Translations under genes and position numbers: made by a program
Shown: piece after piece, positions 1 through 64,000 of the stretch
How the letters are laid out: every line of letters begins with the position of its first letter
How positions within the stretch are numbered: position 1 is the first letter of the stretch
The notes under the pieces: model-generated
The model's database searches: none
The model's input: the letters and a program-made list of their open reading frames with translations, nothing else
Told to the model about the DNA's origin: nothing
Origin: Acidobacteriota bacterium
Lineage (GTDB): Bacteria > Acidobacteriota > UBA6911 > RPQK01 > JAJDTT01
Reading direction: 5' to 3'
Assembly: GCA_965263035.1 (NCBI GenBank)
Contig: OZ253580.1
Coordinates: forward strand, 192,001 to 256,000
DNA: 64,000 bases

Positions 1-876
1 GTTCAGACGCGGTGAGAGCACGGCGCTGGTCACCGAACCGATGGCCTTGCCTTCGGGACTCAGGACCCGAGCTCCCGGCTCCGGAGGCACTTCTCCATCC
101 AGGACCAAGCCCATGAGAAACCTTCCGACGCCTCCGATGTGGGTGGCCTTGGCCACGACCTCCTGCCCCAGATAGCATCCCTTGGTCAGGCTGATGGCCG
201 AGTCCAGCCGGGCCTCCATAGGGTAGTTGCCCTCGTCCATGTCCACGCCGAATTGCGGAATGGCGGCCTCGATTCGAAGCAGATTCCAGACCTCGGGATC
301 CAGCCTCCGGACGGGAAACGATCCATTCCACTCCGACAAGGCTCGGCTCATGGAGGAACCGGTCTTCCGCGGCACCAGAATTTCGCAGCCTGCCGCCCCG
401 ATGTCCGATTTGTGGATCAACAAGGCGGAGTCTCCGTCCCAATCCGTCTCCACGACATGAAGAGGCCGGGCCGGGATCTCGGCTGGAAGCAGCGCCCGGA
501 CCAGATCTCCTGTCCTCGGACCCTGGAGTGAGAAGTGGCTGAATTGGTCGCTGAGCGACAGCTCCACCTCGTCCATGATGACGTAGGCCTCCAGCGCCTT
601 CCGGGTCCGCTCGGCCAGGGACGACTCCAGGTCCATAAGGACCATTTGGGGCAGCCGGTAGTAGTAGAAGTCCGCAACCATCTTGCCGCGGGCGGTCAAG
701 AAGGTCCCATACCGGCCCTGGTAGTCCTCCAGGCCCTCGACGTCGTTGCTGATCATGGAATGGAGGAATCGGATCCGGTCCGCTCCGGTCACCCGAAGTT
801 GGCCCCGGCGGGACAGGTGCCGCCATCCGACGCCGGTACTGACTGATTGGTACTGTTTCCGACTTTCAGGATTCAT
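1..876 (-). CDS. ygfZ: YgfZ/GcvT-family folate-binding aminomethyltransferase-like protein (3' end runs off window)
   Basis: Manual translation from ATG 876: MNPESRKQY...RGQLRVTGADRIRFLHSMISND...GTFLTARGKM...; contains the YgfZ signature KGCYLGQE. Absent from the ORF track because no stop lies in the window. Confidence 0.85.
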   Translation of the reverse strand, partial: MNPESRKQYQSVSTGVGWRHLSRRGQLRVTGADRIRFLHSMISNDVEGLEDYQGRYGTFLTARGKMVADFYYYRLPQMVLMDLESSLAERTRKALEAYVIMDEVELSLSDQFSHFSLQGPRTGDLVRALLPAEIPARPLHVVETDWDGDSALLIHKSDIGAAGCEILVPRKTGSSMSRALSEWNGSFPVRRLDPEVWNLLRIEAAIPQFGVDMDEGNYPMEARLDSAISLTKGCYLGQEVVAKATHIGGVGRFLMGLVLDGEVPPEPGARVLSPEGKAIGSVTSAVLSPRLN

Positions 877-960
877 TTGCAGTCGAAGTCGGGAATGCGC
901 CGAGGGATCCGCCCACATCCGGAGCCGTCCGCGCTTGGGCCATCACGGCGCCTTCGATGG

Positions 961-1671
961 CTAAAGCGTCTCGCCAGGGCTCATGGCGAAGACCTCGGTC
1001 CCCAGATCCCGGGTCAGACGGGCCAACTCTGCCGGGGTGCCGGTGAGGATGGGAAAGGTCCCGTAGTGCATGGGAATCACCTTCCGGGCGTTCATCAGCC
1101 GGCAGGCATAGGCCGCCTCCACGGGACCCATGGTGAAGTGGTCTCCGATAGGCAGGAAGATCAGCTCGGGCTGGTAGATCTCGGCGATGATCTTCATGTC
1201 GCCGAAGACACAGGTGTCGCCGGCGAAATAGATGCGCAGGCCGTTCTCGAACTCCACGACGTACCCGGCGGGCTCTCCGCCCTCGATCATGTTGCCGTCG
1301 GCACCCATGATCCCGGAACTGTGCCGTGCGTCCACCATGGTGACCCGAAGATCCCCCACGGTCACGGTTCCGCCCTTGTTCATGGCCACAATGTTGGAGA
1401 CCCCCTGCTTTTCCAGCCAGTTCCCAATTTCCAAGATGCAGACGACCTGGGGCTCCAGCCGTGTGGCCAAGCTGACGGCATCCTGAATATGATCGAAATG
1501 CCCGTGGGTCACCAAGATGACGTCCAGCGAGTCGATCTGTGCCGCCTCCTTGGGACAGGCCGGGTTGTGATCGGTCCAGGGATCGATCAGCACCTTCCGT
1601 CCGGACGGTGACGTGAACAGGAACGTACTGTGACCCAGATATTGGATCTCGACTCCGCGACCGATACCCAT
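961..1671 (-). CDS. Metal-dependent hydrolase, metallo-beta-lactamase fold (UPF0173-like)
   Basis: LGHS, IDPW, THGHFDH, YFAGDT, PMHYGTF motifs; ATG 1671 preceded by TAAGGAGG RBS. Confidence 0.9.
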   Translation of the reverse strand: MGIGRGVEIQYLGHSTFLFTSPSGRKVLIDPWTDHNPACPKEAAQIDSLDVILVTHGHFDHIQDAVSLATRLEPQVVCILEIGNWLEKQGVSNIVAMNKGGTVTVGDLRVTMVDARHSSGIMGADGNMIEGGEPAGYVVEFENGLRIYFAGDTCVFGDMKIIAEIYQPELIFLPIGDHFTMGPVEAAYACRLMNARKVIPMHYGTFPILTGTPAELARLTRDLGTEVFAMSPGETL

Positions 1672-1876
1672 GGCGCCCTCCTTAGGGGGCACAATATACT
1701 CGCCCCGGAGAATCGAGTAAACTCGCCCCGCTGGTGAGAGTCCCGCGTGACACCGAAACCGGGAATGCACGCCGGACATGGCGCGGCGACTCAATCGCAA
1801 CCCGGTGCGGTTGCCCTTCTCGTTCGATCGCCCCTGGCTGCCTGCTCGCCACGGCGGTTCACATGTGACGTCAGGA

Positions 1877-2233
1877 ATGGATAGCCTACGTCTACAAGAC
1901 ATCGAGTGCCGGTCCCGCATCGGAGTGACCCCCGAGGAGCGGGCGCGGCCCCAATCGATCCGGGTCGACCTGGATCTGAGCCTGGACCTGGAAGCGGCCG
2001 GCAATAGCGACGCCATCGATCTGACGGTGGACTACGTGACGGTCGTGGACCGGGTGCAGGCCATCGCTGCCGAGAGGGAGTACCGTCTGGTGGAGGCGCT
2101 GGTCCGGACCCTCTGCCGGCGTCTGCTGGAGGAGAACCCTATTTTTCGAGTTCAGGTGACGGTCAGGAAACGACCTGAAGAACTGAAGGCGAAACTGAGG
2201 GAAGTGGCCGTGACCATGGTCCGGCCCGCTTGA
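1877..2233 (+). CDS. folB: Dihydroneopterin aldolase
   Basis: IGVTPEER..Q, TVDY, YRLVEAL, VTVRK motifs; start trimmed to ATG 1877. Confidence 0.85.
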   Translation: MDSLRLQDIECRSRIGVTPEERARPQSIRVDLDLSLDLEAAGNSDAIDLTVDYVTVVDRVQAIAAEREYRLVEALVRTLCRRLLEENPIFRVQVTVRKRPEELKAKLREVAVTMVRPA

Positions 2234-2293
2234 TCTTCCGACCGGCGGCTCGCGATCAGAAGCGCCAGTCGGGTCCGGAGGCGGCCCGGCGGG

Positions 2294-2620
2294 TCAGATG
2301 CCGAAGGACTGGCCGCAGCTACAGGTTCGGCTGGCGTTGGGATTCACGAAGGTGAACCCCTGCTGCATCATTGATCCGCGCCAGTCCAGTCCCATGCCCT
2401 TGAGGAACAGATAGCTCTTCATGTCCACAAAGACCTGCACGCCGTAGTCCTCGAAGATCCGGTCGCCCGGTCTCTTCTCCTCCTCGAATCGCATGACGTA
2501 GCTCAGTCCGGAACATCCCCCTCCGCGGACTCCCAGGCGAAGTCCACCTCGGATGAGCCCCTCCTGTTGAAGGCCCTGCTTGATCTTCTCTGCCGCTGCC
2601 TCTGTGATGCTGATGGACAT
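2294..2620 (-). CDS. iscA: A-type Fe-S cluster carrier (IscA/ErpA/HesB family)
   Basis: GGGCSGLSY and C-terminal CSCGQSF. Confidence 0.9.
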   Translation of the reverse strand: MSISITEAAAEKIKQGLQQEGLIRGGLRLGVRGGGCSGLSYVMRFEEEKRPGDRIFEDYGVQVFVDMKSYLFLKGMGLDWRGSMMQQGFTFVNPNASRTCSCGQSFGI

Positions 2621-2648
2621 GTCCTGCCGGTGCTCCCGCTTCGTCTAG

Positions 2649-2806
2649 TAGTCCGTGGTGAAAGTCCCGCGAGCACCGAGACCGTTCCTGCGCCCGCCGG
2701 ACCAGGCGCGATGAGGGAGCATACCGGGAGTATGTGACCGAGTCGCAACGCAGTCCGCCGGGATGCAGGGACGGTCGAATGCCGTGACGACTTTCACCAC
2801 GGACTA
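2649..2806. mobile_element. MITE family A, copy 1 (158 bp)
   Basis: Perfect 18-bp TIR TAGTCCGTGGTGAAAGTC/GACTTTCACCACGGACTA; flanks CTAG/CTAT; near-identical to 13332-13489 and 53919-54078. Confidence 0.9.
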
Positions 2807-2821
2807 CTATACTACCATCCA

Positions 2822-3433
2822 ATGCTGAACCGGGTCGCCTCCGTGATTCTGGCCGCAGGCGACTCCCGCCGTATGGGGCGCCCCAAGGCCTTGGTGCCAC
2901 TGGGAGGCAAAGCCTTTCTGCAACACATTCTCGACCGCCACCTGACCCTCGGGTCGGACTCCTGGGTGGTGCTGGGACGGCAGCATCGCCAGATCCGGAG
3001 CCGGCTGGACCTGACGGGAGCGCAGGTCCTGGTCAACCCGGAACCGGATCGGGGTCCTCTCTCCAGCCTCCTTCTGGTTCTGGAGAGACTCGACGGCTAC
3101 GACGGCGTGCTGGTGCATCCGGTGGACCACCCCCTCGTGGCCACGTCCACCCTTCATGCCCTTCTCCGAGAACATTTTCGGTGTCCCGCCTGCATCCTGA
3201 TTCCCCGGCACCGCGGGAAAAAGGGACACCCGGTGCTCTTTCCGCACCGGTTCTTTGCCGAGTTGAAGCAAGCCCCGTTGAACCAGGGGGCGCGCTGGGT
3301 GGTCAGGCACCGATTGAGCTCCCAGTTGCTGGTGCCCGTGGTGGACGCGGGCGTGGTGACCAACGTCAACCTGCCGGAGCAGGTGGATCGCCTCCGGCGA
3401 GCCGGACACGGCGTGGGTTATCCGACGGTTTAA
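2822..3433 (+). CDS. MocA/MobA-like nucleotidyltransferase
   Basis: ILAAGDSRRMGRPKAL, PVDHP, GHPVLF motifs. Confidence 0.85.
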   Translation: MLNRVASVILAAGDSRRMGRPKALVPLGGKAFLQHILDRHLTLGSDSWVVLGRQHRQIRSRLDLTGAQVLVNPEPDRGPLSSLLLVLERLDGYDGVLVHPVDHPLVATSTLHALLREHFRCPACILIPRHRGKKGHPVLFPHRFFAELKQAPLNQGARWVVRHRLSSQLLVPVVDAGVVTNVNLPEQVDRLRRAGHGVGYPTV

Positions 3434-4857
3434 TACGCCGGGACCGAAGGATCCACGTCCTGGGCCCAGGCCAGGATTCCGCCCTCCAGGTTCCGAACCT
3501 TCCGGAAACCGGCCTGACGCAAAAGTTGAACGGCCTGTGCGCTCCGGGCGCCTGATCGGCACTGGGCCACGATCTCCCGGGAGGTGTCCAGTTCGTTCAG
3601 CCGGTTGAGCAGATCGCCCAAGGGGATCAGGTGGGCCCCGTCGATTCGGCAGATCTCGTATTCGGGCGGGTTGCGCACGTCCAGAATGAAGACGTCGTCA
3701 CCCCGGTCCAATTCCTGCTTCAACTCCACCGCCGTCACTTCCTCCACCGATGTGGCCGACTCGGGCTCGATGCCGCAGAACTGTTCGTAGTCGATGAGCT
3801 CGTGCAAGGTGGGTTCGTCCCCGCAGACGGGGCATTCCGGATCTCTACGCAGCTTCAGCTCCCGGAACTTCATGCCCAAGGCGTCGAAAAGGAGCAGGCG
3901 GCCCATCAGGGGATCGCCCTGCTCCAAGATCAGCTTCACGACTTCGGTCGCCTGAATGATCCCCACGAGTCCCGGAAGAATCCCCAGGACTCCCCCCTCG
4001 GCGCAGGAGGGCACCAGGCCCGGGGGTGGCGGCTCCGGGTAGAGGCAGCGATAGCAGGGTCCGTCCGGGAGAGCGAAGACCGAGGCCTGACCCTCGAACC
4101 TGAAGATGCTGGCGTAGACGTTCGGTTTTCCGCTCAGCACACAGGCGTCATTGACCAGATATCGGGTGGGAAAGTTGTCGGTTCCGTCGGCCACGACGTC
4201 GTAGTACCGGAACAGGCCGAGCGCGTTCTCGGAACTGAGGCGTAGCTGGTGGGTCTCCACCTGGACGTGGGGGTTGATCTGAGCCAGAGTCTCTTGTGCC
4301 GACACTAGCTTGGGCCGTCCCACGTCGCTGGTTCCATGGAGAATCTGCCGCTGCAGATTGCTCTCGTCCACCACGTCGAAATCCACGAGACCGAGGCGGC
4401 CGACTCCGGCCGCCGCCAGGTACATGGCCAGGGGTGACCCCAGACCGCCTGCGCCGATGCACAGGACGCTGGCCTGCTTCAGCTTCCGCTGTCCCTCCAG
4501 GCCCACCTCGGGCATGATCAGGTGACGGCTGTACCGCCGAATCTCGTCGTGGGTGAGCTGGCCGGGCGGCGTGGCAACTACGCTGCCACCGGCGATGGAG
4601 GGCACGATGCTCACCGTATCGCCGTCGCTGACGGCCGTGTCTTCCCTCTGCAGGTATCGAATGTCTTCGTCGTTCAGGTAAACGTTGACGAAGTTCCTCA
4701 GACGGCCCTGAGGGGTATAGAGGTGCTTGCGAAGCGTACCGTGTTGCTCGGTGAGGCTCTGCAGAACCTCCCGTATGGTGGCTCCCTCCAACTCCAAAGA
4801 CTCCCGGTTGCCCACATGAGGCCTCAGGGGAGTGGGAATGAACACCTTGACAGCCAT
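3430..4857 (-). CDS. moeB: ThiS/MoaD (ubiquitin-like)-MoeB (E1-like)-rhodanese fusion
   Basis: N-terminal beta-grasp ending SIAGG; RYSRH, GAGGLG, SNLQRQ, CYRC/CPVC Zn motifs; C-terminal CRSGARS rhodanese loop. Confidence 0.92.
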   Translation of the reverse strand: MAVKVFIPTPLRPHVGNRESLELEGATIREVLQSLTEQHGTLRKHLYTPQGRLRNFVNVYLNDEDIRYLQREDTAVSDGDTVSIVPSIAGGSVVATPPGQLTHDEIRRYSRHLIMPEVGLEGQRKLKQASVLCIGAGGLGSPLAMYLAAAGVGRLGLVDFDVVDESNLQRQILHGTSDVGRPKLVSAQETLAQINPHVQVETHQLRLSSENALGLFRYYDVVADGTDNFPTRYLVNDACVLSGKPNVYASIFRFEGQASVFALPDGPCYRCLYPEPPPPGLVPSCAEGGVLGILPGLVGIIQATEVVKLILEQGDPLMGRLLLFDALGMKFRELKLRRDPECPVCGDEPTLHELIDYEQFCGIEPESATSVEEVTAVELKQELDRGDDVFILDVRNPPEYEICRIDGAHLIPLGDLLNRLNELDTSREIVAQCRSGARSAQAVQLLRQAGFRKVRNLEGGILAWAQDVDPSVPAY

Positions 4858-4888
4858 GGCTTTCCTCCTAGTCGGAAACGAACAGATC

Positions 4889-5323
4889 TTAATCTCCCTG
4901 GGGTTCCAATTTCCATTCTTCCGGCTCGAAGCCGGAACGGTCTTCCATCAAGAGCCAGGATAATATTTCCGCCGTCTTACCCTGGCGCACCGACGCGATC
5001 AGGTACGAGTACCAGGGCCAAGCATGGTCCCGATCATATTCGGACGGGCGGGCCGGGACGTCCGGGTGACTGTGAAAATAACCCAGAATCTCCAACTCGC
5101 CTCCCCGCAGTCGCTTATACCACTCCAGCAGAAACTCGGGGGCGATCAGGTATCGATTGGCAGCACTGTCGCTTCTCTGGTTCTGAGCCTCCACCACCCG
5201 GGAAACCCGCTTGAACCCGTCGCCCGCCGAACCGACCAGGAGTCCGCAGCACTCGTGAGGATAGGTCTTCTCGGCAATAGTCTTGATGCGCCCCAGGTCC
5301 TCCGGTTTCAAATAGAGCATCAA
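4889..5323 (-). CDS. JAB/Mov34 (M67) metallopeptidase, Mec-like
   Basis: PHECCG and YFHSHPD...PS..D JAMM motif. Confidence 0.9.
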   Translation of the reverse strand: MMLYLKPEDLGRIKTIAEKTYPHECCGLLVGSAGDGFKRVSRVVEAQNQRSDSAANRYLIAPEFLLEWYKRLRGGELEILGYFHSHPDVPARPSEYDRDHAWPWYSYLIASVRQGKTAEILSWLLMEDRSGFEPEEWKLEPQGD

Positions 5324-6243
5324 GCACTCTCCCAGAACGCCTCTGAGAGGTATTTGTCTCCCGCATCCGGGAATATGGCTACGATGACGCCGTGATCCAG
5401 GTTGCGGGCGACCTCGAGCGCCCCAGCCATGGCCGCTCCCGCGGAGATCCCCGCGAAGATACCCTCCTCCCGGGCCAACCTCAGGACCATCTGCTGTCCT
5501 GCTTCGGTGGATATCTCCATATTCAGGTCGGCCAGATTTGGATCGTAGATGGAGGGGACCAGCGCCGTGGGCATGTGCTTGAGACCCTCCAGGCCGTGGA
5601 AGGGAGAATCGGGCATGAAGGAGATGGCCTGAATCCGCGGATTCAGCTCCTTGAGCCGGCGGGTCGATCCGACGAAGGTTCCACTCGTTCCCAGACCCGC
5701 CACGAAGTGGGTGATCCCGCCGTTCGTCTGCCGGTAGATCTCCAATGCCGTGGTCTCGTAGTGGGCCCTCCAGTTGGCGTCATTGCTGTACTGGTCCGGG
5801 TAGAAATACTCTTCCGGAGACTCCTGGTAGAGGCGGCGGATCTCCCGGATAGACCCGTCGGAACCCTCCAGCGGATCGGTCAGGCGAATCTTGGCCCCAT
5901 AGGCCCGCAGAATCTTCTTCCGTTCGATGCTGGCGTTGGCGGGCAGGGCCAACAGGACATCGTAACCCCGGGCGGCTGCGATCATGGCGTAGGCAATCCC
6001 GGTGTTGCCGCTGGTGGAATCGATGAGCGTGCGCCCCGGCCGCAGCAACCCCCGCTCCTCCGCCGTCCGGATCATGTTGTAGGCGGCCCGGTCCTTGACC
6101 GATCCACCGGGGTTGAATCCCTCCAGCTTCGCCAGGATGCGGACCCGGCCCGGCGGCAGAATCCTCCGGATCTCAACCAGCGGCGTGTTGCCAATCCGAC
6201 TCAGCAGACTCTCTTTCGGCTCGACTGCCAACTCGACTTCCAT
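5320..6243 (-). CDS. cysM: PLP-dependent cysteine synthase (CysM-like)
   Basis: KLEGFNPGGSVKDR, TSGNTG, GLGTSGT. Confidence 0.85.
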   Translation of the reverse strand: MEVELAVEPKESLLSRIGNTPLVEIRRILPPGRVRILAKLEGFNPGGSVKDRAAYNMIRTAEERGLLRPGRTLIDSTSGNTGIAYAMIAAARGYDVLLALPANASIERKKILRAYGAKIRLTDPLEGSDGSIREIRRLYQESPEEYFYPDQYSNDANWRAHYETTALEIYRQTNGGITHFVAGLGTSGTFVGSTRRLKELNPRIQAISFMPDSPFHGLEGLKHMPTALVPSIYDPNLADLNMEISTEAGQQMVLRLAREEGIFAGISAGAAMAGALEVARNLDHGVIVAIFPDAGDKYLSEAFWESA

Positions 6244-6261
6244 GAGTCCCGTACACGCTCC

Positions 6262-6678
6262 TCAGATATGGTAAACCAGAACCCGGTCATCCCGGATCTT
6301 GCGGCGAACCAGATCCTCGATGGAGATGGATCCGAGTTTTTCCACGAACTCCCGCTCGATCTCTTGCCAGACTTTGTACAGGACGCAACTTGGCTTCACT
6401 CTGGAATCCAGCAGAGTGACGTCTCCCTCCACCGCCTCCAGAATCCGCGCCAGACTGATCTCCCTCGCCGGACAGGCCAAACTGTATCCCCCCGCGGCTC
6501 CGCGGACACTCTCGACCATGCCCGCTTTCTTGAGCTGAATCAGAATCTGCTCCAGGAACCTCAACGGAATTTCCTGACTCCCGGCCAGCTCGCGGGCCTG
6601 CACGCGAGTGGTTGCGGGGTGCAGCGCCAGTTCGAAGATGGCCAGGATGGCGTAGTCGGCTCGCGCAGTGATCTTCAT
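6262..6678 (-). CDS. Rrf2-family transcriptional regulator (CymR-like, lacks the three-Cys Fe-S motif)
   Basis: MKIT..ADYA, LEQILIQLKKAG.V.SVRG..GGY; does not show the clustered C-terminal three-Cys Fe-S motif. Confidence 0.9.
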   Translation of the reverse strand: MKITARADYAILAIFELALHPATTRVQARELAGSQEIPLRFLEQILIQLKKAGMVESVRGAAGGYSLACPAREISLARILEAVEGDVTLLDSRVKPSCVLYKVWQEIEREFVEKLGSISIEDLVRRKIRDDRVLVYHI

Positions 6679-6690
6679 TGAATCTCCACA

Positions 6691-6713
6691 ATCCCTACCG
6701 ATTTAGTCAACTT
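6691..6713 (-). promoter_or_regulatory. Putative Rrf2 operator
   Basis: Minus-strand AAGTTGACTAAATCGGTAGGGAT, resembling IscR/CymR-type boxes, lies between the promoter and the RBS of the Rrf2 gene. Confidence 0.55.
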
Positions 6714-6721
6714 TCGCCGGC

Positions 6722-6751
6722 ATTATGAGATTGCCTGAGAGATGATGTCAA
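6722..6751 (-). promoter_or_regulatory. Sigma70-type promoter of the Rrf2-cysM-JAB-moeB operon
   Basis: TTGACA (6751-6746), 18-nt spacer, CATAAT (6727-6722). Confidence 0.7.
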
Positions 6752-6779
6752 GAATCTGCCGGGTGGTGAGGACCTCCCG

Positions 6780-7619
6780 TCAACAGGTCACGAACTCGAC
6801 GTCCGGCCGGTGGGGAATCAGGCCGGCGGAGTAACCGCGGTCCAGGAAGAGGCGGACCGCCCGGCGCCCTTCCTCGCCATAGCTCAGGGTGCGCTGGTTG
6901 ACGTACATCCCGACGAACTGGTCGCCCTGGCGCCGGCCCAGCCCCCTGCCAAAACTCAGAGCATAGTCCAGGGCCTCGTCCCGATGTTCCAGGGCATAGC
7001 GGATGCTTTCCTTCAAGAGCCGGCTGACCTGATGGATCCGTTCGCTTCCCAGATCCCTTCGGATCACGTTCCCCCCCAGAGGAAGGGGAAGGCCGGTACT
7101 CTGGTTCCACCATCGGCCCAGGTCCACGACGCAGTGCAATCCCAGACTTTCGTAAAGCAGTTGGCCCTCGTGGATGATCAGACCCGCATCCACGTCTCCG
7201 GCCTGAACGGCGGGGATGATCTGGTCGAAGTCGATCACCCGGTATCGGAGATTGGGCTCCAACAGCTTCAGGGCCAGCAGGGCGGAGGTTTTCTCGCCCG
7301 GCACCGCCACCAGCAGCGAGGAGATCTCTTCCACCCCGAACGGTTTCCGCGCGACCAGAACCGGCCCATAGCCTTCCCCCATGCTGGCGCCGCTGTCCAG
7401 CAGGGCATAGCGATCGGCGAGATAGGCATAGGCATGGATGCTCACAGCCGTCACCTCGTATCGGCCCTCCTCGGCATCTTGATTCAGGCTCTCGATGTCA
7501 TTGAGTTCGTGCACGAATTGGAGTCCACTCGTGTCCATGGCGCCGGTGGCCAACGCGTAGAACATGAAGGCATCGTCGCTGTCGGGACTGTGAGCTACAT
7601 GAATAACCTGATCTGTCAC
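6780..7619 (-). CDS. mqnD: Menaquinone futalosine-pathway protein, MqnA/MqnD family (likely MqnD)
   Basis: AHSPDSDDAFMFYAL, IIHEGQ, LPLPLGG, MYVN motifs; GTG start 7619. Confidence 0.75.
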   Translation of the reverse strand: MTDQVIHVAHSPDSDDAFMFYALATGAMDTSGLQFVHELNDIESLNQDAEEGRYEVTAVSIHAYAYLADRYALLDSGASMGEGYGPVLVARKPFGVEEISSLLVAVPGEKTSALLALKLLEPNLRYRVIDFDQIIPAVQAGDVDAGLIIHEGQLLYESLGLHCVVDLGRWWNQSTGLPLPLGGNVIRRDLGSERIHQVSRLLKESIRYALEHRDEALDYALSFGRGLGRRQGDQFVGMYVNQRTLSYGEEGRRAVRLFLDRGYSAGLIPHRPDVEFVTC

Positions 7620-7677
7620 TGAGGATCTCCTGTTCCGCCGGCCGTTCGGCCCAGCCCGGCACCGTCGAGAGGCCGCA

Positions 7678-8400
7678 CTATAGCAAAAATGAAATGATGT
7701 CCTGCAAGTCCTCCACGCGGTGCTCGGCGCGGCCCGCCCAACGTCGTTCGGGATCGTAAAGAAGAGCGTGCAGACCCGCCGCCCGTCCCGCGTCGTAGTC
7801 CTCCGCCGGATGGTCTCCCACATGGAGGCACCGGCCCGGGACGGACCCGGCCTGCCGGACCACCATCCGGAACATCGCTTCCTCAGGTTTGGCATGAGGT
7901 GACTCGGAGGAAACTGAAACCAGCTCGAAGAATCGCCGGATTTCCAACGCCTTCAGGACAGAGTCGATCCGGCTGTCGAAGTTGGAGACGATACCCAGGT
8001 TTCGCCCCTGGAGCTTGAGGCGGCCCAGGATCCGCCGGCATCCTGGCTCCAGTTCCCAGGCAGCGTCCGTGGCGAAGAGATCGAAGACCGATTCGAAGAA
8101 ACTGTCGAACCGGGGGAATGGCCCCAGGTCCCGGAAGGTTTCGCGAACCACCTCCCTCCACCACTCCTTCTGGGTGGTTTCTCCGGATCTCTCGGCCAGG
8201 GGAGACGCCGTCTGAACCTTCCGAAAGGCTCGCTTGAAGGCACGGTCGATGCGGCCGGTCCCGGCCCGATCCCGGGCGTCCCGGAAGCCGTGGCGGGACG
8301 CTTCCCGGCCGTAGATTTCCCCGACCGAACCGCGGACCCGAAACAGGGTTCCCACCGCGTCGAAGAACACCCATTGTATCTTCCAGGGTGGACCCATCAT
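7678..8400 (-). CDS. HAD-superfamily hydrolase
   Basis: FFDAVGTL, VSNFD, KP, HVGD...D motifs. Confidence 0.9.
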   Translation of the reverse strand: MMGPPWKIQWVFFDAVGTLFRVRGSVGEIYGREASRHGFRDARDRAGTGRIDRAFKRAFRKVQTASPLAERSGETTQKEWWREVVRETFRDLGPFPRFDSFFESVFDLFATDAAWELEPGCRRILGRLKLQGRNLGIVSNFDSRIDSVLKALEIRRFFELVSVSSESPHAKPEEAMFRMVVRQAGSVPGRCLHVGDHPAEDYDAGRAAGLHALLYDPERRWAGRAEHRVEDLQDIISFLL

Positions 8401-8453
8401 TTCCAGCCGGGAGCGGTAGTTGCTTCGGAGTTGTTGCCTGTTCTGACTACTAG

Positions 8454-8612
8454 GAGTCTGCGCGGTAGAAATGATCGTAGCGAGAAAGTGGGGAATCGAG
8501 GCCGGATTTTCTCGATTTTGAGGTGCATAGTTGTTCTATTCGCCGAGAAATCGAGGAAATATGGACCGATTCTACCGCTTTCGCAGTAGATCAATTTCTG
8601 CGGCGCAGGCTC
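8454..8612. mobile_element. MITE family B (159 bp), non-autonomous element with the ends of the IS1182 element
   Basis: TIRs GAGTCTGCGCGGTAGAAAT / ATTTCTGCGGCGCAGGCTC; CTAG duplication at 8450-8453 and 8613-8616; left TIR matches an end of the IS at 11087-12685 at 17/18 nt; whole element is an imperfect palindrome. Confidence 0.88.
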
Positions 8613-8618
8613 CTAGCC

Positions 8619-11080
8619 CTGCCCTTTACCCACATATTGCACAGGGCAAATTAGCCGTCCGGTTTCATTCATGTTTCTTCTCGTAAAGCGAAGCCCAGAC
8701 ACATGCCGTAGAGCGTGACGTAGCCCTGCCACATCAGTTGATGCCCAGGTGGGGAGTCGTGTTTACGAGCCAGATATCCTCCCAGGCGGGCCAGCACGAG
8801 CACGGCCGCCCCCAGGTCTTCCGGCGCTGGGAATCCTCGCGACGCGGCAAACGCCCCCAGGACCCGAATTTCCAGATCCGAGAACAACAATTGCGCCGGC
8901 AGGTCCGGGTCCTCTCGCCCCAACAGCGTCATCAGCATGATCCGCCAGGCGATGACGGCGTGCATGGCGATGGCCCGTTTCAGACGTTCGGCGGTTTGGT
9001 GCTGGAGCTGTTGTACCCGGCATCCGGTCTTGAGCACCCGGAAATAATCCTCCACCCGCCAGCGCAGCGCATACCATCTCAGCAGTTGCTGCGCCGTCTC
9101 GACATCGGTCACCGGCAGGGTGGTGAGCAGGAACCATTCCAGGCGCTTCCCCTGCGCCGGCGGCGCGACCTCCCGCGCGTGCACCACCGACAGTCTCAGC
9201 GACGGGATGCCGGTTGGGTTCCCGCGCGGCGCCGGAATCGTCAGGGTCTCGTAGCGCAGTTCCATCCGAGCCACCCGCGCCAGCCGCCGCGGGCGGGCCG
9301 CCTGCTTGCTGGCCTTGATCCGCGCACTCTGACGCTTCACCTCCAGCAGCATCCGGGCCCGCACCGGCGCCGATCGCAGGCGCCCGAACAGCTTCCGCTT
9401 CTGCTCCGGGTCCGGATCCGCGCTTTTCCCGGCCGCCTTCGCCGGGGTCTTCCTCTTCAGCACCCGATCCTGCTTCGCACGCACCAGCAACTCCACCTCC
9501 GGAGACGCTCGTTGCTCGGCGAACAGTGCGAAAAAATCCGCCTCCCGGTCCACCACGCTGACCACCCGCACCCCGTCGAGGGACCGCGACACCTCGGCGC
9601 AGTCCCGAAGTCCCTCGATCCAGCGATACGTCTTCTTCTTTTTCCGCGTGGCCACCGGTCCCGGCTTCGGCGCGTCCAGCTTCGCCCGCAACACCCCCAG
9701 CGGCAGCCCCGTCTCACTCACCACCAGCGTCGCGTGCAGATGCAGTCCCCGCGCCGTCGCTCCCGTCTGGTTGCGCCCGATCACCCCCAGTCCCTCACAC
9801 CGGCCGTGCCGCGTGAAGTTCAGATCGCTCCCGTCCTGGATGCACAGCACCGTCCGCTGCCCCTGCATCCGCTGCCGGGTCCGCTCCCGGTGCGGGGCCA
9901 GGATGTTGGACACCGTCACCGCCGAGGCTTCCGGCTGGTCGATCAGCCGGTAGTATCCCTTGACCGCCGCCGGATCGCCCCGCGCCACTCCCGTGAACGC
10001 CCGCCCCGGCTCCTGCGCCTGACGGTGCGCACTCTCCACCAGTCGCCGACTCAAGCGCCGGTCTCCCAGCGGCGCCCCGCCCAACTCCTGCTGAGCCCAG
10101 CCCTCTCCCTCCAGTCCCTCGCCCTCCGACATCGGTTCCACTCCCCGCCTCGGCGCCGGTCCCACCCCCAACCGCCGACGCCAATCCCGGCACAACTCAT
10201 ACCCATAGATCGCCTTGCTCGTCTCCGCACCCCGGTGCGCCCGATCTTGCCGGCCTCGACCCTGCGTCTGCCCCAGAACCCTCCAGTTCGTGGCGCGCAA
10301 ACTGGCCCCATCGTGGCGAGCCGTCTCCACGAAGGTCTCCACCAGCCAGGGACGGTAGCCGTAGCGCGCCTGGAACTCCGGACCCAGCCGCCGCAACACC
10401 TCCCCCAGCACCCGGGAGGCCAGATTACGACACCTCACTGACGGACGGATCAGAAACCGGCTCAGCCCCACCACCCGGTGCAGGTGCGCCCGGCGTTGTT
10501 CCTCATCCCATCCGATCCAGCGGTCCCGGTCCCGCAACCGCAACGCCGCCGCCCCGAACCCCAAGCCCCCCAGCCAGCCGTGCGCCGAGCCCACCAGATA
10601 GCGTAGTTGAGCACCCACCAACGGCCCCGCGCCCCGTGGATGCTCTCGCGCCATCAACTCGTTCCAGAGCGCTCGTTGCGGACCCGTCTCCACCAGAATC
10701 AACTCCAGCTCCCGCACGCCGTCCACCGTCTCGGGCACTTCCACCGGCTCCGGCACCGCACGGCCCAGTCCTCGGGGCCCGCAATGTTTCACCCGCCGTC
10801 GCGGCGTCGGCAGACGAATCCGTCCGCCCGCCTCCAGCTCCCGGAGCGCCTTCAGGCAGCCGCTCCGTTGCGCCCGCCCTCGGGCATCGTGAAATCCAAA
10901 CTCCGAGCAGACCCGGTCCGCCAGCGCCGTCCGGTGGGCGAACTTCTCCCGCCTCATCACGGCGTGCAAACGATCCAACTCTCGGCTCAAGGTGCGCTTG
11001 ATCTGGTTCTGAACTACCATGTCGTGAAGACTACGACAGGCATTCTTGTTTGTCCAGCACTATTTGTGGGTATAGGGCAG
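8619..11080 (-). mobile_element. IS4-family (IS50/Tn5-like) insertion sequence, 2462 bp
   Basis: TIRs CTGCCCTTTACCCACATAT / ATTTGTGGGTATAGGGCAG resemble IS50 ends; target duplication TCCTAGC(C/T) once the IS1182 is removed. Confidence 0.88.
8669..11020 (-). CDS. IS4/IS50-like DDE transposase with N-terminal DUF4338-like domain (783 aa)
   Basis: C-terminal part: LGDRRL..RL, IQDGS, DREAD, YALRWRVEDYFRVLK (YREK), LGGYL..K.D.PPG; N-terminal about 290 aa: RDRWIGW, RFLI.P.V...NLAS, ETFV, ATNW..LG.T.GRGRQDR. Confidence 0.88.
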   Translation of the reverse strand: MVVQNQIKRTLSRELDRLHAVMRREKFAHRTALADRVCSEFGFHDARGRAQRSGCLKALRELEAGGRIRLPTPRRRVKHCGPRGLGRAVPEPVEVPETVDGVRELELILVETGPQRALWNELMAREHPRGAGPLVGAQLRYLVGSAHGWLGGLGFGAAALRLRDRDRWIGWDEEQRRAHLHRVVGLSRFLIRPSVRCRNLASRVLGEVLRRLGPEFQARYGYRPWLVETFVETARHDGASLRATNWRVLGQTQGRGRQDRAHRGAETSKAIYGYELCRDWRRRLGVGPAPRRGVEPMSEGEGLEGEGWAQQELGGAPLGDRRLSRRLVESAHRQAQEPGRAFTGVARGDPAAVKGYYRLIDQPEASAVTVSNILAPHRERTRQRMQGQRTVLCIQDGSDLNFTRHGRCEGLGVIGRNQTGATARGLHLHATLVVSETGLPLGVLRAKLDAPKPGPVATRKKKKTYRWIEGLRDCAEVSRSLDGVRVVSVVDREADFFALFAEQRASPEVELLVRAKQDRVLKRKTPAKAAGKSADPDPEQKRKLFGRLRSAPVRARMLLEVKRQSARIKASKQAARPRRLARVARMELRYETLTIPAPRGNPTGIPSLRLSVVHAREVAPPAQGKRLEWFLLTTLPVTDVETAQQLLRWYALRWRVEDYFRVLKTGCRVQQLQHQTAERLKRAIAMHAVIAWRIMLMTLLGREDPDLPAQLLFSDLEIRVLGAFAASRGFPAPEDLGAAVLVLARLGGYLARKHDSPPGHQLMWQGYVTLYGMCLGFALREET

Positions 11081-11086
11081 TCCTAG

Positions 11087-12685
11087 GAGCCTGCGCTTTA
11101 GAAAGTTTGTGGGACGATGCAGACTGTCGGTTCCCGCATTGACGATCCCTATCGCAACAATTCTTCCGGTCGGCAGTCAGGGGGAACTCCCGAGACCCGA
11201 CTCTTGGAACGAGAAAACCGGTTGCGGCGGGCTCGGAACCTCGTCGGCACCTCTGATTCGCACCGCTGGGGAGCCATTTTCAGTGGAACGCTCCTCATTT
11301 ACGTCGCGATCAAGGTTTGCAGCCGTTTCACGTTCAGCGCCAGACACACCAAGTCCCACTCCCCTTGCACCTTCTGGAGTCCTCGAAGGCTGAAACGCCG
11401 AAATCCCAGCACTTCCTTGATCCAGCCGTGGGCCGCTTCGGACCGCCATTTGCGGGTGGCGTATAGCGCCCGGCCCGCCGCCGTCGTCAGTTTCTCCGCC
11501 ATCTGCCAAGTCGCCGGTGCCGTCTTCGGATCTCCGCTTTTCGTCGCCTTCTTCCCCTCCCGCCCCAGCGCCACGTAACCGTCGATGCCCCGCGTCTCCA
11601 GTTCGGCCAAGTCCCGTTCGTTGGCGTAATTCGAATCCGCCAGGATCGTCTCCGGCTGTCGTTCGTAGGTCTCCTTCACCGCATCCAGTTGCGCGATCAT
11701 CTGACCTTGGTCGCTCGCGTTATCCGTCACTTCCGTCGCCACGATCAACTGATTCGCTCCCTCCACCGTCACCTGCGCGTTGTAGCACTGCTGGAACCCC
11801 TCGGTGCTCGTCTTCATGATCCCGCTCTCCGGATCCGTGAAGTTGCTCTGCGCCTTCGGGTCCGGTTCCCCGTAGGCCCGTTTGTACGGCGGCCCTCCCT
11901 TCGGATTCCGATCCTGTCCCGGCTTCCGGCCCCGGGCGTCATCCGCCGCTCGTGGCTTCGCCTCGAGGCGCTCTTGGGCCGCCTGAATCGCCGCCAGACG
12001 TGTCTTCCGCCGACGCAGATCCTTCGGCACCTCATCCCCCCGATTCGCCTCCCCATACCGAGCGTCTTCCTCGGCATCCGTCTCTCCCGCCCTTCGCAGC
12101 AACTCCCGGATCTCCTCCTCCAGTCGGCGTTTCGCCTCCGGCATCCGCTCGTAGCTCATCGCCTTGCGCTTGCTCGCATTCGCCCGCACCTTCGTGCCGT
12201 CGATCGACAACTTCCCGAAACTCACCAGCCCCAGTTCCCGCGCCAGCCCGATCACCTCCACGAACAGCTTCCGGAAGTCCTCCAAATGCCGGCGACGAAA
12301 CTCGCAGATCGTCCGATGCTTCGGGAAATTCCCCGCCGCCAGCATCCGATACGCCAGATCCTCTTCCAACTTCTTCGCCATCCCTCGCGATGAGAACCCC
12401 CCCGTCGCATACCCGTAGATCAGGATCTTCACCATCATCCTCGGCTCATACGGCGTGTTGCGCCGTCCGTCCCCTTCATAGGGGGCGTAAAACGCCGTCA
12501 GGTCCAGCCGGTCCACCAGATCGCTCACGTGGTGCGCCAAATGGTCCTCCGACAACCAGTCCCGCAGATCCGGCGGCAACAACAGCTTCTGCTTCGGGTG
12601 GTAGGGACGAAACGTCGTTGGCATCCAACACCTCCGTCATCTATTCTCCCATCATCGTGAGACGCTGTTTCTACGGCGCAGACTC
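11087..12685 (-). mobile_element. IS1182-family insertion sequence, 1599 bp
   Basis: TIRs GAGCCTGCGCTTTAGAAA / TTTCTACGGCGCAGACTC; CTAG duplication at 11083-11086 and 12686-12689. Confidence 0.9.
11299..12624 (-). CDS. IS1182-family transposase
   Basis: YEPRMMVKILIYGY, IDGTK..ANAS, TDPES, YNAQ, ADSNY, RK..SE..HG.IK...GFRRFSLRG; GGAGG RBS. Confidence 0.92.
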   Translation of the reverse strand: MPTTFRPYHPKQKLLLPPDLRDWLSEDHLAHHVSDLVDRLDLTAFYAPYEGDGRRNTPYEPRMMVKILIYGYATGGFSSRGMAKKLEEDLAYRMLAAGNFPKHRTICEFRRRHLEDFRKLFVEVIGLARELGLVSFGKLSIDGTKVRANASKRKAMSYERMPEAKRRLEEEIRELLRRAGETDAEEDARYGEANRGDEVPKDLRRRKTRLAAIQAAQERLEAKPRAADDARGRKPGQDRNPKGGPPYKRAYGEPDPKAQSNFTDPESGIMKTSTEGFQQCYNAQVTVEGANQLIVATEVTDNASDQGQMIAQLDAVKETYERQPETILADSNYANERDLAELETRGIDGYVALGREGKKATKSGDPKTAPATWQMAEKLTTAAGRALYATRKWRSEAAHGWIKEVLGFRRFSLRGLQKVQGEWDLVCLALNVKRLQTLIAT

Positions 12686-12693
12686 CTAGCTTC

Positions 12694-13506
12694 TCACCGG
12701 GCCGCAACTTCCCGTTCGGATTTCGGAGGCTCCATGAAGTCGGACCAGATGCGGTCCAGGCGCTTCTCGAAAACGGTGAAGGCGTTGGCCCGAAAGAGGC
12801 GCCAGTCACCGCGGTTCAATTCCGAATCGAGCTGTCCCGAAGCCCATCCTGAATGCCCGACGAAGAGGCGGAGTTGGTGGGATTCCCTTTCCTCTTCCAG
12901 AAGACGCTCCAGCGTCTTCTTGTCGCCTCCGAAGTAGACGTCCCCCATCACATGCGTCGACTGTTCCAGCGGGTCCTCACTCCGGATCAGAAACATGAGC
13001 GTATCCAGACCCACCGGGCCTCCGTAGTAGAGTCGGGCCTTCCGACCTGGTGTTTCAAGCTGGGGCAGGACATCCTTCAAAGAGACCTTGGTAGCCCGGT
13101 TGACGATCACACCCAGCGTTCCGCCCGGGCCGTGGGCCACGAGCAGGACCACGGATTGGCGAAACCGGGGGTCGAGCATCCCCTTCCGGGCGACCAGGAA
13201 CACCCCCTTGCCCGGCTGGACCGCTTGATAGGGAATGCGGGGCCGCGGCTTTGGAATGGAAGCGGCTTCCGTTTCCATTCCGACACCCTGGCAGACCTGG
13301 AGCAGAACGCCCAGGGCCGCCCATCGCTTGACAGTCCGTGGCAAAAGTCCCGCGAGCACCGAGACCGTTCCTGCGCCCGCCGGACAAGGCGCGACGAGGG
13401 AGCATACCGGGAGTATGTGACCGAGTCGCAACGCAGTCCGCCGGGATGCAGGGACGGTCGAATGCCGTGACGACTTTTGCCACGGGCTGTTGAGGCTGAC
13501 CCGCAT
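12694..13506 (-). CDS. YqgE/AlgH (UPF0301) family protein with signal-peptide-like N-terminus carrying an in-frame MITE
   Basis: DPRFRQSVVLL..H...GTLGVIVNR, YGGPV, FVGHSGWASGQL..EL..GDW; ATG 13506. Confidence 0.85.
   Translation of the reverse strand: MRVSLNSPWQKSSRHSTVPASRRTALRLGHILPVCSLVAPCPAGAGTVSVLAGLLPRTVKRWAALGVLLQVCQGVGMETEAASIPKPRPRIPYQAVQPGKGVFLVARKGMLDPRFRQSVVLLVAHGPGGTLGVIVNRATKVSLKDVLPQLETPGRKARLYYGGPVGLDTLMFLIRSEDPLEQSTHVMGDVYFGGDKKTLERLLEEERESHQLRLFVGHSGWASGQLDSELNRGDWRLFRANAFTVFEKRLDRIWSDFMEPPKSEREVAAR
13332..13489. mobile_element. MITE family A, copy 2 (158 bp)
   Basis: TIRs CAGTCCGTGGCAAAAGTC / GACTTTTGCCACGGGCTG; TTGA duplication at 13328-13331 and 13490-13493. Confidence 0.92.
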
Positions 13507-13523
13507 GGTTGCCGCCCAGTCTA

Positions 13524-14915
13524 CTACGATGATGGGACCCGAGAAAGAAGCGACTGCCCGACGAACGTGCCCCGCGGTTTGAGCATCAGCCAGAACAGAG
13601 CCGCCACCACGTACACGCCACAGAACACCCACAAGACCGGGGTCCAGTTGTCACCCGACGGTCCCAATAGCAACGGAACCACGACGGGAAACACTGCCGC
13701 TCCCAAATTCCCCGCCATGTTCATGGTGCCGAAGATCGTCGCCACGTTGTTCCCTCCCATGGCGATGGTCAGGGAATTGACGATGGGGCTGACGAGAGCG
13801 CCAAAGAAGCCACCCACCCCAATGAGAGAGACGGCAAGCAGGGGACTGTGAACCAGACATCCAGCCACCGTGAGCAGGACTCCGACCATGAGGCAGCCCA
13901 AGGCCATCCCTTTCCGGGCCATTGCCGCATTCCCGCTTCTGGAGTAGATCCAATCGGAGGCGATACCACCCAACGGTCCCCCGAATAGAATCGCAATCAG
14001 GGGAACACTCGTCAGCAGGCCCGACTCGGCCACCGAGACGCCTCGCGCTTCCTGCAGATAGGTGGGAAACCAGCTGGCATAAAAAATATACCCGGCGGCC
14101 CGGAAGAACTGCTGCCCGCAGATGGCCCACATGGCCGGACTCGCGGCCAGATGCTTCCAGGGCGTCCTGCCGGGTCGGCCGCGGTCCGATCCCTCGTCCG
14201 CCGCCCCTTTCGCTTCCTGGGTGGCCTTGGACTCGGCCAGCAGAAGATCCAGTTCTCCCGGCGTCACGGAGGCATGGTCCTGAGGGCGGTCACGAAACCA
14301 ACGATAGAACAGAAGCGCCCAGATCCCCCCCGGAAGCGCGTAGAGGACGAAGAGCCAACGCCAGCCAACACCCCATTCCAAAAGAATCCCGGTCAGGAAG
14401 GCGACGAGGATGGCTCCTATCTGCATCCCGGCTCCGAGAGAGCCACTCGAAACGGCCAACCGGTTCACCGGCATCCATCTCGACAACACGACCGCGGAAC
14501 AGGGGAAGAGGCCCGCCTGGGCGACTCCGGAGAACATGCGGGGGACCAGCAACCAGAGGTAGGCCGCCACAATCGCTCCCGCCGGTCCCGCCAGCCAGAG
14601 GGCCAATGCCGTTCCCGCCAACGCCGACAGCATGGTGCAGACCGACCAGACCACCGAGTAGAACGGGAGGGTCCGGCGGGCGCCCCAGCGATCTCCCAGC
14701 CAGCCGGCCGGCACCTGGAATCCGGCGTAGACCCAGAAGAAGCCGCTCAGGATCCACCCCATCTGCTCCTTGCTCAGTCCCAGATCGGCCCGGATCGTGC
14801 TCTCGGCCACCGAGATGTAGTTGCGCTGGATGTAGGCGATGGCGGCCGCCACGCAGAGCCAGACCAGGACGGAGTAACGGACCCGGCTCCGAGGAGGGGA
14901 CGGGGTAGCGGTCAG
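13524..14915 (-). CDS. MFS transporter (anion:cation symporter/sugar-acid type); probable CTG start
   Basis: AYIQR, GWLGDRWGARR, multiple TM helices; the frame extends upstream of GTG 14852 to CTG 14915, 6 nt after GGAGG. Confidence 0.85.
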   Translation of the reverse strand: MTATPSPPRSRVRYSVLVWLCVAAAIAYIQRNYISVAESTIRADLGLSKEQMGWILSGFFWVYAGFQVPAGWLGDRWGARRTLPFYSVVWSVCTMLSALAGTALALWLAGPAGAIVAAYLWLLVPRMFSGVAQAGLFPCSAVVLSRWMPVNRLAVSSGSLGAGMQIGAILVAFLTGILLEWGVGWRWLFVLYALPGGIWALLFYRWFRDRPQDHASVTPGELDLLLAESKATQEAKGAADEGSDRGRPGRTPWKHLAASPAMWAICGQQFFRAAGYIFYASWFPTYLQEARGVSVAESGLLTSVPLIAILFGGPLGGIASDWIYSRSGNAAMARKGMALGCLMVGVLLTVAGCLVHSPLLAVSLIGVGGFFGALVSPIVNSLTIAMGGNNVATIFGTMNMAGNLGAAVFPVVVPLLLGPSGDNWTPVLWVFCGVYVVAALFWLMLKPRGTFVGQSLLSRVPSS

Positions 14916-14938
14916 GGAGAACCTCCGGAGCTATCGCA

Positions 14939-16618
14939 CTACTGGAGAGACGCGGTCTTGTTCAGGCCGTCTGCCGCAGACGGTGCGCGCACCTGGAATA
15001 CCTGGCCGGCGCTGACCTCCTGGTCGCTGATCTTGTCGTGGACCTTCACGTTCAGACTGTAGCGGCCCGGCTTCAGTTGCTGGATGGGAAGGCTCTTGAT
15101 CAGGACCATGCGCTGGCCGGAGAAGTACTGGATCGACTCACCCGACTCGTCCACTTCCTCCATCAGGACATCCTTGCCCGCGGAAATCCGAAAGCTGGCC
15201 TGGATGGAGGGAACCATCGTGGCCTGGTCGGCGTGCACGTTATACACCTGAAGATAGACGGCCAGAGGCGACGAGGCGGCGAACCTGTGATCCAGCACCG
15301 GACGCACCTTCACGTTCCCCAGGATGAACATCTCCTCCTGAGGAACATTCTCTATCTGCCGAACCAGATCGGTGAGGATCATGGAGCTCGCTTTCAGCTT
15401 TTCACCTCCGAAGACCGGCGGGACGATGGCGGTCCGGCTGACTCCCACCTTGCCGCTGCTCAGATCCTTGACCACCAGGTCCAGGCGGTAACGCAGCTTC
15501 CGGTCCAGGACCAGGATCTTCTGGTAAGTGGACCGGCCCTGTTTCTGAGCCTGGGCGGCGTACGCCTCCGGATGGTAGGTCTGCACCAGGTCGTAGTCGA
15601 ACTCGTCCACCACCTGCCTGGTCATGCTGGTGACCGCGCCGTAGACACCCACCTTGGCCACATAGCGCTGGTTTTTTTCCAGCTTGAACGATAGTTCGCC
15701 GTTGTCGAGTTCGACCGTCACCGGAACCACCACGCGATCGTCGCCCAGCTTGAAGTAGTCGCGCCGGACTCGGAAAGGGAGTGACTCGTAGCCGATGGAG
15801 ACGTCCACCAGTCCCTTCAGATCGCCGTACTTGATCTTCTTGGGCGCCTTGATCATCACGTAACGCTCGTAGCGCTCGAACACGTCGTCCTGAGCCCGGG
15901 TGGCCATGTAGGGGAAGCTGTCCCGCATGCCCGGAGAGAAGAAAGGCCGATCCTTCTTCTCGGCCAGACCCATCTCCTCGGCCAGCGTCAGGCCGCCACC
16001 GGGAAGATAGAGCAGCGCGTCCTTTTCGGCGGGGTCCAGGCTCAGCCGGTACTCTCCGCTCAAAGAGGGGTCCACGAACTCCAGTTCGATTTCCTGCCCC
16101 AGACCCTCGATCCAGCGGTAGCGCCAAGTTTCGAAGGGATAGGTGGAGGTCACGCCGCCCCCTTCGTGCATGGGGCGGGCATAGAAGCCCCCACCGGCGC
16201 GGGACGTGATCTGATCCGGCGGTCCATGAATGATGTAAATGCGGCCCCGATCGGTCATCCAGCCCGGCTTTCCACTGGGAAAGCGCTCGTTGGCATACGC
16301 GATCCGCCGGTAGTGTTCTTCCTTGTACTCGTTGATGGCCGTCCTCAGGTCCGGGTCGCGCCGGCGCCAGAACTGCTCGATGAACTGCTCCTTCTCCTCC
16401 ATGGTGCCCAGGCCGTTGAACACGTCCAGCTCTTCATCGGTGATGATGTAGACGATGTCCTCCTTGAGCCATTTCTTGTAGTAATCCTGCTGCTCTTCCT
16501 GGAGAACGGCCCGGTCGTCCCGCTTCTTCTCTTTGGCCTGAACCGGGAGCAGAACCAGAAACAGGGAAAGCAGAACGAACCTGACATCCATGGGAGAATT
16601 TACGAAGGTTCTTGACAT
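14939..16618 (-). CDS. GWxTD domain-containing secreted protein
   Basis: Signal peptide, WL.EDI.YIIT.EE, FW.RRDP, GWMTDRGRIYI..GPPD. Confidence 0.88.
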   Translation of the reverse strand: MSRTFVNSPMDVRFVLLSLFLVLLPVQAKEKKRDDRAVLQEEQQDYYKKWLKEDIVYIITDEELDVFNGLGTMEEKEQFIEQFWRRRDPDLRTAINEYKEEHYRRIAYANERFPSGKPGWMTDRGRIYIIHGPPDQITSRAGGGFYARPMHEGGGVTSTYPFETWRYRWIEGLGQEIELEFVDPSLSGEYRLSLDPAEKDALLYLPGGGLTLAEEMGLAEKKDRPFFSPGMRDSFPYMATRAQDDVFERYERYVMIKAPKKIKYGDLKGLVDVSIGYESLPFRVRRDYFKLGDDRVVVPVTVELDNGELSFKLEKNQRYVAKVGVYGAVTSMTRQVVDEFDYDLVQTYHPEAYAAQAQKQGRSTYQKILVLDRKLRYRLDLVVKDLSSGKVGVSRTAIVPPVFGGEKLKASSMILTDLVRQIENVPQEEMFILGNVKVRPVLDHRFAASSPLAVYLQVYNVHADQATMVPSIQASFRISAGKDVLMEEVDESGESIQYFSGQRMVLIKSLPIQQLKPGRYSLNVKVHDKISDQEVSAGQVFQVRAPSAADGLNKTASLQ

Positions 16619-16776
16619 CAGCACCTCGGAGATCCTGACCTGGACAAACGGTCGATGCGATCCATTATACCCGCTGCTCCGTTCGGTACAACAAACTCGG
16701 GTTCCTGCGAGCCGGGATCATACGTCAACCGGAAATGGGACCGGACGATCCTGCGGAATCAGCAGCCGCGCTTACG

Positions 16777-17146
16777 TTAGTAAGGCTGGTAGAGCCGTAC
16801 CCGCGCGTTGCCCGGCATCCGAAAATACGTGACGAGTCCGAAGCCCTGGCATGTCACTTCGCCGTCGAACACCACACCCCGGCCCTTCAGTTCCGTAACC
16901 GTGGTCTGGATGTCGCCGCAGTAGAAGGAAATGTCGTGGGTACCGGCCGGACTGCCGTGCTTCCCCGAGGGATCGGTGGGATGCACACCCATGTCCGGGC
17001 AGGTCGAAGATGAGCCAACCGCCGCCGACGTCGGTATAAGAGTCGAAGCCCAGCTTGTCGCGCAGGAACTCGCGCAACGCTTCCGGCTCCGACGAATAGA
17101 ACATTGTATGAACGCCTTTGATCCTGGTCGCCCTCCCGGTCCTCAT
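16777..17146 (-). pseudogene. VOC/glyoxalase-family gene split by a frameshift
   Basis: 5' frame IKGVHTMFYSS...DVGGGWLIFDLP continues in another frame as DMGVHPT...HDISFYC...LYQP; junction near 16995. Confidence 0.75.
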
Positions 17147-17169
17147 GCGCCACCTATCCGCGGCACCCG

Positions 17170-17316
17170 AGCAAAATGGATGCCGTCCCGCTACCAGGCG
17201 CCGTAGTAGCCGTTGACCGGATGGCTCGAGTCGACGCTCCCGTAGCCGTAGTAGGCCCGCTCGCATACCTTTTCGGGATAGGGGCGCAGGGCGTGGATCA
17301 CCACCGGGACGTGGCT
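17170..17316 (-). pseudogene. Degenerate fragment paralogous to the 1097-aa propeller protein
   Basis: SHVPVVIHALRPYPEKVCERAYYGYGSVDSSHPVNGYYGAW*RDGIHF aligns with SHIPLVIHTPWDLDPEKEYKLVYYDYGRTDPRHRVSGYYGAWSGDGIHW. Confidence 0.8.
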
Positions 17317-17324
17317 CTATGTTT

Positions 17325-17744
17325 TCATCGACCTGTGCCGATCAACTCGGAGCCTTCGGCCGCCGCCGCTCCGTTTCTCTTCAAGAGAGCGACGGCGCTG
17401 CGATCGAAACTCGCGAACACGCTTGCACCGAATCTCTCTCCTTGATGGGCGATGACTTCGTCAGCGAAGTCTCCGCCTGCGCGCAGCAGGGTCAAACCCG
17501 CCTCGACCGCCGGAAGATCAGTGACCACGGCATCGATTTCACATATCGCCTCGATCGCTACGGCGATTTCATCGACTTTGCGACCGTAGCCGCGCCTCGA
17601 CATCCAAGCGAACTCACAGAAGACCGGCACGGGAACGGTAATGACCGTTGAACGCACGAGCAACGCCTGTGCCGCCGTGGCCTGCTACGCGTTGTCCTGC
17701 AGGACCGTACGCAGCGGCACATTCGTATCGGCTGTAATCCTCAC
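17325..17744 (-). pseudogene. vapC: VapC (PIN) toxin with in-frame TAG at codon 20
   Basis: VRITADTNV..R..LQDNA*QA...VFCEFAW...GGDFAD..IA......FASFDR; stop at 17687-17685. Confidence 0.82.
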
Positions 17745-17991
17745 TCCTCGTCCGTCCACCCTGAAGCGGCGACCTGGTAGATTTTTTCGATGGATAGCTG
17801 CGGTGTTCCCAGTCTTGCAAGCATGCCGAAGACGCTTGCCGCCAAGGTTCCGCGCTTCGGCCTCAGTTGCATGCGTCCGCCCGTCAGCAGATCGATGTCA
17901 AGCTTGTCGCCCGGACGCACCCCCAGATATTGAGCACCTCTTTGCGCAGGGTGATCTGCCCCTTGGCGGTCACTGTGAGCGTGATGGCCAT
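17741..17991 (-). pseudogene. AbrB/MazE/SpoVT antitoxin with 1-bp frameshift
   Basis: MAITLTVTAKGQITLRKEVL, then after the shift YLGVRPGDKLDIDL...GWTDEE*; span 251 nt (3n-1); stop overlaps vapC start (GTGA). Confidence 0.82.
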
Positions 17992-18025
17992 GGCTCCAAC
18001 TCCATTGAACTCTACCCGCAAAGTG

Positions 18026-18043
18026 TACGGCAGTTTTGCCTTA
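18026..18043. promoter_or_regulatory. Imperfect palindrome, probable TA autoregulatory operator
   Basis: TACGGCA-GTTT-TGCCTTA, 35 bp upstream of the antitoxin ATG. Confidence 0.5.
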
Positions 18044-18124
18044 TTTCAATCGATGCCCATACGGAGCGCCCCGACCCGGCATCCGCCGTCGGCTCCCGGA
18101 ACCTGCCGGCGCCCTCGCCGTCCC

Positions 18125-21100
18125 TCACTCCGATTCCGGCTGGGGATTCAACGTGACCCGCCAGAACCAGCCGTCCACCTGGACGAAGAGGACGTTGGGC
18201 TCCACCTCGATCACAGTGGAGTAGGAAGAACCCATCCTCTCCGCTACGGTGGCGGTCTCCCACGTCTTCCCCTCGTCTTCGCTGATGGCAAAACGCACCA
18301 AGGCGCCTCGCTCCCTGGGCTTCAGGTGGCTGCCGGCCGGGAACCGGAGTCCGTAGCTCAGCAGAACCCGGCCGTCGCGAAGCTTGAGGAGGGTGGGATC
18401 GCAGCCTCGGTCGAGGCCGGTGTAGACCGGTTCGCTCCAGGTCCTTCCCCAATCCTCGCTCCAACTGGCGTAAAGAGGTGTGAAGTGGCCGGTCCGCATG
18501 ACGCAGAGGAGCCGGCCGCCACCCAGATGCAGGAGAGACGGTTCGGTGAAGCCCTCGCCCACCGGATCTCCCGGCTTGGGTGCGGCGACGGTGGAATAGT
18601 AGTCCCAGGACCGCCCCTGGTCCTTGGAGATCAGGGTGAAGGTCCGCTGCTGGTAGTGGGTCTCCGACGAGCTGCGGCGGTCGGTGGGAGGCAGGCTGTC
18701 CTGTTCCAGGTTCCCCTCCATGGAGGTCAGGAGGGTCCCGTCCGGCATCTCCAACATGTCCCGATAGAAGTAGAGCCCGTACCATTCGTCCTTTTCCCGG
18801 GCCCTCGGCGGTCCCCCCGGAACCCGGATCACCGATTCCTCCTCTTGCAGTGTCGCCAGGTCGTCCCGCGAACGCCACGAGCGGACGGTATAGTTTCCGG
18901 GCGACTGGAAGTCGGCGGCCCCGCCCAGCACGAAGAAGTGCCCCTTGCGGACGTGAAAGACCCGCTCCGGAATGCGGAGGACCTCCTGCAGGGACGTCCC
19001 CTCGTGAGCCACGTAGGTCTTGCCGCCGTCCAGAGTCTTCTTGTCCCCGTAAAGATAGATGGTCCCGTCCGGCGCCTGGAAGGATCGGGCCCATCCCCCA
19101 TCTCCCCAGCCTCCCCCCGTTCCGTAACGCCGGATCGGCCCGACTTCCCGGATGAAGCTCGGTTCCGCTTCCGACGGCCCGACCGCTCCGGAGGTCCGCC
19201 GGCTGACCCGAACCTCGTCCACCAGGCCGACCAGTTGATTCCGGGGATCGCTCCGAGCCTCGTGGCGGTGGGTGATGAAGCGCCCTTCCAGGTCCTGTCC
19301 CACCCTCAGATCTGAGGCCAGGTAGAGCCCCACGGTCGGAGCCCTGCCGGGAGGGGTCAAGTGGCGCACGATCGACCGGTCGTAATAGAGGTGGGAGGTC
19401 CCTGCCATGAGCTGTCCCCCGCCGACCTGGACGCCGTCCAGGTAGAGGCGGACCCGCCCCTCGTCGTAGGTGGCCTCCATCAGGTGGAACCGATCGGTGA
19501 GGATGGAGACCGAACGGGACCGCACGGTCTGACCGTTGCAGACGAAGCGGAGGTCGCCGCCGTTGGGATTGAAGTCGAAGATGAGCTCTCCCGTGGCCGG
19601 GTCGCCCGTCCCGCGGTAGTTGCTGAACAGGCGCATGCGCCGTTTCAGGGCCGGTTTCACGCGGGCCGAGAGGGTAAATCGGGTGCCCAGATACCGGGTT
19701 CCGGGAATCTCAAGGGAGTCGTGGGTCTTCCCCTCCCCGAAGAACTCCGCCGCGCCGCTGCCGGAGGAGGCGGCTTCTCGATCCTGGACGATCCGGACCG
19801 AGTTGTGCAGCCGCACCTCCTGTCGTCCGTCTTCGGTCCGCTTGTCCCGGACCGAGCTCTCCGCGTCCCCCTCGAAATCGAGCAGGACGTCCAGAAGGGG
19901 CGATTGTTCCGCCGGCACAATGGGCCCGGCCGCCCGGAAGGAGAAGAGGGAGGCGTTCTGGAGGTAGAACCGGAGATGCGCGGGCCGCGCGGACTCCGGC
20001 CATCGGTCCCGTCCCTCCCAGCGGACGACCTGGTCGACGCCGTCGTCCTTCACGGGATCGCATTGGTCCTTGCCGAAACCGGGAATGACGTTTCCGGACG
20101 AGTCCAGCAACTCGACTCGCACCCAACCGCGGCGGGCGTCGGCATTCACCCGGAGAGGTCCGGCAAGACGACGCAGCCGGCGAGTGGTGAAAGAACCCAC
20201 CTGCTCTCCTGCATCCAAGGAAGCGAACCCGTCCTTGCGCAGGGTGGCCAGTCCGATGGCGCAATTCCCCCATCCTCCCGCCACCGGGCTCACATGAGTC
20301 TGGTCCGAGGCTCCGTAGAAGAGCTTGATCCCGTCCCCCTCGACCAGGGGCTGACTGGGAGTGTGCAACATGCCGTCGTCCCATCGGCCCGCCGCCCCCA
20401 ACTCCAGCAGGGGCGGCCGGTCTCCCTCTTCCCGCTTCCATTCGATACCGTCGCGGCTGCTCACCAACTCCACGTGGATGGTCCCGTCGTTGTGCCCGTC
20501 GTCGATCCGGAACACCCAGAGAAAACCCAGATACATGGATTCGTAGGCAAAGGCGGAGAGGCCGTAGAAGTCGGTGTGTTGCCGGTCGGCGGTCACCCAG
20601 CGGTCGTCCACGGCGTCGGGGACCAGGACCAGTTGGGTCGGAGGCCAATGCAGGAAATCGGTGGTGGCGGTCAGACCGATGGCCCGGCGCCGGTGCCCGC
20701 CGTTGGGCACGAAGATCTTGGCGTAACCCAGATAGCGCCCCTGGTGTGGGTCCCAGACGAAGTTGCCCACGTCTCCGGGGTCCGCAAACAGGGGTTGGTC
20801 CCGAATCGGGCTCCAATGGATGCCGTCGCCGGACCACGCCCCGTAGTAGCCGCTGACCCGGTGACGCGGATCGGTGCGGCCGTAATCGTAGTAGACCAGC
20901 TTGTATTCCTTCTCGGGATCCAGGTCCCAGGGGGTGTGGATCACCAGCGGAATGTGGCTTTCCCGCATCCGGTCCAGGAAGATGTTGTTGGCTCCCGAGC
21001 CCCGAAACCGGACGATCCCCAGGCCCGGCTTGGTCCAATGGACGCCGTCCCGGCTCTCTGCGTAGAGGTTGCGATACTGTTCCTTCGGGTCCGCATCCGG

Positions 21101-21418
21101 ATTCGCGGTGTGGTACCACATCCGGTAGCCCTGGCCGTCCGGGAGCGGGAGCACCGTCCCCAGCAGATACGCCACCTGTCCTTCCCAGGGACGGTCGGGC
21201 TTCAGGACCGGGTTGCCAGGGTGCTTTCGAAACGGGTGATAGCGGCGGACCAACCCCCGCTTCTCCTGAATCAGATGGTCGTCCACCACCAGCTCCCAAG
21301 GACCGGTCAGGTCGCCCAGAGACCGGAGGCTCGATGCCGCGGTGGACCCGACTACGAATCCGCTGGAGAGCAGGAGAGAAACGACAAGACCGGTTCCAGC
21401 CATTCCAGTAAGTCTCAA
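18125..21418 (-). CDS. Secreted multidomain glycosidase-like protein: GH32/43-like propeller + LamG-like domain + Asp-box sialidase-like domain
   Basis: Signal peptide; LVVDD, SRDGVHW, GLATLRKDGF; HLMEATYDEGRVRLYLDG, GLVDEVRV; Asp boxes SKDQGRSW, SEDWGRTW, SEDEGKTW. Confidence 0.75.
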   Translation of the reverse strand: MRLTGMAGTGLVVSLLLSSGFVVGSTAASSLRSLGDLTGPWELVVDDHLIQEKRGLVRRYHPFRKHPGNPVLKPDRPWEGQVAYLLGTVLPLPDGQGYRMWYHTANPDADPKEQYRNLYAESRDGVHWTKPGLGIVRFRGSGANNIFLDRMRESHIPLVIHTPWDLDPEKEYKLVYYDYGRTDPRHRVSGYYGAWSGDGIHWSPIRDQPLFADPGDVGNFVWDPHQGRYLGYAKIFVPNGGHRRRAIGLTATTDFLHWPPTQLVLVPDAVDDRWVTADRQHTDFYGLSAFAYESMYLGFLWVFRIDDGHNDGTIHVELVSSRDGIEWKREEGDRPPLLELGAAGRWDDGMLHTPSQPLVEGDGIKLFYGASDQTHVSPVAGGWGNCAIGLATLRKDGFASLDAGEQVGSFTTRRLRRLAGPLRVNADARRGWVRVELLDSSGNVIPGFGKDQCDPVKDDGVDQVVRWEGRDRWPESARPAHLRFYLQNASLFSFRAAGPIVPAEQSPLLDVLLDFEGDAESSVRDKRTEDGRQEVRLHNSVRIVQDREAASSGSGAAEFFGEGKTHDSLEIPGTRYLGTRFTLSARVKPALKRRMRLFSNYRGTGDPATGELIFDFNPNGGDLRFVCNGQTVRSRSVSILTDRFHLMEATYDEGRVRLYLDGVQVGGGQLMAGTSHLYYDRSIVRHLTPPGRAPTVGLYLASDLRVGQDLEGRFITHRHEARSDPRNQLVGLVDEVRVSRRTSGAVGPSEAEPSFIREVGPIRRYGTGGGWGDGGWARSFQAPDGTIYLYGDKKTLDGGKTYVAHEGTSLQEVLRIPERVFHVRKGHFFVLGGAADFQSPGNYTVRSWRSRDDLATLQEEESVIRVPGGPPRAREKDEWYGLYFYRDMLEMPDGTLLTSMEGNLEQDSLPPTDRRSSSETHYQQRTFTLISKDQGRSWDYYSTVAAPKPGDPVGEGFTEPSLLHLGGGRLLCVMRTGHFTPLYASWSEDWGRTWSEPVYTGLDRGCDPTLLKLRDGRVLLSYGLRFPAGSHLKPRERGALVRFAISEDEGKTWETATVAERMGSSYSTVIEVEPNVLFVQVDGWFWRVTLNPQPESE

Positions 21419-22185
21419 GACATCACCTCCCCCGCCGAGATGTCCACCGCCTGCCCCGTGATGGCCGCTCCCGAGGGCGACACCAGGAAGTAGACCAGAT
21501 CGGCCACCTCCTCGGGACGGATCATGGATCCCAAGGGGATCCCATCCAAAATGCGCCGCCGCATTGCTTCAAGGCTCAGACCCTCGAGGAGGGCGGTCTC
21601 CTGGAGGTCCTTGCGCGCCATGGACGTCCGCACCCAGCCGGGGCAGACGGCATTGACGGTGATCCTGCGGGGAGCCAGTTCCAGGGCCAGGGCACGAGTC
21701 ACGCCGATCACCCCATGCTTGGAAGCGCAGTAGGCACTGTACTCGGCCGCGCCCACCTTCCCCGAGATGGAGGAGATGTGGACGATACGGCCTCCGTCAT
21801 GGAAATGGGAAAGCGCCCGGTGAGTGCAGAAATAGACGCCGGTCAGATTGGTGGCCAGCACCTCATGCCAAGTCTCGTCCCCCGGCTCCAGAATGGGATT
21901 CCGTTTCGAGATTCCGGCGTTGTTCACCAGGATCCGGATCCGGCCCCATTCTCCGGTGACTGCCGAGACGAACTCCTCCACCTGCCGGCTGTCGCTGACA
22001 TCGCAGACCCGGGCCAGGACCGGGAACCCGCTCGCCGCCATCTCCCCGGCAGCGGCTTCGAGACCTTCCCGGTTGCGGTCGCAGATGGCGACCCGGGCGC
22101 CCTCACTACCGAGTTTCCAGGCGATGGCCCGGCCCATGCCCTCCGCCGCGCCCGTGACGACGGCCACCGCCGAATCCAATGCCAT
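21415..22185 (-). CDS. SDR-family oxidoreductase
   Basis: TGAAEGMG, NNAG, YCASK, VCPGWV.T; AGGAG RBS. Confidence 0.92.
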   Translation of the reverse strand: MALDSAVAVVTGAAEGMGRAIAWKLGSEGARVAICDRNREGLEAAAGEMAASGFPVLARVCDVSDSRQVEEFVSAVTGEWGRIRILVNNAGISKRNPILEPGDETWHEVLATNLTGVYFCTHRALSHFHDGGRIVHISSISGKVGAAEYSAYCASKHGVIGVTRALALELAPRRITVNAVCPGWVRTSMARKDLQETALLEGLSLEAMRRRILDGIPLGSMIRPEEVADLVYFLVSPSGAAITGQAVDISAGEVMS

Positions 22186-22306
22186 TCTGCCGCTCGACTC
22201 CTTCGCCGCTACGCTCCGGATCACTTGACAGACCGGCCCACAGAGTGCACAAGTAACAAGGTTTCCGGAAGCTATCAATCGAAATGAACCGAATCAAGGT
22301 AACGCC

Positions 22307-23641
22307 ATGACTGTCCTCGACGCCACTCGATCCAAGTCCGCCCAGGTGCTGGATTTCAACGAACGCTACATCCCCGGCGGCGTGGTTTCCATCGTCCGCA
22401 AGGCAGAGCCCGACCTCGCCTTCGCCCGGGGCCGGGGGGCCTATATTTGGGACGTGGACGGCAACCGCTACCTGGACTATCACGCGGCCTTCGCCCCCAT
22501 CGTCCTGGGCCACAACGACCCCTACGTCAACGAGGCGGTCCGAACGACCATTGACGGCGGCGCCAGTCTCTACGGGAGCGGGACCAACGAGTTGGAGGGC
22601 CGCTTGGCCGAGATGCTCTGCACCCACGTCCCGGCTGTGGAAATGGTGGAGTTCCTCAACACGGGCACCGAGGCCTCCATGGCTTCGGTGCGTCTGGCCC
22701 GGGCCGCGACCGGCCGCGACCACGTCATCGTCATGCAGGGAGGCTTCAACGGTTCCCACAACGACGTGGCCTGCAACGTGCTCACGCCACTGGACCAGAT
22801 CGGCCCTCGCGTTTCCCCCGGGGAGTACCGCTTTGTTTCGCTGGGACCCGGGGTCCCCGAAGCTCACGCCCAACTGGCGCACGTGATCAACTTCAACGAC
22901 CTGGATTCGGTCCGCTATGTCTGTGAGCGCCACGATGTGGCCGCACTGGTGACCGAGCCCATCCTGCAGAACATCGGCATCATGAAGCCGGTCCCCGGAT
23001 ACCTGGAAGGGCTCCGGGAACTGGCCGACGAGTACGGCTTCGTGCTCATCTTCGACGAGGTCAAGACCGGATTCCGATACTCCGTGGGAGGGTACAGCGA
23101 GGTCAGCGGCGTCCAGCCCGATCTCGTCTACTTCGCCAAGGCCGTGGCCAACGGCTATCCCTTTTCGGCACTGGGTGGAAAGAGGGAGCTTCTGGAACAT
23201 TTCGCTCATCCCGATCCCTCCAAGCGGCCCATCGTCTCGGGGACCTACAACGGCCATCCCGTCTCGGTGAGCGCCGCCATCGCCACCATAGAGCGACTGC
23301 TGGAAGGCGACGGCCAGGTGTACCGGTACATTGACCGGCTGGGACAACGATGCCAGGCCGGGATCGAGTCGATCCTGAGTTCCCGGGGAATCACCGGGAC
23401 CGTGGCTCGCCAAGGATCCGCCTTCTGCCTCTACCTGATGGATCACGAGCCGGTGGACTGGCACGATCTGGCCGGAAACCATGAATTCGAAACGGACCTG
23501 GCCATGCGGCGCGCCCTGATCGAGCGCGGAATCTACTTCTTCCCGGTGGCGACCAAGCAATGTTCCATCTCGGCGGCTCACACCGAGTCGGACATCGACC
23601 GCACGCTGGAGGCCCTGGACGCCGTCCTGTCCCAACTCTAG
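22307..23641 (+). CDS. Class-III aminotransferase (GSA-aminomutase-like)
   Basis: WDVDGNRYLD, NTGTEA, IFDEVKTGFR, FAKAVANG, SGTYNG. Confidence 0.88.
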   Translation: MTVLDATRSKSAQVLDFNERYIPGGVVSIVRKAEPDLAFARGRGAYIWDVDGNRYLDYHAAFAPIVLGHNDPYVNEAVRTTIDGGASLYGSGTNELEGRLAEMLCTHVPAVEMVEFLNTGTEASMASVRLARAATGRDHVIVMQGGFNGSHNDVACNVLTPLDQIGPRVSPGEYRFVSLGPGVPEAHAQLAHVINFNDLDSVRYVCERHDVAALVTEPILQNIGIMKPVPGYLEGLRELADEYGFVLIFDEVKTGFRYSVGGYSEVSGVQPDLVYFAKAVANGYPFSALGGKRELLEHFAHPDPSKRPIVSGTYNGHPVSVSAAIATIERLLEGDGQVYRYIDRLGQRCQAGIESILSSRGITGTVARQGSAFCLYLMDHEPVDWHDLAGNHEFETDLAMRRALIERGIYFFPVATKQCSISAAHTESDIDRTLEALDAVLSQL

Positions 23642-23668
23642 GTCGCGGGGGCGGATTCGACATCATCC

Positions 23669-25822
23669 ATGGATGTTCGCCACCGCTTCGCCGTCTGGTG
23701 CTGCCACTTGGCCCTCCTCTCCCCCCCGCTCTATTCCCAGGGAGGTGCGAGTGAGGCCTGCAGTTCGTGCCACCAGGAGATCTACGACTCCCACCTGAGC
23801 ACGGGAATGGGCCGTGCCTTCTCGCTCCCCGGCCCGGCCAACACGCTACGGGAAGATTTGCAGGAGGCGGCGTACTACCACCCGGCGTCCGACCGGCACT
23901 ACACGGTCGCCCGCAGGAACGGCTCCTACTATCTGAGCCGGCACCAGTTGAACGAGAAGGAAAAAATCATCAACCGGGTGGAGAAGGAGATCCACTACGT
24001 CCTGGGTTCCGGGAACCGGGGGCGGACCTATCTCCACCGGACCGCCTGGGGCGCTCTTTACCAGCTGCCTCTGGCCTGGTACGCGGAAGACGGCGGGCAA
24101 TGGGCCATGAGTCCCGGTTACGACCGCCCCGGCCACAAGGGGTTCAGCCGGCGGATCGACTACGCCTGCATGTTCTGTCACAACGCCTACCCGCAACTAC
24201 CACCGGGAGAGGATGCCAACGGCAAGGATCCTCTCTTCCCGGAAGAGCTCCCCAACGGCATCGACTGCGAGCGCTGCCACGGGCCTGGGAACGGCCACAT
24301 GAAGGCGGTTCGCAGCCGCGCCTCGAAGGAATCTATCCGCAATTCCATCGTGAATCCGGCCCGGCTCGATCCCCAACGACAGCTGGAGGTGTGCCTCCAG
24401 TGCCACCTGGAGTCCACCACCAAGGGACTGCCGGCCATGATCCGGAACTACGACCGGGGCGTCTTCTCCTACCGCCCGGGAGAACCGCTGGCGGACTACA
24501 TCCTTCACTTCGACGCTTCGGATCAGGAAGAGGCGGAGGAGCGGTTCGAGGTCAATCACGCCGGATACCGGTTCCTCAGGTCGGCCTGCTTTCAGGAAAG
24601 CGAAGGGCGGTTCACCTGCGTGACCTGCCATGATCCCCATCGGCCGGCGTCGGCGCCCGAGTCGCGGCGCGCCTCCCGGGACGCGTGCAATCGTTGTCAC
24701 GCCGGCCAGGTCGAACCACTGGTGGCAAGCGGAGAACACCCCGCGGACGAGGACTGCCTGGTCTGCCACATGCCCCGGCGCAGGACTCAGGACGTGGTCC
24801 ACGCCGTCATGACCGATCACCGGATCGCACGCCGGCCACCCGAGGGCGACCTCCTGGCGTCGCTGGCCGAATCCCACCAACAAGTCATCCGCGGAGAGGT
24901 CATCCTGTATTACCCGCAGGGTCCCGCCGAATCGCCGCAGGTGGAGCTCTACGAGGCGCTGGCTCAAGTCAAGCAGAAAGCCAACCTGAAGCCGGGTGTT
25001 CCCAGGCTGGAAAAGGCCCTGGAGGCTCAGCGCCCTCTCCAGCCCGGATTCTACTTCGAGCTGGGGGACGCCTATTTGTCGCAAACGAGGTTCGAGGACG
25101 CCGTCCGCCTCCATCAGGCAGCCCTGCGCAGACAGCGTGACTACCTGCCGGCCCTGCGCAACCAGTGGCTGGCGCTGTCGGGCCAGGGTTCGCTGGAGCA
25201 GGGTCTGACGGTGCTTCGAGACACCCTCGCGGTGAAGCCGGACGACACGGTCAGTCTGACGCAACTGGGCTACGCCCTGCTGGAATCGGGCCGTGCCGCG
25301 GAGGCCACCCAGGTGCTGGGGACGGCTCTCCGCCTGGATCCGGACCTCCCCGAGGCTCACAACAACCTGGGGTTGGCCCTCTCCCGCCAAAATTTCGGGC
25401 GCCAAGCCACGGAGGCTTTCCTGGAGGCCATCCGTTTGGAGCCCCATTTCGCCAGCGCGCACTACAATCTGGGACTTCAACAGTACGCGGAAAGAAGCGC
25501 CGGACCGGCCATCGCTTCTTTCCGCCGGGCCATTGCCCTGGCTCCGGAAATGGCCGCCGCCCACACCAACCTGGGAGTCGCGTTGGCGGCCACGGGAAAG
25601 CTGGAAGAGGCGCTCGAGGCCTTTCGCCGGGCGGTGGAGATCGAGCCGGATCTGCTGGCGGCCCAAGTCAACCTGGGCCTGTCTCTCGCTGCCCTGGGGC
25701 GGCTCCGGGAAGCGGCCGATGCCATCCGGACCGCCTTGAAGTTGAAGCCGGGCGACGAATTCCTGATGCAGCAGCTGGAGCAACTCGAAGCGAAAAACGG
25801 AAAGGAAAGCCGTTCACCATGA
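23669..25822 (+). CDS. Secreted multiheme cytochrome c with C-terminal TPR repeats
   Basis: Seven CxxCH motifs (CSSCH, CMFCH, CERCH, CLQCH, CVTCH, CNRCH, CLVCH); repeated AHNNLG/AHYNLG/AHTNLG TPRs. Confidence 0.9.
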   Translation: MDVRHRFAVWCCHLALLSPPLYSQGGASEACSSCHQEIYDSHLSTGMGRAFSLPGPANTLREDLQEAAYYHPASDRHYTVARRNGSYYLSRHQLNEKEKIINRVEKEIHYVLGSGNRGRTYLHRTAWGALYQLPLAWYAEDGGQWAMSPGYDRPGHKGFSRRIDYACMFCHNAYPQLPPGEDANGKDPLFPEELPNGIDCERCHGPGNGHMKAVRSRASKESIRNSIVNPARLDPQRQLEVCLQCHLESTTKGLPAMIRNYDRGVFSYRPGEPLADYILHFDASDQEEAEERFEVNHAGYRFLRSACFQESEGRFTCVTCHDPHRPASAPESRRASRDACNRCHAGQVEPLVASGEHPADEDCLVCHMPRRRTQDVVHAVMTDHRIARRPPEGDLLASLAESHQQVIRGEVILYYPQGPAESPQVELYEALAQVKQKANLKPGVPRLEKALEAQRPLQPGFYFELGDAYLSQTRFEDAVRLHQAALRRQRDYLPALRNQWLALSGQGSLEQGLTVLRDTLAVKPDDTVSLTQLGYALLESGRAAEATQVLGTALRLDPDLPEAHNNLGLALSRQNFGRQATEAFLEAIRLEPHFASAHYNLGLQQYAERSAGPAIASFRRAIALAPEMAAAHTNLGVALAATGKLEEALEAFRRAVEIEPDLLAAQVNLGLSLAALGRLREAADAIRTALKLKPGDEFLMQQLEQLEAKNGKESRSP

Positions 25823-26733
25823 GAGAAAGATTGCAGGGGGTGATCGCCAACATTCCCATGTGCTTCACCTCCGACTGGAGCATGGACGAGACCGCCCTCC
25901 GGAACAATATTCGCGCCTACCGGAGCGAGGGCCTGGAGGCCATGTATCTGTTGGGGACCAGCGGCGAGCTCTTCAACGTTTCTCCGGACGAATACCGGCG
26001 AGCCGTGCGGATCTTCGTCGAGGAGGCGGGACCGGAGACCCTGAAGGTGGTGGGGGCGACCTCGGTGCGCCTGGGAGGGATCTTGGAAACCGTCACCTGG
26101 CTGGCTGAAGCCGGCGCCGACGCGGTCCTGGCCATCCCGCCCCACTTCATTCCCCTGAGCGCCGAGGAGCGGACCGGAGCGCTGCGGGCCATCGCCCGGG
26201 CCTGCCCTTCCCTGGGAATCGTCCACTACAACACCAACTACGCCCCGGAGGTGAAATTCGAGCCTCGTGAATACGCGACCCTGCTGGACGTGCCTAACCT
26301 CTGGGGCACAAAGCAGGGACAGTTGACCCAAGGATTCTGGGACGGGCTGCAGGAACACTCCAGCTCCCTGCGGCATCTCAGCCTGGACGACTGGATGGTC
26401 CCCTCCATGAAGCAGGGCGGGTACGGCGCCTTCTCCCTCCTCACCAGTCTGGTCCCCCGATTCGCCCAAGCCTGGTACCAAACCTGCAAGGCCCGGGAGT
26501 GGGAACGTGCGGAGGAGATGCAGGTGGAATTCGACCGCTGCATGGACCAGCTCTACTGGCCGTTGAGCCGGCGCGGTTACACCGACGTGGCCGTGGACAA
26601 GGCGCTGATCGAAGGCTTCGGTTTTCTCCGGTCCAGCGCCCCCCGGCCGCCGCTGAAGCCGGTTTCGGAACCGGACCAGGAGTGGGCCCGAGAATTGATC
26701 CGGAGCGAAGGATACTTCCGAAACTTCACCTGA
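25819..26733 (+). CDS. Dihydrodipicolinate synthase/NanA-family class I aldolase
   Basis: LGTSGE, IVHYN, GTKQG Schiff-base Lys; ATGA overlap with upstream gene. Confidence 0.82.
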   Translation: MRERLQGVIANIPMCFTSDWSMDETALRNNIRAYRSEGLEAMYLLGTSGELFNVSPDEYRRAVRIFVEEAGPETLKVVGATSVRLGGILETVTWLAEAGADAVLAIPPHFIPLSAEERTGALRAIARACPSLGIVHYNTNYAPEVKFEPREYATLLDVPNLWGTKQGQLTQGFWDGLQEHSSSLRHLSLDDWMVPSMKQGGYGAFSLLTSLVPRFAQAWYQTCKAREWERAEEMQVEFDRCMDQLYWPLSRRGYTDVAVDKALIEGFGFLRSSAPRPPLKPVSEPDQEWARELIRSEGYFRNFT

Positions 26734-26776
26734 TTTATCACAAAATAAAATGCATCAGACCATCAGGCAGGACTGA

Positions 26777-28303
26777 ATGAATCTCAATCCCATCGACATC
26801 CTGGTCATCATCGCCTACATGGGAAGCCTCTCTCTCATCGGGATCTACTTTTCGCGCCGCCAGAAATCCCGCGACGAGTACTTCCTGGGGGACCGGAAGG
26901 TCTTCTGGTTTCTGGCCGGAGGCAGCGTTCTGGCCACCATCCTCTCCACCATCAGCTACCTCTCGGTCCCGGGAGAGGTGATCCGCTACGGTTTCGCCTA
27001 CTGCTTCGGCCTGATCGTGGCGCCGCTGGTGATCCCCATCGTGAACCGGATCCTCATCCCCACCATCAAGGGGCTCGAGATCACCAGCGCCTACGAGTAC
27101 GTGGACCGGCGATTCGACCGGAGCACCGGCAACCTGGCCTCCACCCTGTTCGTCTTCCGCACCCTGATCTGGTCCGGGATCATCATCTATACGGCCAGCT
27201 TCGCCTTCTCCGAGATCTCGGGCCTGGGCCTGTTCACCACCATCATCCTGCTGGGGGTCATCACCACCTTCTACACCAGCGTGGGAGGCTTTCGCACCGT
27301 CATCTGGACCGACAACCTGCAGCTCTGGATCCTGCTGGCGGGCGCGCTCTCCATTCCAATATACGTCTACTATCTGGTGGGGACGGGACCGATGGGGTGG
27401 TGGGAGACCTTCTCCGAAGCGGGACGGGGCGAGATGCAGATCTTCAGCTTCGATCCCACGGTCCGAATTACCATCGTCGGCATCATGCTCAACATCCTAT
27501 TCTGGAATATCTGCGCCAACGGCGGCGATCAGGTGGCGATCCAACGGTATCTGTCGACCCCTTCCATAAAAGCGGCGCAGCGCTCGGTCTGGGTCTATGC
27601 CTGGTCCAACGTGGTGCTCTACACCACCCTGGCCGTCTGCGGCCTGGCCCTGTTCGCCTTTTACGCCCATATCTCCAACCTGCCGGTGGCCGAGTTTCAG
27701 GCCAAGATCGCTCCCGAGGGCGACCGGCTCATGCCGCGCTTCATCGCCCAGCAACTTCCCACCGGAGTATCCGGCCTGGTCATGGCGGCCCTGCTTTCGG
27801 CGGCCATGTCCAGCCTCAGCTCGGCCATCAACTCCATCTCCGGCGTCCTGACGACCCATTTCGCCGATCGGCGGAACGACTCCCGGCGGGGTCTCCTGCT
27901 GGACAAGGGCGTGGCCGCGGGGGCCGGCGTGTTGGGGATCGGAGTGGCCGTCATCATCGCCGTGGTCATGAGCCGGACGGACTGGAACATCCTGGACCTG
28001 AGCGGCCGGGTCAACGACGTCTTCGTGGGCCCCATCGCCGTCCTTTTTTTCGGCGGCATCCTGTTTCGCAGGGTCGGCCCCCAAGCGATCCTGCTGGGCT
28101 TTTTCCTGGCCGCGTCCGTTTCCCTGTTCGTCAGCTTCAGCAAGGAATGGTTCGGGATGGAGAAGGCCATCTCCTGGATGTGGGGAATTCCCTTCTCCTT
28201 CACCTTGGGCATGATCGTGGCGGGACTGGGCGGATTTTTCTTTCGCAGTCCTTCGCCTGACCGGATCCAGGGCCTCACCTATGGGGATCGAAGGGCGCCA
28301 TGA
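26777..28303 (+). CDS. Sodium:solute symporter (SSS) family transporter
   Basis: EYFLG.R, SAYEY..RRF, GG..TVIWTD, DQVAIQRY, AAMSSLSS. Confidence 0.92.
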   Translation: MNLNPIDILVIIAYMGSLSLIGIYFSRRQKSRDEYFLGDRKVFWFLAGGSVLATILSTISYLSVPGEVIRYGFAYCFGLIVAPLVIPIVNRILIPTIKGLEITSAYEYVDRRFDRSTGNLASTLFVFRTLIWSGIIIYTASFAFSEISGLGLFTTIILLGVITTFYTSVGGFRTVIWTDNLQLWILLAGALSIPIYVYYLVGTGPMGWWETFSEAGRGEMQIFSFDPTVRITIVGIMLNILFWNICANGGDQVAIQRYLSTPSIKAAQRSVWVYAWSNVVLYTTLAVCGLALFAFYAHISNLPVAEFQAKIAPEGDRLMPRFIAQQLPTGVSGLVMAALLSAAMSSLSSAINSISGVLTTHFADRRNDSRRGLLLDKGVAAGAGVLGIGVAVIIAVVMSRTDWNILDLSGRVNDVFVGPIAVLFFGGILFRRVGPQAILLGFFLAASVSLFVSFSKEWFGMEKAISWMWGIPFSFTLGMIVAGLGGFFFRSPSPDRIQGLTYGDRRAP

Positions 28304-29955
28304 AAATCGGCCCCTGCCTCCTGGTCCTCTTCCTGATTTCGTTCAGAGACGGACATCCAGGTACGGAGGCGGAAAGGAGTGTTCCTCGTTTCACCGACCT
28401 GACCCCGGAGGCGGGCATCGATTTCCACCACTACAACGGAGCCCGGGGCGGCTACCACCTGTTGGAAATCATGGGTTCAGGCGCCGCTCTCCTCGATTTC
28501 GACGGAGACGGCTATCTCGACCTGTTCGTCGTAGGCGGCAGCAGAATCCCGCCGGGCGACGCGGAGGAGTCCCGCGCCCGGCTCTACCGGAACCGGCGGG
28601 ACGGCACCTTTCGGGACGCGACCCGGGCCTCGAGTCTGCAGATTCGAACCTACGGGATGGGGGCGGCCGCCGGTGACTACGACAACGACGGCGACCCCGA
28701 CCTCTACGTCACCGGGTATCCCCGGAGCCAACTGTTCCAGAACCAGGGAAACGGCCGGTTTCGGGATGTCTCCCAAGAGGCCGGGGTCGAAAACTCGGGG
28801 CACTGGGGCTCCAGCGCCGGATTTTTCGACTACGACCGGGACGGTCTCCTGGATCTGTTCGTCTGCAACTACGTCGCCTACGATCCCGGCGAGGAGACGC
28901 CCTGTCACACGGCGGGCCGCAGGAATTACTGCCATCCCACGACCTTCGAGACCGATGCCAGCGTGCTGTACCGGAACCAGGGGAACGGCAGGTTCCAGGA
29001 CCGGAGCGAATCCAGTGGCATTGGCCGGGCCAGGGGCAAAGCCCTGGGGGTCGCCTTCACCGATCTGGAGCCGGACGGCTATCCGGATGTCTTCGTGGCC
29101 AACGACACGGTGGCCGATTTCCTCTTTCGGAACAATCGGGACGGCACCTTTCAGGAGGTCGGCTTCGACCAGGGGGTGGCTCTGGACGAGAACGGTCATC
29201 CGCGGGCCGGCATGGGGGTCGACTTCGGCGACTACGACGGAGACGGCCGGATGGATCTCATAGTGACCAACTTCGCCGACGAGGGGAACGCCCTCTTTCG
29301 CCGAGCCGGAACCTATTTCAACGAAGTCACCTACCAGTCGGGCATCCTGGAGAAGAGCTACGTCAAAGTGGGGTTCGGCGCCCGCTTCTTCGATTACGAC
29401 AACGACGGAGACCTGGATGCCTTCGTCGCCAACGGCCACATCGACCCCACCATCAATCAACTGCGGGACTACGTTTTCTTTCGCCAGGAGAACCTCCTGT
29501 ACGAGAATCGGGGAGGGAGTTTCCGGGAGTGCTCCCGGGAGGCCGGTGCCTGGTCCCAGGTCCGGGACCTGAGCCGGGGAGCCGCCTTTGGAGACCTGGA
29601 CAACGACGGAGACGTGGATATCGTGGTGACCAACAACGGCGGTCCGGTGAACCTGTTGCGGAACGACACGGTCAACCGGAACAATTGGCTTCTGATCCGG
29701 CTGGAGGGGGTCGAAAGCAACCGGGACGCACTGGGTGCTCGACTCCGGGTTCAAGTGGCCGGCCGGCAGCTGCACCGAGAGGTCCAACGGGCGGCCAGCT
29801 ACCTCTCCAGTCACGACCCCAGGGTGCACCTGGGACTGGGTGGCTCGGACCTGGCGGAGCTGGTGGAGATCCACTGGCCCTCGGGAATCCTCCAGAGCCT
29901 CCGTAACGTCAAGGCCAATCAGATCCTGACGGTTCGGGAGAAAGCCGTACCTTGA
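28300..29955 (+). CDS. CRTAC1-family protein (FG-GAP repeats + ASPIC/UnbV)
   Basis: Repeated D(Y/F)D.DG..DL(F/Y)V; C-terminal SNRDALGAR, SYLS..D.RVHLGLG. Confidence 0.9.
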   Translation: MKIGPCLLVLFLISFRDGHPGTEAERSVPRFTDLTPEAGIDFHHYNGARGGYHLLEIMGSGAALLDFDGDGYLDLFVVGGSRIPPGDAEESRARLYRNRRDGTFRDATRASSLQIRTYGMGAAAGDYDNDGDPDLYVTGYPRSQLFQNQGNGRFRDVSQEAGVENSGHWGSSAGFFDYDRDGLLDLFVCNYVAYDPGEETPCHTAGRRNYCHPTTFETDASVLYRNQGNGRFQDRSESSGIGRARGKALGVAFTDLEPDGYPDVFVANDTVADFLFRNNRDGTFQEVGFDQGVALDENGHPRAGMGVDFGDYDGDGRMDLIVTNFADEGNALFRRAGTYFNEVTYQSGILEKSYVKVGFGARFFDYDNDGDLDAFVANGHIDPTINQLRDYVFFRQENLLYENRGGSFRECSREAGAWSQVRDLSRGAAFGDLDNDGDVDIVVTNNGGPVNLLRNDTVNRNNWLLIRLEGVESNRDALGARLRVQVAGRQLHREVQRAASYLSSHDPRVHLGLGGSDLAELVEIHWPSGILQSLRNVKANQILTVREKAVP

Positions 29956-29963
29956 GTCGTCCG

Positions 29964-30034
29964 GGAGAGGCGGCTTTCTTGCCGCCGACTCTGGACGTTG
30001 CGCCGGGGAATGGGCGACAAGAAAGTCCCCCTCT
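29964..30034. repeat. Inverted pair of GGAG-type REP elements
   Basis: GGAGAGGCGGCTTTCTTGCCGCC (+) and AGAGGGGGACTTTCTTGTCGCC (-). Confidence 0.7.
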
Positions 30035-30056
30035 AAAAGGGGAAGATGAACCGGCA

Positions 30057-30875
30057 ATGAAGAGGGTGCTCCAAAAAGCAGACCTGGTGGAGTTTCTGCG
30101 GGAAGGGGGCGTGGACCAGACCCGCCTCCTGATGATGCACAGCTCTCTTCACAGTCTGGGCCGCGTCGACGGCGGCGCCGAGACCGTGATCGACGCCGTG
30201 CTGGAGGTCCTGGGAGCGGACGGCACGCTGATGGTGCCCACCTTCAACTACGTTCTGGAGATGGAGGTCTTCGATCCCGCAACCGTACATTCCCAGACCG
30301 GCCTCATCACCAACACCCTGCGCCAGCGCCCGGAAGCGGTGCGAAGCCTCCATCCCACCTATTCGGTGGCCGCCATCGGCCGCCATGCCGACGAGTTCAC
30401 CCGGGAGCACTGGAAGGAGGAATCCGTGGGCATCGGCTCACCCTCTGACCGGATCGCCCGGGCCGGCGGCTTCATCCTGTTGTTGGGGGTCAAACACGAC
30501 ACCGACTCCACCATGCACGTGGGAGAGGCCTACGCCCAAGTCCCCTACCGGGGCGTTCCCTATGATCCCAACTTTCCCCGGAGCGCCCAGGTGCGGACGC
30601 CTTCCGGCGAAGTGGTGAAAGTGGACCTGAACGATGAGCCGGGCTGCAGCACCGGATTCGGCGTCATCGAGATGCCCCTCAGAAAGAAGGGCTTGATCCG
30701 GGACTTCAAGATCGAGGCCGCCAAGTGCCAGTTGGTGAGAGGCCTGGACGTCATCGAAACCACGGTGGAGATCCTCAATGAGCGGTCCGACGCCCTGCTC
30801 TGCGCCAACCCCGGCTGCTATTTCTGCACCCACGCCCGGAAAAAGACGGCACGGCATCCGAGATCGGGGAAATAG
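30057..30875 (+). CDS. AAC(3)/YokD-family N-acetyltransferase
   Basis: MHSSL.SLG.V.GGA, GTLMVPTF, TG.I, RSLHPTYS, T.MHVGE; C-terminal C....C..C. Confidence 0.85.
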   Translation: MKRVLQKADLVEFLREGGVDQTRLLMMHSSLHSLGRVDGGAETVIDAVLEVLGADGTLMVPTFNYVLEMEVFDPATVHSQTGLITNTLRQRPEAVRSLHPTYSVAAIGRHADEFTREHWKEESVGIGSPSDRIARAGGFILLLGVKHDTDSTMHVGEAYAQVPYRGVPYDPNFPRSAQVRTPSGEVVKVDLNDEPGCSTGFGVIEMPLRKKGLIRDFKIEAAKCQLVRGLDVIETTVEILNERSDALLCANPGCYFCTHARKKTARHPRSGK

Positions 30876-30880
30876 CCGGG

Positions 30881-32029
30881 ATGGCGAATCGCGAACCCAT
30901 CCGGCCGAAGATCGTGACCCGTTTTCCGGAGTCCCATCGAAGGACCTTCCTGCAGACACTGGGACTGGCCATGGTTCCGTCCTGGGGTCCACTTCGGGCC
31001 CTTTCCGCTCCACCGCCGATTGAAACTTCTTCAACGAATTGGCTCACGCCGGTGGAGCACTTCTTCGTCCGGAGTCACCTGGGGACTCCCTTGATCGATA
31101 GAGAGGACTGGCGGCTTTCGGTGGAAGGAAATGTCCGCAGGCCCCGGAAATGGACCTGGTCAGAGCTCCGGGGGATGGAACAGAAATCCCGGACCGTCAC
31201 CGTGGAATGCGCCGAAAACCTGCCGGGAGGCCAGTTGGTGGGAAACGCCCGGTGGACCGGCATTCCCCTGGCCCGTCTGCTGGAGGAGGCCGGCGTCGAG
31301 CCCGAGGCCCGTGAGGTGGTCCTGGAGGGGGCCGACCGGGGTCTGGACGAGTTGGAGATGATCCCCGTGACCTATGTGCGAAGCCTGCCTCTGGAGGAAG
31401 CCGTGGCCGCCGGAACGCTGGTGGCACTGGAGATGAACGGCCAGCCCCTGACGCCGGAACACGGCCATCCGGCACGGGCCATTGTCCCCGGCTGGTATGG
31501 GATGGCCCACGTCAAGTGGCTCACCCGGATCCGGGTGGTAGCGGAACCGTTTCGAGGTTTCTACATGTCCAAGCGCTACTTCACGGCCCGGCGCCATCCC
31601 AACACCGGCGAACCGGTCGTGACACCGGTGACGCGCATGGGCATCAAGTCCCAGATTGACTGGCCAAAAGAAGGTGAGACCCTGAGTCCCGGTCCCACCG
31701 TCGTGCGGGGGCGGGCGTGGGCCGGCTGCCGGACCATCGAGAGAGTCGAGGTCAGCAGCGGCGGAGGCAGGTCATGGACCCGGACCCAATTGCAGGACAC
31801 TCGCCCACCCTGCGCCTGGGTCCATTGGTCTCACACCTGGGAGCCTCCCCGGACCGGACCGTACGTGCTACAGGTCCGCGCCTTCGACAGCCGGGGCGAA
31901 ACCCAACCTGCACAGGAAGACCTGGGCCGGATCAACCGTTACGACAACCGGTGGATCCACACGGTCCGTTGTGCGATCAGGCGCCCGGTCTCCGCGGCAA
32001 CACTGATTCCTTTCGGAGCGCAGCAGTGA
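30881..32029 (+). CDS. Sulfite-oxidase-family molybdoenzyme, Tat-exported
   Basis: RRTFL; FFVRSH, VECAEN (Mo-ligand Cys), MNG.PL...HG.P.R..VPGWYG...VKWL. Confidence 0.88.
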   Translation: MANREPIRPKIVTRFPESHRRTFLQTLGLAMVPSWGPLRALSAPPPIETSSTNWLTPVEHFFVRSHLGTPLIDREDWRLSVEGNVRRPRKWTWSELRGMEQKSRTVTVECAENLPGGQLVGNARWTGIPLARLLEEAGVEPEAREVVLEGADRGLDELEMIPVTYVRSLPLEEAVAAGTLVALEMNGQPLTPEHGHPARAIVPGWYGMAHVKWLTRIRVVAEPFRGFYMSKRYFTARRHPNTGEPVVTPVTRMGIKSQIDWPKEGETLSPGPTVVRGRAWAGCRTIERVEVSSGGGRSWTRTQLQDTRPPCAWVHWSHTWEPPRTGPYVLQVRAFDSRGETQPAQEDLGRINRYDNRWIHTVRCAIRRPVSAATLIPFGAQQ

Positions 32030-32040
32030 GGCAGCGCTCG

Positions 32041-33738
32041 ATGGTGTCCATCCGGCTGGCCTCGGCCTTGCGCCCGCTTCTACCGGCAGCCGTCCTGGCG
32101 CTGACACCGGTTTGGATCCACCCGGGCCGAATCACCTTCGTGGACCGGGCCACCCAGGCAGGCATCACCCTGAAAGACCTTTCGGGCGGACCCAGGAAAG
32201 ATGCCCTGCTGGAGACGTTGGGACATGGGGCCGCCTGGTTCGACTACGACGGAGACGGCTGGGTGGATCTGTACCTGGCCAACGGTTCCACGCTGGACAA
32301 GATCCGGGGACGGGACCCGGAGCCGCCCCCCGGAGGCGCGCTCTATCGGAACCGTGGCGACGGGACCTTCGAGGATGTGACCCGCCGGGCCGGTGTCGAC
32401 GGCGGCGACCTGTGGGCCATGGGGGCCGTGGCCGCCGACATCGACAACGACGGGGATCCGGATCTGTTCGTCACCGGCTACGGCCGGAATCTCCTCTTCC
32501 GAAACCAGGGGGATGGGACCTTCGTGGAGATCTCGCGGGAAGCGGGAGTCACGGGCGGCGGCTGGTCCGCCGGCGCCGCCTTCGGGGACTACGATCGCGA
32601 CGGGTTCCTGGATCTCTACGTAGCCCGCTACGTGGAGTTCTCCCCGGAGAACTACCCCACCGAGTGCCTCTTTTCCGGTCTGCGGGTGACTTGCGGACCC
32701 CGACGCTATGCCGGGAGCCCTGACCTGCTCTACCGCAACAACGGGGACGGCACCTTCCAGGACGTCTCGATCGCTGCGGGCATCCGCCGCGGCGAGCCGT
32801 ACAATGGCCTCGGCGTCCTCTTCCTGGACTACGACAACGACGGCCTCCAGGACATCTACGTCGCCAACGACGCCACTCCCGCCAACCTCTGGCGGAACAA
32901 CGGCGACGGCAGCTTCACCGATAACGCCGTTCTGGCCGGCTGCGCCTTCAGTGAGGATGGGCGGGAACAGGCCCGGATGGGCGTCGACGCCGGCGACTTC
33001 GACCACAGCGGGCATCTGTCCCTCTTCACCACGAACTTCTCGGGAGACGTCAACACTCTGTTCAAGGCGAATCGCGACGGGACCTTCTCGGACCAGACGG
33101 GACCCCTGGGACTGGGTGCGCCAAGTCTGCTTCATCTGGGCTGGGGCGCCGGGTTCATCGACTACGACAACGACACCTGGCTGGACCTGTTCATGGTCAA
33201 CGGCCACCTCTACCCCGAAGCGAAACGGCTCGACTACAAATACCTCCAGTCCAAGCTCCTGTTCAGGAACACGGGAGCCGGCCAATTCATTGAGGTTACC
33301 GGGGAAGCAGGCACGGCACTGACACGTCCGAACGGCGGGCGCGGAGCCGCCTTCGCCGACTACGACAACGACGGCGATCTGGACGTGGTGGTGACCAATA
33401 TCGACGGGCTACCCGAGTTGTTGGAAAATCAGGGGGGCAACCGCGGGAATTTCCTCTCCCTCCGTCTGGTGGGGACTCGAAGCAACCGGGACGGCGTCGG
33501 AGCTCGGATCCGGGTCCGCACCGGGGACACCCTCCAGATGAGGGAGGTCCGTAGCGGAGGCAGCTTCATGTCCCACAACGACCTCCGGACGCACTTCGGA
33601 CTGGGAGACGCCCCTGCTGCCCAGGTGACGATCCGCTGGCCCGACGGCCGGTTCCAGGAGCTCTCCAATTTGGAGGCCAACCACTTCTACACGATCCGGG
33701 AATCAGAAGGAGTGATCCGGAAAAGCCCGAGGAGATGA
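32041..33738 (+). CDS. CRTAC1-family protein (FG-GAP repeats + ASPIC/UnbV)
   Basis: Repeated DYD.DG..D motifs; SNRDGVGAR, SFMS.ND.R.HFGLG. Confidence 0.9.
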   Translation: MVSIRLASALRPLLPAAVLALTPVWIHPGRITFVDRATQAGITLKDLSGGPRKDALLETLGHGAAWFDYDGDGWVDLYLANGSTLDKIRGRDPEPPPGGALYRNRGDGTFEDVTRRAGVDGGDLWAMGAVAADIDNDGDPDLFVTGYGRNLLFRNQGDGTFVEISREAGVTGGGWSAGAAFGDYDRDGFLDLYVARYVEFSPENYPTECLFSGLRVTCGPRRYAGSPDLLYRNNGDGTFQDVSIAAGIRRGEPYNGLGVLFLDYDNDGLQDIYVANDATPANLWRNNGDGSFTDNAVLAGCAFSEDGREQARMGVDAGDFDHSGHLSLFTTNFSGDVNTLFKANRDGTFSDQTGPLGLGAPSLLHLGWGAGFIDYDNDTWLDLFMVNGHLYPEAKRLDYKYLQSKLLFRNTGAGQFIEVTGEAGTALTRPNGGRGAAFADYDNDGDLDVVVTNIDGLPELLENQGGNRGNFLSLRLVGTRSNRDGVGARIRVRTGDTLQMREVRSGGSFMSHNDLRTHFGLGDAPAAQVTIRWPDGRFQELSNLEANHFYTIRESEGVIRKSPRR

Positions 33739-35285
33739 TCCGATTGGGTCCTGAGCAGATTCGCGGCCGAAACAGATTCCGGTCCCTGAGGGCCTTGACC
33801 CTCTGCTCGGCGATCACTCTGGGAGTCCTGGGAACTGCGGGCCTCGGCCAGACGAAGGAGGAGAGGCTGGCCGAGGTGTATTCCCGTCTACGCTCCGAGT
33901 CCTACGCCCAGGCGGCCCGATCCTTGGAGGCCCTGGTTCAGATGGCCCCGTCCGACGCTGCGCTGCAGAATCTTCTGGGCACTACCCGGGAGAGAGCGGG
34001 AGAACCGGCCAGAGCCCCCTCCTGCTACTTGCGCGCATTGCAACTGCGCCCCAATTGGTCCACCGCGCGTCTGAACCTGGCCCTCAGCTATCTCCGCTTG
34101 GGACAGCGCTCGGCCGCCGCCGGGCAGTTCGCCCGTCTGGTCCGGTCCACCGCGCCGGCCACACCTGCCCTGAGCTTCTACCATCAGGCGCCCATCGGCG
34201 ACGAAGTGGAGCAGTTCGCCCTGACCCTGGGGTCGGAACAGCACGAGTACCTTTCATTGGGGGGAGTCTTCCTGGTCCACGAGCTTCCTGAAGCCGCGTC
34301 GGTGGTTTTCTCCGCCGGCGTCCAGGCCAATCCCGACTCTCCTCTGCTGCAGGACGCCCTGGGACGCACCTACCTCAAGATGAAACGCTTCCGGGAGGCG
34401 GAAACGGCCTTCGCCCGGACCCTGGAGCTGGAGCCGGACGCCGAGGGCTCCTGCCTTCACCTGGGATATGCCCAAGCCTCCCAGGGCGGAGTCGAACCCG
34501 CCCGGAAAACCTACGCCGAGTGCGTCCGTCAGGACCCGGATGACTACGCCGGTCACTACTTCCTGGGCTCGACGCTGTTGGATCTGGACCGGCCCCAAGA
34601 GGCCATCTCCGAGTTGGAAGAGGCGCTACGGCTCAACCCCCGTTCGGTCAACTCCCGCCTCTTGCTGGGAAAGGCGTACGCCGCCGCCGGGAGAGAATCG
34701 GAAGCCCTGGCCGCGTTTCTGCCGGTCGTGGATCGGGAGCCGGACCACGAGGCGGCCCTGTTTCATCTGGGGACTTTGCACCGGAAGATAGGTCAGTTGG
34801 AGAAAGCCCGGAAATTCCTGGTCCGCTTCCAAAAGGTCAAGGCGTTCGAGCGGCAAAGGTCGCGGCGGGCCCTCCTGCCCGGGTCGGACCGGGTCGACCC
34901 CAGAGAGAGCTCCGAGGTGGCCCGGGCAGTGAATCGATTTTACCTCCGTTACAAGGAGGCCCTGTTGGAGGGAAGGTACGGGGAGATCTGGGATCTGCTG
35001 ACGCCGTCTTCGCAAGCTCTCTACGGGGACTTTCGGAGCTTCCGGACTACTGCTTCATCCGTCTTTGGCAACAGCCAGATGCGGCAACGGATCGCGGCCA
35101 GCCGGATCCGGGACGGCAACACCCTGCGCAAGCGGATCTTCTGCCGGCTGGTCACGGCGTGGGGCGAGCCCCTCCCGCTCCTGGTCCTGGTGCGCCAGGG
35201 AGACGAACTGAAGATCGACTATGACTTCGATTTGAGCCTGGCGGGGGTTCGCACTCTCGGAGGCCGGTCCTCAACCGCGCAGTAA
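33735..35285 (+). CDS. Secreted tetratricopeptide-repeat protein
   Basis: Hydrophobic N-terminus; many TPR units (NLLG, NLAL, ALGRTY, YFLG, LLGKAY). Confidence 0.8.
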   Translation: MIRLGPEQIRGRNRFRSLRALTLCSAITLGVLGTAGLGQTKEERLAEVYSRLRSESYAQAARSLEALVQMAPSDAALQNLLGTTRERAGEPARAPSCYLRALQLRPNWSTARLNLALSYLRLGQRSAAAGQFARLVRSTAPATPALSFYHQAPIGDEVEQFALTLGSEQHEYLSLGGVFLVHELPEAASVVFSAGVQANPDSPLLQDALGRTYLKMKRFREAETAFARTLELEPDAEGSCLHLGYAQASQGGVEPARKTYAECVRQDPDDYAGHYFLGSTLLDLDRPQEAISELEEALRLNPRSVNSRLLLGKAYAAAGRESEALAAFLPVVDREPDHEAALFHLGTLHRKIGQLEKARKFLVRFQKVKAFERQRSRRALLPGSDRVDPRESSEVARAVNRFYLRYKEALLEGRYGEIWDLLTPSSQALYGDFRSFRTTASSVFGNSQMRQRIAASRIRDGNTLRKRIFCRLVTAWGEPLPLLVLVRQGDELKIDYDFDLSLAGVRTLGGRSSTAQ

Positions 35286-35300
35286 CAACGGATATCCCGA

Positions 35301-36539
35301 TCAGGGGATACGGAAGATCACCTTCTTCAGATGCGTGGAATACTGGGCTCGGAGGCTCTCGTACCGCTCCCGGTGGCGGGAAGCCGCTTCCGGTTCGTTC
35401 AGACGAGTGTAGACCTGGGCCAGCTTGAAATGGGCGGCCGCGTGTTTGGAGTCCAAGGTAAGGACTCGTTTTAACAGGAGTTCCGCTTCCCGATAGTCGT
35501 TCCGGAGCCAAAGGATCCGGGCACGGTAGAAGAGCGCCTCGATCCGCTCCGGGTCTGCTTTGAGGACACTTCCAAAGGGCTTCCAGGCGGCTTCCGGTGA
35601 CCCGCTCTTGTAGAGGTTGACCCCATAGCGGTGGGTGGCCTCCAGGTGGTCCGGTCTTCGTTCCAGGACGTTTTCCAACTGGCGGACGGCCTCGCGGTGA
35701 CGGCCCTGCATCTCGTATCCGATCCCCAACAGGTAATACGGCTCCGCTCGGTCCGGATTGGTTTTGATCGCCTCCTCCAACAGCGGGACGCCTTTGGCGA
35801 GACGGCTTGAGGTGAGGTAGCCGTAACCCAGCGATTGGAGCAGTTGCCCGTCGCGAATGCCCAGCTCCAGGGCCCGCTCCAGATGCGGGAGGGCCTCCTC
35901 CGACTGTCCCTGCTGCAGGAGAAACAGGCCCAAGATCCTGAGGCCGGCCCCATTGTCCCTGGCCAGCTCTGCGACCTGTCGGGAGCGTTTCAAACCTTGC
36001 TCCGTCTGGCCGTTCCGGAAATGGATCTCGGAGAGCAGACGCAGCAGTTCCGGATCGCCGGGAGCAGACCTCTCGGCTCTCAGAGCCGCCCTCAGAGACT
36101 CCTGTGGATCGTCCCGGGCCAAAAGGACTCGGGCACGCCCCGCCCAGGCCGCTGAATGATTCGGGTCCAACTTCAGAACCCGATCGAACCGGGCCATTGC
36201 CTGACGGTGATTCCCCAAGGAGAACAGGGCGTACCCCAGGTTGCTTCCGGCCGCCACATGGTCCGGGTTCAGGGCCAGCGCCCTCTCGAAGCTCCGGACG
36301 GCCTCCTGCACCCGTCCCTGTCGCCGAAAGATGATCCCCCACAAATTCAGGGCGGCCGGCCAGCGGGGAACCGCCGCCAAGGCCCGGCGCACTTCCGCCT
36401 CCGCCCGGGAGAGTTCCCCCTGGTCCAACCACTCACTGGCTTGACGGTAGTGATGAGCGGGGTCCCCCTGATCTTGAAACCCCAGACTGGGACCGGCGAG
36501 GAGGAGGAACAGAACTGGCGGGAAAAACGGACACGGCAC
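35301..36539 (-). CDS. Secreted tetratricopeptide-repeat protein
   Basis: Signal peptide then TPR units; GTG start after AGGAG (start uncertain). Confidence 0.8.
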   Translation of the reverse strand: MPCPFFPPVLFLLLAGPSLGFQDQGDPAHHYRQASEWLDQGELSRAEAEVRRALAAVPRWPAALNLWGIIFRRQGRVQEAVRSFERALALNPDHVAAGSNLGYALFSLGNHRQAMARFDRVLKLDPNHSAAWAGRARVLLARDDPQESLRAALRAERSAPGDPELLRLLSEIHFRNGQTEQGLKRSRQVAELARDNGAGLRILGLFLLQQGQSEEALPHLERALELGIRDGQLLQSLGYGYLTSSRLAKGVPLLEEAIKTNPDRAEPYYLLGIGYEMQGRHREAVRQLENVLERRPDHLEATHRYGVNLYKSGSPEAAWKPFGSVLKADPERIEALFYRARILWLRNDYREAELLLKRVLTLDSKHAAAHFKLAQVYTRLNEPEAASRHRERYESLRAQYSTHLKKVIFRIP

Positions 36540-36585
36540 GGTCGATGCTGCTCTCCTATTCACCGAAAGCCGTGGCTGCAACGGC

Positions 36586-36620
36586 AAAAGCAAAAGGGGC
36601 GGGAGTCGCCTCCCGCCCCT
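36586..36620 (-). terminator. Rho-independent terminator after the TonB receptor gene
   Basis: Minus-strand GGGGCGGGAG-GCGA-CTCCCGCCCC followed by TTTTGCTTTT. Confidence 0.75.
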
Positions 36621-36673
36621 CTTCGTTTAACGAATCGTTCCGCAAGGCTGTCCGGGACAGCCTTGACGACGAA

Positions 36674-39600
36674 CTAGAACATCCACTTGACGCTCATCAT
36701 GATTCGTCTCGGCCAAGTGACGTCCGACCCGACCGCCCGAAACTTCCGCTGGTGGGGCTGGTGTTGGCCGCACCGAAGCTGGCGTGGTTGAGGGCATTCA
36801 GGAACTGGGCCTGGAAACGGATCCTGTGATCGTCGTTGATGTAGGTGTCCTTGATGACACTCACGTCCCAGAAATCGATGAAATCGGACCGCAACTGGGC
36901 GAACCGCAACGGAAAGGTCCGCTTGTGGGTGCCTTCCGGCGCTTCACTGGGATTGCGCACGAAGCCGGCATTGGTGTTGAACCACTTCTCCACCGTCTTC
37001 CCCCCGCCGGAAAGACGGTCGGGGCTGAAGCTATCGGTGGTGAAGACATTGCCGAAATTCAGCGGGAAGCCACTCTGGAGCTGCCACACCGCCGAGACCT
37101 GCCAACCTCCGAGCAGGCTGTTCTTCCCCCAGGGCAACTGGTAAATGCCGCTCAACTTGAAGTTGTGGGGCCGATCGGCGCGGGCCACAACCTCGAAGGG
37201 AACCGCATCGCTGGAATTCAGGAACTGGACCGCCTCATGGAACCGGGACCAAGTGTAGCCGAGGCTGTAGCTGAAGCCGCCGGCGAGGCGCCGCTCAAGA
37301 CGGCTCTCGAAGGCGTGGTACCAGGAATAGCCCTGGTTGGTCTGATTCAGGGATACGCCCGTGAACTGGGGATAGGGCAGCAGCAGCTGTCTTCGAGAGA
37401 CAGTGTTGGTGTTGAGACCCGTCCCTGGCAGCAGGCCAGCGAACGGATTCGGCACCGCCGTGTTCAGGTAGGCGTGATTGTCGTTGTTCCGGACGTTGGC
37501 TGAGCTCAGGTACCGTTCCGGCAGGACGTTCAGGTTCCGGCCGCCGATGATGCGCACACCGCGTGTCCCAATGTAACCCAACTCGAGAAGGGTGCTGCCC
37601 AGCATATGCTGGACCGTGAGCGACCAGCGCTGGTTGTAGGGCACCTTCAGGTTATTCTCGTTGAAGAAACTGACGCTCTGGCCCAGGTTCGTCGCCAGTC
37701 CCCGGGCGTTGCCGATGGGGCTGAGGATCCCGTCCGGGAACGGATTGGCGAAGTCGGCCACGAAGGTCTGGCCATTGTCGAATGTCGGTACCAAGTCCGT
37801 GGTCTGACTGTATCCGGTCAGAATGGGGGACACGCTGTTCCCCAGGATCCCGATAGGCTGATGGAAGATACCGTAGCCGCCCCGGATCACCGTATCCTCG
37901 CCGAGGCGGTACGCAAAGCCGAAACGGGGCGCGAAGATGTTCGAGGGGACGTCGTAAAGAGCCCGCGGTGTATCTCCGACGCCGGCGTAGGTGATCCCGC
38001 CGTTCACCGCAAAGGCGCCGGCGGCGATGTCAGGAATGGGGTTCATGGCATAGGCGGCCTGCGCCGCCGCCGCAACCGGGCTGGCCGTGTCGAACGCGAA
38101 GCCGGCCACGCTCCGGTCGAAGCGCTCCGTGAGCGGAGCGAAGTACTCCCAGCGGATCCCGAAGTTGAAGGTCAATTCCGGAGTCGCCTTCCAGTTGTCC
38201 TGGATGAACCATGCGTAATAGTTGTGATGGGCGGCGTAGTTGTCGTTCCGGTTGATGAAGCCGGTAGAGGGCTGTCCCAACAGGAAGGACGCAAACCCCT
38301 GACCCTGGGCGCTGGGCGAGGTGTTGAGTGGGCCGTTGGTGTAGGTCGACCGGAACCGATAGACCGGGTTGGACCAGCGCTGATCGTTCCGGTTCAGATA
38401 GTTGGAGCGCGCCTCCACACCGAGCTTGATGTTGTGATTCCCCTCGTGGATGTCGGTGGCCGCCTCACCGAAGACATAGGTGGAGAAATCGAAGTTGTTC
38501 CGGGTCTCGTCGTGGATCCCGCTGAAGCTTTCGATCTGGACGTGGGGCAGCGCCGACTGGTCCGGATCGAGCTGGGCCTTGAGCGAATCGGCCAAGGGCA
38601 GCGAGAAGATGTCGAAGGGCTCGCCCCGCGGATGCAGCTTGTGGCTCTTGTGCACGCGCGGATCGGTCCCCCGATTGTAACCGCCGCGGAAATTGAGGAT
38701 GACGTTGGGATTGACGGTCCAGACATCGTCCACGCCGAAGGTCTCGCGAATAACGGACTCGTGGAAGCCGGTGGCGCCGTTGCCGTAGTAGTCCCGCCAT
38801 TCCCCCGCCCAGTTGTCCAGCTTGGTCAAGCTGCCGAAGATCCGGTTGGAGGGACCGAAGGTGTGATCGACTCGTAGGAACCACTGCTCCCACTGGGTGG
38901 GCGAGGCGGTGCTGGGCTCGAAGTTGCCGGTAGAGTCGCTGCCGCCCGCAAGATTGGGTTCCGGGTAGTAGGACATGAGCTGCTGGGAGATGGGGTGGAT
39001 CCGGCTGGCGGGGATCACGTTGTTGGGAAAGGGCATCCGGGAGAAGAACCTGTCTCCGGTGGCCTGAATGGTGGACGGATCGTAGATCTGGTACTCGGGC
39101 CCCAAGGCCAGGAGAGCCGAGAAGTCCCCCCCCTTCATGGCCCCGGTCGGCACCGTCCGGGCACCGTAGAACTCCAAGGTCTGCTGGAAGGTGCGCTCCC
39201 AGTTGAAGGCGACGTGGGTCTGGTCCTTGAAGATAGGCCCGTTGATGCCACCTCCGGTGCGCCGGTATTTCGTGTCCGCCTTGGGGGAACCGGCCCGGTT
39301 CTGGAAGAAGGCATTGGCGGCCCAGGCGCTCTGGCGGAAGAAACCGTAAACGGATCCATGCCAGTCGTTGGTCCCCGACTTCAGGGTGACGTCCATGGTG
39401 GTGCCGTTGTGGTGTCCCCGGGCGGCCGTGTAGTCGTGGGAGATCTTGATCTCCTTGACCGCCTCGGCCGGGGGCGCCGTCTGGGCCTGCTGGGCTCCAC
39501 CGAAAACGGTGCCCACGTTGTTGATGCCGTTCAGGGTGAAACCCACGGCGTTGCCCTGGCTTCCATGGAAATAGAACCCGGTGGTGATGGACCACCCGGG

Positions 39601-40122
39601 CTCATCCCACTTCCAGCCGCCGCCCGGAGGGCTCGAAGCGCCGGGGGCCATGACCAGCAGATGGCTCGGATTGCCCTGGGCCATGGGCAGGGTCTCGATC
39701 TGCTCGGCCTCGATCAGGTTGCTGAGGGTGGCGTTCGTCGACTGCAGCAGAGGCGCCTGCGCCTGGACTGTGATCTGCTCGGTGACTTCTCCCACGACCA
39801 AGGTGAAATCCACGGTCGGGTCATCTCCAGTCCTCAGATCAATTGTCTGGGTCGTCGTCTTGAATCCCGGAAGAGAAGCCGTCACGTCGTACGGACCGGG
39901 GGTCAGAAAATCGATACGATACAAACCCGTATCATTGGTGACCGTCGGAAATTCGACACCGGTGGCGGTGTTCGCGGCGGTCACGTTCACGCCGGGAATC
40001 ACGCCTCCCGTGTTGTCCATCACTCGGCCATTGAGACTCGCGCGTGCGCCTTGGCCCCACAGCGGCGCTGCCGCCAGCGGGACTAGGAGCAAGCCCACGA
40101 AGAGGATTCTCCACTTCCGCAT
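36674..40122 (-). CDS. Oar-like TonB-dependent receptor with N-terminal carboxypeptidase-regulatory-like domain; 1-bp frameshift near the 3' end
   Basis: Signal peptide, G.V.D..G.VIPGV.V, KSGTN.WHG, QDNWK..P.LT.N.G.RW, FAPRFGFAY; the shifted frame ends PRRIMMSVKWMF* at 36674. Confidence 0.85.
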
Positions 40123-40335
40123 TACTTAAAACCTCCTAAAACTGAAATCAGAACTCCGAGCACTGGGGATGCAAGTCTGCCTATCAGCGCGGCATTCTAG
40201 GTCATTCCGACTTTGGATTCAAACCCTCCGCGAAAGAAAATTGCGCGACTCGCCGGAATCTTCTCCCGCACGAAGGGCCGGGGAGCCGGAAGTCTGGCCT
40301 CCGCAGAGCACGAAGTCTACAATGTCCCCCCGACA

Positions 40336-40358
40336 GGAGCGGCGACTTTCCAACCTCC
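40336..40358 (+). repeat. Degenerate GGAG-type REP
   Basis: GGAGCGGCGACTTTCCAACCTCC. Confidence 0.5.
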
Positions 40359-40406
40359 GAAATTCCTTATGTTCGAACCACTATTCGTTTCCGGTTATAC
40401 AGGATT

Positions 40407-41603
40407 ATGAATTTCGAATTGAAGACAGAAATGCTGCACGGACTTTGGCAAGTTCTCAGGACGACTGGAACCGGGTGGACCCTGATCGGCCTGCTCTGGG
40501 TGCTGTTTTCAGCACCGGTTTTGCGGGCTCAGGAAGCGTCACACCGGGTCCCCGACCTCGCCGGAAAGGTCCTGACGGTCAACGGCCCGGTAGACCCGGA
40601 ATCCCTGGGCGCCGCCATGGTGCACGAGCACATCTTCATCAACCGGAACCATCCCAACCGGCCGGCGCCGACGGAAGCCACCCGGGTCCGCTTTTATCTC
40701 AGTCCGTTGACCATGGACATGCTGGGTGCCGTGACCATGGGCTATCCCAATCGGGACAATCTGATCCTGGGAGATGAGCCGATGGCCGTCCAGGAGCTGA
40801 CCGACTTCCGGAAACGGGGCGGCGGGACGCTGGTGGACGTAACCAGCATCGGACTGGGCCGGGACCCGGCGGCGCTGCGGCGGGTCTCCAAGGCGACCGG
40901 AGTCCACGTGGTCATGGGCACCGGTTGGGATATCCGCGCCGTGGATTCCCGGGAACTGGAGAAGCGCTCGCTGGAGAACCTGACCTGGGAACTCGTCCGG
41001 GACGTGACCGCCGGTGTGGGAAAAAGCGGCATCCGATCCGGAATCATCGGCGAGGTGGCCACTGCCGGGGATCCCTTGACCGCCGTGGAGATCAAGGTGA
41101 TCCGGGCCGCTGGCCGGGCCAGCCGCATCACCGGCGCCGCCGTCTCCATGCATACCGGCGACAGCGGAACCCGGAGCACGCACGCGATTCTGGACCTGCT
41201 GGAAGCGGAAGGGACGGACCTGGGGCGGGTCATCCTGGGACATTGCGACAGCCTGGTCCGGGATCTGTCCTCCTTGACCAGCCTCCTGAAGCGAGGGGTC
41301 CATGTGGAGTTCGACGGCATGTCGGAGTTCCACATGCTCCGCCAACCGGCGACGGCGGCCCATGTCGGGGACGGCATCCTGGAGCTGATCCAGCGCGGAT
41401 TCCTGGAGCGGATCCTCCTTTCCCAGAACGTGGACCGGAAGATCGATCTCAAAGCCCTTGGCGGGATGGGCTACACTTTCGTCCTGGATCAGTTCGTTCC
41501 CCATCTCACGGGGAAAGGGGTCACGGAGGAGCAGGTCCGGACGCTGATCTACGAGAATCCTAAGCGGGTCCTGACCTTCGTTGCTCCCAGGCCGGCCCGG
41601 TGA
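40407..41603 (+). CDS. Phosphotriesterase-related amidohydrolase with signal-peptide-like N-terminus
   Basis: HEH, GG.TLVD.T..GLGRD, GIIGEV, HT, GH; NP at C-terminus. Confidence 0.85.
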   Translation: MNFELKTEMLHGLWQVLRTTGTGWTLIGLLWVLFSAPVLRAQEASHRVPDLAGKVLTVNGPVDPESLGAAMVHEHIFINRNHPNRPAPTEATRVRFYLSPLTMDMLGAVTMGYPNRDNLILGDEPMAVQELTDFRKRGGGTLVDVTSIGLGRDPAALRRVSKATGVHVVMGTGWDIRAVDSRELEKRSLENLTWELVRDVTAGVGKSGIRSGIIGEVATAGDPLTAVEIKVIRAAGRASRITGAAVSMHTGDSGTRSTHAILDLLEAEGTDLGRVILGHCDSLVRDLSSLTSLLKRGVHVEFDGMSEFHMLRQPATAAHVGDGILELIQRGFLERILLSQNVDRKIDLKALGGMGYTFVLDQFVPHLTGKGVTEEQVRTLIYENPKRVLTFVAPRPAR

Positions 41604-41629
41604 AGGGACCGGCCGGACGCGAGATACCG

Positions 41630-41766
41630 GGAGAGGCGGGTTTCTTGTCGCCTGCACCGGACTGAGGAAGAAGAAAGAGGAGGGGGACTAATCGTCCCCC
41701 CTCAACCCCCTAATCGGCGACTGGAAAGTCGCCGCTCCCACTCGGCGGCAAGAAAGCCGCCGCTCC
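41630..41766. repeat. Cluster of four GGAG-type REP elements between convergent genes
   Basis: GGAGAGGCGGGTTTCTTGTCGCC and GGAGGGGGACTAATCGTCCCCC (+); GGAGCGGCGACTTTCCAGTCGCC and GGAGCGGCGGCTTTCTTGCCGCC (-). Confidence 0.75.
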
Positions 41767-41776
41767 TGACGGCGAA

Positions 41777-43294
41777 CTACTCCACCTTGATGGAATAGAG
41801 CTTGGCGTTCCCCAGGAGGAACTTGAGGCGGACTGGCCCGTCTCCCACGCCCGACAGGTCGCGGCCCCCTTCCCAGGTGACCTCCTGGTAAAGGTTTCCA
41901 TGGTGCACGGGCGTGCAGTTGGAGGCCTCATAGCCAGCCAGTGCCACGCCGTCCGTGTCCTGGACCTCTACCCGCACGTACCCCTGAGCTGACGGATTCT
42001 TGCTGTAGAGCTTGCTGTAGAGCTCCTTGCCGCTGTCCCGCTGGAAGTTCAGCCGCTTCTCGGTCATGGAGGACATGTTCACCGACAAGGTTCTCCCCCC
42101 GAGATTCAGCGGCGGGGTCAGGACCCAACCTTCGCTGGTGGCGTCGAAGGAGACGAACCCGTCCTGGCGCAACGTGCCGAGCCCGATCCGGCCGTCGTGG
42201 TCCCGAGACGGTGCGTTGTGCAGATTGGTGAAGCCGGAGTAGTAGATCCAGACCTTGCCGTCCTTCACGAACGGACTGCTGGAGGGGTAGACCATGCCGC
42301 TGTCGAAGGTGTCGTTGCGGTAGTTCCCGTCCGGCGCCAGCTTCATGAAGCGCCGGCGGCCCACCGAGCGCTCCCACTCGAGCCCGTCCCGGCTGGAGAC
42401 CAGTTGGGAGTCCATGAACTGGGTGTAGGTGTGGTAGACCCAGAGCAAGCCCAGGTACTGGCCGGCGTAGGGAAAGGCCGAGAGACCGTAAAACTCGGTG
42501 TCGGGCGGATCATACGGATCCGGATCCAGGACCTGCTGGGAATCCCGCCATTGGATGAAATCGTCGCTCACCAGTCGGGAGACCTTCCGGATAGGTCTGC
42601 TGATGGTCTTGTGGTAGAGCAGGAACTGACCGCTGTCCGGGTCCTGGGTCACCGAAAACGTGTCGCCGGTCGCCCAACACGGCACCACCGGATTCTCCGG
42701 GTAGTCGGTCCACTCCTTCCCGTCGGGCGAGAAGGCCACCGAGATCCCGCAACGATCCATGTCATGGGTCTGCCAATAGGCCAGTTTGTAGCGCCGCTTC
42801 GGATCCGTGTCCGAAGGGTCTTTCAGGAGGGTGTGGGTCCAACCGGACCACTTGAGGAAGATGTTGTTTTTCTTGGATCCCCTGAACTCCACCAACCCCA
42901 GATCCGGTTTCTCCCAGGCGAGGCCGTCGCGGGAGGTAGCGTAGCAGAGGTAGTCTTCGACGTAGGGCCGTTTTTGGGTGCCGATGGTGTTGTACCACAT
43001 CTTGAAGAGCTGCTCTTCCTCATCCCAGATCACGGTCCCGGGTTGGAGCACCAGGTAGCCCTCCCAGGGCCGATCCGGCTTCACCACCGGGTTTTCCCGG
43101 TGCTTGGTCGGGCGATTCAGGGAGCGCCATACCCTGTCCGTCTGCGCCACCAGACGATCGTCCACGAAGAGGTGGGTTCCCGGTCCCACCTCGATGGGAG
43201 GCGGTCCCTCCTCAGCGGGTTCGGAAGTACAGGAAAGCGCGCCGAAAAGGCAGGCGAACAAAAGGACCGTTGCGAATCTCCCCAGATTTTTCAC
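41777..43294 (-). CDS. GH32/43-like beta-propeller lipoprotein of unknown specificity
   Basis: Lipobox-like ALSC; LFVDD, SRDGLAWEKP, SPDG..W, IGLGTLRQDGF. Confidence 0.75.
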   Translation of the reverse strand: MKNLGRFATVLLFACLFGALSCTSEPAEEGPPPIEVGPGTHLFVDDRLVAQTDRVWRSLNRPTKHRENPVVKPDRPWEGYLVLQPGTVIWDEEEQLFKMWYNTIGTQKRPYVEDYLCYATSRDGLAWEKPDLGLVEFRGSKKNNIFLKWSGWTHTLLKDPSDTDPKRRYKLAYWQTHDMDRCGISVAFSPDGKEWTDYPENPVVPCWATGDTFSVTQDPDSGQFLLYHKTISRPIRKVSRLVSDDFIQWRDSQQVLDPDPYDPPDTEFYGLSAFPYAGQYLGLLWVYHTYTQFMDSQLVSSRDGLEWERSVGRRRFMKLAPDGNYRNDTFDSGMVYPSSSPFVKDGKVWIYYSGFTNLHNAPSRDHDGRIGLGTLRQDGFVSFDATSEGWVLTPPLNLGGRTLSVNMSSMTEKRLNFQRDSGKELYSKLYSKNPSAQGYVRVEVQDTDGVALAGYEASNCTPVHHGNLYQEVTWEGGRDLSGVGDGPVRLKFLLGNAKLYSIKVE

Positions 43295-43339
43295 GATTCA
43301 TCACCTCTTGAGTTGATGGTCTTTGACACGGACGCAGGA

Positions 43340-44980
43340 TCAGACCGGTTCACGTGCGAATTGAAATGAAAAGAGTTTGGCCCTGCGGACCTGGAAACGG
43401 ACCTGCACCGGCTTCCCTTCCAGGGCGCCGACGTCCGCGCCACCCCGCCAGCTCACGGTGTGGCGGATGCTGTCGGAACCAAAGGCGCGGCAATCGTCCA
43501 GACCGTATCCGGGCAGAATCCGGCCGGTCTCCCCGTCCAGCAGGGCCACCTTGACCGTCCCGTAGCCGTCTCCAGCGTACCGGTCCCGGCCGGTGGCATT
43601 GAGGTTGAGGCGGTTGCCCTGGAAAACGAGAGGCCGGGTGGTCAACGACCCGGCGCCGGTGATGCTGACGAACCCGTCCAGACGAAGGATGGCCAAGCCG
43701 ACCTGGCCTCGTTGCTGCTCGCCCCGCTGGTTGAAGTGGTGCCGTCCGCCGAACCCTTCGTAGTAGATCCAGATCTCCCCCAGGTCCTCTCGAACGATGG
43801 GCGCCTGGACCGTGTAGCAGAGATGCTCATCCCAGCTGCCCTCGGGGCCGTTGGGCAGAAACACCCTGCGGTCCCCGACCCGCTCGAAGCGCCGGGCGTC
43901 CCGGCTCCAGAGCAGCTGGACGTCGATCCGGTCCACCCATGGGCTCCGGGCCTTGCCCAAATCGGTCCCGGCGGGAATCTGGCCCATCAGGTTGTGGTAA
44001 ACCGACGTGAAACCGACCAGCCCGCCACCATAAGGGAGCACCTCCAAGGTGTAGAAATCCCGGTCCCCGATGCGGTCGGCGGCGTCAGCATGAAAACAGA
44101 AGTACCGATCTTCCGGCTCCTGCTTGTCGCCGGGACCGTCCCAGTCCAGGAAGTCCCGGCTGGCCGCCCAGGCCGCCGTTCGCGCCCGCGCGCCCTCGGG
44201 ATAGACGGGCTCCGGCTGAAACCAAAGATCCAGTCTCGGGTAGGTCCTGTGGTAGACGAGGTATTCGTTGGTCCCCGGGTTCCAGATCGGGTTGTTGTTG
44301 GTATCGCTATGGAAGGGAATGATGGGCCGGGAGACGGGATAGGGCTGGAAGCGGATGCCATCGGCGGAATAGCCGGGATAGAGCCCCCCCGCCCCGTCCT
44401 GCTTGCGTTGGAACACGATCTTGTACCGTTCCTGGGGCCTTCGGGCCGCCGGATCCCGGAAAACGCCGATGTTGCCGGGACTCGCGTCTCCCAGGAAGGG
44501 TAGTTGGATGAAGTTAGTGTCGAACCCCAAGTAACGAACTTGGCCCAAGGGTGGCTTTCGCCAGTGGAGACCGTCCTCCGACTCGGCGTAGAAGATGAAC
44601 TTCCGAACCGAACTTCCCCGGGGAGGCCATGGGATCATCCAGCCATAGAACCGATAGAGCTTGAGTTCCGGGTCGTAGAGGACGGACCCGGCGTCGCCCC
44701 CGTGGGAGAGCCCTCCCTTCTGCTCCCAGTCGGTCCCCAGCGGAATCACCGGATTCTCCGGGTAACGGACGGGCTGGTTCAGGAGCTTGAAAACCCGGGG
44801 CTCCATGGTTTCGACGACATGGTCGTCCAGGAAGAGCTGCTTCTCCTGACCGATCTCCAGGGGCGTTCTCGACGGCCCGGCGTGGACGGCGCCTCGGACC
44901 GGCGTCGAGACCGCCGTCGGCAGCGCCGAGGCAGCCGCACCACCGGATCCCAACAGTCTCAAGAAACTCCTGCGCTTCAT
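43340..44980 (-). CDS. GH32/43-like beta-propeller protein, Tat signal
   Basis: MKRRSFL; LFLDD, SEDGLHWRKP, VGLAILRLDGF, KLFSFQF. Confidence 0.75.
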   Translation of the reverse strand: MKRRSFLRLLGSGGAAASALPTAVSTPVRGAVHAGPSRTPLEIGQEKQLFLDDHVVETMEPRVFKLLNQPVRYPENPVIPLGTDWEQKGGLSHGGDAGSVLYDPELKLYRFYGWMIPWPPRGSSVRKFIFYAESEDGLHWRKPPLGQVRYLGFDTNFIQLPFLGDASPGNIGVFRDPAARRPQERYKIVFQRKQDGAGGLYPGYSADGIRFQPYPVSRPIIPFHSDTNNNPIWNPGTNEYLVYHRTYPRLDLWFQPEPVYPEGARARTAAWAASRDFLDWDGPGDKQEPEDRYFCFHADAADRIGDRDFYTLEVLPYGGGLVGFTSVYHNLMGQIPAGTDLGKARSPWVDRIDVQLLWSRDARRFERVGDRRVFLPNGPEGSWDEHLCYTVQAPIVREDLGEIWIYYEGFGGRHHFNQRGEQQRGQVGLAILRLDGFVSITGAGSLTTRPLVFQGNRLNLNATGRDRYAGDGYGTVKVALLDGETGRILPGYGLDDCRAFGSDSIRHTVSWRGGADVGALEGKPVQVRFQVRRAKLFSFQFAREPV

Positions 44981-45039
44981 ATCGACTTCCCCTCGCGTTT
45001 GGGGCTCTTGCAACGGCGATAGGCAGAGATGAGGCCGGC

Positions 45040-47247
45040 TTACCTGGAAAAGTGCCCGAAACGCACTGGGACCGCCTCCGTCTCCTCCTCTTCCAGCATC
45101 GCTCGGTAGATGTCCTGCCCCTTCCGGAAGAGGTCCAGGGTCTTCTGCTTCTCCCTCTCGTGGCTGAACTGGCCCCTGTCATGAACTCGCTGGATCAGTT
45201 GATCGATCTGCTTCACGAAGAACTGGGCGGCGGCCCGGGAACGGACGGGACGATTCTTGAAGCTGAGGTAGACCGGACTGGTATGGGCATAGAGGGCAGA
45301 GTCGTTGGGAAGAAGCCGGTGCGCCTCGCCCCGGACCCGGACCGCCATCCAGCAGCTGTCCGTGACCTCCAGCCCCTTCTTCAAACGGACCCGCTTCCCA
45401 TCCTTGCGCGCCTTCTCGGTTGCCACCACCCGCCCGTTGACCACGAGCTCGATGCTGGACATGGGAATGTGGGACTCGGCTTCGGCCTCCACCTTCACCT
45501 GCAGCGTCCCCTTCTCCCACTTCAGCTCCGACCCAGGCTCCCGGCCGTTGACGGTGAAGGTGACCATGGGGGCGTTGGTCGCAAAGCTCTTACCCTCCAA
45601 GTAGGCGTCGATCCAATCGGAATAGTCGAGCCGGGGACCCGACTTCACGTAGACCCGACCGGCTCCCGGGATGAGATGGTAGGGCAGGTCAAAGTAGCTG
45701 TCGGTTCCAGCCGAAATGGGACAACGGAATCCGGCGTTCAGGAGCTGGTACCAGTGGGCCGTGTTCTTCTCTTCGTCGCCCTGGCACATGACGTCGATGG
45801 TGTCGACCACGCCCAGGGCGATGTCCACCGGGTACTCGCTGGGCAGGCTCGGGTGGACGTAGATGACGGCGGCATTCTGCGCCTTGGCCTTGACGGCCTG
45901 ATAGTAGTTGGCCGGGTCATCCTGGGGATGGGTGGTGCCGGGCCAGCCCACGAAGGCCGGCTCCACGAAGCTCTTGATTCTCAAGAATCCCATGTGCCCG
46001 TAGAGGCGCAGGTTGCGCATCTCCTCGTTCCAGTAGAGGACGTAGCGATCCTCCGAGAGGGCATTGGGCCGGCCTTCGACCCGCTTGCGCTCATAGACGT
46101 AACCGTCCTCGCTGTTGCAGGCCAACATGTGGGCCACGTTCAGGTCTTCGGCCTTCACCACGAAGAGCACGTCCTTCGGTTTGATCCGGTCGTCCGCCCC
46201 GGTGATGGGATCGTGGAAGAGATTGGCGTGCAAGTGAGTATCGCCGGACCACCAGCCCTTGGCGCCCATGTCCCACGTGCGCTCCAACCGAAAATCCAGT
46301 TCCTTCACCTGACCCTTGGCGACTTGGACCTTTCGCGCCACCGGTGCATATTCCAGGCCCTTGACCACCTCCAGCGAGACGGTCCCGGCCGGGACGCCCA
46401 GTTCGAAGCTGCCGTCGGCGTAGAAGTAGTACTCCCCGCCGTAGGGCTGGCGGTAGTCGCCGTTGGTGATGCGAGGTTGAGCCCCCGCCGGAGTGTAGGA
46501 CTTTCCATCGGGTCCGGAGAGATAGACCCGCGCCTGGGTCGGCCGGCCGTCTTCATCCACGACGCTGACCTTCAGGGTCCCCGAGTCCCAGGCCCGGGTG
46601 GGAAGCGAAATCTCCCGGGACAGCGTCCCGGCATCGAGCTTCAGGAGCACGGCGCCGCCCGCCCACCCCTTCAGGGAGACGGGGACGAACCAACCCAGGG
46701 TCTGTCCGGCTTGCAGAGTCCGAGTCTTCTCCTGGACGCTCACGCCCATGGTCCCGCTTCGGGCCGACACCTGGATTTCCCCGGTTCCCGAATTCCGGAC
46801 GATGAAGGGGACGGGAATCACCTGCGATTGCAGGAGGTCCAACCTTTCGGGCGCCTGCTTGACCTCGATCCGATCCGAAATCTCCAGCTTCACCAGGCGC
46901 GGACTCTCCAATTGCTGGTACGCATCGCTCATCAGATCGACCACTCCCTCCAGGGGCAGCGGGTTGTAGTTCAGATTGTCGCCCCACTCCTGGGCGTAAG
47001 TTTCGCCCTTGATGATGCGTTGAACCTTGAGGATGGAGGGCCGATTCGTGTCCGACCACTGGAGCAGCCGGATGGCGAACTCGGCGGCGTCCCCCAGGTG
47101 GGGCGCCACCGGCTTGTTCATGACGTAGTTGCCCAACAGGGGGATCTGGGTCAGAGGAACTTTTTTGGTCTCCGCCCGGAGCGAGCCGGAGCCGGCGGCA
47201 AGAACCAACAGAAACACGAGTAGCCATCGATGCATTGATTTTTCCAT
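45040..47247 (-). CDS. CehA/McbA-like PHP-fold metallohydrolase, secreted
   Basis: Signal peptide; WWSGDTHLH, EEMR...GH, YVHP, AGTDS, G.SFATNAP. Confidence 0.75.
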   Translation of the reverse strand: MEKSMHRWLLVFLLVLAAGSGSLRAETKKVPLTQIPLLGNYVMNKPVAPHLGDAAEFAIRLLQWSDTNRPSILKVQRIIKGETYAQEWGDNLNYNPLPLEGVVDLMSDAYQQLESPRLVKLEISDRIEVKQAPERLDLLQSQVIPVPFIVRNSGTGEIQVSARSGTMGVSVQEKTRTLQAGQTLGWFVPVSLKGWAGGAVLLKLDAGTLSREISLPTRAWDSGTLKVSVVDEDGRPTQARVYLSGPDGKSYTPAGAQPRITNGDYRQPYGGEYYFYADGSFELGVPAGTVSLEVVKGLEYAPVARKVQVAKGQVKELDFRLERTWDMGAKGWWSGDTHLHANLFHDPITGADDRIKPKDVLFVVKAEDLNVAHMLACNSEDGYVYERKRVEGRPNALSEDRYVLYWNEEMRNLRLYGHMGFLRIKSFVEPAFVGWPGTTHPQDDPANYYQAVKAKAQNAAVIYVHPSLPSEYPVDIALGVVDTIDVMCQGDEEKNTAHWYQLLNAGFRCPISAGTDSYFDLPYHLIPGAGRVYVKSGPRLDYSDWIDAYLEGKSFATNAPMVTFTVNGREPGSELKWEKGTLQVKVEAEAESHIPMSSIELVVNGRVVATEKARKDGKRVRLKKGLEVTDSCWMAVRVRGEAHRLLPNDSALYAHTSPVYLSFKNRPVRSRAAAQFFVKQIDQLIQRVHDRGQFSHEREKQKTLDLFRKGQDIYRAMLEEEETEAVPVRFGHFSR

Positions 47248-47637
47248 GAAAAGGTGACCTCTGGAGCCCGAAACTGGGCCGGATTCTAGCAGTCTGCGGC
47301 CAAAGTCGCCATGGCATTGACCGGCAACTGCGACCCCCAACTGTGCAAACCGTCAGCGGGTGGCGAAGGCAGACGCCACGACCTGCGTCGACAATCCCGG
47401 AGTCGCGAGGGCATCGTCACCGCCATTGAATTCCAACTTGACCAAGCCCTTGAACCGTTCAGCCAGAGGCGCATCGAATTCTCCACCGTCATGGACATCC
47501 GGCCGGCAAGTATTCCGAAGGTGGGACGGTATGAGGTATGGGAACCTATTCCAGATGTGCCGTAGGCAAAGGGACCATTGATGAGCGTTTCGTACCCGGG
47601 CTGAACCGTTCCGGAGTGTCCAGCCGGTAGGCCGCCC

Positions 47638-47949
47638 TCACTTCTGCTGGCCTTCTGGAAGTGCGAGCAGCCGCTCACTACGCCAGATACGCACGATCCT
47701 TATTCGGCGTGAGTCGCGTCGGTAGACGATACGAAACGGCGGATGGATCAGCTCCCTCAGATAGGGTTGAGTGAACTCCGGCACGATCCGCCCCAGCTCC
47801 GGATAATCACGCAGAGCTTGGATGCGCCTGAAGATTTCCTTGACGATCCGATTGCCGACCTCGGGCACACCCTGCTCCGAATACCAGGTCCTGAGCGCTT
47901 CCAGATCCGCGACCGCGGAATCGGCGAAACGAATGGAAACTTCAGGCAT
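47638..47949 (-). CDS. RelE/ParE-family toxin
   Basis: F..SA..DL..L..WY, L...P..GRIVPE, REL...PFRIVYR. Confidence 0.85.
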   Translation of the reverse strand: MPEVSIRFADSAVADLEALRTWYSEQGVPEVGNRIVKEIFRRIQALRDYPELGRIVPEFTQPYLRELIHPPFRIVYRRDSRRIRIVRIWRSERLLALPEGQQK

Positions 47950-47953
47950 TCGG

Positions 47954-48223
47954 CTAATTGAAACCGAGCCGCGCCTTTGCGTCCGCCAAGGAAACCTCCC
48001 GGCCGGCCTCAAGGTCTGCAAGCCCGGTGACGACGGCCCGCATGAAAACCCGTTCTTCTTCGGCCCTCTCGTAGTCTGTGACCGACTGAACCACGGCCAC
48101 GCTTCGACCGCGGCTGGTCAGGAGCACCGGTCGGTGTGCGTCCACCGCCTGCTTGACCACCCGACGTGGATCAACCTGCAGGTCGGTAAGAGAAACTGGC
48201 TCGTCGAAGAATTTTGTGTCCAT
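47954..48223 (-). CDS. Phd/YefM-family antitoxin
   Basis: SLTDL...P.RVV, PVLLT.RGR.VAVVQS..DY; directly upstream of the toxin. Confidence 0.85.
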   Translation of the reverse strand: MDTKFFDEPVSLTDLQVDPRRVVKQAVDAHRPVLLTSRGRSVAVVQSVTDYERAEEERVFMRAVVTGLADLEAGREVSLADAKARLGFN

Positions 48224-48406
48224 CCTCGGCGATTCCTAACTGGGAAGTGATCCTACAGTAGCATCCGGCAACAGAGTCTTGCTACCGATTCCATCCGGCT
48301 TTTGCCCCAGCATGTCTTGTAACTATCGTGCTTCGCAGACCCTGTCGAAGTATACTGAGTTGGAGAATCAGAAGGGTAAATCCTCCGCAAGAAAAGATCG
48401 AAGGCC

Positions 48407-49297
48407 ATGAGAAAAGCACGCATCGACGACCGCGACTGGAGCGCTCTGTCCCGGGGAGAACAGCTCTATCAGATCGAGGTGGAGGGCTATCTGCTCATGC
48501 CGAATATGCTTTCGCCCCAGGAGGTGCGGCAGCTCAAGTCGGAGACGGCGCAACTGAAGACCTTCCCCATGCCCTACAGCGAGCACCAGCGCGACCGGGT
48601 GCTCCAGCCGGGGCCCAACCCCTATCCCGGCTCCGACTGGGAACCCTACCGCTTCGGCCGGCAGGGGGGCGCCATCGCGAACCTCATCGGCCACCAGCCC
48701 ATGGTGGACTTTCTGGAAGGGCTCTTCGGTGACGAGATCGTCTTCATGACCTATCTGTACGCCCGGTCCGAGCCGGGACACCCGGGGATCAGCCTTCACA
48801 CCGACGGGCAGCCCTACGGATCGGAAATCTTCGGATACGAGTGCAGCTGCCCGGTCATGGTCAAGGTCCTCTACTACCTGGACGACCTGACTCCCGACGT
48901 CTCTCCCTTCAGCGTCCTTCCCCGGTCCCACCTGTCCCTGCACCGGCAGGCCAATCCCTACCAGCGCTACCGCGACCACCCGGATCTGGTGATGGTCACG
49001 GCAACGGCCGGATCGGCGCTGGTGCTCCATCACCGTGTCTTCCATGGCACCTACGCCAACGTGGGCCGCCGGTCTCGGGAGATGTTGCAGCTGGGATACC
49101 GCCCCGCCTGGTCCGGACCCATCCAGGAGAAGGTTCCGGCCTGGGACCCCGAGGAACTGGACCTGCTTCCGCCTCGGGTGCGGCGCCTGTTCACGGACCG
49201 GAACGCCTGCAAGTTCAGGGACGACGGCGATCACAAGCCGGCCGACATGGCCAGCTCCGCCGACTGGATCAGTCCCCAGCGCTGGGACTGGAGATAG
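48407..49297 (+). CDS. Phytanoyl-CoA dioxygenase (PhyH) family Fe(II)/2OG enzyme
   Basis: EGYL, LHTD, YYLDD, PRSH, AGS.......FHG...N. Confidence 0.85.
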   Translation: MRKARIDDRDWSALSRGEQLYQIEVEGYLLMPNMLSPQEVRQLKSETAQLKTFPMPYSEHQRDRVLQPGPNPYPGSDWEPYRFGRQGGAIANLIGHQPMVDFLEGLFGDEIVFMTYLYARSEPGHPGISLHTDGQPYGSEIFGYECSCPVMVKVLYYLDDLTPDVSPFSVLPRSHLSLHRQANPYQRYRDHPDLVMVTATAGSALVLHHRVFHGTYANVGRRSREMLQLGYRPAWSGPIQEKVPAWDPEELDLLPPRVRRLFTDRNACKFRDDGDHKPADMASSADWISPQRWDWR

Positions 49298-49341
49298 AAC
49301 CGCCTTTCGAGCGGGCGCCGGCGCCTGAGGTCGGGTGATGC

Positions 49342-50727
49342 CTATTCCTGGAGCCGCGTGAATGTGAAGGTTCCCAGTGGGTTCGCAGTCCGGCCGTCGC
49401 CGAGGGGAGGTTCCGTGATCCTCCGAATTGGCTGCGGTGGAACCGTAGGCGCGTTGGGAGAGTTGAAGGTCACTCCACTGTCGGTCCCGGCGTCATAAGG
49501 GAAAAGCTCAAGAGTCCGTTCCTCGACCCAATCCTCCGATTCGAAAAGACTCAGATCACGCACGCCCACGAACCAGTCAGGGCTGGGGGCGATCATGGAC
49601 ACGAGGGTCACCAGTGGATAGTCCTGACTGATCTCGAATTCCAAGGAGACCGATCCAGGCGACCTGCCGATGCCCCTTCCCTGGAGCACGTGCTCGGCGG
49701 TCCCGAGCGGGATGGCGCCCCGGACTTCACCAGCCAGCCGACTCTGGGCGCCGGTCTCGGCCATGCTCTTGATCCCCGGAGTGGCGTTCTGTCCCGGCCC
49801 CCAGAAACGGACCGCCTCGTTGTGAGTGCCTCCGATGAGTCCCGAGAAATGAGGTGACGACGGGAAATCCCGGGGTTGGGTGGCTGCGCTCCAGGTGGCG
49901 TTGAAGACGACCCGGTAACGAGCCGTGGCCGGAAGATCGGGGGGAATACCCGGGAGAATAGCGGCCGGGACTCCGGTCAGATGAAACCGTCCTCCCTCCA
50001 GCAGCCGCTGCCGGAGTGCCACCAGATGAAAAGGGTCCTTCGATTCGCAGAGAATCGATCCGATGAATTCCCCTTGACCCGCGTGCTCGGGAAAGAACTC
50101 GCTGGCGAACCTGGCGCCCTCCTCTTCCACCGGGATGGTGTCCAGCGACTCACCGCCTTCATCGAAAAGGGTCAGCCGAAAGGGCGCCGGCTCATCCCCG
50201 ACGGATTCGCCGGAGCGAGGACGGCGAATGGCGATGCCGGTCCTGGTCTCCGTCGAAGGAGACACCTCGACCGGGATGCTCACGCGGTGGGCCGCAGGCG
50301 AGGCTGCCACCCCCACCATGTCCACCAACTCTCCGTCCAGCCAGTACTCCAGAAAAAAGGTCACGGCCAAATCGCTCGCCGAGGACCCGTTCTGCCCCTC
50401 GATCTGGAAGACGTCGGACCAGATGGGCGAACCGGGTGGAGCCGCCAGGACGTGGCGCATCGTGGCCTGGGGCTCAAGGAGCAACGGAGTCCCGTCGCTG
50501 CCGGTGCGATCGACTCCGTTGTGGGTCCAGGACCGTCCCGACCCGGAACCGAAATCGGGCAGCCGCATCGAACCCTCCCACGTCCGGTCGGTCGGATTGG
50601 TGGTCAAAACCACCACCTGGAAGCCTCCTCCCACCACCAAGTGGGGGTAGACCACCGGTTCGGATTCTTGGGCCCAGGTGGAGGTTCCGAAGACCAGCAG
50701 GATCCCGGGAAGGATCCGTTTGGCCAT
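49342..50727 (-). CDS. Secreted protein with C-terminal Spondin_N domain
   Basis: ARYRVVFNATWS, HFSGLIGGTH, MAETG, VSMIAPSPDWFVG, YDAGTDSG. Confidence 0.85.
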   Translation of the reverse strand: MAKRILPGILLVFGTSTWAQESEPVVYPHLVVGGGFQVVVLTTNPTDRTWEGSMRLPDFGSGSGRSWTHNGVDRTGSDGTPLLLEPQATMRHVLAAPPGSPIWSDVFQIEGQNGSSASDLAVTFFLEYWLDGELVDMVGVAASPAAHRVSIPVEVSPSTETRTGIAIRRPRSGESVGDEPAPFRLTLFDEGGESLDTIPVEEEGARFASEFFPEHAGQGEFIGSILCESKDPFHLVALRQRLLEGGRFHLTGVPAAILPGIPPDLPATARYRVVFNATWSAATQPRDFPSSPHFSGLIGGTHNEAVRFWGPGQNATPGIKSMAETGAQSRLAGEVRGAIPLGTAEHVLQGRGIGRSPGSVSLEFEISQDYPLVTLVSMIAPSPDWFVGVRDLSLFESEDWVEERTLELFPYDAGTDSGVTFNSPNAPTVPPQPIRRITEPPLGDGRTANPLGTFTFTRLQE

Positions 50728-50861
50728 CGGAGTGATCATGCTGTTCGCGAACTCAGGAAATGTGATTGGCATACATTATAGTCTTACCCAAAAGTTGCGT
50801 TGCCGGGGCCGAATTACACCAAGGGAGTGTCTGGAACCCGCGCCGTGGCGCCAAATCCCGT

Positions 50862-52052
50862 CTACGCCGGCAGATCCAACTCCTCGATGGTCCAGGAGAC
50901 GGGACGGCCCCGCTTGTCGAAGGAAAAACGTTCTCCCAGGTTTCCGGTAGTGAAGACGAAGCCGTCAAACCCGGCGAGCCGAGCCAAATCCTCCAGCTGC
51001 TCCCCGTCCGGTTCCCGGCGGTTCAGATCGACCCCCGCCCCCAGATAGAGTCGGCATCCCGCCCGGCGGCAGACGGACCCGTAGACCCGAGCCAGATCCT
51101 GGTCCAGAGGATTCAGACCGACCCCGTCCTCGCCGTTGTTCAGGTACCCGTAACCGGACAGCCCTTCCGTCAACTGGCGCCCGCTGATGACGTTCACAAC
51201 GAGCTCGTCCACCAAACCGTCGCGGACCCACTTCTGCCAGTCCAGGTGCAGGTTGCCGTAGGGTGGCCCCAGGTAGTTTCCCCGGGGGACCGCCAGGGAG
51301 AGACGCCGGCCGGCGGCCCTGAGCAGAGCCTTGACCTCGGAGAGAAACAGGCTCAGCGACTCTCCCCGAATCCGGCGCCAGGATTCCAGGTCGAAGTCGC
51401 TGTGCAGAATGTCCACGCCGTGACGGCGGCGGTACTCCTCCACCACGGGGCGATTGAAGCCGAACTGGTCGCCGTAGGCGGCCGGCAGCACGTAGGAACG
51501 GGTGCAGAGGTGGAGCCCGTCGGCCGGAGCTTCCGCCAACAGATCGCGCAGCATCTCGAGACGGTAACGGCGGACTTCCGGGTAGTCGTAACAGAGGACT
51601 CCCCAGTGGCGCTCCGTCCCTGAGCGGTCCACCTCCACAAGATCGGGATGGGCTGCGGAAAAACCACTTTGATAAGGATACGGCGTCCCGCGGGGCCGAT
51701 AGAGCAGATCTCGGGGAAGACCCTCATCCAGGAAGGGGAGATAGAGATAAGCTTGCGCTCCCGCGGCACGGGTCACCTCGACGAAATCGGCCACATCCTG
51801 GATCCGGGAAGCCGCCAGCGTCTCCCAGAACCGGGACCAGCCCCGGGACACTTCCCGGTCGTCCTTTCGCTCCACGCAGTATCGCTGGATGAACCAGTGG
51901 TCCACCCGCCAGTAGAATCGACGGACGCCGAAACGATCCCTCCAATACGCGACCGCCGCCGCCAGCTTCTCCCGATCGTCCAGGCGGGCCTCCCCCCGCC
52001 CGTACTCCAGATGATCGGGCCAGTGCACTCGAAGAACGATTTCCTTCGGCAT
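50862..52052 (-). CDS. Hypothetical TIM-barrel glycoside-hydrolase-like protein
   Basis: HPDL...DR.G, LCYDYPEVR.Y.L, DG..L, FGFN.P...EY.RR.G.D, WVRDGLVD (GHL10/DUF187-like pattern). Confidence 0.6.
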   Translation of the reverse strand: MPKEIVLRVHWPDHLEYGRGEARLDDREKLAAAVAYWRDRFGVRRFYWRVDHWFIQRYCVERKDDREVSRGWSRFWETLAASRIQDVADFVEVTRAAGAQAYLYLPFLDEGLPRDLLYRPRGTPYPYQSGFSAAHPDLVEVDRSGTERHWGVLCYDYPEVRRYRLEMLRDLLAEAPADGLHLCTRSYVLPAAYGDQFGFNRPVVEEYRRRHGVDILHSDFDLESWRRIRGESLSLFLSEVKALLRAAGRRLSLAVPRGNYLGPPYGNLHLDWQKWVRDGLVDELVVNVISGRQLTEGLSGYGYLNNGEDGVGLNPLDQDLARVYGSVCRRAGCRLYLGAGVDLNRREPDGEQLEDLARLAGFDGFVFTTGNLGERFSFDKRGRPVSWTIEELDLPA

Positions 52053-52116
52053 ACGCGCTCTGGGGACCGAAAAGACAGATGCGGACGTCTCATGCCGCCG
52101 AACGGCATGGCGCCGC

Positions 52117-53901
52117 CTACTCGGCGATAAAGGTCATCTCCCAATCGCCGATTTTCTTGAGCCGGCTGCCGGACATCCGGATGGGAGGCTCGCCCGATTC
52201 GGCCCAGGCCTCCAGTTCCTCGACGTGCCCCAGGCGCCTCAAATCCGGCAGCGACGTGCCGTGGCCCCAGAAATAGGCCGAGTGGGCGTCGAACTCGGGC
52301 CCCCAGACCTTGGCCGTATCCCAGAAGACCAGCGACTCGACTCCCAGAGCATAGAGCTGGCGGGCCTTTCGCCGGTACTGCTCCGCGCTCAGATGCCGGG
52401 GCATGATGTTGAGAGTCAGCCGGCATGAGGTCCCCCGGGTCAGGTCCAGCCAATATCGGACGTCGTCCGGATCCTCCCAGGCCAGTTCCCAGCTGTACAG
52501 ATCCTCCGCCGAGGTGTAGGGCACGATGGTGTCCACCAGGCCCTCCCGGATCCACCGCTCCACGTCCAGACCCCAATAGAGGTTCTCGTCCCGCCGCCCG
52601 AACACCCAGACCGAAAGCTTCTTGGGACGACCCTGCTCCGCGGCGGCCTGATCCAGCATCCGTCTCAGATCCCGGACGAACTCGGTCAGCACCGCTGCCC
52701 GATGGTTCAGCCAGCGCGGGTCCCTCTCCTCCAGCTTCCGGGGATCCTGCCCGTATTTTTTCCGAAAGCTCTCCACCAACGGCTCTTCATACTCCACGTA
52801 GGGCGGGCGACGATTGAACAGGGGACAGATTCCATCCACCGGATAGCCGACCATCTCCCGAAACAGCGACACCAGATAGCGTCGGGTCTCCGGATAGCTC
52901 AGGGAAATCCGGGGCGCTCGGCTCCCATCCCGCCGGACCGCCCTCAACTCGGGATGGTTCTCGTAGAAACCGCCCTGGTTCATCTCCTCGAATGGAGGGG
53001 AGAAATGGAATGGACCCATCCCCTCGGCGAACCGGTAGGAAGCATGAAACTCCATCCCCAGCTCGTGGGCATGGTCCACGGCAATACGGAACGGATCGAT
53101 TCCTTTCTCGACGTACTCGGTCCAGTTTTCCACCAGCCGCCGATACTCGAAGAGCGAGTAGTCGTCGATCTGCAGGTGGCGGGTGGTGCATATCCGGCCG
53201 ATTTGGGTGAAGTAGGCGCAAAGATCCCCCGCGCCCGCTTCCCAATAGATGCTGCCGAAGTCTGTGTCCCGGTAAGTCTCCAGCAGATCCCGGACCGTGC
53301 CCGGCTCACTGTCGACCACGATCCCCGTTCCCACGTCCTGGGTGGCCACAAGACGCTTTCGGTCGGACCGCTTCCGGTCGGCCTGCAGAGTCTCGACCTC
53401 CTCCGGCTCCAAGGGCACCAGCTTGATGTAGGCGATCCACACGTTCTCGCTGGTGCTGCGCCCCGTCTCCCCCGCCGGGACCTGCTCCCGGCAGAGCTGT
53501 TTGAAGCGGACCCCCTGACCGGTCAGATCCGCCGTCTTCCAATAGACGTCCCGGACCGCCTGGTCGCTCTCCATGGCGGGAGCCGGGAGGAAGACCAGGG
53601 AAAACGCCAAATCATCATCCAAGCGGGTCCACACACGTTGTCCCCGAAAGGGCCGAAACGGCGTGTTGTACAACCCGATGTAGACGTCGTGCCAGCCTCG
53701 AATCTCGAGCGGATATCGAACTTCCGCCGCCGCCGTCTCGGGACCCGCCCGCAGGAACACTCCCCGGAAGTCCTCGGCCTCGTAGTCGATCAGACGCCAG
53801 CACGACCGCTTGCCGACTCGACTCAGGGACGAATCGGGCCGGCATCGGTTCAGATCGGTCAAGTAGATGGGGTCGTTGTTCCGCGTCGGTCCATCGGACA
53901 T
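52117..53901 (-). CDS. Hypothetical TIM-barrel glycoside-hydrolase-like protein
   Basis: H..GMEFHASYR, HPEL...RDG, SLSYPETR, YPVDG, WIREGLVD; ATG 53901 after AAGGAG. Confidence 0.6.
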   Translation of the reverse strand: MSDGPTRNNDPIYLTDLNRCRPDSSLSRVGKRSCWRLIDYEAEDFRGVFLRAGPETAAAEVRYPLEIRGWHDVYIGLYNTPFRPFRGQRVWTRLDDDLAFSLVFLPAPAMESDQAVRDVYWKTADLTGQGVRFKQLCREQVPAGETGRSTSENVWIAYIKLVPLEPEEVETLQADRKRSDRKRLVATQDVGTGIVVDSEPGTVRDLLETYRDTDFGSIYWEAGAGDLCAYFTQIGRICTTRHLQIDDYSLFEYRRLVENWTEYVEKGIDPFRIAVDHAHELGMEFHASYRFAEGMGPFHFSPPFEEMNQGGFYENHPELRAVRRDGSRAPRISLSYPETRRYLVSLFREMVGYPVDGICPLFNRRPPYVEYEEPLVESFRKKYGQDPRKLEERDPRWLNHRAAVLTEFVRDLRRMLDQAAAEQGRPKKLSVWVFGRRDENLYWGLDVERWIREGLVDTIVPYTSAEDLYSWELAWEDPDDVRYWLDLTRGTSCRLTLNIMPRHLSAEQYRRKARQLYALGVESLVFWDTAKVWGPEFDAHSAYFWGHGTSLPDLRRLGHVEELEAWAESGEPPIRMSGSRLKKIGDWEMTFIAE

Positions 53902-53918
53902 GAGGGGATTCTCCTTAA

Positions 53919-54078
53919 CAGTCCGTGGTGAAAGTCCCGCGAGCACCGAGACCGTTCCTGCGCCCGCCGGACCAGGCGCAACGGAGGGAGCATACCGGGA
54001 GTATGTGAGCCGATAGCAACGCAGTCCGCGCACGATGCAGGGACGGTCGAATGCCGTGACGACTTTTGCCACGGGCTG
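53919..54078. mobile_element. MITE family A, copy 3 (160 bp)
   Basis: TIRs CAGTCCGTGGTGAAAGTC / GACTTTTGCCACGGGCTG; TTAA duplication at 53915-53918 and 54079-54082. Confidence 0.92.
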
Positions 54079-54246
54079 TTAAGGTCGAGTCCTGGAACGC
54101 TCCAGTCATACAATAAATGAACCCTTATGGTAATGGTGCCGTCAATAAAACTAAGAAGCTTGCCAAGAACGATACCGTCGATACTTCCGGCTCGATCGAC
54201 GCCTTCATTAGCGATGGCCGTTTCACGCCCAGACGGAGGTTGTGGG

Positions 54247-55935
54247 ATGAACCTGCCCAACCGACTTCCCCTATTTCAAACTCTCGTAGCGGCAGCATTG
54301 ATCCTGGCGAACACGCCGGTTTGGGGCGCTACTCCGGTGCTGGATGCCATGAAGCAAGAGCTCCAACGCTCCGTCAAGCTCCTCGCTGAACAGCCGATTC
54401 CCATCTACTATCTCAGTTACGAAGTCACTGAAAACCGGAATGTCATCCTGGGCTCGGCCTTCGGCAACATCACCAGAAGCTCCAAGGGAGATCGCCGTCT
54501 CGTGGACATCGATCTCCGGGTCGGCAGTCCCCAACTGGACAACACTCACCCGATCCGCGGTGATTTCTTCTCCAACTTCCGTTCTTTTTCCCGAGTGGAG
54601 GCGCCTACCGGGGATCTGGAAGCACTACAGAACATCCTCTGGTACGAGACGGACAAAAAATACAAGGAAGCGATCGAACGGCTGACCAAAGTCAAGGCAA
54701 ATGTCCAGGTCAAGGTGGAGGAGGAGGATCAGGCGGGAGATTTTTCGTCCGAGGCGCCGGAGACATGGGTGGAAGATCCTGCGTCTCTGACCATCGATCG
54801 AGCCTCGTGGGAAGAAAAGCTCCGCAAGTACACGGCTCCCTTCTCCCATTCCGGTCAGATCTACTCGGCAGATGCGACCCTGTCGGCCAACGCCGAGACT
54901 CGATGGTACGTAAACAGCGAAGGATCCGAGATCCGAACCTCCCAGACCTACTATCGACTGATGATCTCGGCGTTCACCAAGGCTGAGGACGGGATGGAGC
55001 TGCCCCGCTATGAGTCCTTTTTCTCCTTCACGCCTGACGGACTTCCCGACGACGGCGCCGTGCTGAGCGCAGTGGATGACATGATCCGTGATCTCGAAGC
55101 ACTGAGGGTGGCCCCCGTGGTCGCTCCGTATACCGGGCCCGCTATCCTCTCGGGCCAAGCCAGCGCCGTCTTCTTTCACGAAATCCTCGGCCACCGGGTG
55201 GAAGGACACCGGCACAAGGAAGAAGACGACGCCCAGACCTTCAAGGAAATGGTGAATCAGAAGGTTCTGCCCGAGACGTTCTCGGTCATCTTCGATCCGA
55301 CGGTTCGGCGAATTGAATCAACGGACCTGGTCGGCGCCTACCGCTATGACAATCAGGGAGTGAAGTCCCAGCGAGTGCCGGTCATCGAAAACGGGATTCT
55401 GAAGAGATTCCTCATGTCCCGAAAACCGGTCGAGGGCTTCTCGAACTCGAACGGCCACGGCCGTAAACAGGCCGGTCTGCCGCCGGTTGCCCGCCAATCG
55501 AACCTGTTCGTCGAGGTGACCGAATCCCATTCCCGGGAAGAGCTCAAGGCTCGGTTGATCGACTTGATCAAGGAGGCTGACAAACTCTTCGGACTCTACT
55601 TCGAAGACGTCCAAGGTGGATTCACGTTCACGGGCCGAACCATTCCGAACGCCTTCAACGTGCTGCCGATCATCGTGTACCGGATCCATGCTGACGGACG
55701 CGAGGAACTGGTCCGGGGCGTTGACCTGATCGGCACACCGCTGACGACATTCAGCAAGATCACGGCCGCTGACAACCAGATCGACGCCTTCAACGGAATC
55801 TGTGGAGCCGAGTCGGGCGGCGTTCCCGTTGCCGGTATCTCACCGGGGGTTCTTGTCTCCCAGATCGAGGTCCAGAAGAAGGAGAAATCCCAGGAACGTC
55901 CTCCGATTCTCCCTCTTCCCGAGTCAGGGCCTTAG
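54247..55935 (+). CDS. tldD: TldD-family metallopeptidase with signal peptide
   Basis: FFHEILGHRVEG, YDNQGV, SNGHGR, RQSN, CG (third Zn ligand); GGAGG RBS. Confidence 0.8.
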   Translation: MNLPNRLPLFQTLVAAALILANTPVWGATPVLDAMKQELQRSVKLLAEQPIPIYYLSYEVTENRNVILGSAFGNITRSSKGDRRLVDIDLRVGSPQLDNTHPIRGDFFSNFRSFSRVEAPTGDLEALQNILWYETDKKYKEAIERLTKVKANVQVKVEEEDQAGDFSSEAPETWVEDPASLTIDRASWEEKLRKYTAPFSHSGQIYSADATLSANAETRWYVNSEGSEIRTSQTYYRLMISAFTKAEDGMELPRYESFFSFTPDGLPDDGAVLSAVDDMIRDLEALRVAPVVAPYTGPAILSGQASAVFFHEILGHRVEGHRHKEEDDAQTFKEMVNQKVLPETFSVIFDPTVRRIESTDLVGAYRYDNQGVKSQRVPVIENGILKRFLMSRKPVEGFSNSNGHGRKQAGLPPVARQSNLFVEVTESHSREELKARLIDLIKEADKLFGLYFEDVQGGFTFTGRTIPNAFNVLPIIVYRIHADGREELVRGVDLIGTPLTTFSKITAADNQIDAFNGICGAESGGVPVAGISPGVLVSQIEVQKKEKSQERPPILPLPESGP

Positions 55936-56023
55936 ACGCAAGGGAGCAGCCCCGCCATTGTCTGCTATCACCGGCACCGACCAAGACCCTCCAATCGTCC
56001 AGCAAACAAGGAGCAGGTCCCTG

Positions 56024-57805
56024 ATGCCCCACCACGCCCCTATTCTGTGCATGCTCATTCTTTTCTTGTCGGGTCCGTCGTGGCTTCAGGCGCAAGAGAA
56101 CGTCCTGATGAAGGCGATGCGCGATGAGCTGGGACGGACTATGGAAAAGCTGCAACTCGAAGGTCTGGAGAAACCCTATTACGTCGCCTATTGGGTTCAG
56201 GAATCCCAGAACCTGAGGGTTTCGGCCAGCCTGGGGGGAGTTCTCAACCGCGGAGGGGGAACCAGCCGTCAACTGTCGATTCAGGTCAGGGTTGGCGACC
56301 CTTCCTTCGACAACACGAATTTCTTTGATTTCGGCGAGATGCGTTCCGGAGTGGTCTGGACGATAGGCCCCATTTCCTTACCACTGCGAGACGACTACCG
56401 GGAGTTGAGACGGCAGATCTGGTTGGCCACCGACGGCACTTACAAGCAGGCCGTGCAAAGACTTGCCAAGAAACGCGCAGCCCTCCAGAACAAGACGCGC
56501 GTCGAGGAGGTGGCCGACTTCAGTCAGGAAGAACCGGTTGAATTCAGAGGTCCCCAGGACCCGGCGGAACTGCCGGATGCGGCCCAGGTAGAGGCGACGT
56601 TGAAGGAACTATCGTCCCTCTTCAAGGAAGCACCGCACATCTATGCTTCCAGCGTACGAGCCAACGTTCGCCGTGTGACGACTTACTTCGTGAACAGCGA
56701 GGGATCTTCGTACGTGCAAGGCGAGCCTTCAGCCTATATCCGGGCTCTGGCCCGGACTCAGGCCTCCGACGGGACGGAGTTGGAAGACTTTGTCGTTTCT
56801 TACGGACGTTCGTGGGACGACCTGTCCAGCCCGACTGAGTTGGCGCAAAGGATAAGGGCGATGGCCGCCCACCTGGGGCGGTTGCGGAAGGCCGAGATCG
56901 CAGACCTCTACAGCGGTCCGGTCCTCTTCGAAGGACAGGCGGCGGCGGAACTGGTGAGCCAGGGTCTGGTGCCCAGACTTCTGGGTCTGAGAGTCCCCAT
57001 ATTGGACGACCCGAGAAGCCAACGATATATGCAACGCGCCAGAAACCCCTTCCAGGACAAGTTGGGGGCCCGCGTCCTCCCCAGGTTTCTCTCGGTCATC
57101 GACGATCCGACGGCCAACCGCCACGGTGAGATTCCTCTTTTGGGCGGATATCAGGTGGACGAAGAAGGAGTCCGATCCCGCGAAAACACCGTTATCCAGA
57201 GGGGAATGCTCAAGACTTTGCTGACGACCCGAAACCCGGTCCGGGGCGTACCCAAGAGCACGGGAAATCGGAGGAACATGGGGCCGGCCCCCTCCAATCT
57301 GTTCGTTCGCGCCCGAAACGGCATGACCAAGGAGGAGCTGAAACAGGAACTGGTGAGTCTGGTGCAGGAACGGGGACTCGACTACGGAATCATCGTGCGC
57401 CGCCTGGGAAACCCGCACCTGAAGTTTTCCAGGGACCGCCGTCCCTCATTCATGATGCGGGGCGCCCGGGGGGGAACCCGGATTGAACCGGCCGTTCTGG
57501 CCTACAAGGTGCTGCCGGACGGACGGGAAGAGTTGATTCGAAAGGTCACGCTGTCCGGATTCAGCGAGTCGAGTTTCCGCGACATCGTTGCTGCGTCCGA
57601 GACGGCCGTGCCATACACCACTGAATACCGTCCTCCGGACCGAATGTTCGCTTCGCTCGATATGTTCGGCACCGGGGGGTCGAGCGAAACCCCTCTGATG
57701 TCTCTGGTGACGCCGTCTCTCCTGTTCGAGGACCTGACCCTGAAGAGACCCACGGAGGACATTCCCCGCCCGCCCGTGACGCCTCCCCCATCGCGGGGGC
57801 AATAG
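56024..57805 (+). CDS. TldE/PmbA-like non-catalytic partner with signal peptide
   Basis: Same fold pattern (YSGPVLF, DEEGV, STGN.R, PSNL) but no HExxxH. Confidence 0.75.
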   Translation: MPHHAPILCMLILFLSGPSWLQAQENVLMKAMRDELGRTMEKLQLEGLEKPYYVAYWVQESQNLRVSASLGGVLNRGGGTSRQLSIQVRVGDPSFDNTNFFDFGEMRSGVVWTIGPISLPLRDDYRELRRQIWLATDGTYKQAVQRLAKKRAALQNKTRVEEVADFSQEEPVEFRGPQDPAELPDAAQVEATLKELSSLFKEAPHIYASSVRANVRRVTTYFVNSEGSSYVQGEPSAYIRALARTQASDGTELEDFVVSYGRSWDDLSSPTELAQRIRAMAAHLGRLRKAEIADLYSGPVLFEGQAAAELVSQGLVPRLLGLRVPILDDPRSQRYMQRARNPFQDKLGARVLPRFLSVIDDPTANRHGEIPLLGGYQVDEEGVRSRENTVIQRGMLKTLLTTRNPVRGVPKSTGNRRNMGPAPSNLFVRARNGMTKEELKQELVSLVQERGLDYGIIVRRLGNPHLKFSRDRRPSFMMRGARGGTRIEPAVLAYKVLPDGREELIRKVTLSGFSESSFRDIVAASETAVPYTTEYRPPDRMFASLDMFGTGGSSETPLMSLVTPSLLFEDLTLKRPTEDIPRPPVTPPPSRGQ

Positions 57806-57902
57806 TCCTCCGTCTCGAGTTTCGACATTTTGACGACCTGAGGCCCCGCTCACTGCGGCTACCATTCCCACCCCGCCCATGTACAATGGGAGCCGGTTTG
57901 CC

Positions 57903-60482
57903 ATGGTCTTCAAGTCCTGCATTCTCATCGTTTTCGGACTGCTCGGGTTCGGTTTCGGGGCGGAGTCCCGTTCAGCGGCGGTCCCGGACCCGTTGGCCCA
58001 AGAAGTCCGGACCCTCTTCGAGAATCACTGCATCCAGTGCCACGGTCCCTCGCAGCAACTGAACGGCCTTCGTCTGGACAGCCGGGAAGGCGCGCTGGAA
58101 GGGGGCTACTCGGGACCCTCTCTGGTCTTGGGCGACGGCGGCGGCAGCACCTTGATCCGGAGATTGACCAGCGACGACCCCAGCACGCGCATGCCCCTGG
58201 CGGCGCCACCCCTCCGTCCGGATCAGATCGAGGTGCTGACCCGTTGGATCGACCGGGGAGCCCCCTGGCCCCGCGACATGACGGTTCGAACCGGAGCGGA
58301 TTCCATCTCCTCGAAGCAGGTCCGGCACTGGTCGTTCCGCCCCATCGACCGGCCCGAGTCCCTGCCGGAGGCAACGGGACCGTGGGACCGGTCTCCCCTC
58401 GACTCGTTGATCCGGAACCGACTGGAGCAGGAAGGTCTGGCCCCTTCCCCCATGGCCCCCAAAGAGACCCTCATCCGAAGGGTCAGCCTGGATCTGACCG
58501 GTCTTCTGCCCAGCGTCGAGGAAGTGGAGGCCTTCTTGCGCGATGACCGGCCCGACGCCTATGAGCGGTTGGTGGACCGGCTGCTGGCATCACCCCGTTA
58601 CGGCGAGAAATGGGCGCGTCACTGGCTGGACCTGGCCCGCTACGCCGACAGCGACGGTTACGAGAAGGATCTGCTCCGTCCCCACGCCTGGCGCTGGCGG
58701 CAGTGGGTGGTCCAGGCTCTGAATCTCGACCTCCCCTTCGACCGCTTCACCATCGAGCAGTTGGCCGGAGACCTCCTTCCCGGGGCGAGCCTTGAACCGA
58801 GGGTCGCCACCGGATTCCTGCGCAGCGGCCTCAAGAACCGGGAAGCGGGCGTGCCTCGAGGTCAGGTGCGGTTCGAGGAGACGGTGGACCAGACCAACAC
58901 CATGGGCTCGGTCTGGCTGGGCCTGACCTTGGGCTGTGCCCAGTGTCACGACCACAAGTACGATCCCTTGAGCCAGATGGAGTACTACCAGTTCCTGGCC
59001 TTCTTCAATCAGACCCAGGGCCGGGAGATGGACGCACCCCTCGCCGGAGAAACGGAGCCCTACCTGGAAGAGTTCCCGCGCTACCGCCAGAAGCGGAGAG
59101 AACTTCTGGACAACGGCGAGATCTCGGTTCCCAGGCTCCAGGCGCGGTGGGAGGCCATGCTCCTGGAGGCAATGGAGCACCCGGGAAGGCATCTGGACTG
59201 GGACGACATACTCCGGGGCGCCATTCTCAGCGAGTTGGACCGGGCTCCCGAGTTGTTGCGGTCCGGTCCTGCGGGCCGCACTTGGCGGGAAAACGATCGG
59301 GTGACCCACTATTTCTTCAAGTTTCCCGGTCCGGAGAACGCCAAGGACGAGGCCCTGAGCGAGAAGTTGAAGGACCTGAAGGGAAAGCTGGCCGAGCTGG
59401 AGGGGTCCTTCCCCGACGTGACACGGGCCGACGTGGTCCAGGCCATGCCGGCCGCCACCCATATCGCACTGCGGGGGGACTATCGAGTTCCTGGGGTCGA
59501 GGTCCGGCCCGGCACGCCCGGCTGGCTGCCTCCCCTCCCGAATGGGGAAGAACCACCCCGGCTGCGCCTGGCCCGATGGCTGGTGGATAAGAACAATCCC
59601 CTGACCGCCCGAGTCGCCGCCAATCGATTCTGGCAGGAACTGTTCGGCCGCGGACTCGTGAGAACTCCCGAGGACTTCGGCACCCAGGGATCCAAGCCCT
59701 CCCACCCGGATCTCCTGGACTGGATGGCCTCGGAGTTCATGCACCGGGACTGGAGCCGGAAGCAGATGCTGCGCCGGCTGGTGACGTCGGCCACCTACCG
59801 CCAGGCCTCTCGCGTCGATCGGCGGCTGGAGGAGATGGATCCGGAAAATGTCCTGTTGGCCCGGCAGAATCGGCTGCGGCTTTCCGCCGAGTTGATCCGC
59901 GACGCCGCGCTGAGGGCGGGCGGTGTGCTGGATTCCCGAATCGGTGGCAAGAGCGTTCGTCCGGCTCAGCCCGATTGGATCGCCACGATCACGTATGGCA
60001 AGTCCGGCTGGGAGCCCAGTTCGGGTGCGGACCGCTTCCGCCGCGGCCTCTATGTGCTCTTCAGGCGAAGCGCCCCCTATCCCCAGATGGTCAACTTCGA
60101 CGCTCCCGACGCCAGCGCCGCGACCTGCCGGCGGGAACGTTCCAACACACCGCTCCAAGCCCTGAACCTGCTCAACGACCCCGTCTTCATGGAAGCCGCC
60201 CGGTTCCTGGCGCAACGCACACTCCGGGAGGCCCCTCCCCGGTGGGAAGAACGCTTGGACCACATCTACCATCTCTGTTTGAGTCGGGACCCCACTCCGG
60301 GCGAACGTCGTCTGTTCCGACGTTTTCTCGTACGGCAGAGGGCGATTCTCCAGGAGGAACCGGAGTCGGTGAAACAGCTCGCGAACGGTGCCGGTTCCGA
60401 TCTGGAGCCCCTGCTGGCGGCCACTTGGATCGCGGCTGCCCGAGCCGTGTTGAATCTGGACGAGTTCATCACCCGGGAATAG
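57903..60482 (+). CDS. Planctomycete cytochrome c + DUF1549 + DUF1553 (PSD1) protein
   Basis: CIQCH, HWSF, YGEKWARHWLD.ARYADS, CAQCHDHKYD, NPLTARV..NR.W, TPLQAL.LLN. Confidence 0.9.
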   Translation: MVFKSCILIVFGLLGFGFGAESRSAAVPDPLAQEVRTLFENHCIQCHGPSQQLNGLRLDSREGALEGGYSGPSLVLGDGGGSTLIRRLTSDDPSTRMPLAAPPLRPDQIEVLTRWIDRGAPWPRDMTVRTGADSISSKQVRHWSFRPIDRPESLPEATGPWDRSPLDSLIRNRLEQEGLAPSPMAPKETLIRRVSLDLTGLLPSVEEVEAFLRDDRPDAYERLVDRLLASPRYGEKWARHWLDLARYADSDGYEKDLLRPHAWRWRQWVVQALNLDLPFDRFTIEQLAGDLLPGASLEPRVATGFLRSGLKNREAGVPRGQVRFEETVDQTNTMGSVWLGLTLGCAQCHDHKYDPLSQMEYYQFLAFFNQTQGREMDAPLAGETEPYLEEFPRYRQKRRELLDNGEISVPRLQARWEAMLLEAMEHPGRHLDWDDILRGAILSELDRAPELLRSGPAGRTWRENDRVTHYFFKFPGPENAKDEALSEKLKDLKGKLAELEGSFPDVTRADVVQAMPAATHIALRGDYRVPGVEVRPGTPGWLPPLPNGEEPPRLRLARWLVDKNNPLTARVAANRFWQELFGRGLVRTPEDFGTQGSKPSHPDLLDWMASEFMHRDWSRKQMLRRLVTSATYRQASRVDRRLEEMDPENVLLARQNRLRLSAELIRDAALRAGGVLDSRIGGKSVRPAQPDWIATITYGKSGWEPSSGADRFRRGLYVLFRRSAPYPQMVNFDAPDASAATCRRERSNTPLQALNLLNDPVFMEAARFLAQRTLREAPPRWEERLDHIYHLCLSRDPTPGERRLFRRFLVRQRAILQEEPESVKQLANGAGSDLEPLLAATWIAAARAVLNLDEFITRE

Positions 60483-60484
60483 AG

Positions 60485-61930
60485 ATGACTCCCTTTCAAC
60501 TTCGTACCCTCCACGGCCGCCGGGACTTCCTGCAGAACTGCGCTTCCGGAATCGGCGTCATGGCTCTGGCCGACCTGCTCACCCTGGACGGCCTGACCGC
60601 CGCCTCCACTAAGGGCGGCCCCCTGCGGCCGGCGGCTCCCCACTTCGCACCCAAGGCCAAGAACTTCATCTTCATGTTCATGGAAGGCGGTCCCAGCCAG
60701 TACGAACTCTTCGATCCCAAACCGGCTCTCAACCAATATCACGGCAAACCTCTTCCCGAATCCCAGACCGAAGGCCTGGAATTCGCCTTCATTCAACCTT
60801 CGGCGTCGATCCTGGCAAGCTCCGTTCCCTTCCGGCGCTACGGCCGATGCGGCATGAAGCTCTCGGAGTTGATCCCCCACATCGGCTCCTGCGCCGACGA
60901 CATCAGCCTGGTCCGCTCCATGCACACCGACTCCTTCAACCATCATCCGGGACAGTTGCTGCTCTTCACCGGAACCATCCAGATGGGCCGTCCCAGCCTC
61001 GGCGCCTGGATCGCCTACGGCCTGGGGAGCGAGTCCAGGAACCTGCCGGGATTCGTGGTCCTGACTTCCGGCCCCGGGGGCACCAGCGGCGGGTCCACCA
61101 ATTTCGCCAGCGGCTTCCTGCCCTCCCACTACCAGGGAACGGTCTTTCGCCAGTCGGGAGACCCGATTCTCTACCTGGGCAACCCACCCGGGATCAGTCA
61201 TCCCACCCAGCGGGCTTCGTTGGACCTGATTCGGGATCTGAACCGAAAACATCGCGATGCCACCGGCGACGCCGAGATCGCCTCTCGCATCTCCAACTAC
61301 GAGCTGGCGTTCCGGATGCAGACGGCGGCTCCGGAGTTGACCGATCTCTCGTCCGAACCGGCCGAGACCCGGGAACTCTACGGCCTCGACCGTCCGGACG
61401 AAGCGGAGCGCCAGTTCGCGGGTAATTGCGTGCTGGCTCGCCGCATGGTGGAGCGGGGGGTCCGTTTCGTCCTGATGATGGACCACGGCTGGGACGATCA
61501 CACCGAGATCAACAAGAAGCTCCCCAAACGCGCCCGCAAGATCGACCGGCCCACGGCGGCCCTGCTCAAGGACCTGAAGCGGCGGGGCTTGCTGGAGGAG
61601 ACCCTGGTGGTGTGGGGCGGTGAGTTCGGGCGAACGCCCATGGTAGAGCTGAGAACCCCTGAAGACGCCAGCTACGCGGGCCGGGACCACCAGCCGTCCG
61701 CCTACAGTCTCTGGATGGCCGGAGGGGGAATCCAGGGAGGTCAGGTGGTGGGTCGAACCAACGACTTCGGGATCCGGATCGAGGAAGACCCGATCCACGT
61801 CCACGATCTGCAGGCCACCCTGCTCCACTGCCTCGGCCTCGACCACACTCGGCTCACCTACCGTTACATGGGCCGCGAGTTCCGGCTCACGGACGTGGCC
61901 GGCCGGGTGATGGAAAAGCTCTTGGCGTAA
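60485..61930 (+). CDS. DUF1501 family protein (Tat signal)
   Basis: RRDFL, FMEGGPSQ..LFDPKP, WDDH, WGGEFGRTP, GRDH, HVHDL.AT. Confidence 0.9.
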   Translation: MTPFQLRTLHGRRDFLQNCASGIGVMALADLLTLDGLTAASTKGGPLRPAAPHFAPKAKNFIFMFMEGGPSQYELFDPKPALNQYHGKPLPESQTEGLEFAFIQPSASILASSVPFRRYGRCGMKLSELIPHIGSCADDISLVRSMHTDSFNHHPGQLLLFTGTIQMGRPSLGAWIAYGLGSESRNLPGFVVLTSGPGGTSGGSTNFASGFLPSHYQGTVFRQSGDPILYLGNPPGISHPTQRASLDLIRDLNRKHRDATGDAEIASRISNYELAFRMQTAAPELTDLSSEPAETRELYGLDRPDEAERQFAGNCVLARRMVERGVRFVLMMDHGWDDHTEINKKLPKRARKIDRPTAALLKDLKRRGLLEETLVVWGGEFGRTPMVELRTPEDASYAGRDHQPSAYSLWMAGGGIQGGQVVGRTNDFGIRIEEDPIHVHDLQATLLHCLGLDHTRLTYRYMGREFRLTDVAGRVMEKLLA

Positions 61931-62050
61931 ACGCCCTCTTTTGTCTGCCCCCTGGCGCGACGACGTCCTGTTCCCTCCTCTGAGAAAAATAGGAAAGAGA
62001 AAAGCTCCCCCACCGGCCCGGTCCGGCGGACGCCCGGTAGAAAAAGGGTA

Positions 62051-62120
62051 GGAGCGCCGGTTTCCAACCGCCGAACTCCGGTGGAGCATGGAGGAATGGG
62101 CGACTGGAAGTCGCCCCTCC
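62051..62120. repeat. Inverted pair of GGAG-type REP elements
   Basis: GGAGCGCCGGTTTCCAACCGCC (+) and GGAGGGGCGACTTCCAGTCGCC (-). Confidence 0.7.
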
Positions 62121-62279
62121 TTGTTTCTTAGAAGAGTGAAGAAAGGCGCGTAATTTACGCGTAGCGGGCACCGCAACCGAAATGATCTCTTCAAGGCTAC
62201 CGGAGCCAGATTGGTTCGAAGCCTTGTTTCTCCCATGAATCCGCCGGGGCCCAGCCGGTGAGGGAGCTTTCCTCTTTCC

Positions 62280-63068
62280 TTACCGGGCGGCCAGGATGCT
62301 CCCCAGGAACTTTCGCGTCCGGGCTTCCCGCGGCTGAGAGAAGATGATCTTGGGAGCCGCGTCCTCCACGATCCGTCCCCGGTCCAGAAACACGACCCGA
62401 TCGGCGATGTCCCGGGCAAAGCCCATGTGGTGGGTCACGATCAACATGGTGATGTCGCTCTCCTGGGCCAGCATTTCCAACACCTGAAGCACCTCGCCCA
62501 CCAACTCGGGGTCCAGCGCAGACGTGACCTCGTCGAAGAGCATGATCCGGGGCTGCATGGCCAGCGCTCGCGCGATAGCCACCCGCTGCTTCTGACCTCC
62601 CGAGAGCTGCGCCGGGTAGGCTTCGATCTTGTCCAGGAGGCCGACTTTCTCCAGCAGAGCCAGAGCACGCCCCCGAGCCGATTCCTGGGACAGGCCCAGG
62701 ACCCGCAGGGGCGCCACCGTCAGGTTCTTGAGCACGGTCATGTGGGGAAACAGATTGAACTGCTGGAAGACCATTCCCACCTTGCTCCGAATCTCCCTCA
62801 AACGTCGAGATCCGGCGGGAACCTGCCTGCCACCGCGGTCCTGTTCCCAGACCGCCTGGCCGTCGATGAACACCTGGCCCGAGTCCACTCGCTCCAAGGT
62901 CATGAGGACTCGGAGAATGGTCGATTTTCCGGAACCGCTGGGACCGATCAGCGCCAGCTTCTGGGACGGGGGCACTTGGAGGTCGAGATCGTCCAACACC
63001 AGAAGCTCACCATACGACTTCCGGACCCGTTGCATGGAGATGATGGGATTGGGGCTGGTCTGGGACAA
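62280..63068 (-). CDS. ehuA: Polar amino-acid ABC ATPase, EhuA (ectoine)-like
   Basis: GPSGSGKST, LR.LMTLE, LSGGQ, FDEVTSALDPELVGEVL. Confidence 0.65.
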   Translation of the reverse strand: MSQTSPNPIISMQRVRKSYGELLVLDDLDLQVPPSQKLALIGPSGSGKSTILRVLMTLERVDSGQVFIDGQAVWEQDRGGRQVPAGSRRLREIRSKVGMVFQQFNLFPHMTVLKNLTVAPLRVLGLSQESARGRALALLEKVGLLDKIEAYPAQLSGGQKQRVAIARALAMQPRIMLFDEVTSALDPELVGEVLQVLEMLAQESDITMLIVTHHMGFARDIADRVVFLDRGRIVEDAAPKIIFSQPREARTRKFLGSILAAR

Positions 63069-63075
63069 GAGCTGC

Positions 63076-63999
63076 CTACTGAATCTGGAATCCGTACAGG
63101 TCGGCGCGCTGGAGGTGGAAGCGAAGACGGACCGGCCGGCCTCGCAAGGAAGCGAGATCCGGTTTTTCTTTCCAGGTCACTTCCTGCCGAGTGCTGTCGA
63201 AGGCCGCGAGCAAGCACTCGTCCCGGCCGTAACCAGCCAGCGGACGTCCTCCTTCGTCCAGGACCTCCACGGTCACCCCGCCACCGGCGGCCGCCGCGTT
63301 GACCGTCAACCGGGTCCCCTGGAATACCAGCGGATGGGTCGTCAGCATGCCTTCCCGCTCTCCGGCCCGCCGCGACGCGAACCCATTGGTGCGGTACTCC
63401 ACCCGGGCCGGAGCGATCTGGAACCCCCGGCTCTTTTCGATATGGTCCTCGCGCGTCTGGCCGGTATGGGCTTTTATCTCCGCCCAAAACGCTTCCCGCA
63501 CTTCCTCCACGGTCTGGCTGCAGCGGGGCCGCCGCCAACTCCAGATGCAATCGTACAGAGCCCACCCCGGTTCCACCGGAGCCGGTGGGGAAAGGTAGGC
63601 GCGACCGCTGTATTGCATATCGTCGAAGATCTTGGAGGCGGGAATTCCGGGGTCATCCGGACCGCCCCCCACCAGCTTGTCCCGGTTCCAGGCATTGAAG
63701 TGCAGGGTGTTTGTGCCGTGGTAGAAGCCGATGGAGCGGTCTCCCTCCACCGGGCCCTCCGCGAAACCGTAGACGATCCCGTAATCGAAGCTGCCCTCGG
63801 TTCCGTTGGGAATCCAGGCCTGATCTCCTCCCAGATCCTCCCAGTGGATCCCGTTGCGGCTCATCCAGAGTTGGATCGCCATCCGTTGAGTCCCGCAGTC
63901 GTAGAGCGGAAAGAAGGCGACGTAGAGGTCGCCGATCCGCTTCACCCGCTGCATCCCGTAGCTCTGGTGTTTCGGGTGTTCCCGCGGCGGCGCCCAGAT
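63076..63999 (-). CDS. GH32/43-like beta-propeller protein (5' end off window)
   Basis: SRNGIHW, GSFDYG, RTNGFAS, LTT.PL.F.G.RL.VNA, DLYGFQI; frame open to the window edge. Confidence 0.7.
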   Translation of the reverse strand: MWAPPREHPKHQSYGMQRVKRIGDLYVAFFPLYDCGTQRMAIQLWMSRNGIHWEDLGGDQAWIPNGTEGSFDYGIVYGFAEGPVEGDRSIGFYHGTNTLHFNAWNRDKLVGGGPDDPGIPASKIFDDMQYSGRAYLSPPAPVEPGWALYDCIWSWRRPRCSQTVEEVREAFWAEIKAHTGQTREDHIEKSRGFQIAPARVEYRTNGFASRRAGEREGMLTTHPLVFQGTRLTVNAAAAGGGVTVEVLDEGGRPLAGYGRDECLLAAFDSTRQEVTWKEKPDLASLRGRPVRLRFHLQRADLYGFQIQ

Positions 64000-64000
64000 G

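Follow-up and report, generated by a model that had tools for sequence, protein, structure and literature searches.

In the insertion sequences (IS) IS10 and IS50, Dam methylation of adenines at the ends gates the binding of the transposase and couples transposition to replication. Members of the IS50 subgroup of the IS4 family were described as elements of typically 1350-1550 bp with target duplications of 8-9 bp and the end consensus CW------Y---CA-A--W- (De Palmenaer et al. 2008, PMC2266710). A second system of relevance is the protein Mom of phage Mu, which is reported to be a GNAT-fold enzyme that transfers a glycine-derived group onto the N6 of adenine in DNA with Gly-tRNA as donor, and to require a helix-turn-helix-like insertion for its activity (PMC13219725). 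DruA of the Druantia type I system has given its name to the Pfam family PF14236 (DruA/DUF4338), and DUF4338 has been termed a GNAT domain in passing (PMC10853773). In the locus analyzed here a Tn5-type transposase and a Mom-like DUF4338 module are joined in one reading frame. A search of the main text of papers on DUF4338, DruA, IS4-family and Mom-like proteins revealed no published description of this fusion.

The insertion sequence and its copies

The window, a stretch of 64,000 nucleotides, contains the complete IS with the following features:

8611..8618, no strand: left flank of 8 bp, TCCTAGCC, one of the two copies of the duplicated target
8619..11080, minus strand: whole insertion sequence, IS4 family, IS50 subgroup; 2462 bp with one ORF, bounds taken from the 12 genomic copies and their flanks
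8619..8650, no strand: terminal inverted repeat past the stop codon, 32 bp, imperfect partner of 11049..11080
8669..11020, minus strand: 783-aa ORF, DUF4338 module and Tn5-type transposase, with ATG start and including the stop codon
8672..10102, minus strand: residues 307-783, complete Tn5-type transposase with DNA-binding domain, DDE/YREK core and dimerisation domain
10166..10720, minus strand: residues 101-285, GNAT-fold Mom-like domain, Pfam DUF4338/DruA (Pfam, AF2, fold search, PHROG)
10796..11020, minus strand: residues 1-75, helical winged-helix-like lead (AF2 model and VIA-align)
11049..11080, no strand: terminal inverted repeat at the ORF-start side; 25 of 32 positions agree with the other end, 15 of the first 16
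11081..11088, no strand: right flanking 8-mer TCCTAGGA, whose last two bases are part of the neighbouring IS

The outer ends of the IS read CTGCCC... at 8619 and ...GGGCAG at 11080, and the end motif CTGCCCT-TACCCACA is conserved among relatives from several phyla. With the sequence CTGCCCTTTACCCACATATT the end matches all six specified positions of the subgroup consensus. An IS with IS50-like ends had already been proposed in the initial annotation, and this assignment is borne out; the true ends lie a little outside the range 8669-11020 given there. The 783-aa ORF was found on the minus strand exactly at these positions. A 56-nt inverted repeat was also observed, which is made partly from the ends of two neighbouring elements.

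The host genome contains 12 full copies of the IS with 98-100% identity, together with one interrupted copy and one fragment, and the 783-aa frame is intact in all 12 full copies. Their length varies between 2462 and 2465 bp, and between 2398 and 2483 bp in relatives from other genomes. At 2462 bp the window IS exceeds the typical size of the subgroup, a trait that describes the subgroup without defining it, by about 900 bp, and the excess is due to the 300-residue N-terminal module. The 12 copies are located in 12 different neighbourhoods with no neighbours in common, and no druB-E genes were detected beside any of them. A second Tn5-type transposase that could serve for comparison does not exist in the host genome. 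The IS at 8619-11080 is an autonomous, recently active member of the IS50 (Tn5) subgroup of the IS4 family.

The transposase part

The intact DDE/YREK transposase recognized at the outset was corroborated by Pfam, which assigned Tnp_DNA_bind to residues 308-363, DDE_Tnp_1 to residues 504-690 and Dimer_Tnp_Tn5 to residues 689-767. A phmmer search against the PDB identified the Tn5 transposase 1mus (E 8.6e-29) with coverage of Tn5 residues 11-464 of 477, and the NCBIfam model NF033590 (IS4 family transposase) matched residues 355-776 with 300.8 bits at a cut-off of 160. Across 101 aligned homologues the residues D396, D491, E657, Y650, R653 and K664 either never vary or reach a conservation of 90% or more; we take them to be the equivalents of D97/D188/E326 and Y319/R322/E326/K333 of Tn5. 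The same three domains and the same DDE/YREK residues are found in IS50/Tn5.

An internal start at M297, which is aligned with the start of the Tn5 transposase, would give a plain Tn5-like protein. This candidate was rejected as a conserved feature because 118 of 147 homologues contain leucine at this position and only 11 contain methionine.

Fold of the N-terminal module

The initial annotation had assigned the N-terminal region to DUF4338 and had noted a resemblance to Mom; the quoted motifs RDRWIGW, RFLI, NLAS, ETFV, GASLRATNW and LGQTQGRG are all present, and HPRG replaces the HYLG of relatives. Membership in DUF4338 was established by a Pfam match of PF14236 to residues 102-261 (E 3.1e-31, 109.1 bits at a gathering threshold of 27), and the same family matches all 81 members of the alignment A1. 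The AF2 model of the GNAT-fold domain was obtained with a pLDDT of 93.7 and a pTM of 0.85. A comparison of this region with Mom, GNAT proteins and PF14236 had been proposed with the annotation; in the fold searches Mom 8bv8 is the top match both in Foldseek (8bv8_B, E 1.3e-5) and in VIA-align (Z 14.7, rmsd 3.7, 169 of Mom's 202 residues aligned), whereas ordinary GNATs reach a Z of 12.2 or less in VIA-align. Nearly all of the matches listed are GNAT acyltransferases, both among the 34 PDB chains found by Foldseek at E<=0.001 and among the 193 VIA-align representatives at Z>=8.

The 'Mom-like DNA modification protein' is the sole PHROG match of the window protein (E 3.3e-4), and in relatives this match is stronger, down to 1.7e-9. 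Among 81 relatives, 14 are recognised by the Pfam family Mom (PF25680) at E<=0.01, two of them above the cut-off of 27.1 bits, and the window protein has no match to this family even at E<=1. Using hhalign, the module profile and Mom were aligned with a probability of 3.2% and an E of 0.014, which is weak taken alone; this alignment pairs R188, S202, E232 and L241 with Mom R101, S114, D139 and Y149. PDB sequence searches with the module alone or with a 19-row profile returned chance matches only and did not find Mom, so that fold searches, PHROGs and the Pfam matches of relatives were needed to establish the link. Taken together, these results bear out the resemblance to Mom noted initially.

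The usual pyrophosphate loop for CoA in GNAT proteins has the motif Q/R-x-x-G-x-G/A. The corresponding loop of the module, which links beta4 to alpha3, has the sequence RPSVRCRNLAS and contains no glycine. The place of the glycine-rich CoA loop is taken by RCRNLAS in the module and by HDDMPRNSES in Mom, and its lack is therefore common to both proteins. They also share RN-x-x-S, an acidic residue after beta5 and (Y)-x-A-x-N-(W/F). On the other hand, the module is only 17-18% identical to Mom and is tethered to a transposase, whereas Mom is a free phage late protein. The helical insertion of Mom has no evident counterpart in the AF2 model, which contains no helix between the strands 247-251 and 270-275 and a Gly/Arg-rich loop (252-269) instead; the module possesses a winged-helix-like domain at its N-terminus in its place. 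Residues 1-100 were modelled with a pLDDT of 90.6. The VIA-align matches of the lead are nearly all winged-helix domains (gyrase WHD, GntR, IclR, Zalpha, SelB), with Z values of only 4.8-6.3, and Foldseek with the model of residues 1-100 yielded nothing significant (best E 2.1).

Equivalents of the Mom active-site residues in the module

For a comparison of the active sites we used the Mom residues H48, Y49, R101, S114, D139, R141 and Y149, numbered according to the 231-aa protein (plus 10 in the 2026 paper). R101, S114, D139 and Y149 are reported to be needed for activity (PMC7261163; PMC13219725), and R101 is described as conserved among Mom homologues and not across GNATs (PMC7261163). Four of the seven residues are kept in the module and three have drifted. 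The kept ones are H127 (147 of 147 full-length sequences), R188 (147), S202 (144) and E/D232 (140); the pairing of H127 with H48, like that of the neighbouring tyrosine, is an alignment by eye. P128 (142 of 147) stands where Mom has Y49, a position that is variable among the 147 sequences (235) stands at R141, and L, Y or F at position 241 replaces Y149, with L241 in the window protein. The divergence of HYLG and YxAxNW pointed out earlier is hence found at P128 and L241. E228/E232 and the glycines of the loop 250-256 also belong to the invariant positions of the module. Sister lineages, split and fused alike, contain the complete HYLG and GTCYRAANW set. As judged from the conservation of H127, R188, S202 and E/D232, the module may retain a working Mom-type pocket; three of the Mom residues are absent in the sublineage, so that its catalytic activity may have changed or disappeared.

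Distribution and conservation of the module

At least 3123 fused proteins were found, annotated only as "IS4 family transposase", and the fusion is common in environmental bacteria. The frame of 783 aa is aligned across more than 90% of its length by 146 full-length homologues of 700-830 aa. Of the 440 matching PLSDB records none covers 80% of the query, which means that the fused form was not detected on plasmids in this collection. The GNAT part is more conserved than the DDE core: identity to the query is 66.6% versus 53.0% in the set seeded with the N-terminus and 62.9% versus 53.3% in loci for which the whole protein served as seed, where the GNAT part is higher in all 19 evaluable cases. 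The same is true for both evaluable loci that were found with the transposase part alone. Among Tn5-type transposases of the same phylum, unfused proteins show 32-37% identity and fused ones 44-84%.

The module also occurs as a separate protein. In another genome from the same order, an IS of 2689 bp encodes a 293-aa DUF4338 protein with 43% identity to the module, and the gene for this protein overlaps the start of the gene for a 477-aa Tn5-type transposase. These two-gene forms resemble the window IS in that inverted repeats enclose both a DUF4338 module and its DDE transposase partner; they differ in that the module is a protein of its own and keeps HYLG and GTCY(R/K)AANW. A profile built from free-standing DUF4338 proteins retrieved 80 metagenome loci, 53 with enough flanking sequence for a decision and 27 without. 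A transposase gene adjoins in 43 of the 53 decidable loci, an association that overstates the transposon-borne share of DUF4338 because the 80 loci most resemble an IS-derived protein. In detail, an IS66-type transposase gene is located directly upstream in 33 loci, a separate Tn5-type gene directly downstream in seven and a fused Tn5-type gene directly downstream in three, and ten adjoin neither type. A Pfam check confirmed 6/6 IS66-type and 2/2 Tn5-type neighbours. Two fusion proteins of an IS66 transposase with DruA were observed. In three genome loci the DUF4338 gene lies among housekeeping neighbours with no transposase adjoining.

The host genome encodes a true DruA at another locus, a protein of 677 aa (PADLOC DruA1, 661.7 bits, E 3.2e-199) whose gene adjoins a GHKL-ATPase gene. 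Although the IS module belongs to the same Pfam family, PADLOC DruA matches it only over 48 residues (E 0.0041, 14.3 bits), and BLASTP of the module against the true DruA gave only a 41-residue match (E 3e-4). The IS has a single ORF and lacks the gene context of Druantia.

Target sites

Perfect 8-bp duplications of NNCTAGNN flank 10 of the 12 genomic copies and are centred on CTAG. The IS moves by Tn5-type DDE chemistry and generates 8-bp duplications at NNCTAGNN. This length falls within the 8-9 bp of the IS50 subgroup (PMC2266710), whereas the strict CTAG-centred targets of the window IS set it apart from IS50/Tn5; the 2008 survey (PMC2266710) never uses the term 'CTAG' in its main text. 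In the host genome of 6.2 Mb, CTAG occurs 2024 times, with an observed/expected ratio of 0.09. The 8-bp flanks of the window copy differ from each other at two of eight positions. The neighbouring IS (11087-12685) is inserted at the CTAG of the right flank, and after subtraction of this IS and one CTAG the right flank would read TCCTAGCT and match the left flank at 7/8 positions.

In other genomes both ends were located in 30 of the 33 loci examined. Half of these 30 loci show perfect 8-bp duplications, and 11 of the 15 duplications are centred on CTAG. No consistent CTAG or duplication was seen at the ends of split Tn5-type and IS66-type elements (one genome locus and two sets of seven and 19 loci). 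Because these flanks come from short metagenome contigs and are unreliable, the idea that the module directs the IS to CTAG is unsupported rather than refuted.

Discussion

We consider it probable, with some reserve, that the element as a whole is an IS50-type IS in which a Mom-like module is an integral and perhaps DNA-directed part of transposition. The Tn5-type transposase has gained an N-terminal module of about 290 residues, consisting of a winged-helix-like lead followed by the GNAT-fold DUF4338/DruA domain, for which Mom is the nearest relative with a known function. In the proposed mechanism lead and domain would act on nucleic acid, most probably on DNA at the transposon ends or at the target, and the module would read or covalently mark a base there and thereby gate transposition. 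We have good confidence in a role of the module as an integral accessory of transposition; an action on DNA seems a real possibility, somewhat short of an even chance, and it is doubtful that the module truly catalyses a modification in this sublineage. The mark in IS10 and IS50 is set by the host enzyme Dam, whereas the window IS would carry a marking domain of its own, a comparison that is meant as an analogy only.

The initial annotation also put forward that the domain could be cargo of the transposon, serving either as a Mom-like modification against restriction or in defence in the manner of Druantia. The Pfam family carries the name of DruA, and Mom is reported to shield phage DNA from restriction, but this reading is not supported by the analysis and is very improbable. 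Every copy and thousands of relatives contain the domain within their transposase, and in all forms seen it is either in frame with the transposase or encoded by a gene overlapping the transposase gene. The difference between the 14-bit PADLOC match and the true DruA at the other locus, the 12 neighbourhoods free of druB-E and the lack of the fused form in PLSDB argue in the same direction. The module belongs to the transposase, and we take it to be an integral accessory of the transposon and not defence cargo, because it is fused to or overlaps with transposase genes, is widespread and is more conserved than the core. Split forms in other lineages might suggest that two neighbouring genes were merged by an error of sequencing or assembly; the probability of such an artefact is negligible given the identical uninterrupted frame in twelve independent copies, the 146 full-length homologues and the poor conservation of Met297 at the Tn5 start position.

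What the module does within transposition is a separate question. Tn5 transposase functions as a dimer, which we count in favour of a pseudo-enzyme that has no transferase activity and whose Mom-like fold serves the transposase only for DNA binding, oligomerisation or autoinhibition. Mom is described as a dimer as well (PMC13219725), the equivalents of Mom Y49, R141 and Y149 are lost in the sublineage, the window protein lacks a Pfam Mom match, and a structural role would be equally compatible with strong conservation. Nevertheless, the invariant positions comprise H127, R188, S202 and E228/E232 of the pocket as well as the glycines of 250-256, which is the pattern of a ligand site, and HYLG and GTCYRAANW are fully retained in split and fused sister lineages; a pseudo-enzyme is therefore unlikely in our view, though to be taken seriously. 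We regard it as still less likely that the module functions as an acyl- or aminoacyl-transferase on protein or charged tRNA and not on DNA. It might then modify the transposase or a nucleoid protein, or act on aminoacyl-tRNA in the manner of TacT-type GNAT toxins, and the metabolic state would be coupled to transposition or host growth. Dozens of acetyltransferases for proteins and small molecules share the GNAT fold with Z values of 10.5-12.2, and Gly-tRNA is reported as the donor of Mom, with other GNATs acting on tRNA (PMC13219725). However, Mom and not a protein acetyltransferase is the top match in both aligners and the sole PHROG match, R188 corresponds to Mom R101 with its conservation restricted to Mom homologues, the module carries a winged-helix-like lead, and the usual CoA loop is replaced by RCRNLAS.

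An integral accessory of transposition that is directed at DNA thus remains our preferred account. A more far-reaching version, which we consider a long shot, is that DUF4338 modules are Mom-type nucleic-acid transferases, perhaps with aminoacyl-tRNA as donor, that were recruited by DDE transposons of two or more unrelated families (Tn5-type and IS66-type) to place or read a covalent mark on their own ends or on target DNA. If this were true, the module would constitute a self-encoded epigenetic switch of transposition independent of host Dam, and DruA would be the self-marking component of Druantia type I. The work on Gly-tRNA as the donor of Mom (bioRxiv 2023; Nat Commun 2026) provides a concrete biochemical hypothesis. 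No cut-and-paste transposase is better understood than Tn5, which is also in standard use in genomics, and the fused proteins represent a large natural branch of its family with a strict 4-bp target and an additional enzyme-like domain whose conservation exceeds that of the core. This combination of domain and target points to an extra layer of control or targeting, and since the module is shared by IS66-type partners and by DruA, solving its function could explain the domain both in transposons and in phage defence.

A Tn5-type transposase with a built-in Mom-like GNAT module

The initial annotation had placed a 783-aa ORF at 8669-11020 and divided it into a DUF4338 region and a transposase. 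The ORF exists as claimed, on the minus strand, and Pfam splits it in the same way, with four domains along its length:

Residues 102-261: DruA/DUF4338 (E 3.1e-31, 109 bits; cut-off 27)
Residues 308-363: Tn5 N-terminal DNA-binding domain
Residues 504-690: DDE domain
Residues 689-767: Tn5 dimerisation domain

Residues 355-776 also match the NCBIfam IS4-family model with 300.8 bits (cut-off 160). In a PDB search, residues 11-464 of the 477 residues of the Tn5 transposase aligned with residues 301-783 of the query (E 8.6e-29). As this alignment is close to full length, the transposase is complete and the preceding 300 or so residues are extra.

The AlphaFold2 model of residues 1-300, based on 81 aligned sequences, was confident (pLDDT 93.7, pTM 0.85). 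Fold searches with the model assigned a GNAT fold to residues 100-292, and in both searches the crystal structure of phage Mu Mom (8bv8_B) was the best match, with a Foldseek E-value of 1.3e-5 and a VIA-align Z of 14.7 (rmsd 3.7 Å, 169 residues aligned); ordinary acetyltransferases reached a Z of at most 12.2. The only PHROG match of the window protein is 'Mom-like DNA modification protein' (E 3.3e-4, down to 1.7e-9 in relatives), and the Pfam Mom family was matched by 14 of 81 relatives at E<=0.01. The resemblance to Mom suggested earlier for this region is therefore borne out by fold, PHROG and relatives, but not by a Pfam Mom match of the window protein itself, which had none even at E<=1. 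Like Mom, the module lacks the CoA loop. Taken together, the transposase carries an integral Mom-like GNAT module. Residues 1-75, modelled alone with a pLDDT of 90.6, reached a VIA-align Z of only 4.8-6.3 with winged-helix domains and Foldseek gave no significant match for this lead, so that 'winged-helix-like' is a moderate call.

Conservation of the module

For a position-by-position comparison 147 full-length sequences were aligned, namely the query plus 146 homologues; of 151 candidates, five spanned less than 90% of the query and were left out.

Conservation of module positions in 147 sequences
H127, Y141, W171, R188, E228: invariant
S202: kept in 144
Position 232: E or D in 140
Position 128: Pro in 142
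Position 235: variable
Position 241: Leu in 70, Tyr in 44, Phe in 32

Four of the seven Mom-type pocket residues are thus fixed and three have drifted. Positions 128 and 241 confirm the earlier remark that the motifs have diverged (HPRG, LRATNW); the complete set of HYLG and GTCY(R/K)AANW is retained in sister lineages, in free proteins and fusions alike. In a weak profile-to-Mom alignment (probability 3.2%, E 0.014) R188, S202, E232 and L241 lie opposite Mom R101, S114, D139 and Y149, and by eye H127-P128 can be placed opposite Mom H48-Y49. According to PMC7261163 and PMC13219725 (the latter's residue numbers are 10 higher), the paired Mom residues are needed for Mom activity; according to the former, R101 is kept among Mom homologues and not among GNATs generally.

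In a set gathered with the N-terminal region as query, and therefore biased in this comparison, identity to the query was 66.6% for the GNAT part versus 53.0% for the DDE core. Loci gathered with whole-protein patterns gave 62.9% versus 53.3%, with the GNAT part higher in all 19 evaluable loci (another could not be evaluated, and four with broken frames were left out), and the same order was found in both evaluable loci retrieved via the transposase part alone. Judged by sequence identity, the module is more conserved than the catalytic core.

Copies and ends of the element

A search of the 6.2-Mb genome to which the window belongs revealed 12 full IS copies at 98-100% identity; a further copy is divided by an insertion, and a fragment of 589 bp is also present. 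The 783-aa frame is uninterrupted in all 12 full copies, with 0-19 residue differences from the window copy. The IS is therefore a multi-copy element of the IS50 subgroup with near-identical copies and intact reading frames. Comparison of copies and flanks defined the ends as CTGCCC... (window 8619) and ...GGGCAG (11080), corresponding to a length of 2462 bp and imperfect terminal repeats alike at 25 of 32 positions. A 56-nt inverted repeat in this region belongs in part to two neighbouring elements. The description of the IS50 subgroup (De Palmenaer et al. 2008) gives an end consensus with six specified positions, a duplication of 8-9 bp and a length of 1350-1550 bp. The element agrees with all six positions and its 8-bp duplication falls inside this range, but it is about 900 bp longer.

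Five of the 12 copies lie within about 100 kb of the genome's contig C1 (1353245-1453924) in one common orientation, which suggests local hopping or an IS-rich island. In the interrupted copy (C1:334752-339007) an intruder of about 1.8 kb sits between positions 941 and 938 of the 2510-bp query (window 8595-11104), and these positions overlap by a few bases, which resembles a target duplication of the intruding element.

Insertion at CTAG

A perfect 8-bp duplication that follows the pattern NNCTAGNN flanks ten of the 12 copies; in all 12, CTAG occupies positions 3-6 of both flanks. The genome contains only 2024 CTAG sites (observed/expected 0.09), so the CTAG-flanked copies represent a strong target preference; GATC is over-represented (2.29). 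Of the two copies without a perfect duplication, one is the window copy, with TCCTAGCC on one side and TCCTAGGA on the other. It is situated between two other elements:

8454-8612: miniature element, 159 bp
11087-12685: IS1182-family IS, 1599 bp
11299-12624, minus strand: IS1182-family transposase, 441 aa (NF033551, 363 bits)

Both are CTAG-flanked and have GAGYCTGCGC...AGAAA ends in common. The genome holds 292 ends of this type (142 + 150), so the IS1182-type family is very abundant, its miniature derivatives included. As at least two unrelated IS families insert at CTAG, a sizeable share of the remaining sites lies at IS borders. With the IS1182-family element taken out, the flanks of the window copy match at 7 of 8 positions, which suggests nested insertions at one CTAG.

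Both ends were located in 30 of 33 relatives' loci from other genomes. Fifteen of these 30 showed perfect 8-bp duplications (11 CTAG-centred), two showed 7-bp matches and 13 none; many of these loci are contigs of 2.4-4 kb whose flanks may be chimeric. The ends of split or IS66-type elements gave no support for the module as setter of the CTAG target.

Distribution of the fused form

Among 8000 candidates scored from 5.8 billion proteins, at least 3123 matched residues 1-300 at E<=0.001. All 120 matches listed contain both PF14236 and the Tn5 DNA-binding domain, and the named ones are called 'IS4 family transposase'; thousands of fused proteins are present in databases under a generic name. 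An exhaustive search of 50%-identity representatives yielded 6271 matches at E<=0.001, of which 3239 reached E<=1e-10. Among named hosts the closest relatives (96-98% identity) belong to the Acidobacteriota; further hosts are Beta-, Gamma- and Deltaproteobacteria, Planctomycetota, Puniceicoccaceae, Bacteroidales and Brocadiaceae. Of 401 genomes sampled from the phylum of the window, only 10 contained the transposase part, a tally that counts the own genome and one unpublished genome left aside elsewhere in the analysis; identity of the transposase part was 44-84% in fused forms and only 32-37% in unfused ones. The fused form was absent from PLSDB plasmids, where none of 440 matching records covers 80% of the query.

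Many contigs of Rhodoferax, beta-proteobacterial and other MAGs end inside the IS family and match only the last 30-50 residues. Contig breaks inside an element are the usual sign of a multi-copy repeat breaking short-read assemblies; the IS is therefore probably present in many copies in these MAGs, and counts there are probably too low.

The module as a separate gene

In a genome of the same order (locus L099) an IS of 2689 bp, which has inverted repeats, carries the gene for a DUF4338 protein of 293 aa (Pfam 4.9e-53) with 43% identity to the window's module; this gene overlaps the beginning of another one, for a Tn5-type transposase of 477 aa. Metagenome loci were then retrieved using a profile built from free-standing DUF4338 proteins, and the 80 best of at least 592 were classified.

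Gene order at 80 DUF4338 loci
Separate ORF for an IS66-family transposase immediately upstream on the same strand: 33
Separate ORF for a Tn5-type transposase immediately downstream: 7
Tn5-type transposase immediately downstream and in the same frame: 3
No transposase of either type, with 600 nt or more of flank on each side: 10
Too little flank for classification: 27

These fractions are too high for DUF4338 in general, because the loci were chosen by likeness to an IS-borne protein; at three genome loci the gene stands amid housekeeping-like genes. Pfam confirmed all six upstream IS66-type and both downstream Tn5-type ORFs tested, with overlapping stop and start, and two IS66-transposase-DruA fusion proteins were found. 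Judging from these gene arrangements, the module is found repeatedly with DDE transposases of two unrelated families, either as a fusion or encoded by an overlapping gene.

Twelve of the metagenome loci (L115, L117, L130, L137, L139, L147, L149, L154, L163, L168, L173 and L181) are two-gene IS, roughly 2.6-2.8 kb long, whose inverted repeats are of the GTAAA(T/C)ATTCGG type and in which an IS66-family DDE transposase (560-600 aa) is followed by the overlapping DUF4338 gene (about 290 aa). No other ORF of at least 200 codons was apparent in them; the usual IS66 tnpA and tnpB are shorter. A 1.5-kb Tn5-type IS at another locus (L102/L109, G101:C172) has no DUF4338 gene and a TGA in the transposase frame. 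Its ends closely resemble those of the L099 element (CTAAC-TTACCCA), and it may have arisen by loss of the module.

Relation to Druantia

The IS module scored 14 bits on the PADLOC DruA model. The 677-aa DruA of the same genome (C1:4621008-4623038) reached 661.7 bits with DruA1 (3.2e-199), and BLASTP matched the two over just 41 residues. On these sequence scores the IS module is not Druantia.

At G000:C1:4619451-4623038 (L094:2452-6039), the 677-aa DruA lies directly downstream of a 517-aa GHKL/HATPase_c_3 protein (PADLOC MzaB-like, 1e-14) and is followed by two ORFs of about 535 aa that match neither Pfam nor PADLOC. No recognisable DruE was found in the 12 kb examined, and the locus may be an atypical Druantia-like one.

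Possible role in transposition

PMC10853773 mentions DUF4338 in passing as a GNAT domain; in the literature searched, no description was found of the transposase fusion, the two-gene IS forms or the link to Mom. The module probably retains a Mom-type ligand pocket without the CoA loop and, together with its winged-helix-like lead, would most likely act on DNA in concert with the transposase. It may read or mark a base at the IS ends or at the target and would in this way gate transposition. Host Dam methylation controls IS10 and IS50 and offers, by analogy, an earlier example of IS4-family ends gated by adenine marks.

Follow-up and report, generated by a model that had tools for sequence, protein, structure and literature searches.

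Rickettsia palindromic elements (RPEs; Ogata et al. 2000, via the review PMC10969869) are mobile palindromic repeats of about 150 bp that, as far as the consulted text of that review goes, occur in frame in unrelated protein genes, adding a peptide without destroying the gene. Similarly, the ERIC, BOX and Anabaena MITE repeats are presented in the consulted parts of two reports (PMC10969869, PMC3184786) as small repeats whose open frames are fused to host genes internally or at their 3' or 5' ends, extensions of the 5' end being named in PMC3184786; signal peptides are not mentioned in those parts, in contrast to the element described here. A search of the literature, in which texts were available in part, yielded no description of a MITE lying in frame within a signal peptide.

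Here, we analysed a MITE in a sponge-associated acidobacterium (Acidobacteriota bacterium GCA_965263035.1, contig OZ253580.1; genome G000), starting from a stretch of 64,000 nucleotides, referred to below as the window. Like RPEs, this MITE is inserted in frame, in at least seven genes of G000, where it adds a peptide and leaves the gene intact. The first-pass annotation had drawn the parallel with RPEs, and as a way of working it is borne out by at least six further in-frame copies in genes of G000; the two are likened by mode of action, not by sequence, and the host phylum differs (here Acidobacteriota). Unlike RPEs, the MITE is mostly intergenic (10 of 157 copies lie deep in coding sequence), shows clear 4-bp target duplications together with excision remnants, and has four of its seven genic copies in signal-peptide regions. 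With MITEs moved by IS5/IS1182-type elements it shares a 4-bp duplication centred on TA (N-T-A-N) and short inverted ends; however, no autonomous element with the MITE ends was found in G000, and the ends of the adjacent IS are unlike them. In-frame MITE fusions are already known, and the case centred on in this report, in a DUF179 gene, is a well-documented tolerated insertion of this known kind.

The element in the window (Table 1) runs from CAGTCCGTGG to CCACGGGCTG (13332-13489), and its inverted arms (13331-13349 and 13472-13490) are 19 nt long and 95% complementary. Together with one copy of the duplication it measures 158 + 4 = 162 nt, or 54 codons, and since it contains no stop codon on the coding strand the reading frame survives, exactly as the earlier annotation had stated; both the coordinates and the open reading frame agree with it. 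The resulting stop-free minus-strand ORF (12694..13632) reads ...MRVSL-NSPWQKSSRH...LLPRTV-KRWAALGVLLQVCQGVGMETEAAS..., the insertion point lying five codons past the start of a DUF179/AlgH-like gene (ATG at 13506). Assignment of this gene is based on a match to Pfam PF02622 (DUF179) that scores 128.3 bits (gathering cut-off 27; E = 3.3e-37), covers profile positions 2-154 of 157 and places the domain at residues 109-259 of 270 (window 12730-13182). Ahead of the domain, the sequence KR-WAALGVLLQV-CQGVG has, by eye, the Sec signal-peptide pattern of a charged n-region, a hydrophobic core and small residues at -3 and -1, with an 11-residue hydropathy peak of 1.92. The MITE is placed between the conserved start and the predicted hydrophobic core of a signal-peptide-like N-terminus. 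The 54-residue insert itself contains six K+R, two H and no D+E, and is also moderately hydrophobic in part, its best 19-residue Kyte-Doolittle window scoring 1.66.

Table 1 Features of the DUF179/AlgH-like locus and of further MITE copies (window positions unless a contig of G000 is named).
Feature	Position	Strand	Basis or remark
MITE proper, 158 bp	13332..13489		mRNA of the gene corresponds to the minus strand, which is stop-free in all frames
Target-site duplication TTGA (coding strand TCAA), gene-body side	13328..13331		only one TCAA in the empty allele of G005
Target-site duplication TTGA, start-codon side	13490..13493		comparison with G005
DUF179/AlgH-like gene from the ancestral ATG, 270 aa + stop	12694..13506	-	Pfam
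Conserved ATG, ancestral start	13504..13506	-	in 9/9 genomes of the genus
KRWAALGVLLQVCQGVG: end of n-region, hydrophobic core and c-region of the signal-peptide-like N-terminus	13279..13329	-	hydropathy and conservation
In-frame GTG (codon 50) within the MITE, possible internal start	13357..13359	-	AGGA 9 nt upstream
In-frame TTG (codon 55) within the MITE, possible internal start	13342..13344	-	frame reading
6-nt insertion ATGGAA (M-E), G000 only	13273..13278	-	makes the in-frame ATG of METEAAS
MFS transporter gene upstream, same strand	13524..14852	-	stop 17 nt before the ATG
MITE family copy	2649..2806		within the window
MITE family copy, TTAA-flanked	53919..54078		within the window
N-terminal copies (PD40, PPC and TPR genes)	G000:C1:5881407-5881566, 5204395-5204554, 4362698-4362857		loci L161-L187
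Sulfatase gene copy (P0001, L026)	G000:C1:2141730-2143370		insert at residues ~154-207, different element frame
Tyrosine recombinase gene copy	G000:C1:4175992-4176936		L032
1096-residue open frame: PD40-like repeats (by eye), then FG-GAP/ASPIC domains	G000:C1:3370894-3374181		L030

The element belongs to a large family. An 18-nt end motif matched seven times in the window (at most three mismatches) against 0.07 matches expected from shuffles, and a blastn search of the 6.2-Mb single-contig genome with the element gave 198 HSPs, 157 of which were full-length copies. These copies measure 158 bp (42), 159 bp (30), 160 bp (60), 161 bp (18) or other lengths (7), ranging from 146 to 163 bp, and are too short for a transposase gene. 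Their ends, 19-nt terminal inverted repeats in the copy studied here, are conserved across all 157, and identical 4-bp flanks with the consensus N-T-A-N are present in 76 of the 157, including TTAA (24), ATAT (8), CTAG (7) and TTGA (5). Taken together, this supports the identification of the element as a MITE with a 4-bp target duplication. Rfam held no family for it, the sole row being mir-128 (E = 0.37) outside the element, and a scan of 13150-13700 returned zero promoter-like and zero terminator-like sites.

The strand that is sense in the DUF179 gene is stop-free in 143, 125 and 150 of the 157 copies in its three frames, compared with just 28, 10 and 30 for the other strand. It had been proposed at the outset that the length and the open frame of the element allow it to enter genes; this applies to some copies, but element plus duplication is divisible by three in just 62 of the 157. 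The open frame is a property of one strand, and the absence of stops from that strand of the consensus is not unusual for its composition (dinucleotide shuffles, P = 0.12), leaving selection for open frames in the family unsupported. As a whole the family avoids coding sequence, the 10 sites deep in it comparing with 61% of 3000 random sites in a test in which the element was removed in silico and gene positions came from a crude custom gene caller. A possible orientation bias relative to neighbouring genes was weak (87 versus 63 at 5' ends, 75 versus 59 at 3' ends; counts obtained with the crude custom gene caller, and not independent of each other).

In the gene, the mRNA strand of the MITE copy is predicted to form a long hairpin that begins about 19 nt past the ATG, at -105.2 kcal/mol (z = -5.8), and a more stable fold is predicted for the opposite, non-coding-side strand (-120.9 kcal/mol, z = -9.9). 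In most copies, for example at window 2649-2806, the two ends are unlike (GTGAAAG versus GCAAAAG), so that the hairpin has G-U pairs on one strand only.

No autonomous partner with the same ends was found in G000 among end-like motif pairs 170-4000 bp apart. A 2059-bp candidate proved to be an unrelated transposase gene (Pfam DDE_Tnp_1_4) with end matches by chance, and 'solo' 57-nt matches turned out not to be the ends of a larger element; they represent a shorter derivative that is itself mobile and flanked by CTAG-like repeats of its own. This 57-bp derivative starts at an internal CAGTCCGC, which mimics the left end, and is found at positions 1392150, 2417891, 2892441, 3604789 and 3757229 of G000:C1, among others. 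Next to the DUF179 gene, window 11299-12690 holds an IS with a DUF772 + DDE_Tnp_1 transposase (IS5/IS1182-like), which ends in ...CTAG a few bases past the stop codon of the gene; homology to G003 ends at 12688, and a second genomic copy of this IS has 81% identity. It too was rejected as a partner, its end ...GCAGACTCCTAG being unlike the MITE ends. A different repeat of about 186 bp lies at window 10901-11086 and has at least 13 further genomic copies at 97-100% identity; several 158-bp MITE copies adjoin its ...CTAGGAG(C/T)CTGCG end. Among the matches listed for the exact 21-nt end of the MITE are numerous Acidobacteriota MAGs whose labels span several orders and, outside the host phylum, at least two Planctomycetota MAGs labelled Phycisphaerales and Tepidisphaerales.

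Comparison with relatives revealed several alleles of the site. A search with the part of the protein past the element gave matches in 25 of 41 genomes (G000 included), with one orthologue in each of the eight other genomes of the genus. G005 carries the empty site, ATGCGGATCAGCC-TCAA-GCGTTGG, with a single TCAA, which translates to MRISLKRWVALGVLFQVCQ; its N-terminus, MRISLKRWVALG..., is the one that had been predicted to reappear once the element is removed. Empty sites, suggested earlier as the thing to look for in close relatives, are also present in P0010 to P0013 (MRV[ST]LK...), and the N-terminus MRVSLKRW, on whose presence in orthologues the first-pass annotation had made its case depend, occurs exactly in G005, P0011 and others. 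In G007 the site is occupied: the element has the same position as in G000 and is in frame as well (+162 nt in both). G002 and G003 have an additional 18 nt made up of 4 + 10 nt of the MITE ends and the second duplication, G006 shows a 165-nt deletion relative to the occupied allele, between two GTCA repeats, and G001, G004 and G008 have an additional 6 nt, probably a worn TCAA-CA-TCAA remnant. In a DNA alignment of the nine genomes, all length differences between the ATG and the hydrophobic core are divisible by three. This argument is weaker for the 4+2-nt excision remnant, which is in frame by mechanism alone; nevertheless, remnant lengths provide independent evidence for the frame, unlike the N-terminal copies in other genes, which were chosen by their open frame.

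In a tree of the flanks (2012 columns), G000, G007, G006, G003 and G002 form one clade with support 100/100, from which it follows that the element was present early in the clade and has since been lost on at least two occasions, always in frame. Between the G000 and G007 copies there are 9 differences in 158 positions, five of them clustered in a variant that other copies share, and the G000 copy has 97-99% identity with others in its own genome despite a dS of 0.21 between the G000 and G007 genes, both occupied. Given this similarity at such a dS, the history may include gene conversion or re-insertion, and not one old insertion; either event, at a favoured site, is possible on these sequence comparisons.

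Two further sequences carry the insert. P0004 (96% identical) has it, with the +162 nt judged from the protein, and lacks the M-E of METEAAS. In P0005, on a JGI contig, an insert of 54 residues occupies the same position; it is open and matches G000 at only 26 of 54 residues, conservation being much higher in the remainder of the protein. The best MITE copy for the P0005 insert, among 76 genomes of the order, reached 57%, and the lack of a closer copy fits divergence in place. When a 54-codon frame was taken to the divergence of P0005 under a random-substitution model, it stayed open in about 34% of trials, so the open frame of P0005 is supporting, not decisive. The JGI metagenome contigs contained only one more locus, 60% identical, which ends before the N-terminus and is uninformative for the allele.

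The start and the N-terminus are conserved along with these changes. The ATG at 13506 is retained in all nine genomes of the genus, public gene calls for P0004-P0014 begin at its equivalent, and in G005, G003 and G002 no other in-frame ATG, GTG or TTG was seen upstream of the hydrophobic core. A signal-peptide-like N-terminus is present in all eight same-genus orthologues, and a hydrophobic N-terminus, judged by eye, in 19 of 19 related loci, among them loci of the sister genus and of further families in the order. Conservation beyond the genus indicates that the hydrophobic stretch belongs to the protein, with the start upstream of the insertion site. In the mature part, dN/dS was 0.11-0.19 for pairs with G000, 0.07-0.14 for other pairs and 0.074 for G007 versus G006. 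This shows that the mature part is under purifying selection and, on substitution evidence, that the gene works with the element in place. The insertion ATGGAA, specific to G000, is absent from all eight same-genus orthologues, from P0004 and from the RNA-library contig X17 record 17, and is younger than the MITE insertion; in G007, an ATG immediately follows the element. Both the G000-specific ATG and the G007 ATG may be escape starts.

At least seven G000 genes contain the MITE in frame (those for the DUF179 protein, a PD40 propeller, a PPC-domain protein, a TPR protein, a sulfatase, a tyrosine recombinase and a PD40/FG-GAP protein), four of the seven in signal-peptide regions and three internally. 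The first-pass annotation had proposed looking for other in-frame copies, and such copies of the element are present in at least six further genes. All genic in-frame copies lie on the stop-free strand with length + 4 divisible by three; the N-terminal cases were found by requiring an open frame from an upstream ATG, so that their in-frame state is partly by construction. The PD40 beta-propeller, TolB-like protein reads MLPAISTL-[54]-LATVLILMLVAPTGMA, and its gene is also occupied in G006 (165-nt insertion) and empty in G002, G004 and G005; G007 and G008 keep remnants of +6 nt, G003 one of +9 nt, and in G001 there is a duplication of 24 nt. The PPC-domain protein (~860 aa) reads MMEI-[54]-SRSIFRGFLIVSLVAPLLG, with G002 occupied too and the seven other genomes empty. 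In the TPR protein gene the element lies in frame between the start codon and the hydrophobic core. The element frame used in the PD40, PPC and TPR genes is free of ATG, GTG and TTG, and the G002 allele of the PPC protein has no start-like codon between codons 2 and 95; its hydrophobic core could accordingly be made only by reading through the element, which, as judged from the codons present, provides the strongest indirect argument that this MITE family is read through.

Among the internal cases, the copy in the sulfatase gene falls within the catalytic domain, where the Pfam Sulfatase match (29-361) spans the insert, and a G007 homologue (49-51% identical) is collinear without it. Six further sites that an excision test flagged as genic were rejected and left out of the in-frame counts: their sense strand is the stop-bearing one and most are out of frame, possibly reflecting antisense artefacts or broken genes. 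In-frame candidates at G000 443170, 704382, 2795242 and others, for which there was no orthologue comparison, were likewise left out of the counts.

Four RNA-library runs were also used, all as contigs, with depth not taken as a measure of expression; the runs containing this stretch include metatranscriptomes labelled sponge metagenome. X15 record 11 covers 12908-13373 without differences, from the coding region into the element; X17 record 17 likewise extends from the coding region into the element, and X17 record 24 from the element into the MFS gene. These contigs are compatible with the element lying within the transcript and do not prove transcription. A low-depth X15 contig that skips 13332-13496 was considered as a sign of excision in G000; it matches the G006-type allele and was taken to come from a related strain.

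We consider it probable, at roughly 0.6, that the MITE inserted into the n-region, that translation starts at the old ATG and reads through the 54 residues, and that the change is near-neutral. According to this model, a non-autonomous cut-and-paste transposon inserted at TCAA, five codons past the start and within the positively charged n-region, with the reading frame surviving thanks to the 162-nt insertion and its stop-free strand. Ribosomes would start at the old ATG (13506), add a basic stretch of 54 residues that lacks acidic ones, and go on to the hydrophobic core, which is unchanged; the added part would then stay cytoplasmic and be lost with the signal peptide, leaving the mature protein unchanged and making the insertion nearly neutral. 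The insert charge suits an n-region, while the hairpin near the start may hinder translation and the hydrophobic stretch of the insert could serve as a membrane segment, with a different topology as the result. What the sequences establish directly is the element with its duplication, the empty site, the preserved frame and start codon, and purifying selection acting on the gene; that ribosomes read through the element, that the putative signal peptide is cleaved and that the change is neutral are predictions from sequence comparison.

Alternatively, the element itself may supply the start. Initiation at the GTG (13359) or the TTG (13344), both in frame, would give M-LAGLLPRTVKRWAALGVLLQVCQGVG..., a signal peptide of ordinary length in which a charged n-region of the usual kind leads into the same hydrophobic core, the first 49-54 codons forming an untranslated leader, and AGGA is found 9 nt before the GTG. 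We regard this as unlikely: both codons sit in a base-paired arm of the -105 kcal/mol hairpin, the PD40 and PPC genes use a frame without start codons (in G002, none before codon 95), which makes read-through necessary if those proteins are exported, and all alleles at the DUF179 site are in frame with the upstream ATG, which a start inside the element does not require. It is rather improbable that G000 starts at the ATG at 13278 (METEAAS), which would produce a cytoplasmic DUF179 protein and reduce the element and the old signal peptide to a dead leader. Well-studied members of the DUF179/AlgH-like (YqgE) family are cytoplasmic, and ATGGAA, missing from all the relatives compared, is newer than the MITE; however, the close MITE-bearing alleles of P0004 and G007 lack this ATG, the hydrophobic N-terminus of all 19 related loci suggests that export or membrane anchoring matters, and by reading no strong ribosome-binding motif is apparent before 13278. 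The open frame might also be an accident, the true start lying past the insertion site and the element being intergenic, with a stop-free strand that extends any downstream gene. The rarity of stops in the coding-side strand across the 157 copies, their unremarkable absence given the composition, and the many copies just upstream of genes that give such false extensions all fit this idea; it is already disfavoured and, in our view, highly improbable, as G005, G003 and G002 have no start-like codon between the conserved ATG and the hydrophobic core, all length variants in that stretch are multiples of three, and public gene calls start at the equivalent of the ATG at 13506.

A wider pattern is put forward as tentative and on balance doubtful: signal-peptide n-regions may be a general safe harbour, with the MITE entering and leaving the same codons across species, so that 6-, 9- and 18-nt remnants or 54-codon inserts vary the length of export signals, and the hairpin or the basic peptide may tune translation or export instead of being carried along passively. 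The four genes found here suggest a general rule, that the part of exported proteins that is cleaved off tolerates such elements inside genes; we did not find this rule stated in the literature searched, which was available in part. The locus offers a natural experiment on the lengthening of an export signal, with empty, occupied, remnant and deleted alleles and purifying selection in all of them. In practice, because one strand of the element is stop-free in every frame, gene callers will extend genes or misplace starts around it, and 54-residue peptides in predicted Acidobacteriota proteins should be recognised as transposon-derived.
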